30,749 nt of DNA from Bugula neritina. Its lineage: Eukaryota; Animalia; Bryozoa. The notes under the pieces are model-generated. The model searched no databases and had not been told where the DNA came from. It worked only from the letters and a program-made list of their open reading frames with translations. Location: contig CAXIUT010000054.1 of the NCBI GenBank assembly GCA_964035545.1, positions 54,474 to 85,222 on the forward strand, in the 5' to 3' direction. Numbering within the stretch: the stretch's first letter is position 1; each line of letters opens with the position of its first letter. Below are positions 1-30,749 of the stretch, piece after piece. Position numbers and translations under genes: made by a program.

Positions 1-75
1 CCCAACCCCAACCCCAACCCCAACCCCAACCCCAACCCCAACCCCAACCCCAACCCCAACCCCAACCCCAACCCC
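1..75 (+). repeat. Left telomere, (CCCCAA)n
   Basis: Perfect C4A2 repeats from base 1 (starting CCCAACCCC) to 75, followed by TATA and AT-rich sequence. C4A2 is the Tetrahymena-type ciliate telomere repeat. Confidence 0.99.
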
Positions 76-146
76 TATAAAAATAAAGAATTATGGATAT
101 TGGCAATACTTAATTCGAATAAGAATAGAATTGATAATGAGACAAA

Positions 147-1019
147 TCATCCTTTAATAATAAACCATTCATTTTGTTTTTTCTGTCCCCTCATAGCTTC
201 TCCTGCTCCTCTATGTCCCTCTTTCTCAGCAAAAGATTCTGTGTCTTGTTATTCACCAAAAAGCTTTTACTAAAAACTTACCACTCACTACCAAAATCAT
301 TCACATATCGAACACAGTCACTGCCCAACCATTGACCTGTTGATAAATGCTTCAAAAGAATACCTTCATCCTAAAGAACTTAGCAACCGACTGAATCAAA
401 ACGACGAGCTGGATCTACAGTCTAAACTACCCAAATAGAGTTAGCATTAAGTGTAGCAGTCATTGACACTTCTTGATATCGACTAAATTTTGAACTACGC
501 ATGGGATTGACAAGTAAACTTTGAAGATACAACTGAATAAAGATGTAAATACTTTTCTGTTGATAGCATGTGCAGTTATTCTGATTTTATCTCCATATTT
601 AATACTTTAAGATGTACTTTAGCCTGCAAACTAAACCCCAAAAGTATTTCTCAGAGCTATTTGTCTACTATTGGAAGTAGTAACAGCATAGCATTCCTAT
701 CCAAGTATGGGTTCGTTAACATTAAAAGCCAAAATTCCATTTGTACAAGAATTCATAAGTTGAATATGCTATCCTGCAATTAAAGCACTTTTTCCTATCC
801 TTCCTTCTCCTTTAGGACTAATTTCAACCTTTCTAATTTATAGGGTACATTTTGCTTAGCATAGTCGAGTTGAGAAGTATGGTTGAGAGTAAGATTGTTG
901 CCTTGCTGTTTTTTGTAAAGATATTATTTGAATTCATGGTCATCAAGTTCCTGTTATTAGTACCAATTGCCCAGTTTGGTCTTTGTAGTAAACCTAGAAC
1001 CAACGTTATAGTTGTGCAT
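147..1019 (-). CDS. CFAP161: Cilia- and flagella-associated protein 161-like
   Basis: With TAR=Glu: MHNYNVGSRFTTKTKLGNWYEEQELDDHEFKEYL...YGDKIRI...LYLQS...SKFSRYQEV...W...DP..RF...LLKHLSTGQWLGSD...YVNDFGSEWEV...KTQNLFAEKEG...QNEWFIIKG-TGA. Two 20-nt introns (829-848, 533-552). One apparent 1-nt deletion in a homopolymer at about 231-234. Family recognised from memory of motifs. Confidence 0.8.
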
Positions 1020-1110
1020 TAAGTTATATTTATTATTATATCATCTAGAAGTTATCCATTATATTAAAAATCATAATAATAAAATAATTAATATTAATGG
1101 ATCGCTATCA

Positions 1111-1970
1111 TCACAGATACTACCAGTCATACTTGTAGTCCATGTCATATCCATTTTTCTTCATCAATGCAGTGAGCCACCCTCTTATCTTTCCATAATC
1201 TGGCTCAGAAGAAAATTTTAGTTCGTCTAAATATGCATAAATATCTTCAAAATTAGGTGGTAAGCCAGATAGTAATTAACTTTTGCTTTTATTTTCAGAA
1301 TTAATGTCTACTAATTCGCATCTCTGATGGTATTTGCTTCGACTTGGGTCCAAGGAAGAGTCCCCTTTAGCAAAAATATCATCACATATAACCAACTTTC
1401 AAGTTCATCTTTCCTACCGATCCCTCCTTTTCCATTGGCTGCTCGACTGCTAAACCTTAATGACCCATTGAATTTATCTCTTGATTCTTAAGTAGCTATT
1501 TTTCCATTTTTAGTAAAAGAAGTACTAAACTAGAAATCATTCAAATAAATTTTATGATGCAATTTACCTCTACCCACTAAACAATTGCTAGCTTTTATAT
1601 CTCCATGCAACATCCCTATTCTATGAAGAGCATGTATTCTATCAAATAGTTGAATACCCACTATCAACACAGTTTTTAGACCCAATCGACCTCCACAGCG
1701 AATTCTCAACTCATCAACATTGTTGCTCAGATGTTCAAGAACCAAATAAATACGACCTTACCATTAGAAAGCCTCTTTTAGCTAAGAAAAACCACCCTAG
1801 TGTAACTCTCTCATTTTCTGATAAACTTTCACCTCATTCTATGCTGACTTGCTTTAAGATTTAGAGTAACTTTTGAGAATAAAAGATTGATGATCTTTAG
1901 CACATAGTTGAATATTTTTATATCCGCAATCTTTGATAGTTTATACTACTTTGTATTTTCCCTTGATCAT
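1111..1970 (-). CDS. Casein kinase 1-like protein kinase, atypical (DFG replaced by DFE, degenerate Gly loop)
   Basis: HGDIKASN catalytic loop, GSLRFSS, GRKDELESWLYVMIFLLKGTLPW, ELLSGLP, EPDY and YDW are CK1 hallmarks. ATG at 1970, TGA at 1111. One apparent 1-nt deletion in an A/T run at about 1281-1295. Confidence 0.8.
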
Positions 1971-2017
1971 TACTTTTTTATTATGCGTATCTCAATTTTA
2001 TTATTGTAGTTAAAATA
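1971..2017. promoter_or_regulatory. Putative bidirectional promoter (47 bp between divergent ATGs)
   Basis: Lies between the kinase ATG (1970, -) and the CobW ATG (2018, +); AT-rich. Promoter function is inferred from position only. Confidence 0.5.
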
Positions 2018-3041
2018 ATGTAGTCCAGTCAAAACAACAGCACTAAAAAAGATGCATAGATATATCTCCTAACTGGATTTTTTGGGGCAGGAAAAACTAC
2101 TATCATTCGAAAACTTCTAACTAACCCTCATGATTAAAAATATGCTGTCATTCAAAATTAATTCTCTGAAGGATAAATGGGTATCGAACAACCTTTAATT
2201 ATGGATGAGTCGGGAACTCCATTTAGTAACTTCTTATAACTACCTAATGGCTGTATCTGCTGCAGTGCTAAGTTTATATATATCAATTCAGAAACGACTT
2301 GATAGCTGCCATCGAGTATATCGTCGCTAATACTACTGTTCGCAAAATATTAGTGGAAACCAATGGAATGGCTGATCCTGTTCAAAGCATAAAACAATTT
2401 TGGTTTGATGAATAAGCTTTAATCAGAGCACAATTGCATTCTGTAGTAGCTATGGTCAATGGAAGGAAATGGGAAGAACAGAGCAAACTAGAATTATTTG
2501 ATAAGCAAATTGCTAGTGCTAATACAGTTATTGTTAGTTTTATTGATCAAATTGGACAAGAAGGGTTTCAAAAAGTTGTAGAGGGAATCAGAAAAATGAA
2601 CTTTTAATGCAATATTTAAAGGTAAAAATAGATTTATTAAGAAATGATATTGAAGATTTAACTTTACTCTTTAAAAATAAATCATTATTTGATAAGTAAT
2701 CTTTATTGCAGATCAGTCAATCCAATGTTTAACATCATGGACACAAAATAAAACCAATTTTCATTCGAGGATAATGCAATCTAACAACTCATTTATAAGT
2801 CTAGCAAGCAGTGGGTTAGTTATTGTGGTAAAGTGGCCTTAATATCATCAGAATAAAGGGCGCAATCTGTCTGAAAAGTCATCCTAATGTTTTCTAGCTG
2901 CAAGGAGTATAAGAGTTGTTCTAAGTGAAACCTACAAACACAGCTAAAAGTGTATATAAAAATGAAAGTCGAGTGTTGTGCATTGGATAGTAGTTATAAG
3001 AATAAAAAATAGCTAAGATTTTACATATAAATAAGTAGTGA
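2018..3041 (+). CDS. CobW/COG0523 family zinc-chaperone GTPase (CBWD/ZNG1-like)
   Basis: TGFFGAGKTT Walker A, IQNEFSE, ELPNGCICC, VETNGMADP, LLWE, IRIKG and LQGV. Two 20-nt introns (2272-2291, 2622-2641) give 328 codons in frame. Confidence 0.93.
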
Positions 3042-3057
3042 ATAAAAAACAATGATA

Positions 3058-5568
3058 TCAATTAGCTTATACTGAGCTTACTTATTTTACTTTGATTAAT
3101 TTGTTATCCCGCCATATTCCTCTTATTTTTTAATTGTAAATTGTGAAAAAAGTGCCCTAGCCATCAATTAAGTCATCTCGAAACTAACCCTCAAACCTTT
3201 ATCCATTGCTTAAAATCAAACATCCCAAACCATCTTTGTCATCTCTCATAAACCTGCCATTATATGATACCCATACTTATTCACCTAGTTAAAAATTTCT
3301 ATAATCAAACCCTTCTTCAAGTTTTTTGACATTTTCATTATAAAGTATTCCTTCTCCTTCCAAAGAATCAGAATTCCATTCACCCTGATAAGCAATCCTT
3401 CCATCTGCATAGTAAAGAGTACCATTACCGTGCATTTTGCCTTAAAACCAATCTCCACAATATTTACCTCCTTAGTTATAGTAGAAAATGCCATAACCAT
3501 TGCGTTAACCATTTTATTTACCACCCTCATACCAACCTTTTACAAACTGTTCTTTTACATACTTCGAATAAATCAAAGAACTTTATCTTTGACTCTCACT
3601 TCTAAGGGATTATTTCTTGTTTCCTCTCAAAGATTATTGAGGCTAACTTTTTTATAATAAATTATTTAGAGACTTCTTGACTGGACTTGGCTATCTTTTG
3701 TGTCTTATGCAGCTATTTTCCTTACTGTGATAAGCTGATAGACCTCCTTTAGAACGAATAAGATTCATAAGCTAAGGGGAAGTGAATATTTAAATATCTC
3801 TTGATTTAGATTTTAGATATCTTTGAGAGTTGCTATCTTTTAGTAGCATTGAATCAGACTATAGTTTTGGAGATCTAGTTTTAGTTCCATTGAACAAAGT
3901 TGAAAAACTATTTTCGTCTGAATGTAAATTTAAACCTATTGGCTCTCTTATGCTTCTCTCAGCTGAATTATCATACTAACTTATTTCATTAATATTTGAT
4001 AAATTTATAAGTTTTTTTGATTATCTAAATCTTGACTCAATGATGTATTCACACTCAGATTCATCAGTAACTTCAATTTAATAGAGATTGTCTAACCAAA
4101 TAGGAGTTTATTGCTAATTCCCAATATCTTCTTCATCTTATTTCATAACCTAGCAAGAGACCTAGTTAGTAATTTAGTTGCTTTACGTAGGAACTGATTA
4201 TGCTTTATTACTATTTTGAACTCTATTTTAAAACATCTCCCATTCCTTTCTTTATCTTCTGATAGTGTAGTCCAATTTGTAGTAGTCAAGTTCTTTTACT
4301 TTATCTCTTATTGTTACTCCTACTGATGCATACTAGCATTCAGGGTGAGATTAGTCTCCATCGCCTTTGACCATAAAACCACTGTCGTCTGGTTTATGAA
4401 ATATTGCACTTTTTGATGTTGTTAATTACTTTTTGTGGTTATTAATTGGATGACTATTTGAATGAATAGATTTTTAGCATCGAGATAGTTATAATTTTTG
4501 TTATTTTATGGTTATAATTTATTTTTATAATTAGTGGTATCCAACTCTTTATTTTCCATCCCATACTAACATCTTCTATACTAATTTTATAAATCCTAGA
4601 CTTATTTATATTCCTCGATTTTTTCTAAATCTCACACACTCTTAAATATATCGATTAAGTTGTTTCTAACTAAAAGTTTCCTTTTGATATAAGGGTCGCT
4701 CTAGCATTAACTGAAGTAAAGTCATTCCTAAACTAAATATCTGTCCATATCCTATATTGGTTGAAAGTCGACCAAGGGCAGTTGTATTTTTAATAGCTAC
4801 AGTCCCTTCAGGAGGCCAGTAGTAGGCAGTAAGAGGATCATATTATTAAGTTTATCTTTAAGTTAAGTTCATAGGATTTATAATAGTTTATCCTTCTTAA
4901 ATAAAATTAGTTTAGTCCTATTGATGACCAGATTGTTCGTAAAAATGAGATAACTACCATTCTCCTATCTTATATTTGCCTTATTTATCTATTTTAATAG
5001 TTTTTGGAGAAAGAAGAGGTTACTTGAACCCATTCTTAACCAAAAAATTACTTGCTTTAACTAAAATATCAATCAATTGTAGTAACTAATATTCTTGAAA
5101 GGGGAGATCTTTGATTCTTCTTCTTTATGCTTCTTGTTCAAGGTTACGAGCACAATATTGTTCACATAGTCTAATTTGTCCTTTAAAATGAGATCCTTCT
5201 TAAATTATATTTTTATGACACTGCCCTTCAAAGATGTTAAGTGTACACAATGTATTTACATTAACTTTGTTATCTTTTAGATCTATAGTATTGATAATAT
5301 TTCCCTTATTATCAGTTAATGAAAACGTCAGCAAAGGTAATATAAAACTATTTGTAATAGTTATTCGTTTATTATAGTACTTGATGTGCTATTCGATAAG
5401 TTAGGTACTTTTTCCATCAAGAGTCATACAAATCTAAGCTATTTCTTGATTGTTGGATTCAAAAAGTTAAATTTTACTGGCAGTATGATGAAGAGCAGAG
5501 TGTTTAAGAGGATGACAAGGACCTGGTAGAAGTGACTGAGAGAGAGGAGTAATAGAAGATTGACCCAT
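3058..5568 (-). CDS. Kinase-like (probable pseudokinase) domain + low-complexity linker + C-terminal MORN repeats
   Basis: 2511 nt (837 codons) from ATG to TGA with TAR=Glu. Begins MGQSS (possible myristoylation). LSPKTIKIDKEGKYKIGEW, YYWPPE and IFSLGMTLL resemble kinase subdomains. YEGGKENGERNGYGIFYY-type MORN repeats lie at about 3070-3560. Confidence 0.72.
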
Positions 5569-5772
5569 AACGGTTAGTTATTATTATTTTTATCTATATT
5601 AAAAAACTTTGATTAAATATTATTTGAAAGATTCTTTTTATTTACTTAAAAGTCTTAAAAATTAATGAAGAACAATCATTCAAGAAAGAAAATATTTGTT
5701 ATACGTTAAATGAGATTCTTTTTGAATTGATTGTTGAATTTTAAAATTTGGAATTGTTATTTTATTTATTTG

Positions 5773-6854
5773 ATGCCCAATCCTGAAAAAGTCTAGAAAA
5801 AAGAGATCGAGTTCCAATAAAACTATCTGACACAAAAAAAGGCACCTCCAATCAATATATAACAAGCTTATAAAACTTCTAAAGAATGTAGAAATGACTA
5901 TTCCTATGTTCAAGGATAATAGTCGCATCTGATTCGCAGAAGAATGATTCTCAAGGACCATCCTGAAATTGCCAAATTGCTTGTAGACGATAAACCTTAC
6001 ACAATTATTATAGTTTTAGTAGTTGTTTTCATCTGCATGCTGAACATGTATTACTCAATAGTACTCAATTAATTATCTAGGACAAGCCAATGTGGTTTAT
6101 CTTGTTGAATTCTTATCTTATAGGAGGAACTCTAGGTCATACTTTAGGTACTTGCATTCACGACTTGACTCACTACTGTGGAGGTTGCAACATGATGCTC
6201 AACAAAGTGATAGCAGTGATAGCTAACATTCCAATGGGTATTCCTTCTGCAATGTCCTATGGAAGGTATCATGCAGATCATCACAATTATTTGAGTGAGT
6301 CAAGGCAAGATCCTGATCTACCTCTGCCATGGGAATCAAAATTATCCTATAATAGTCCTTGGTATAAATATTTTTTCTATGGATTACATCCACTTTTCTA
6401 TGCACTTAGACCAATATTCATGGATAAACCATCCCTCAGAAAAGACTAATTTATCAACTACATCTTCATCATCTTCACTAACTTCCTTATCTATCACTTT
6501 TGGGGAGGAAATGCTCTCTTATTTGCTTTTATTCAAGGACTCAGTACAGGTGGTCCTCACCCCGCAGCTGCCCATCTCATCGCTGAACACTATGAATTCA
6601 TCAAAGGACAGGAAACTTATGATTATATTGGATGGTGGAACATTCTCAACATTAATTTGGGCTATCATGTAGAACACCATGACTTTCCAACTTGTCCTTG
6701 GTGGAATCTCAAAAAGGTTAGAGAGTTAGCTCCCTAATACTACTAGTATCTTCCTTATCGTACCAGTTACTGGAAAGTGATAAAAGACTTTCTGGGTGAT
6801 GTTAATTTTAACCTTTACAATAGAACTATCAGAATTCCACCCAAAAAAGAATGA
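5773..6854 (+). CDS. DEGS1: Sphingolipid delta(4)-desaturase / C4-hydroxylase (DEGS family)
   Basis: N-terminal SHLIRRRMILKDHPEI; His boxes HDLTH, HADHH and HVEHH; HPAAAHLIAEH, QETYDY and APEYY. One 20-nt intron (6061-6080) gives 354 codons. Confidence 0.95.
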
Positions 6855-7090
6855 TTTTTGATCAATATATCTGATCATATCAAAAATATATTTAGAATTA
6901 ATAAATATACTTTTTTTAATTTGAAAATTAGAATATTGATTCAATATTTACTTATTTTTAACATTCTGATAGTTTTTTTCATTTGTTCCTCTTTATAATA
7001 AAAATTAATTAACAGTGAAAATTATAATAATGAAACTGCTATTGATAATTCATAAAACGCATATTAATTGATTGTTCATATTTAATTGAA

Positions 7091-10000
7091 ATGAAAATCA
7101 AACCACTCAATCAAAAACTAAGACCTATCGCTCAATCACAAGTTATAGCCAATGAACCAACTCTCAACATATCCAACATCAAGTCAAAATACCAACTACA
7201 CTTTGGAAACTAATTCAAACATCTCCTAGAAGCAAGAGATCAAGTTCTAGAACATGAATTTGACTTTTAACTCAAACTTAACAGCTCAGAATTTGATAAC
7301 TAAAATTATACTAATACTTAATGGTATAATTCTATTCTTTTAAAGATTCAATAGTTTCTTGTCTAAAGTCTCAGCAATGTAGTTTCTATTTCATTCAAAT
7401 TCCTTTGTTAATCCAAACTAGAAGGAAAATAAGCTCAAGAGTATGCTTCAAAAAATATGATGGTCAATATTCACTCAATATTCAAAAAAACTATCGAAGC
7501 AATCAATAAAAATTAACATCTAAAAAATATATAAGGCTTAAGAACTAAATTAATAAAAAAAGTAGATCAAATGATAGAAAATATTTTAGATAATTTAGCT
7601 GAAAACTATCCTCAAGCACCAGTGGCAGGAGGAACTCCAAGAATGAGATAAGTGATAAATGATGTAAACAGAACTGAAGATGAACTTAATGATTTTATTT
7701 ATGCTAATGATCTAAAGATAAGTGATTCTCTTTAAATAGTAGAAGATAACAATGGTTTAAAAACAATAAAATTTCAACCTTAGGCAGACTATACTTAATA
7801 TATAATGACAGTGATAAATAAGGTAATTCAAATAACTCAATAGAACAAAGAAGATTCAAGATAAAGAACAGTCAAATAAATATTTACATAGTTCAATTAA
7901 AAACTATTTTATATTTGCCAACAAAAATAATATCAATAAATCATCAATACCCTTCATGATGCAACTAATCCTCAATAAAATACTGAACTAACAAATACAA
8001 TCAATAACTATTTTGATCATACTCTATAACTTAAACAATAAAGCGTCAAAATACTCTAACTTGGATTAAAAAATAAATAAATCAAAAATCATAATACTTA
8101 AAAGTATGAAAAACAATATTTAAACACAAAAAGAAGTTGATAATAACTAACAATTATGTAGATTATTAAAAATGATTCAATAAACTGATTCTGGAGTTGA
8201 AGTATTGAAAAGATAAAAAAAAGCATGAAATAGGACAAAAAATACCAAGTTATTGTAAAAGTATTCAGTAGACAAGATATTGCTAATAAAAATTTTACTT
8301 CAAAACATTCTTCTATTCTAAGAATATTAACTAAATGGGCAGGTTACCTTGAATAAATATTTTAAGAACCAGAATCTCATATTTTAGCTAGAGATTACCT
8401 CTTTAAAACAGTCGAACATTCTATAGTAAATGTTGATGATGGAATAAATGGAAAATAAAGATTAATTAAAATGCTTAAACAAATAGTATATTTCAGTCAA
8501 AAGTCATTTGATACTATTGTTGAATAAAATTACCAATTTATGGGTTAATTTTTAAGTAATCAAGAAGACAATATCAGTTGCAATGTAAATCGATATACTT
8601 AAACAAGAAAAGTATCATCATAGATCAACACAGTTCTTACTTTTCTTATGATTAACTATACATCTCTCCTCATGTCATCATCTGATTAGAGCAGGACAAA
8701 AAATAGCTACTCTCTAAAATACACAAAATATTAACTTAATCTCATTCAAAGTCAGTGATATCATGAGATCAAAACTACAATGCAATTAAAATAGTTTTAT
8801 AAGCATCCTAAAAACTATGTACCTGCTTGATAACAATATAAAGATGTAATAAAAATTCAAATTGGTGAGAATAAAGAATAAATTAGATGATCCAGCCAAT
8901 AACATCATAATTAATTATTTATTTTATGGGTAAAATACAATGTTAATTACAGTTATCATTCAGTAGTCAAAAGGAAAATAAAAGAATTATTTTAATTTTA
9001 GTCATTTTATCTATTAACTAATTAGAGGTAAATTTGGGGCTATTACCTAATGTGCTGTTATGATTTCTCAACTAGATCCAATGATAGCTTCCTGTAAAAG
9101 TAGTTTTTATAATTAAAAAAATAAATTCCAAATCATTCCTAAAATAAAATAAGTATAAAAAAAAGAAACAAACAAAATGAAAGAAGTAGGGAAACAATAA
9201 TTAATTTTATTGGTAAAATAAAGATGAAAGTATAAAATAGTATTTATAAATGTCAAGATTGTTTAAAATATGTAATAATTCAATCTAAAAATCGATTATC
9301 AAATTCTGTTAAACACAACATATGCAATCAATGCATCATTAGATAGGAAAATCCAGTAAAAAAATTTAAAAATAAAATACTTGTTCTCATAGATAAAGGA
9401 ATCTAGTAAAATTGGCTCTATAGAATCAGATAATATAAATCATTCAAACATATAGATAAATATAGTTGTTTTTTATCTGTAAATAGTAAAAATCAATGTG
9501 ATATTAAAAATAATAATAAATTCACAATCATAACTAAAGAAATTTATGATAAAAACTATAATATAAAAACATAAAATAAATGTCTTCTTCTAATTTTGAT
9601 TTTTCAATACTTGATTATGTCGATATTACTAAGAAGATAAAAAAGTCATAAAATAAACCTATAATGAACTTTTATATTAAATTTCAAGTCTTTCATAGAT
9701 ATCTCAATAAATAAAAAATATCATACAACTTGATGAATAAGCATAGATACAAATATAAAAATTTATTGAGGCCTTTTTTATAATTTAGAAGTGAAAAAAG
9801 ATTAATAAAAACAATAAAATTTAAAGCATAAATCATAAACGTGAATAAAGATTAAAAATAACTAAAATAGCTATAAAAGATAGTTGAAGTATATATATTG
9901 AAGACAAAAGATAAAAAGTGTCTTAAATATCCTAAATATGATCGTTTAGATATTTCAGGTATTAAAAGAATATAAGCTTAAAAATTATAAATCAATCAAA

Positions 10001-11823
10001 TACCAAAATTCATTAAATACTTTGATAGGCTACAGACTCTAGTTCTAAATAATAACAATATAAGTTCTATTTAAACATAATATCTCCCTTACTAACTAAA
10101 TTAAATACAATTTGTAAAAAATAAAATAAATTCAATAGATTTGTCTAACAAAAAAAGATAACTACTATTAATTTAAAATCAAACTAAATGTTAGAAATTA
10201 AATTATAAAATTTTGAATATCTTAAAAATATTAATCTCAGTTTTAATAAAATAACCAAAGCAGATTTATTCAACCTCCCTAAACTTACCACACTTAACCT
10301 CTCTTCAAACAAATTGACTGAAATAAAATTATAAAATTTCTAAAATCTTAAAGATATTTAACTAGATTACAATCAACTTATTAATATTCATCTATTTAAC
10401 CTCCCGAAAATCAGTTTTTTAAGATTATAATAAAATCGACTCAAATAAATCAATTTATAAGAACTAAAAAATTTAAGAGATCTTAACCTGGCCTGCAATA
10501 AACTTAGCCATCTTGATGTATCAAATTTAAATAACCTTGTAACTCTAGAGGTAGCATACAATAATTTAACATAAATAAAAGATATAAAATCTAGATAATA
10601 TCTCTAAAATATGTGTTTCATAAAATAAGTTAACCAATGTCGACTTCAATAATCTACCTTAGATTCGTAAGATTGACCTTAATAAAAATAACTTAACAAA
10701 ATTAAAGCTAGATAGCCTAAATAAACTTAATGTAATCGAATTAAGATAGAATAAGATTACACATTTGTAGCTATCTAATCTTCAAAATTTATCTAATTTT
10801 CCAATAACAGACCAACCATTAAAACATGTTAAATTATTTCAACCTTTATAATTTAAGAGCAATATTACTTTATTCAAATAAAATAAAATCAATAGAATTA
10901 ATAAAATTACCCAAACTTTACTCTCTTAGTCTGACAGACAATCAACTTTAGTAAATCAAATTAAACAATCTATAAAGTCTTACAGTTGCTAAAATTTCAC
11001 GCAATAAACTCAAGAATATTGACTTAAATAATATTCCAAAACTTTAAACACTTTTCCTAAATAACAATCAACTTCAATAAATTAAATTTTAAAACTATCA
11101 AAATCTTACCTCTTTAAATCTCAAATAAAATCAATAAAAAAAGTTAGTTTATCTAATTTACCAGAACTTAATCTCCTAGACATCTCTCTAAACTAACTCT
11201 CATAAATCAAGTTATAAAATCTATAAAAACTAACTACTGCTAAACTATTTAACAACTAACTCACACAAATAGATCTATTTAACCTACCCAGTCTTTTTGG
11301 TCTTTAGTTGAAACTAAATAAATTATCGAATATCAAATTAATAAAACTATAATCACTTATGTCTATTGATATCAGTAAAAATGAATTAACTGATATTACT
11401 TTATAAGATTTACCTAAATTATAAATTATAAAACTTTAGTAAAACAAACTAACAAAAATCAAACTTGAAAATTATAACTAACTTAAAATAGTAGACTTAA
11501 ATAAAAATTAGCTATCTAGCCTTGAATTATTTAATCTACCTAACCTTAAAACTCTTACTTTAAGTTATAATTTATTAACTTAAATAAAATTACAACATCT
11601 AGATACTCTTAAATAACTAAATATGACAAATTTAACTGAACTAAAAGTCAAATAACTGCCTTTAAAAATATAAAATCTTCATCTATGTGATCAATTAGCA
11701 AGATAGTTAGACTTTTAAGAACTAAAATAATTGAAAATGTTGAAAATCAATGGAGTAATATAAAGATAAACACTCAAAAATTTATCATAAAAAGTTCAAT
11801 TAAAACTCAATTAAAATGAATGA
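7091..11823 (+). pseudogene. Frameshift-interrupted gene (pseudogene or uncorrected sequence): helical N-terminus + RelA/SpoT-like nucleotidyltransferase + CxxC..CxxC + about 25 LRRs
   Basis: Open from ATG 7091 to TGA 8138-8140, then coding-like sequence continues across roughly ten or more +1/-1 shifts, mostly at homopolymers. Motifs: SDIMRS (8754), VRIKNKL (8865), CELQL (8941, +1 frame), HFIYELIR (9003), CQDC (9251), CNQC (9323). 21-aa LRRs run from about 10030 to 11700. Probable TGA at 11821-11823. Confidence 0.6.
10030..11700 (+). repeat. Leucine-rich repeat array, 21-aa (63-nt) period
   Basis: e.g. NLPKLTTLNLSSNKLTEIKLE / NFENLKDIELDYNQLINIHLF / NLPNLKTLTLSYNLLTEIKLQ. Consensus LxxLxLxxNxLxxIxLxNLx. 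Confidence 0.9.
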
Positions 11824-12087
11824 TCTTAGAATTTAATCCCTTTATTCAATATTATTAACATAGTTTTCTAATTTATCTCTTTCTTCAGCTTATTTATTCA
11901 GCTTATTTTATTTTATCAACAATTTTTTTTAATTATACTGACAGAAAATAACTAATAAAAGTCAATTACCAGATCCAAATATTTCCACGAGATATTATCG
12001 ATGTCTTAGATAGTTTTAATTAATAGAAGAAATATGTTTTTGCTTTATAATACATTATTGATATTATTTTGATAAAAGATCATTTGA

Positions 12088-13769
12088 TCATATCAAAAAG
12101 ATCACTAAAGTCATAAATCCCATCAGCACATAACTTTCCCAACTAGCTACCACAAGACTTTGGATATAATAATCGATTGGACACAATCCCTGGCATTCTT
12201 TCAACTAAATAAAATATAAAATACTGTTCCTAACTCTACTTGGCAAGGCACACAATAACCTTAGTACAAATAGTATCCATACTCGCACAAAGTACACAAG
12301 TAAGTTACTGAACTTATTTATATACAGTTCGATGATTTTGATACGCAGAAGTTGTCTCTAAGGTAGTAGCTTGCTGAATTGCACATAGTACATATGTATC
12401 TTGAAGTACACTTCATGCAATTTGTTTGGCAAGCATAGCATAGGTTATCAGTTCCCAAGTAATATCCATCATTACAAGTGGTGCATGTACTCGCTGAAGC
12501 TGATACTTTACAGTTGCTGGCAGTACTCGAAGAGCAGATGGCTCCATTGAGGTAGAAGTTAGTATTGCATGTTTAACAATTATCACCAGGACAAACTGCA
12601 CAGTCAGAAGTGGAGCAAGCAGTACATGTAGGACTAGTGAGATAATATCCAGAACTACATTCAGTGCATGTGCAAACATTAGCAAGAACACTGGTGTTAG
12701 CACTATTACAGCCAGTAAAAGGACATATTATACATTATCCATTTGTGATTATGTAACCATCGTAACATTGAGAACAATTTCCATTGATATCTGATATCTT
12801 TCTACAATTTTTAGTATTTTTAATGCATGTTATTCCGACAAGATAATAGCGTTCTGTGAGAGTTGTATTGTAGTCATACTGACACTGAGTGGGAGTGTTT
12901 TAGTTGCTACAGCGAATAGATCCTGTAATATGATCTGAACAAAGTTGACAAACTCCATTTGAATCTAAAAAGTAAGTATCTGCGCATTTAGTGCAACTGA
13001 TAAAGTTATTGCTTGCTTGACACTACTAACATCCAGCTGAACCTTGATATATTGTTTATGTGCAAAGAACGCATAAATTAGATACTAAAATTCCTTGACT
13101 GCAGGTAGTACAAGTCGATCCGTCTGAACAACTACTGCAGTAAGTTGGACAAGATAAACAGTTACTTTGAAACAGATAGTAGCTGGTCAAGCAGCCATAG
13201 CATAGATTTGAGGAGTCACAGACAGAGCAACCAGTGGGACAGGCTGTACATAGACCTCCATCAGCCACATTCCAGTAATATCCACTAGCACATGTAAGAC
13301 AGTTAGTTGAATCAGTACAAGTTGCGCAACTGGCCTGACAAGTAAAGCATTGATTATTTTTCTAGTAATAACCTGAGAAACACTATTTACAAAATCCATT
13401 ATCATCTATTTAAAAGCAACCTGGAGTGACGATGCAGCGTCCAGAGTAAAGGAATGTGAATGATCCAGCGACAACAGCACAATCTGTGCAGGAGAGTTGT
13501 GTTCCTTCTGTTTTACTACAGCACTAAGAGCAGGTTCCATAGATTCCACTAGATTGAGGGCATTGAATGCATGATCCCTTATAACTAGTGTATCCGTCAA
13601 TACATGAATCACAGCCATCTTTAACTGAACAGTCACAATTGGCAGCACAAGTTTAGCAATGTTGAAGATCGAAGAAATAAGCCTCTGGGCAGACATAAAA
13701 TGAAGTTGATGCAGACTGCGATAGGACTAAAAGCAACGAGAGGATGGTGAATAAAGTATTAAGGCTCAT
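12088..13769 (-). CDS. Cysteine-rich (furin-like CxxC repeat) surface protein with signal peptide and probable GPI anchor
   Basis: N-terminus MSLNTLFTILSLLLVLSQS; tandem CxxC..C..CxxGYY repeats; C-terminus SWESYVLMGFMTLVIFLI-TGA. One 20-nt intron (12205-12224) gives 554 codons. Confidence 0.88.
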
Positions 13770-13871
13770 GGGTTGTTTTATAATGAGTTAATAATTATGT
13801 GAACTAATTAAATATATGGATCCATATTATAGTAGGTTGATGATAAGAATCAAAGATTATATTTCTTTTAT

Positions 13872-15071
13872 ATGCCAAGCTATAAGTAAAAGAAATAAAG
13901 ATTGAGGTAGTTAGTTAAGAAATAGGAAGAAGAAAGGAGACAAAAGATTCAAGAAGAAGGACATTCTTTCAAAGCTATAGATGCTTTCAGAGTAAGTGAA
14001 AAATAATATAAATATTATCAACATAAAATCACCAATTTCAATACCCTAGTTGATTATAAAACTTTAAAAAAAAGAACAGTTGATGGATACGATATCTATG
14101 AAATAAATTAGCCCAAAGGTGCCTATCTTATCAAAGGATTTATTGATATGCAAACTCAATATCAAATTGGATTTTAGGCTATCAATGACTATATCAGAAA
14201 ACCATATAGAACCAACCTTGATGGCACCAATGGACTCTACTTATAAAATTAAAAATAAGAAAAAAATAACTAGAAAATCTAATAGAAAGAAAAAAAAGAA
14301 TAAACTTAGAAATAAGAACATAAAATGAAAAAATTGGAAGAGTAGCCTGAAAAAAAGTAGGAAGAACCTTTGAATAAAGGATATTTTTTCAATTAAAAAA
14401 TAAGAATGGCAAATTTGGGCTTTCAATATGACTGGCCTCATCGTTGCTATCCGAAAACTTAAGTTCCTATTCCTACTACAGTCACTAATCTAACTAGAAA
14501 AGCTCATTAACTATTCCAAAAAATTAGCTAAAATAATAATCTAACATATCATGGAGAAGCTGTTATCGTTAATTTTTATAAACCAAAATAGTATATGATA
14601 GGACATCTGGATGATGGATAGTAGGATCAAATAAACCCTATTTTTTCATTTAATTTTGGTCTAAGTTGCGTTTTTCTATTAGGATTTCCTGAAAAAGATA
14701 GAAAACCAATTCCCTTAAAACTTGAAGCAGGAGATCTCTTCAGTACAATATTTATTATTTTAGTAATGTCAGATTATTCTCGAATTTGTTACCATGGAGT
14801 GCCCAGAATAATATAAAATTCTTATATGATTCCATAGCCATCAGAGAAGATGGAAAAAATAGCATAAATTATTGATGGACAAGTAGAACAACCTTATAGG
14901 ATAAATGGATTTAAATAAGTAGGAGAGTACTATCTGAGTCATCGAATAAACTTGAACATTCGACAAGTATGGAAGAGATAATCATAAAAACATTTTTAAA
15001 AATAAGAGTAAAAGATCTAATAAAGTCATAAAATATAATAAAAATAATAATAGAATGATCCTTTGAATTGA
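13872..15071 (+). CDS. ALKBH1: AlkB family 2OG-Fe(II) dioxygenase, ALKBH1-like
   Basis: IRMANLGFQYDW, EAVIVNFY, GHLDDGEED (HxD), GDLFIMSDYSRICYHGVPRI and RINLNIRQV. Probable 21-nt intron at 14743-14763. Confidence 0.88.
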
Positions 15072-15079
15072 TATTTACA

Positions 15080-17961
15080 TCACTTACATCTAGCCATTAT
15101 ATCTTTGATCAATCCGACTCGAGCAAATCTACTTTTCTCTTCAGATAATCTAAGCTATAATTCAAACCAAGGTTTCAATTTACCACATAAAGCAACCAGC
15201 AACTCTTGATATCTTTGCTTAGTTTACAGATCTTTTTAGTCCAAGGCGTATTTGAACAGTTTATCCAGTAGAGTGGGATAGTTTCCATACCACTCAAGCA
15301 ATTTTATGGCTGCATTATCGATTTTACAACAACAGCTGATCAAAACTAGAAGACTATCAAATATCATATTGATTCTACTACGATCAGCATCCATCAAAGT
15401 TTCAAGTCTTTCAATCAAGAAGTCTATTAATTAATTACTGATATAAGTTTATTAAACTTTTAATTCCTTCAGGGTAGCATAGGTCCATTCTGAACGCTAA
15501 AGTATCAACCAAAGAGTGCGAATTGCCTCCGAAACAACTCTTTTATCTTTCGTATACTTTTTAAATACTAAAATATACAAATGTAAAAGTTAGGCGATAT
15601 ATTTAGGTGCTAAGTGAACTTTATGATAGTAAAAGTTTTGTAATGCATTCGAGCAGTCGATAAAAAGTGGCACAAAGACATCATCAGTAATTCTGGTAAG
15701 AGAAAAATCAGTTTGAGGTCTGACTAGGTGTTTATCATAAACTGGTACTTTTCTGACAGGATCAAGAAGCATCATACGTTATAATCCTCCTTTAACCAAT
15801 TTGTGCAGTTAGTTCAATTTGCTTTTATCTTTTACTTATCCAAAAAGATATCCAATATATCTGAAGACAAATACTACCATTTATGTTGATTTATTGGATT
15901 AAAGAGAACAGGTTATCACTTACTCAGTCAAAAGGAAGACAGCTTTTTCATCTTAACTATCAAAACCAGATAGAACAGCATTTATAAAAATAACTAATTT
16001 CCAGTCAATGTCCATTAAAGTTGGAGGATTCATGTATGCTTCCTGCATAAACTCTTTTATCACGGAAAAACTATCACATAAACTATTAATCTTCATAAAA
16101 TGAATGGGTATCATTTACCATTCTACTGTGCTTTTTGAATCTTTAGCAAAAATATCACCAAAATAAAGTTCATAGCTACTACAACCCATTAGTTTCAGAA
16201 GGGAAAGACAGTTCACAGAGAGAAGTTATTCTATCTAATCTGCTGAAGCTTTTGATTTAAGACCATCTAGAAAAGCATTACAAAGTTATAGCCCTTCTTG
16301 AGCATTGCTTTTATATATTTATGAGCAGATACTACATTAATCTATCAAGTCTAGTAATGTTTATACTTGCTTCTTTTTATGTGCTAGTCCTAATCCTTCT
16401 GGAATAGCTTCAAAAAAGCCTTAGATCATATGTTTAAGTCCTTTCATGGAAGCTCTCATAAATTATTAATTTTGCACAAGTTATCCTTTGAGAGCTGATC
16501 CTATAATATGTGCATACCCTGATACTTCACAATATCTACCTAGCAAATGTAAAGTTCTACAAAGTAGCCTTGCTACTTCTTCATCATCTTTTTGCATTGG
16601 CAAGATGCTACTAAGCAAATGAGGCAACATAACATCTAGATACTGAGCCATGTAGTTTTCGGTATAAATAGTACCATATAATACCAAGTAGGCTGCTCTG
16701 ATTCTATTCTCAAGGTTAATATCTTTTATCTATTTGTAGAGAGCAGTCCAGAATTTACGAACATGACCACGAATAAATACACGACTGCCTAGTGATGGTC
16801 TGCCTTTAAGAGGTGAGCAAGTAGGTAAATCGACTAATAATCCTTCCCAAGTCCAAAGTGAATCAATGGCATATTGCTTATTATCTCTGAATTAAGTTTA
16901 TTTTTAAACTTAAATTTGTCTTCCAATTTATTTGATAGTCTAAAGAGCTGTTTCCCTCACTTGCTAATCTTTATCAAACATTCCTGAAAGAATATAGGGT
17001 ACTAATCTTCCATGATGATCATATTTATCATCTAACTAGCAACACCAATGGTAGATACTTTTCAAGAACTACTGTCGAACTTTAACATTATTATCATTTA
17101 TAAATGTTGCTAAATAATTGATATTATTTGATGTTTAGTAGAAGTCTTTGATGGGAACTGAGTTTGGATCCCTGAATCCGATTAAATTCTAAAATATGAA
17201 AGCATTGTATTTCCATAAACCACACCAAAAAATAGATGTTAGAGCTTTTAGACCTGCGATTCTTATTTTAGATTTTTTTGAAACTAAAGGCAGCAAGATT
17301 GCTCGACCCATTATTTCAGTATAATGCAACAAAATCATTTTAAAAGTTTTACAAAAATGCTAGAGCAACTAACAAGCTGACCTCTCCACCTATGGAGCCG
17401 GGTCCATAATGAGTACTCTGAGAATATTCACTATTTCATCTAATTTATCTCGAATATCTTATTCTTCTACAAGAGAGAGTATTTTTGTCATTAACTCACA
17501 GAAAAGCATTCTTATTTCTTCACAGTTTTATACCAGCTTAGATAGCATTTTGGGTTTTTGTCCAGGAGCTGGTCTCATTTTCTAAGGAAGATTAGCTATT
17601 CCTTCAAGGTCAGTGCAGTTGGTTCTATCAATCATAACAGCAAAAATATAAGGTAAATAACTTCTGATGCTATTGACTCTCATGACTAATTATATAACTG
17701 CTAAGACAGCATGTTCTCTATTATACTAGCTGCTGTCACTAAAACACTTAAGCAGTTCTTTCATACATAAGTGACCGATTTCTTAAAATTCTTTACCATT
17801 CAGAGTTTGTTCTTTGAATATTTTTAGAAGTTAGTCTAGACCCTATCTTCTTTGCTGCTGTTGCTTTTCTTTGAGATTGTTGAGACTTCTTCTAAGTGTG
17901 CTAAAGAGATCCTAGATGAATAGAAAGATACTGGATGAGTGACTTAAAGTTATTGTTGCAT
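15080..17961 (-). CDS. DNAAF5: Dynein axonemal assembly factor 5 (HEATR2)-like HEAT-repeat protein
   Basis: LLKCFSDSSEYNREHA, KSKIRIAGLKAL, IGFRDPNSVPIKDFY, LDDKYDHHGRLVPYILSGMFD and RPSLGSRVFIR. One 20-nt intron (17912-17931) gives 954 codons. Confidence 0.85.
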
Positions 17962-18005
17962 TTTTTGTTTGATTTGATTTAAAATATAATGGTGATTATA
18001 ATATC
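17962..18005. promoter_or_regulatory. Putative bidirectional promoter (44 bp between divergent ATGs)
   Basis: Lies between the DNAAF5-like ATG (17961, -) and the YciI-like ATG (18006, +). Inferred from position only. Confidence 0.4.
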
Positions 18006-18412
18006 ATGTTAAACATTATTCGTAAAATAAGTCAAAAGTTTTCTTTTCAGCCCTAAAGATCCAGAAGATTCTTCTCTTTACAATTAATTCTTAAAGAAGA
18101 AATACCACTATCAGGTATATAGTGTTCTATATTAGAAATGATCATAGAATAGCATCAAAAGGTGATATAATAGTCAGAATAGAAAGGGTAAATTTTGCAG
18201 GCATACAAACATACTAATAAAAATGCATATTAATATCTTTTTCAATCTCCAAATTAACTTTAAGCTTTCTATTTCGTAAAAAAAGTAAATTTTAATTAAT
18301 ACAGAGTCCTTTTCAGCACCATCAAATGATCTAGTCATATCAGATAAAATAAATATAGTTGCAACTTAAAGTCAAAGATAAATAATTGGCACCAGCATAC
18401 CTAAGATAGTGA
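18006..18412 (+). CDS. Small YciI/YCII-like protein with possible mitochondrial presequence
   Basis: MLNIIRKISQKFSFQPERSRRFFSLQL...EEHQKVIEESEEKGEILQA...YLFQSPNELEAFYFVKKSPFQHHQMIESYQIKEIEL. Needs a 20-nt intron (18285-18304), an optional 21-nt intron (18115-18135) and one extra T at about 18310. Absent from the ORF track. Confidence 0.5.
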
Positions 18413-18500
18413 TATTTTATTATTAAATACTTTATTTATCAACTTAAAATAGTTCATTTTTTATCTTATTCAAAGTTTTGGTTAGAAAAACTCAAATTTA

Positions 18501-20902
18501 TCATTGTTTGGAATGTTTTTTATCATTTATATGATTTTTCAATATTTAAAAAACTCCCATTGTCTAGTCCTTCCTTAACTCTCTTACTTTCTCTTTCACT
18601 TCATCTCTTTCCCTCGATATTCTTTTGTTTACTCGATAATATGGATAATTATGTGAATAATCTATCTCCAAGTCATTTTCAATTTCCTTATATTCAGCAT
18701 ATTCTTTTTCCTCCTCACTTTGCACTTTAAGCATCTTCTTAAAAATATTTTTTAGCCACTTACAACCAACCCAATAGTTTCCAAATGCTATTATCACTCC
18801 TACTCCAGACATATAATAATAAATCTTACTTTATTGAAGCACATCAAAGGAATAACCATTTTGAATTGGAACAAACATGACTAAGAGAGTCATCAAACTC
18901 ATATATATCGGAAATTGATGCATTATTTGGTTAACTCTTAATGAAAAACGGTGACTTAGTCTCAGATTAATTGTATATCTTCTGAGAAGAAGGTACTTAT
19001 CTAGCCAATAAATAAAAGTCAAACCTATCAAACAGATTAGTAAAGAAAGAGGATATAGTATAGCTATTCCAGCTGAAAAAATAAAGAAACGATATACTGT
19101 ACCATATTTATAGAATAAGTCAAAATTCATATTTTCATAATCTTTATTGGCTTCACCTTGAGCAACACTAAGCTTATTTTTTTGAATTTTCCAACGTTTA
19201 ATAAGTTTTAAAATTTGTCTGTGATCGAAAATAGCCAAAAAGCATGAAAAAACAGGGTTAGTAACAATAAGAAAAAAGCAGTCAAAGAGAAAGGTTTAAA
19301 AATTAAGAGGAAAACCCTAATAAGTAGCATGATCTTCTTTAATGATATAGAAAACTGCTGAATTAGCGACAAACGTAGTGAAAAGCATATTAATCATAAA
19401 GATAAATACCATTTTGATGATATTTTGATATCCAAGTTGAGAATATGTGTTATAGTAGCTTTATTATTCTGATGAACGTATAATTTTTCTAAAAAGTGAT
19501 CCAAACAATGAAACTAAAATAGAATTAATGAAACTAAATATAATATTACCGTTTTGCATATCTTTTTCTTCTTTGATTAGTTTTTTTGCCAAAGCCATAA
19601 TCAAAAAATCTAAAGCTAAAAGTAGTATAATTATACAACTATAGAATAGTCTTGAACGCCATCTAACTTTTTGCTTTGATCCCATATTAGCAAATATAAT
19701 GTCTTATGGCTATGGAGCTGCCTCAATTATTAGTTTTGAACGACTAGACTCTAGCAAGGATGTAATATTGTAAGCGATCTTTTAACAGAAGGATGTAGAG
19801 TTGTAGGTTAGAATTTTATTAACTGATTGACAGTTATTAAGGGTAACAATACATTTTCCTGAAAAGTTACTAATCGATTTAGTGGATGAGTCTTAAAACA
19901 TACCACCTTAACGTATTCTTTACCTTATTTTTTATGTTGTTTGTTCGAAACTATTGATTTAATTTTAAGTTTTTTATATTTAGTTATCATTCTTGATAAT
20001 CCTAGATTGCTTTTTCTGAAGTTTTTTATCTATCTTTTACTTTTTAAGAAAATCTATGTTTCTTAATGATTATTATTCTAACTTTTTGACTTTCCATTTG
20101 AGTTTAATATTATGTTAAATAAGTTTTTGCTTCTTTTAAGTCATTTTTTGATAGTTTTTAAAGTTATAAATGATATAAATTTTTGATACTACTACATCTG
20201 GTGCTCCTGAAAAAAGCATTTTATCTTCAATATATTTTTGAATCTATCCTAAGTTGACATCTTGAGATACTCCTTTCAGTATCAATGAATATTATTCTGC
20301 TAACTTTCTTCCCCTCTTGTATTTTTACACTGACAACTCAAGTTTCAGTTCTAGAAAGGCTAAAAGTATAATATTAACAAGAATCATACCGAAAAATAAG
20401 CCTGCTTCTATTTGTAGCAATTTTATTTACTTGAGATTCATAATATTAATAATTGATCCTCGACAGACCATATTCATCAAAGCAGGAATTCCTTCATCAA
20501 TATACCCACATTCTTCTCCTTTTAGAATATTAATGATGAAAGTGGGAAGGACCAAAAGAAGTACGTTTACTAACAAAAAAAAGATACAATGCTTAATAAA
20601 CTGAAAATAGAGAGGAGCTGACATTCCACAATGGAGCAAATCCGATAAATCACAAAATATCGATAAAGGTCTTCATAAAATTAGATATACTCTTTTTAAA
20701 GGGGCTAGAGACAGCATCGACACCTTTCAACATCAGACATAGGTGCAATGAATTTGCCTACTTTTTTTGACTATCCATGAGTTAGAGCAAAAGCAAGGTC
20801 TGGCGGGTACATAGTTGGATCATAGTTTTGCTATAGGGTTGAAATACGTGATTGTTTGAAAGTAGTTGGGAAAGGCTCTGATAGTAAAGGCTGAATCGAC
20901 AT
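18501..20902 (-). CDS. OSCA/CSC1/TMEM63-like multi-pass channel protein
   Basis: Four ORF-track fragments are in one frame once TAR=Glu. PPDLAFA..H, CRCC, PLYFQFIK, FSGKCIVT, EAAPEPEDIIFANMG and YWLDKYLLLRR. One 20-nt intron (20671-20690) gives 794 codons. Confidence 0.8.
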
Positions 20903-21064
20903 AACTTTGATCTTTACTTATATTAACTACTATTATATAAATGCTAAATATACAGATTTTAGGATTTTCTTACTTTTTTCAGTTTTAAAAAATAAATATT
21001 GATGAATATTAGTTTCTTTAAATTTTATTACTATTAATAGGGATTATGTGATTGAGGTGATTGA

Positions 21065-21476
21065 TCATTCGTTCCAAGGCATATCTCTGATTCCTCCTTT
21101 TTCATTTTCAAACTGATGAAGAATATTATCATAAGCTCCAAAGCCTCCTTTATTTGTCAAAACAAAATATCTCTATATTCAATTATATACTTATATCCTG
21201 GAATATTTTTCTTCTTTAACTGTGTCTCTGATGAATCTTTGTTATAGTAAAGGTATGCTCCCAAAACAGTCACAGCTGCCAATGAAACGACTGACATCAT
21301 AATGTGCAAATGTTTTGTAGCAGACGCATTAAATCCGTCTTTCACAAACTGAGTTAAAGATCAAGTACTTGGAAGTAAGTAGAAGGTCCTTTCATTAGTT
21401 AGCGATTAAAGGTGTAGTCGACTGGCACTCGATGATCTGGAAAAGAACGACTGTAGTTTATTGCGTATTTTTTCAT
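21065..21476 (-). CDS. 123-aa single-pass membrane protein, function unknown (possibly a mitochondrial inner-membrane complex subunit)
   Basis: Two 20-nt introns (21349-21368, 21171-21190) give MKKYAINYSRSFPDHRVPVDY...IMMSVVSLAAVTVLGAYLYY...GIRDMPWNE-TGA. The functional guess is inference only. Confidence 0.7.
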
Positions 21477-21598
21477 TTTATATAATTACAAAAATGTTGA
21501 ATTATCTTCATCTAAATATATTATCATCTTTATCTCTAATCCATATTAAGTATTAAAAATTAGGATTGAATGTAATATTTAATATAAAGCAGGAGATT

Positions 21599-23011
21599 AT
21601 GACTTCGACTCAAACATTTCCCTCTCTAGAATAGCAACTAACTTCCTAATAAGCACCTCTATAACCTAAAAAATCTTTTACAGAATAACCATACCGCTTT
21701 GTAATCCTGACTTTTTATCTATTAGCTTCATTGACTAACTCCCTACCTCTTAATACTTTTGCAGCTATGTCAACAATCGTCTAACAATCTTTTGGTATCT
21801 CAAAGATCATAATCACTGCCAACTATCTCGTTTTCCCTCTAGGCCATGCTCTCTTTTCGATGCCAGTCAATTGGATGCTCACAAAAAAAGGAATTAGAGT
21901 TAGTTATTACGTTGCAGCTGTAGGCAGTATTACTGGAGTTTGGCTAAGAACTACTCTTAGTACTGAAGATCCCTATATTTGTCTGATAGGATCATTGATA
22001 TCTGCAATAAGTGGACTTTTTGTAATGAATAGTGCAAGCAAAATAACATTTAATTGGTTTAGATCAGATAGAGTTACTCTTGTTACATTCTTTTCAATAT
22101 TTTCCAGTTTTATTTCCATGTCATTTAGCCTCATACTGCCTGGTCTGTTCTTAGATTCATAAAGCGGATAGAGTGATGTGATTAGTTTTTTGAGAATTCA
22201 GGCTATATTAGTAACAGTTCCTTTTGTTTTACTAGCTATTATAATAAGAGAAAAACCTAAAAATCCACCTAGTTTAGCTGCTGAAGCCTAACACGACCAA
22301 AATAAGTAAAAATAATATCGCAAAGTGATTAAAATGCTCTTTACAAATCGAAACTATCTTAAATTAGTTGCATCAATGGCCATGATATATGGAGGAGTAG
22401 TGGCCTATCTATCAATAGTGGGTCGAGGATTGAAAGCTTTAGGTTTTAAAGAACCTTCACACATCATATCTCTGAATACTGCTGTTACGATGGTATGTGG
22501 AATTATGGGCAATATTGTATTTTCAACTATTTTGAAGAAAACAAAAAGATTCAGAATGGTTTCGTTGATGGTAGGTTTCGGGGTGTTTTTAGGATACAGT
22601 ATTATGGTATTTGGAATGTTTTTGGGTATGGCATAATTTTGGTAGATATTTGTAATGGGAATAATATTTGGATTTACTTTTTTTTCACTCCCTTCTTTTT
22701 GCATAATATATGGCTCACAAATCTCTCATCCAGTTGACCAAGCTTCCATTGCTGGATATACTATGGCTGTCAGTCAAACCTTTGGCTCTATTCTAGGATT
22801 TATAGTCTTATCACTATTCAATGATACTCAGGATAATGCAATTACTCTATTTTCTGTAATAGCTGCAATAATACTAATAGGAGCTATAATAGGACTATTT
22901 GTGAAATAAGATTTAAGGAAAGATCGATTCTAGGAAAACTAAAAAAACAAACCTTCTTTGATATCTAATCCCTCCTAATCAGAAGAGATAGGATTTTCTC
23001 ATATTTAATGA
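21599..23011 (+). CDS. MFS transporter, SLC49/FLVCR-like
   Basis: 471 codons with no intron. PYRFVIL, NWMLTKKGIR, SKITFNWF, REKPKNPPSLAA, QISHPVD and KEDLRK; many hydrophobic segments. Confidence 0.88.
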
Positions 23012-23039
23012 TTGGATATTTTAATAATCATATATGATA

Positions 23040-26000
23040 TCACTTGTTATATTTTTTTATAAAGATATCTTTATAGTTTCCACTGGCTTCTTCTAAAGCT
23101 TTATTCAAAGGATATCCATGATCAATCAGCATAAAACTTATTCTAATTGGCAACTTTTTCAACCCATATTCGATATATGAGTAACAATGCCCATCTTCAA
23201 TTACATATCCATGTCCTACTCCTTTTTTAATTAGAATAGCTGCTTGATTTAAATTATTATTCTTCAAACAAAGTGCTAAAGGAGTATTGCCTTCGTTGTC
23301 TACCAACCCATGGTTTACTTATTTTTAAAGGAGGTAAAGGATGGAAAAGAAAAAATGTTTTTAACAGGCATAGTGAAGAGGAGTTCTTTGATAAACATCT
23401 ACTATATTGAGATCTAAATTAGGATTAGCTAGAAGTGTTTGAAGTATTTAAACTTTGTCATTAGAATGATTTTAGTTGTCTTGAATGTTGATAAAACAAT
23501 AGAAGAGAGGTGAACGTCCAAATTTATCAAGACTATTGATGTTGATTCCATAGTCAAGTAGTTTTTTAGATATTTCTGGACTGTTATCAAAGTTATTAGC
23601 AATAGCGACTAGATGATGTAGTATATTTCTTCCATTATTATCTTTAAAATCTATTTTAACTCCTTCATCGCTCAGAATATATTAAAGTTGTTCAAGACTA
23701 AAGTAGTGACGGTTGCGAATTAGCTATATAAGAGGCACTTGATTGAGTGAATTAATATTGTTGATGGTAGATCCAAAGTTTCTTAACAAACGAATAAATG
23801 TTATTTTACCTTGAAGGGCTGAATACAGCAAAGGAGTCGATCTATTGATGTCCAATACATTGGAGGTAAGTCCATTCTACAACAAGTACTATAGACAGTG
23901 TTTTCCTTGGAAAGATTACATTTAGGGGAGGTCGATAAGAGGAAGATGATCCTCTGGTTGATTGAAAATATTGTTTTAAGAGTTCCACATGCAAAACAGA
24001 TGAAGAGGAGTGCGTCCTTATGAGTTTTGAAGGTTAAAATGGGTATCAATCCATTTCATAAATATTTTTAGGAGGTTAGGAGAAGGAAAACGCATTAGAA
24101 AGTGTTGAATACCCCATTTTTTATAATTTTAATACTACTAGTCCATCCTTGGTTCACTTACTGTGAATTTAGGATCTGCACCCATTTACACAAGGTGATT
24201 TACTGTCTTTATTAGTATTTATTCGTGTTTGATATAGTTTTCAAATGCTGATAATAAGGCTTATTTTTAATTCATTGTTTATTTCTTTTTGATATAGTGC
24301 TATTTGAAGTTACTATGCACTGACTATGTAAATTTTTTAATAAGATAAATAAGAAATTGAAACCCATTGGCATCTACTTTCTTTAATTCTGTTTTCAGTA
24401 CTTTTTAATCAGTATTCACTAGTTTTCCAAACACAAACTACATTTCTTAACAACCCATGCAGCCTATTTTAGTTAGATAGTAAATATAGCTGTGAGTACG
24501 AACTGAAGGCAAATCAAAAGGAATATCTCTGAGTAGTAGTTGAACTCCTGTTAAATTTTAATTTTATATACAAAATTGAATAGCAGTCTAAGAACGATCG
24601 TTTTCTATGGCTGGATCTGCATCAAATCGAAGTAATAAAGAAATTAACTTTTATTGCATAGTCTAGTATTCATTAGGTTCAATAGATGTAGATTAAGTCT
24701 TTCTTAATCTATAGTACTATTGTTCGTTTAAAGAACAAATAAAATGAAGACATGTAAAACCATAAGAGTTAGGATTTCCATAGTTAAGATCATATTTACG
24801 CTTTTAAAGCAAATATTAAAATATTTCATAGAATTAAGGAGTTCCTCTAGGATTTTTGGCTAAACGGTTAGGTAAGTGATGACTAAAATGAAGAGTCCAG
24901 TTCTATAAAAGTTTTGCGCATTGATAATGACCTTTGAGAATGGCTAGTTCATAGGGATAAAATCTTTTTCTGTTCATACTTTGAACCATTCCCAGATCTA
25001 ATAAATATTTAACAATTTAGAGATTGCCATAGGCAGCTGCATAGTGGAGCATAGTGTTATAGCTGTGATCTCGTTTGTAGTATCTTTGGAGGTTGGAGAA
25101 TAAGTAAAAAAAACATTAATTTTGGTAATTTCTAATTGCAAACATTAGAGGAGTTCTTCTGTAAATATCTGCTTCTGGTTGATAATTTTTATCTAGTAAA
25201 ATTTTAATAATATTCTTTTGACCTGTAGCTGCAGCAAAGTGAAATATATTTAGTCCTTATTTGCTCTATATCTCTTTCTCGACCAAATTATCTTCAATCA
25301 TCAATCCTAAACAGTCTGAATGCTTTTCAATTACAGTATAGTGAATAGCAGCTAGTCCTTAGTCTCCTTTAAAGTTTATATAATGAGTATCTCTTACTTT
25401 ATCTAAAATGAATTTAACATTTTTGACTCTTCCATATTTACTAGCAAGCATAAGAGGAGTACACTTACGCTTATCCATTTATTTTAGATCAGCTCCTGCC
25501 TTAATCAACATCTATAATGCTTTTGTATTCTATAAAACAGCTGCATAGTGAATAGGCTTTCTACCAAGACTATCTCCAATATTCAAATCACTCAAATGTT
25601 TAAGGACATGGGCCAAAAGCTAATGATTCCCACTGATAATAGCACAATGAATAGGTGAACAGAAATTATTTGTGTAACTTTGTTTTATTATGCTTATTTT
25701 CTTGAATATAAGGTCGCTTTTCTTCTTATGTAGAGTTTAGTAATGCAAAGGAGAATATCCATAGTCTGTTATATTTTATTATTATTTCAGAACTCGCTAA
25801 AAAAGATAAGAAGAGAGACTTTAGTTGCCTGAACGAACAACTGAGGGAATATTCAGATAAATTTATTTTTTTAGCTCAGGTTCTAGCTCTATGAGTAAGT
25901 TATATATTTATATACCTGCAGGTCCAGAAGGAATAGCTTAAAGTATCCTTTCCAATCCAATATTCTTCCACCAAAGAGATTAGTGATATTTGAAGTGATC

Positions 26001-27241
26001 TTGGATAAGAGAGTAGATTCCTTATCTTTTTCCTTTGGTAATACACTATTTCCTGGTTCTAATTGTATAGTAGCATCTATCTAGTTTTGAACTAGTGTCC
26101 CAGCTGATAGCAAAGTTGTTCTCTCTAATATCTCTTCTTTATAAAATTTATCTTAAAACTTCTACATCTCCAGCCTTGATAGTGCTTAAGACAATGTTAT
26201 CATGATTATCAACACTGAAATCTTAATGAATATTCATAAGTTCTTCAAAGTTGACATCTTTTCCTTCCAGATATTGCTTTTGTAGTTATTTTTGATAGCA
26301 TTTGGGACAGCATTTGCCCAGACCTAATCCTTTGTTACTTTTTCTTTTTGGTAGTATTTATAGTTGTTCAGTTTGCTAACTTTCAGATTAATCATTGTTT
26401 AGTTTTGGCTTGTTTTTGACTCCTTTTGGTCTTCCTCTACTCCTTTTAATTATTTATTCACCCTCTTATTCTTTTTTGATCAGAAGTCTACGCTCATCTC
26501 TATCTTTTAACCTGTTTATTTTAGTATTGATTTCTTATATGGATTTAAGTTAGAAGAGGTTGGCAAAGAGTTGATGTATGTTAAGTTAGTTGAGACTGGT
26601 TTAAGTTGACATACTTTGTTTTTTAATATTTTTAGCTCCTTTAGGTCTTCCTCTTCCTCTTTTTTATTGATTTTTTTTATTAGACTAATCTACAAATTCT
26701 TAGTCAGATGATTTTTAGACACTTTACTTTCTTCTACCTTTACTTCCTCTAGGTCTACCTCTACAACGATTGTCAATGGAACTTCTAAATTGGATGTTCA
26801 CTTACATTTGTTGCTGTGATTCTGAAAAATGAGAATATGAAGAATATTCTGACTCATCTTGTTCTAAGAGGATTTTGAATTAAAGAATGAATTTATGGAT
26901 TTGCTATTACGGGAGTAAAATGCGGGTTTATTCATTAATGTAGGTTATTGGAAATGATATCAATACATTCTCAGGGATGATCTTGATTGGTTTTTGTAAA
27001 TTAAAAGAGTAGAGATATTGTCCAAATTTATTCTTTTATTGCTCTACTACTGTCCCTTCCTGAGGACTACTGCATTAGAGCTAGTTAGATACAGCTAAGA
27101 TGAAGTTTTCTGAAAGAGAACCTATGAGTTGGTTGGTCTCTGGTTTTCCTTCATAAATGTAAAAGTACCTGACTTGCCTGGTTGAAGGATGCGGTCTTGA
27201 ATGGCGTAGATATATTTTTGGAATAGCTTTGAGTTGTTCAT
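23040..27241 (-). CDS. Large ankyrin-repeat protein with three N-terminal AT-hook motifs
   Basis: One 20-nt intron (27149-27168) gives 1394 codons. Many ankyrin motifs (GYSPLHY, GRKPIHYAA, KCTPLMLA, NTMLHYAAAYG, RTPLHYAC, GNTPLALC) and RGRPRG/RGRPKG at about 26750, 26650 and 26432. Confidence 0.85.
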
Positions 27242-27299
27242 TTGATATTGGTATAATTGGATTGTTGTTATAGTATATAGCAATAATTCAATGCAATAA

Positions 27300-27352
27300 C
27301 CCAACCCCAACCCCAACCCCAACCCCAACCCCAACCCCAACCCCAACCCCAA
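27300..27352 (+). repeat. Internal telomeric tract (CCCCAA)n in left-end orientation
   Basis: 53 nt of perfect C4A2 repeats starting CCCAACCCC, in an intergenic position. Confidence 0.97.
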
Positions 27353-27404
27353 GATATAGCTCTATATATTTGATTATAAATCAATATAAAATAAAAGTAA
27401 TATA

Positions 27405-30400
27405 TCAAGAAATAAGGAAGGTCAGTTCTTCTAGGATTTCTTTGCTTTTAACTATCATTTCTTCTGAATGGGGAATGGGAAACATCTAACTAGTTTAATA
27501 TATACTCTGAGGATGGCTTTATTGTTTCTGAGAAGCTCTAGCTGTCCAAGGAAGATGTTGTCGTTGATTCCTTAGGCTAAACAGAATTGAATCTTATCTT
27601 TATGCATCACTGATTTCTTCAATATTTTCTTAAACTATAAAGGCTCTTTTATTATACTGGGATTCTTAATTAATCAACAGATACCACTTGAATTATTCTT
27701 GAGCGTAATAGATGTTCTGATTTGAGGGTAAAAATTTAATCGAATTGTTCTTGGCTGAATTCTTCATGTCTTAAAAAGTTAAAGTACATAACTGGCAGTA
27801 GAAAAGTCAGTGATAGTCCTTGTACAATTTTAAGTTCTGTTTTAATGATTTTAACTGGATTTTTATGCAATTTGATGACTAGTTCTTGATTATACATTAA
27901 CTAGTCACCTGTTAGTGGTTTGATCCAAAGATCTAATTCTTGATTATTTTTATACTTGACAATAGGTTGTACTTGTTTAAGCGATTTGAAGTGGAAAGCT
28001 AGTTGTAGGGATAGAAAATGCTGATCATTTTGAGTATAGACATTGTATTTAGCTAGTATGTTGAGATGTTCATGTCTAAAGAAGATTTAGGATTGTTGAA
28101 GGATGTTCTTTTTGAAGAGAAGAATATTAACTATGTTACAAACTAATAACCTTAATTGAGCCAGTTATGAATATGTGAAGTATGTGTTAGGTTGTTGATA
28201 TAATCTGGATCCAGCTATTCTTTGTGCACTGGTGGTGATTTTAAATGAGATTTACTCGAAGCACCCACTTTTTCTGAATAATGACAGATATACATCTACT
28301 ATGAAGGATTGGAGACTGAAGCGATGATGATTTTTATTGAGCTGAAACGGATGCATGATGTAGTTTATTTTTTGTTTAATTTAGTTGTTAAATAAGTGTA
28401 TATTGTTAATCTTTGAGGTTGATATTTTACTGTTTTAAAAGTTAGTTGAGTTCTCTTAATTTTTAATTTTACTTTCTTTATTTATCTAAATCTTCTTTCA
28501 TTTTATTATAGTCATCAAAAGGAACTGATTTTTTTATTTGTTTTACTAGAGATATTTATTTTTAATGATATATTTTAAGTTATTTCTCTTTTTGTGCTTT
28601 TTATTTTGCTATCATACTCTTTTCTTGTTTTTATTGATGATACTACTTGGTTATTTTCTATATACTTTATACTAATATTTTATTTTATTGAAGTAATTTG
28701 TTAGATATTGATTTTTTATTTTAATCGAATTTGCTTCTTAGAGGAGGAATAAAATTGTTGTTTTAAAGCACATGAGAGTCATTTTATTCTTATATTGCTG
28801 CTAAATTAGGTTTTTTCTTCATAAAAGCTGCCTTTTTGAATTAATCTTATGAACATTATGAATCCTATTATTCTGAAAAATCCATTCTTTATGATTATTT
28901 TGACATTGATAAATCAGTAAAAATTTTATTCTTCGATTACTGTTATTTCCTAGATGATGCTTTTTGTTCCTCTTTTTTGTCTATCTTCTCTTCACTAGTA
29001 TAATTTTTAGGATTTCTATTATCTTCAACTTGCTTAGATGTTTTACTATACTATATTTATCGAGTTGCTTTACTATATTATACCTATTTTGAACCTTTGC
29101 TTGAATCGAAATATTTAGATGACTATTTATTTAGAATAGAAGCTTTAGGTGATCTAATCTATTTGACTGGTTTGCTTTAGTTGGTAGGAGATTTTGATTT
29201 TTAATACATTTTTTATTTCTGAGGTTTCTGAAGAGCTAGCTCATCTAAATCATCAAAAATCAATGGGCCTTTAGGTTGAGATTTTTATTATACAGGCTTT
29301 GATTGTTTATTCGATTCAACTTTTATTCTTTATTTTTTTTGCTATTTTGGCTATTTTGGTTATTTCAATGTTTTTGATTTTTCTATATTTTAAGAAGATT
29401 TTATTGCAAGTTACTAATCGAAATTCAGAATATTAGCCTTTGGAGTCTTCACTTTTTGTTAAGATTATTTTTGATAAGAGTTTTCTTAATTTTTTTTATT
29501 TGATATTCCTTCTACTTTAGGCGATTTGTTTGAAGTATTCTCCACAACATATGGATTTCCTATGACTTACTTTTTTGATTCAGTTTCTTTATTAATACTA
29601 AGCTATTGTTGACTTTTTTTGGGTTATTATTTCGGAATATAAGTAGATGGAACTTTTTATTACTTTATTTTATTATCTTTGTTTTTTGGTTTAGTTTGAT
29701 TTGATAATTTTTTGAGTATATTAGTTTTTTTGTTGTCAAACTAATCAAACCATTTTTGAACTAAGTTTTATTTAAAATTTTATGCATTTTCTAGATAGTT
29801 ATTTAAAGCTTAATTAAAAGTATTTTATAGCATTTAAAGTTAATCTTTTGAACGAGATTAATCAACTTTTACTAATGCTATTTCTACTGCTTCTTCAAGA
29901 GGATCTTTTCTTTATTTAGTTTTAGAAGAACTTTTACTTTCTTTAACTACACTTTTTTATGTTTTTATTTCTTTCTTTTAACTTACAGAATTAACAGAAT
30001 TTATATTAATAGAAGGTTCTTTACTGACCCTTTTGACTCCATTTTTTTAGCAAGATGAAATAAACATAGCATAATTTTATTATCTAAAATATTTGAACTC
30101 GAAATCAGTGTTTATATTTTTCTTTTTAAGTTCAAATAAAGCTGCTGAAAATTTATAGTTAGAATCAGGTAGCCATTGAGCCCATTTTATTATGCACTCT
30201 TTAGATATTCTAAACAGACTAGATAAAATTGATTTGAAATTAGATAGTTCTTAGCTTTTAGTATATGAACTGCCAGCATATTTTGCGATTGATTTTTAAT
30301 CATTTTAATCTAAAGCAATTGTTAGTAAGATAGGTAGTAAAGAATTCTCAACCAAATTTATAAAGGCTGGATTACCTTTTTCAAAGGCATCCTTAAGATA

Positions 30401-30617
30401 CTTAATAAGTAGATAATTACTCTAATTGCAAAGAGTTTTGCCTAAGCGATGTACTAGGTAGTGAGAATATCTCTAATTGCTTCAGCTGATATTTTCGTAG
30501 CATTTCTGGCTATTGGATGATGTACTGATTGAGGTTGGAGACTTCTTGGAGGTAGACTTTCGTGTCTTTGTAGGTCTACTTTTTAAGGATAAGAGAAATT
30601 AGTTTGTTTTTGTTCAT
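27405..30617 (-). CDS. About 1050-aa protein: VHS/ENTH-like helical N-terminus, long K/E/P-rich low-complexity linker, globular C-terminal domain (possibly adaptin-ear-like)
   Basis: ATG at 30617 and TGA at 27405. 20-nt introns at 30401-30420, 27665-27684 and 27486-27505. AKLFAIRYLKDAFEKGN and ECIIKWAQW resemble VHS helices. At least two apparent single-base indels (one at about 30504). Confidence 0.6.
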
Positions 30618-30668
30618 GTTCTGATTCAACGATTATGAGTTATTATTATGTTTAAATTTGATAGTATA

Positions 30669-30749
30669 GGGGTTGGGGTTGGGGTTGGGGTTGGGGTTGG
30701 GGTTGGGGTTGGGGTTGGGGTTGGGGTTGGGGTTGGGGTTGGGGTTGGG
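30669..30749 (-). repeat. Right telomere, (GGGGTT)n
   Basis: Perfect G4T2 repeats to the last base, ending TTGGG and preceded by TATA. Confidence 0.99.

Follow-up and report, generated by a model that had tools for sequence, protein, structure and literature searches.

The closest described systems are the RSH and small alarmone synthetases (PF04607), among them RelQ/SAS1 (5ded), SAS2 (6fgk), RelP (6ex0), Rel (6yxa/8acu), SpoT (7qpr) and RelA (5iqr), together with fused toxSAS proteins of the CapRel type (7ztb, 9erv) and FaRel2 (8pu3). To our knowledge, alarmone-synthetase or toxSAS chemistry has so far been documented in bacteria, phages and plastids, and in a few fungal NLRs. Fungal NLRs that carry a RelA_SpoT domain at the N terminus are cited in a preprint (10.1101/2022.03.16.484565) as having been reported before. 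Tetrahymena carries many fast-evolving LRR genes, for which an analogy with innate immunity has been drawn (PMC6564038). No description of a ciliate RelA/SpoT-LRR protein was found in the literature searched.

The gene described here lies in the window, by which is meant the whole stretch of 30,749 nucleotides analysed. It spans 7091-11823 (+), from a start ATG at 7091 to a terminal TGA at 11821-11823 (about 1,575 codons), and is a peritrich ciliate gene within a mixed genome assembly. We lean towards reading it as an intact gene whose product joins a RelA/SpoT-like domain to a zinc finger and LRRs, in the following order:

7091-8560 (+), N-terminal region of about 490 residues, in which no domain was recognised, 48% identical to the metagenome homologue L090 over 310 residues
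8640-9060 (+), conserved, predicted alpha/beta domain of about 140 residues, a RelA/SpoT-like candidate, in a single frame after indel correction
9251-9334 (+), predicted four-Cys zinc-binding segment C-x2-C-x20-C-x2-C (CQDC...CNQC)
9335-9945 (+), linker of about 200 residues, again without a recognised domain, continuous after corrections at 9503, 9551, 9662 and 9774
9946-11760 (+), LRR array in the corrected frame with about 27 repeats, each exactly 21 residues long, and then a C-terminal cap

Translation with the peritrich nuclear code (table 30), in which TAA and TAG encode Glu and TGA is the sole stop, had been proposed in a first-pass annotation of this DNA and proved correct. TAA and TAG occupy canonical Glu positions in the alpha-tubulins encoded on C87 and C16, two further ciliate contigs of this assembly, and family positions at which the window has TAA for Glu have GAA or GAG in the homologues L086 and L090. 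Pfam and folding inputs were stop-free public homologues or stop-free pieces, in place of the window's own protein with its TAA and TAG codons. A search of RNA runs found the gene in none of them.

As assembled, the locus changes frame at least nine times and has three in-frame TGAs, its GC content is 20-26% against 30-36% in the flanks, and the neighbouring genes have long unbroken frames, all of which would suit a decaying pseudogene of an LRR family with frameshifts as true mutations. However, short-read contigs from four public runs (three studies) were free of these indels and differed from the window by single-base gaps or insertions at the frame breaks. One 3.5-kb contig of run X1 showed 0 substitutions and 15 gaps against the window, which is the signature of consensus errors. 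About 18-21 single-base indel errors break the gene in this assembly; twelve were itemised, and nine further differences between window and contigs were seen:

8480-10837 (no strand assigned), the twelve itemised single-base assembly errors, from contigs of runs X1 and X2 and several also from those of X3 and X4 of other studies
8480, 8674, 8922, 9503, 9551, 9774, 10577 and 10837, extra bases according to the public-run contigs
8498, 8957, 9662 and 10146, positions after which an A is missing according to the same contigs

When all twelve corrections were applied, a single frame of 341 codons covered the whole domain, and the same corrections gave an 805-codon frame with the zinc finger and the exact 21-residue LRRs, whose period runs unbroken across the corrected sites 10146, 10577 and 10837. 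Moreover, 16 of the 23 natural variants were synonymous, where 23.5% would be expected (P 3.7e-6). Given the run contigs, the long corrected frames, the exact period and the synonymous excess, the pseudogene explanation was dropped as close to refuted. Introns were also considered as the cause of the frame changes and rejected, the junctions at 10577, 10837 and 11134 being one-base differences inside repeat units.

Relatives of the gene were sought in the same assembly and in public data. Piece-wise protein searches found two intact paralogues in this assembly, C51:57399-59870 and C231:6381-8936, and none beyond these; when the locus was used as a DNA query, no second copy turned up in the genome, and a related-locus search of the genome contigs returned one bacterial locus only. 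Metagenome homologues were L086-L089 and L090, and 119 family matches (P0121-P0239), all of them metagenome fragments, were present among 1.84 billion representative proteins. L090, colinear with the window, encodes all parts of the protein in one frame of 1,231 codons and is 48%, 59% and 26% identical to the window over three colinear parts. The domain and the zinc finger recur in the relatives, as do the LRRs if the contig extends far enough; LRR number varies from about 6 in L090 to about 27 in the window gene; the subfamily P0201/P0210 has a different region after the zinc finger. Paralogues of the same architecture, which the first-pass annotation had suggested looking for, thus exist, with the motifs in one frame.

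Three breaks remain in the window and were resolved from gap counts and homologues only, without itemised corrections:

8138-8200 (+), three in-frame TGAs in frame 1 with another frame open, from frame reading
9140-9227 (+), a break after the domain and before the zinc finger, from frame reading
11125-11145 (+), a break inside the LRR array with one base missing in caa-ata, from sequence reading

The first is probably due to unlisted assembly indels: the X2 contig over 8015-8425 has four gaps relative to the window, none of them itemised, and the paralogues and L090 are uninterrupted at the matching region. At the third, the X2 contig over 9504-11163 has seven gaps, six of which are itemised; X1 pieces break at 11133/11134, and the X1 and X2 contigs end or start there. 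The second break bears on a different explanation, namely that the locus consists of two genes, one for a nucleotidyltransferase-like protein ending at TGA 9225-9227 and one for a separate zinc-finger-LRR protein. In the assembled sequence the domain frame does end at this TGA and the zinc finger does lie in another frame. Nevertheless, the domain and the zinc finger share a frame in C51, C231, L086, P0142, P0201, P0210 and P0131, and the linker of about 55-60 residues between them is continuous in the first five of these and in L090, where domain, zinc finger and LRRs lie in one frame. In the corrected window sequence, zinc finger and LRRs are likewise in the same frame, and just one indel separates the window from the X2 contig over 9105-9486, which spans the TGA. 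The break is most simply explained if the A8 run near 9160-9167 has the wrong length, which would put TGA 9225-9227 out of frame. The two-gene explanation is therefore very improbable, and the single fused protein proposed at first has stood, the TGA at 9225 not being the end of the gene.

Taken together, the indels relative to the run contigs, the corrected frames, the single frame of L090 and the 16 of 23 synonymous variants show that the gene is intact that its frame breaks are single-base assembly errors, and that it is constrained, under purifying selection. Joining the motifs across frames, as had been done in the first-pass annotation, was justified, since these motifs lie in a single frame in the intact paralogues and the homologues; the frame hops are real in the window, but the frameshifts are assembly indels and not mutations. 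Apparent pseudogenes on ciliate contigs of this assembly can thus be artefacts of uncorrected indels.

The N-terminal region yielded no usable domain from Pfam and nothing from the Atlas feature search. The best Pfam result, on the homologous piece of L088, was RasGEF_N (E 0.0028, 18 bits), below the cut-off. The paralogues on C51 and C231 conserve this region too, and within it the segment SSILRILTKW, near 8310-8340, is conserved.

The conserved domain is open in one frame once bases 8674 and 8922 are removed and an A is added after 8957. P0195 spans it in one frame, in agreement with the corrected window frame, and the corrected frame 8201-9224 is 59% identical to the contig encoding P0195. 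The motifs of the domain are as follows:

N-terminal part of 8640-9060 (+), the helix (Y)LNxLIHxLL, first of the motifs
8757-8759 (Asp) and 8766-8768 (Arg) (+), within FKVSDIMRSK, corrected frame
8862-8885 (+), LVRIKNKL
between LVRIKNKL and CELQL (+), NNIIIN
8944-8946 (Glu, coded by TAA) and 8950-8952 (Gln) (+), within GKIQCELQL
9000-9038 (+), SHFIYELIRGKFG, the last motif, with SHFIYELIR at 9000-9026

Thus VSDIMRSK, LVRIKNKL, GKIQCELQL and SHFIYELIR, like CQDC...CNQC, all lie where they had been placed from the uncorrected letters. A further proposed motif, SR.K (SRTK), is a wrong-frame artefact, as removal of base 8674 gives LLIHHLIRAGQ, which is also found in P0195. Across the family the invariant residues are D37, R40, K/R42, R74, K76, N77, D85, N89, E99, Q101, H119, Y122, E123, R126 and G130; D37 is present in 109 of 109 members, K/R42 in 113 of 119, and E99 and Q101 each in 43 of 43. 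The window copy retains D37, K/R42, E99 and Q101 (8757-8759, 8772-8774, 8944-8946 and 8950-8952), so that the Asp and Glu-x-Gln noticed at the outset are not only retained but invariant.

Assignment of this domain by sequence profiles gave little. PF04607 had no match at E <= 10 to the locus or its paralogues in a six-frame genome scan and was silent in Pfam searches of stop-free pieces and of ten whole-domain homologues. The domain of stop-free homologues was likewise unmatched in NCBIfam and PADLOC, and a PDB sequence-profile search with it returned no matches. A local HMM trained on 120 closely related bacterial RelA_SpoT proteins scored about 0 bits on the paralogues, which is uninformative because the same HMM also misses long RSH enzymes. 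The family is unannotated in every library searched. A rival explanation is an intact gene whose domain is unrelated to RelA/SpoT, being a family-specific beta-alpha-beta-beta-beta module, with another activity or a role in binding, in an LRR scaffold or adaptor. Several observations speak against this. Profile alignment of the family with RSH by hhalign gave a score of 20.6 over 72 columns (P 0.058, probability <1%), compared with 12.8 over 14 columns lying outside the domain for glyoxalase, and no column shuffle of 120 reached 20.6, although the best came to 20.5. Against the RelA/SpoT reading, the unrelated pair of RSH and glyoxalase scored 17.0 (P 0.049) in the same test; with three ciliate sequences only, P was 0.11. 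The alignment is in register, placing D with D, K/R+5 with R, KN with KD and ExQ with ExQ, so that the family Asp, K/R, Glu and Gln face the invariant D55, R60, E114 and Q116 of RSH; it stops short of the N-terminal helix region. At the invariant positions the residues are acidic and basic, as they are at a nucleotide- and metal-binding site.

Two paralogues were modelled with AlphaFold (pLDDT 80-82, core >90); the two models are not independent, as one alignment is common to both. In Foldseek searches the top ranks were almost all SAS1, SAS2, RelP, Rel, SpoT, CapRel and FaRel2, and RSH proteins, which had been named beforehand, filled most of the top 50 ranks with both models (best E 7.9e-3 and 4.6e-3, probability up to 0.95). 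RelA_SpoT clusters also appeared in the Atlas fold and feature searches. No Foldseek match passed E 1e-3, TM scores were 0.25-0.30, and the sub-threshold matches were limited to a 65-residue core and tied with glyoxalase-type modules. Membership of RelA/SpoT, as first claimed, is therefore weakly supported, by the aligned Asp and Glu-x-Gln and by the leading structural ranks, but not by any Pfam, NCBIfam, PADLOC or PDB sequence profile or by a structural match above threshold. In our judgement the domain probably has a RelA/SpoT-type alpha/beta nucleotidyltransferase core, and an unrelated module is rather unlikely. The Asp of FK-I/V-G/S-D-L-L-R-C-K and the Glu-x-Gln of C-E-L-Q-L most likely stand at the positions of the metal-binding Asp and catalytic Glu of Rel.

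The RSH residues Asp (D-x-x-G-x-R) and Glu (E-x-Q) are present, and seven of the 11 RSH invariants are missing from the family (R-x-K, K, P, Y, H, R). The helix R-x-K-x3-S-x3-K, which contacts the ATP phosphates, is absent, the family helix Y-L-N-x-L-I-H-x-L-L having no conserved Arg or Lys, and so are the acceptor loop P-K-x-x-G-Y-x-S-x-H and the Arg-Thr after E-x-Q; in the hhalign alignment P94, Y99, H103 and R118 of RSH face T-N-D-I-L-I-N and Ser/Ala/Gly. With neither an acceptor-binding loop nor an ATP-phosphate helix in the domain, a claim about (p)ppGpp is unsupported and is not made here. The same losses would be expected of a protein with the RelA/SpoT fold that is not a pyrophosphokinase, whether a pseudoenzyme, a nucleotide-binding switch or an enzyme of other chemistry such as nucleotidyl transfer of the AbiEii or MenT type, and AbiEii, MenT3/TglT, TENT5 and TUT7 were indeed among the structural neighbours. 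However, RSH proteins outranked these other nucleotidyltransferases, and the invariance of Asp, Glu-x-Gln and many basic residues in a family of 119 sequences argues for catalysis over decay, so that we regard this explanation as unlikely. For catalytic activity as such, predicted from these residues, we would give slightly less than an even chance.

Both CxxC pairs of the zinc finger are conserved in C51, C231, L086, L088, P0131, P0142, P0201, P0210 and L090, with no exception among the full-length relatives seen, and metal binding is predicted from this pattern; the FYVE, IBR and zinc-ribbon matches of Pfam at this segment were weak and below cut-off. The linker that follows aligns with L090. 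The LRR consensus is LxxLxLxxNxLxxIxLxNLxx, and the tandem units at 10209-10331 of the window were recognised by LRR_4 (33.3 bits, cut-off 27), LRR_6 (23.7, cut-off 23.4) and LRR_1 (22.5, cut-off 20.6). The long array announced earlier is accordingly present, with about 27 repeats after correction instead of about 25. As also anticipated, a motif-level test found no Walker A sequence (G/A-x4-G-K-S/T) in the conceptual window protein or in L090, and no P-loop family was among the Pfam matches of pieces and homologues; at this level the protein has no central NACHT or NB-ARC P-loop of the kind that defines NLR/STAND proteins.

If the domain is an enzyme, the LRR array together with the zinc finger may bind a ligand or keep the enzyme domain closed, and ligand binding would then free a nucleotide- or pyrophosphate-transferring activity on an acceptor, by analogy with CapRel and other toxSAS proteins fused to a sensor. 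A role in immunity or sensing is unlikely, and the proposed function as a detector of pathogens or endosymbionts is speculation from the architecture alone. Less probable still is a one-chain ciliate innate-immune receptor without a NOD, in which recognition by the LRRs frees an RSH-derived enzyme and arrests the cell; the ligand would be viral, bacterial or from an endosymbiont, and the enzyme would pyrophosphorylate tRNA or make an alarmone-like nucleotide. Were this true, eukaryotes would have their own counterpart of CapRel-type abortive infection, in a protein family that all current domain libraries miss. An active RelA/SpoT-type domain would extend alarmone-synthetase or toxSAS chemistry into protists, and its direct wiring to an LRR sensor would make a testable candidate for protist innate immunity. 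In any case, the analysis defines a domain family that no library searched annotates and that is under strong constraint, with 15 near-invariant residues and at least 119 public fragments.

Compared with RSH enzymes, the ciliate domain has no Pfam match, no R-x-K-x3-S helix, no Gly-Tyr-x-Ser-x-His loop and no Arg-Thr after E-x-Q, and it is found in a eukaryote within a protein of about 1,575 residues with a zinc finger and LRRs. CapRel, in contrast, defends bacteria against phages, has about 340 residues and no LRRs, and acts on the tRNA 3' end. The fungal NLRs resemble the ciliate protein in having an effector-type RelA/SpoT domain N-terminal to a repeat sensor in a eukaryote (10.1101/2022.03.16.484565), but they possess a NACHT or NB-ARC P-loop and their domains are detected by Pfam, whereas the ciliate protein has neither a Walker A motif nor a Pfam match for its domain. 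The Tetrahymena families are likewise ciliate LRR genes, with arrays built of 90-bp exons (30-residue units) split by introns (PMC6564038), while here the repeats are of 21 residues, follow one another without any break in the frame and belong to a protein that also has an enzyme-like domain.

The assembly from which the window (C63:54474-85222) was taken (G000, 216 Mb) consists of seven large chromosomes with the standard code and introns and some 300 small contigs, many of which are ciliate DNA. The mixture is apparent throughout: contigs C1-C7, tens of Mb each, follow the standard code, with tubulin genes split by introns, the small contigs use the peritrich code, and at least one contig is bacterial. 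In the alpha-tubulin genes on contigs C87 and C16, TAA and TAG stand precisely at the Glu positions of alpha-tubulin, and the code is therefore that of peritrichs (table 30), as the first-pass annotation had assumed. The window begins with (CCCCAA)n (6-71), ends with (GGGGTT)n (30669-30746) and contains an internal C4A2 block, (CCCCAA)n, at 27305-27352, indicating that the contig is a string of telomere-bounded macronuclear molecules. Judged from these repeats, the window holds a unit of about 27 kb, followed by a 3.4-kb unit with caps at both ends.

The gene studied lies at 7091-11823 on the forward strand. The motif strings quoted in the first-pass annotation were all found in place, spread over three frames, and the path from ATG 7091 to TGA 11821 requires at least nine frame changes and meets three TGAs at 8138-8200. 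The GC content is 20-26% compared with 30-36% around the locus, where the neighbors have long clean frames, and for these reasons the locus was initially read as a pseudogene. This reading was ruled out by comparison with contigs of public sequencing runs, which showed the frame breaks to be assembly errors. Introns of 20 nt were also rejected as the cause of the frame changes, since the junctions, inspected by eye, were 1-base differences within LRR units.

For the comparison, Logan contigs from four public runs were used, X1 and X2 from one study and X3 and X4 from two other studies with other organism labels. At the frame breaks, single-base indels separated the run contigs from the window. 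A 3.5-kb contig of X1 showed 15 gaps and 0 substitutions, a pattern which is the signature of consensus error and not of divergence.

Corrections to the window from contigs of the public runs, and remaining breaks (forward strand)
8480, 8674, 8922, 9503, 9551, 9774, 10577, 10837: surplus bases, to be removed
After 8498, 8957, 9662, 10146: missing A, to be added
8138-8200: remaining break; X2 contig over 8015-8425 has 4 gaps, positions not itemized
About 9160: remaining break; X2 contig over 9105-9486 has 1 gap
About 11134: remaining break; X2 contig over 9504-11163 has 7 gaps, 6 of them itemized

Besides the 12 itemized indel corrections, nine further differences were counted between the run contigs and the window. 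Once the 12 were applied, the whole candidate domain lay in a single frame of 341 codons (8201-9224), and a further TGA-free frame of 805 codons (8891-11308) contained, from about 9230 on, the zinc finger, linker and LRRs. At the three remaining breaks all relatives are continuous. Substitution variants in X2 and X4 were synonymous in the corrected frame in 16 of 23 cases (expected share 23.5%, binomial P 3.7e-6). A search of public runs found no RNA run holding the gene. To judge from frames and variants, the gene at 7091-11823 is intact and constrained. About 20 indel errors fall within 4.7 kb of this low-GC gene, beside neighboring genes whose frames run for 550-1,415 codons without interruption. 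Polishing appears to have failed locally, and the same cause may make further AT-rich genes on these contigs look broken. X3 and X4 contained 151-nt pieces identical to the locus; this ciliate, or a strain very close to it, therefore accompanies several of the hosts or samples that were sequenced.

A piece-wise search of the assembly produced two paralogues, C51:57399-59870 (824 codons) and C231:6381-8936 (852 codons). Each carries the domain motifs D..R, VRIKNR, NDILIN, ECELQL and HLIYE..R and the two CxxC pairs of the zinc finger in a single frame. The LRRs come next in another frame, at C51:59857-60759 (L036/L037) and C231:8848-9955 (L041), overlapping the 824- and 852-codon ORFs by a short stretch; the frame change is probably an assembly indel of the same kind. 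A metagenome scan added four loci (L086-L089) with fewer TAA/TAG codons, in which the Glu of ECELQL is encoded by GAA or GAG. When a profile made from stop-free pieces was run against 1.84 billion representative proteins, 119 matches were obtained, all of them short unnamed metagenome fragments, and 12 of them cover all or most of the domain and have no stop in it. In one fragment, P0195, the domain is readable in one frame, confirming the corrected frame of the window. The 7,050-nt contig encoding it (L090, GC 0.44; 59% identity to the corrected 8201-9224 frame) has a single TGA-free frame of 1,231 codons with the N-terminal region, the domain, CKSC...CYNC, a linker and about six LRRs. This frame and the corrected window are colinear, with identities of 48%, 59% and 26%. 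Therefore, the fused architecture is real and TGA 9225-9227 is out of frame. The proposed order of N-terminal region, enzyme-like domain, zinc finger and LRRs is thereby upheld, and the possibility that the enzyme-like part ends at this TGA, with the LRRs forming a separate gene, is contradicted by the one frame running through this region in L090.

The LRR array, put at about 25 repeats in the first-pass annotation, has about 27 after frame correction, its 21-residue period holds exactly through the corrected sites, and Pfam LRR_4, LRR_6 and LRR_1 exceeded their cut-offs on stop-free pieces. The zinc finger, C-x2-C-x20-C-x2-C, is kept in all relatives and gave only sub-threshold FYVE, IBR and zinc-ribbon matches in Pfam. 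A motif scan of the window protein and L090 found no Walker A motif, in agreement with the earlier remark that NACHT/NB-ARC motifs were not seen. The N-terminal 490 residues are conserved across the family and had no match in Pfam or the Atlas feature search, apart from a weak one to RasGEF_N (REM; E 0.0028, 18.3 bits, below cut-off) in metagenome locus L088 (2356-2679) with a conserved ILRILTKW segment, corresponding to about 8230-8400 of the window, upstream of the enzyme-like domain. In a subfamily represented by fragments P0201 and P0210, I-E-M-Q-L replaces C-E-L-Q-L and about 150 residues without LRR pattern follow the zinc finger; thus the enzyme-like domain and zinc finger form a cassette that is combined with more than one kind of C-terminal region.

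Attempts to identify the domain (8640..9060) by profile were not successful. Pfam and structure prediction were run on stop-free public homologues as a proxy for the window protein. The PF04607 profile, expected to recognize a RelA/SpoT domain here, matched neither the locus nor the paralogues in a genome scan nor the stop-free homologues; Pfam found nothing on stop-free pieces or ten whole-domain homologues, NCBIfam and PADLOC searches were blank for the domain, and a profile search of PDB sequences gave 0 matches. Within the assembly, PF04607 matched only L001 (G000:C311:16844-20227), a stop-free bacterial RelA/SpoT-domain gene of 327 residues, which overlaps a 380-residue gene by 4 bases (minus-strand ORFs 1048-2031 and 2028-3170). 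Elsewhere, the bacterial genome G063, a relative of the Sulfurovum reference, encodes five proteins about 625 residues long (L081-L085) that match RelA_SpoT partially and have D-x-x-G-x-R and E-x-Q-x-R-T replaced (e.g. I-D-I-K-I-K); they resemble an expanded group of RSH paralogues without catalytic activity.

The 119-sequence family alignment was compared with an 18-sequence RSH alignment using hhalign (score 20.6, 72 columns, P 0.058). The invariant Asp of the family fell on the RSH Asp, and the Lys/Arg five positions further fell on the RSH Arg; K-N was matched to K-D of KDY, and E-x-Q to E-x-Q, reproducing the register first proposed for Asp and E-x-Q. None of 120 column shuffles of the RSH alignment reached 20.6 (best 20.5). 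A glyoxalase profile scored 12.8 against the family, aligned outside the domain, and RSH against glyoxalase gave 17.0, for which reason scores near 20 are not decisive. Near-invariant polar residues (P0195 numbering) are D37, R40, K/R42, R74, K76, N77, D85, N89, E99, Q101, H119, Y122, E123, R126 and G130. The window copy retains every one, with N at position 85 like P0195, and so has kept the putative catalytic Asp and Glu noted at first. Conservation of this kind suggests a functional active or binding site with many acidic and basic groups. Among the 11 invariants of the RSH alignment, four (D, R, E, Q) have family counterparts; the family lacks the R-x-K helix, the next Lys, the P...Y...H acceptor loop and the Arg after E-x-Q, and the 'SR.K' read earlier proved a wrong-frame artefact once the locus was corrected.

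AlphaFold2 models of P0195 and of residues 1-205 of a second fragment, P0142, reached mean pLDDT values of 79.7 and 82.3 and exceeded 90 in the core; they were built on one common alignment and are not independent. The element order is helix, strand, helix, three strands, helices. For both models the top Foldseek ranks were almost all small alarmone synthetases, RelP, Rel, SpoT, CapRel and FaRel2, as the first-pass annotation would predict, although no PDB match had E <= 1e-3 (best 5ded_A, E 7.9e-3, and 6fgk_C, E 4.6e-3; TM scores 0.25-0.30). By position in these matches, the family Asp and Glu lie at most one or two residues away from the catalytic Asp264 and Glu324 of Rel. The Atlas fold search returned a RelA_SpoT cluster, an AbiEii NTase cluster, glyoxalases and a TPR protein; the feature search was headed by unnamed Nucleocytoviricota-labelled clusters, and a cluster that is partly RelA_SpoT came at rank 17. 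The clusters nearest P0195 (features 0.94-0.95; one by shape) are unnamed proteins of 166-173 residues with that label, representing either a stand-alone version of the domain in giant viruses or mislabelled ciliate contigs.

Several weak tests converge on one residue register and on the family that had been named in advance, and the domain probably shares the RelA/SpoT nucleotidyltransferase core. That it is an active transferase is a more tentative prediction, and no (p)ppGpp claim is made because the acceptor loop and the ATP-phosphate helix are missing. Literature searches found no description of a ciliate RelA/SpoT-LRR protein. Large LRR families are present in Tetrahymena (PMC6564038), and RelA_SpoT domains are cited as reported in fungal NLRs in 10.1101/2022.03.16.484565. 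As in CapRel, a sensor, here the LRRs and zinc finger, would control an RSH-like effector, a likeness that we draw from the architecture.
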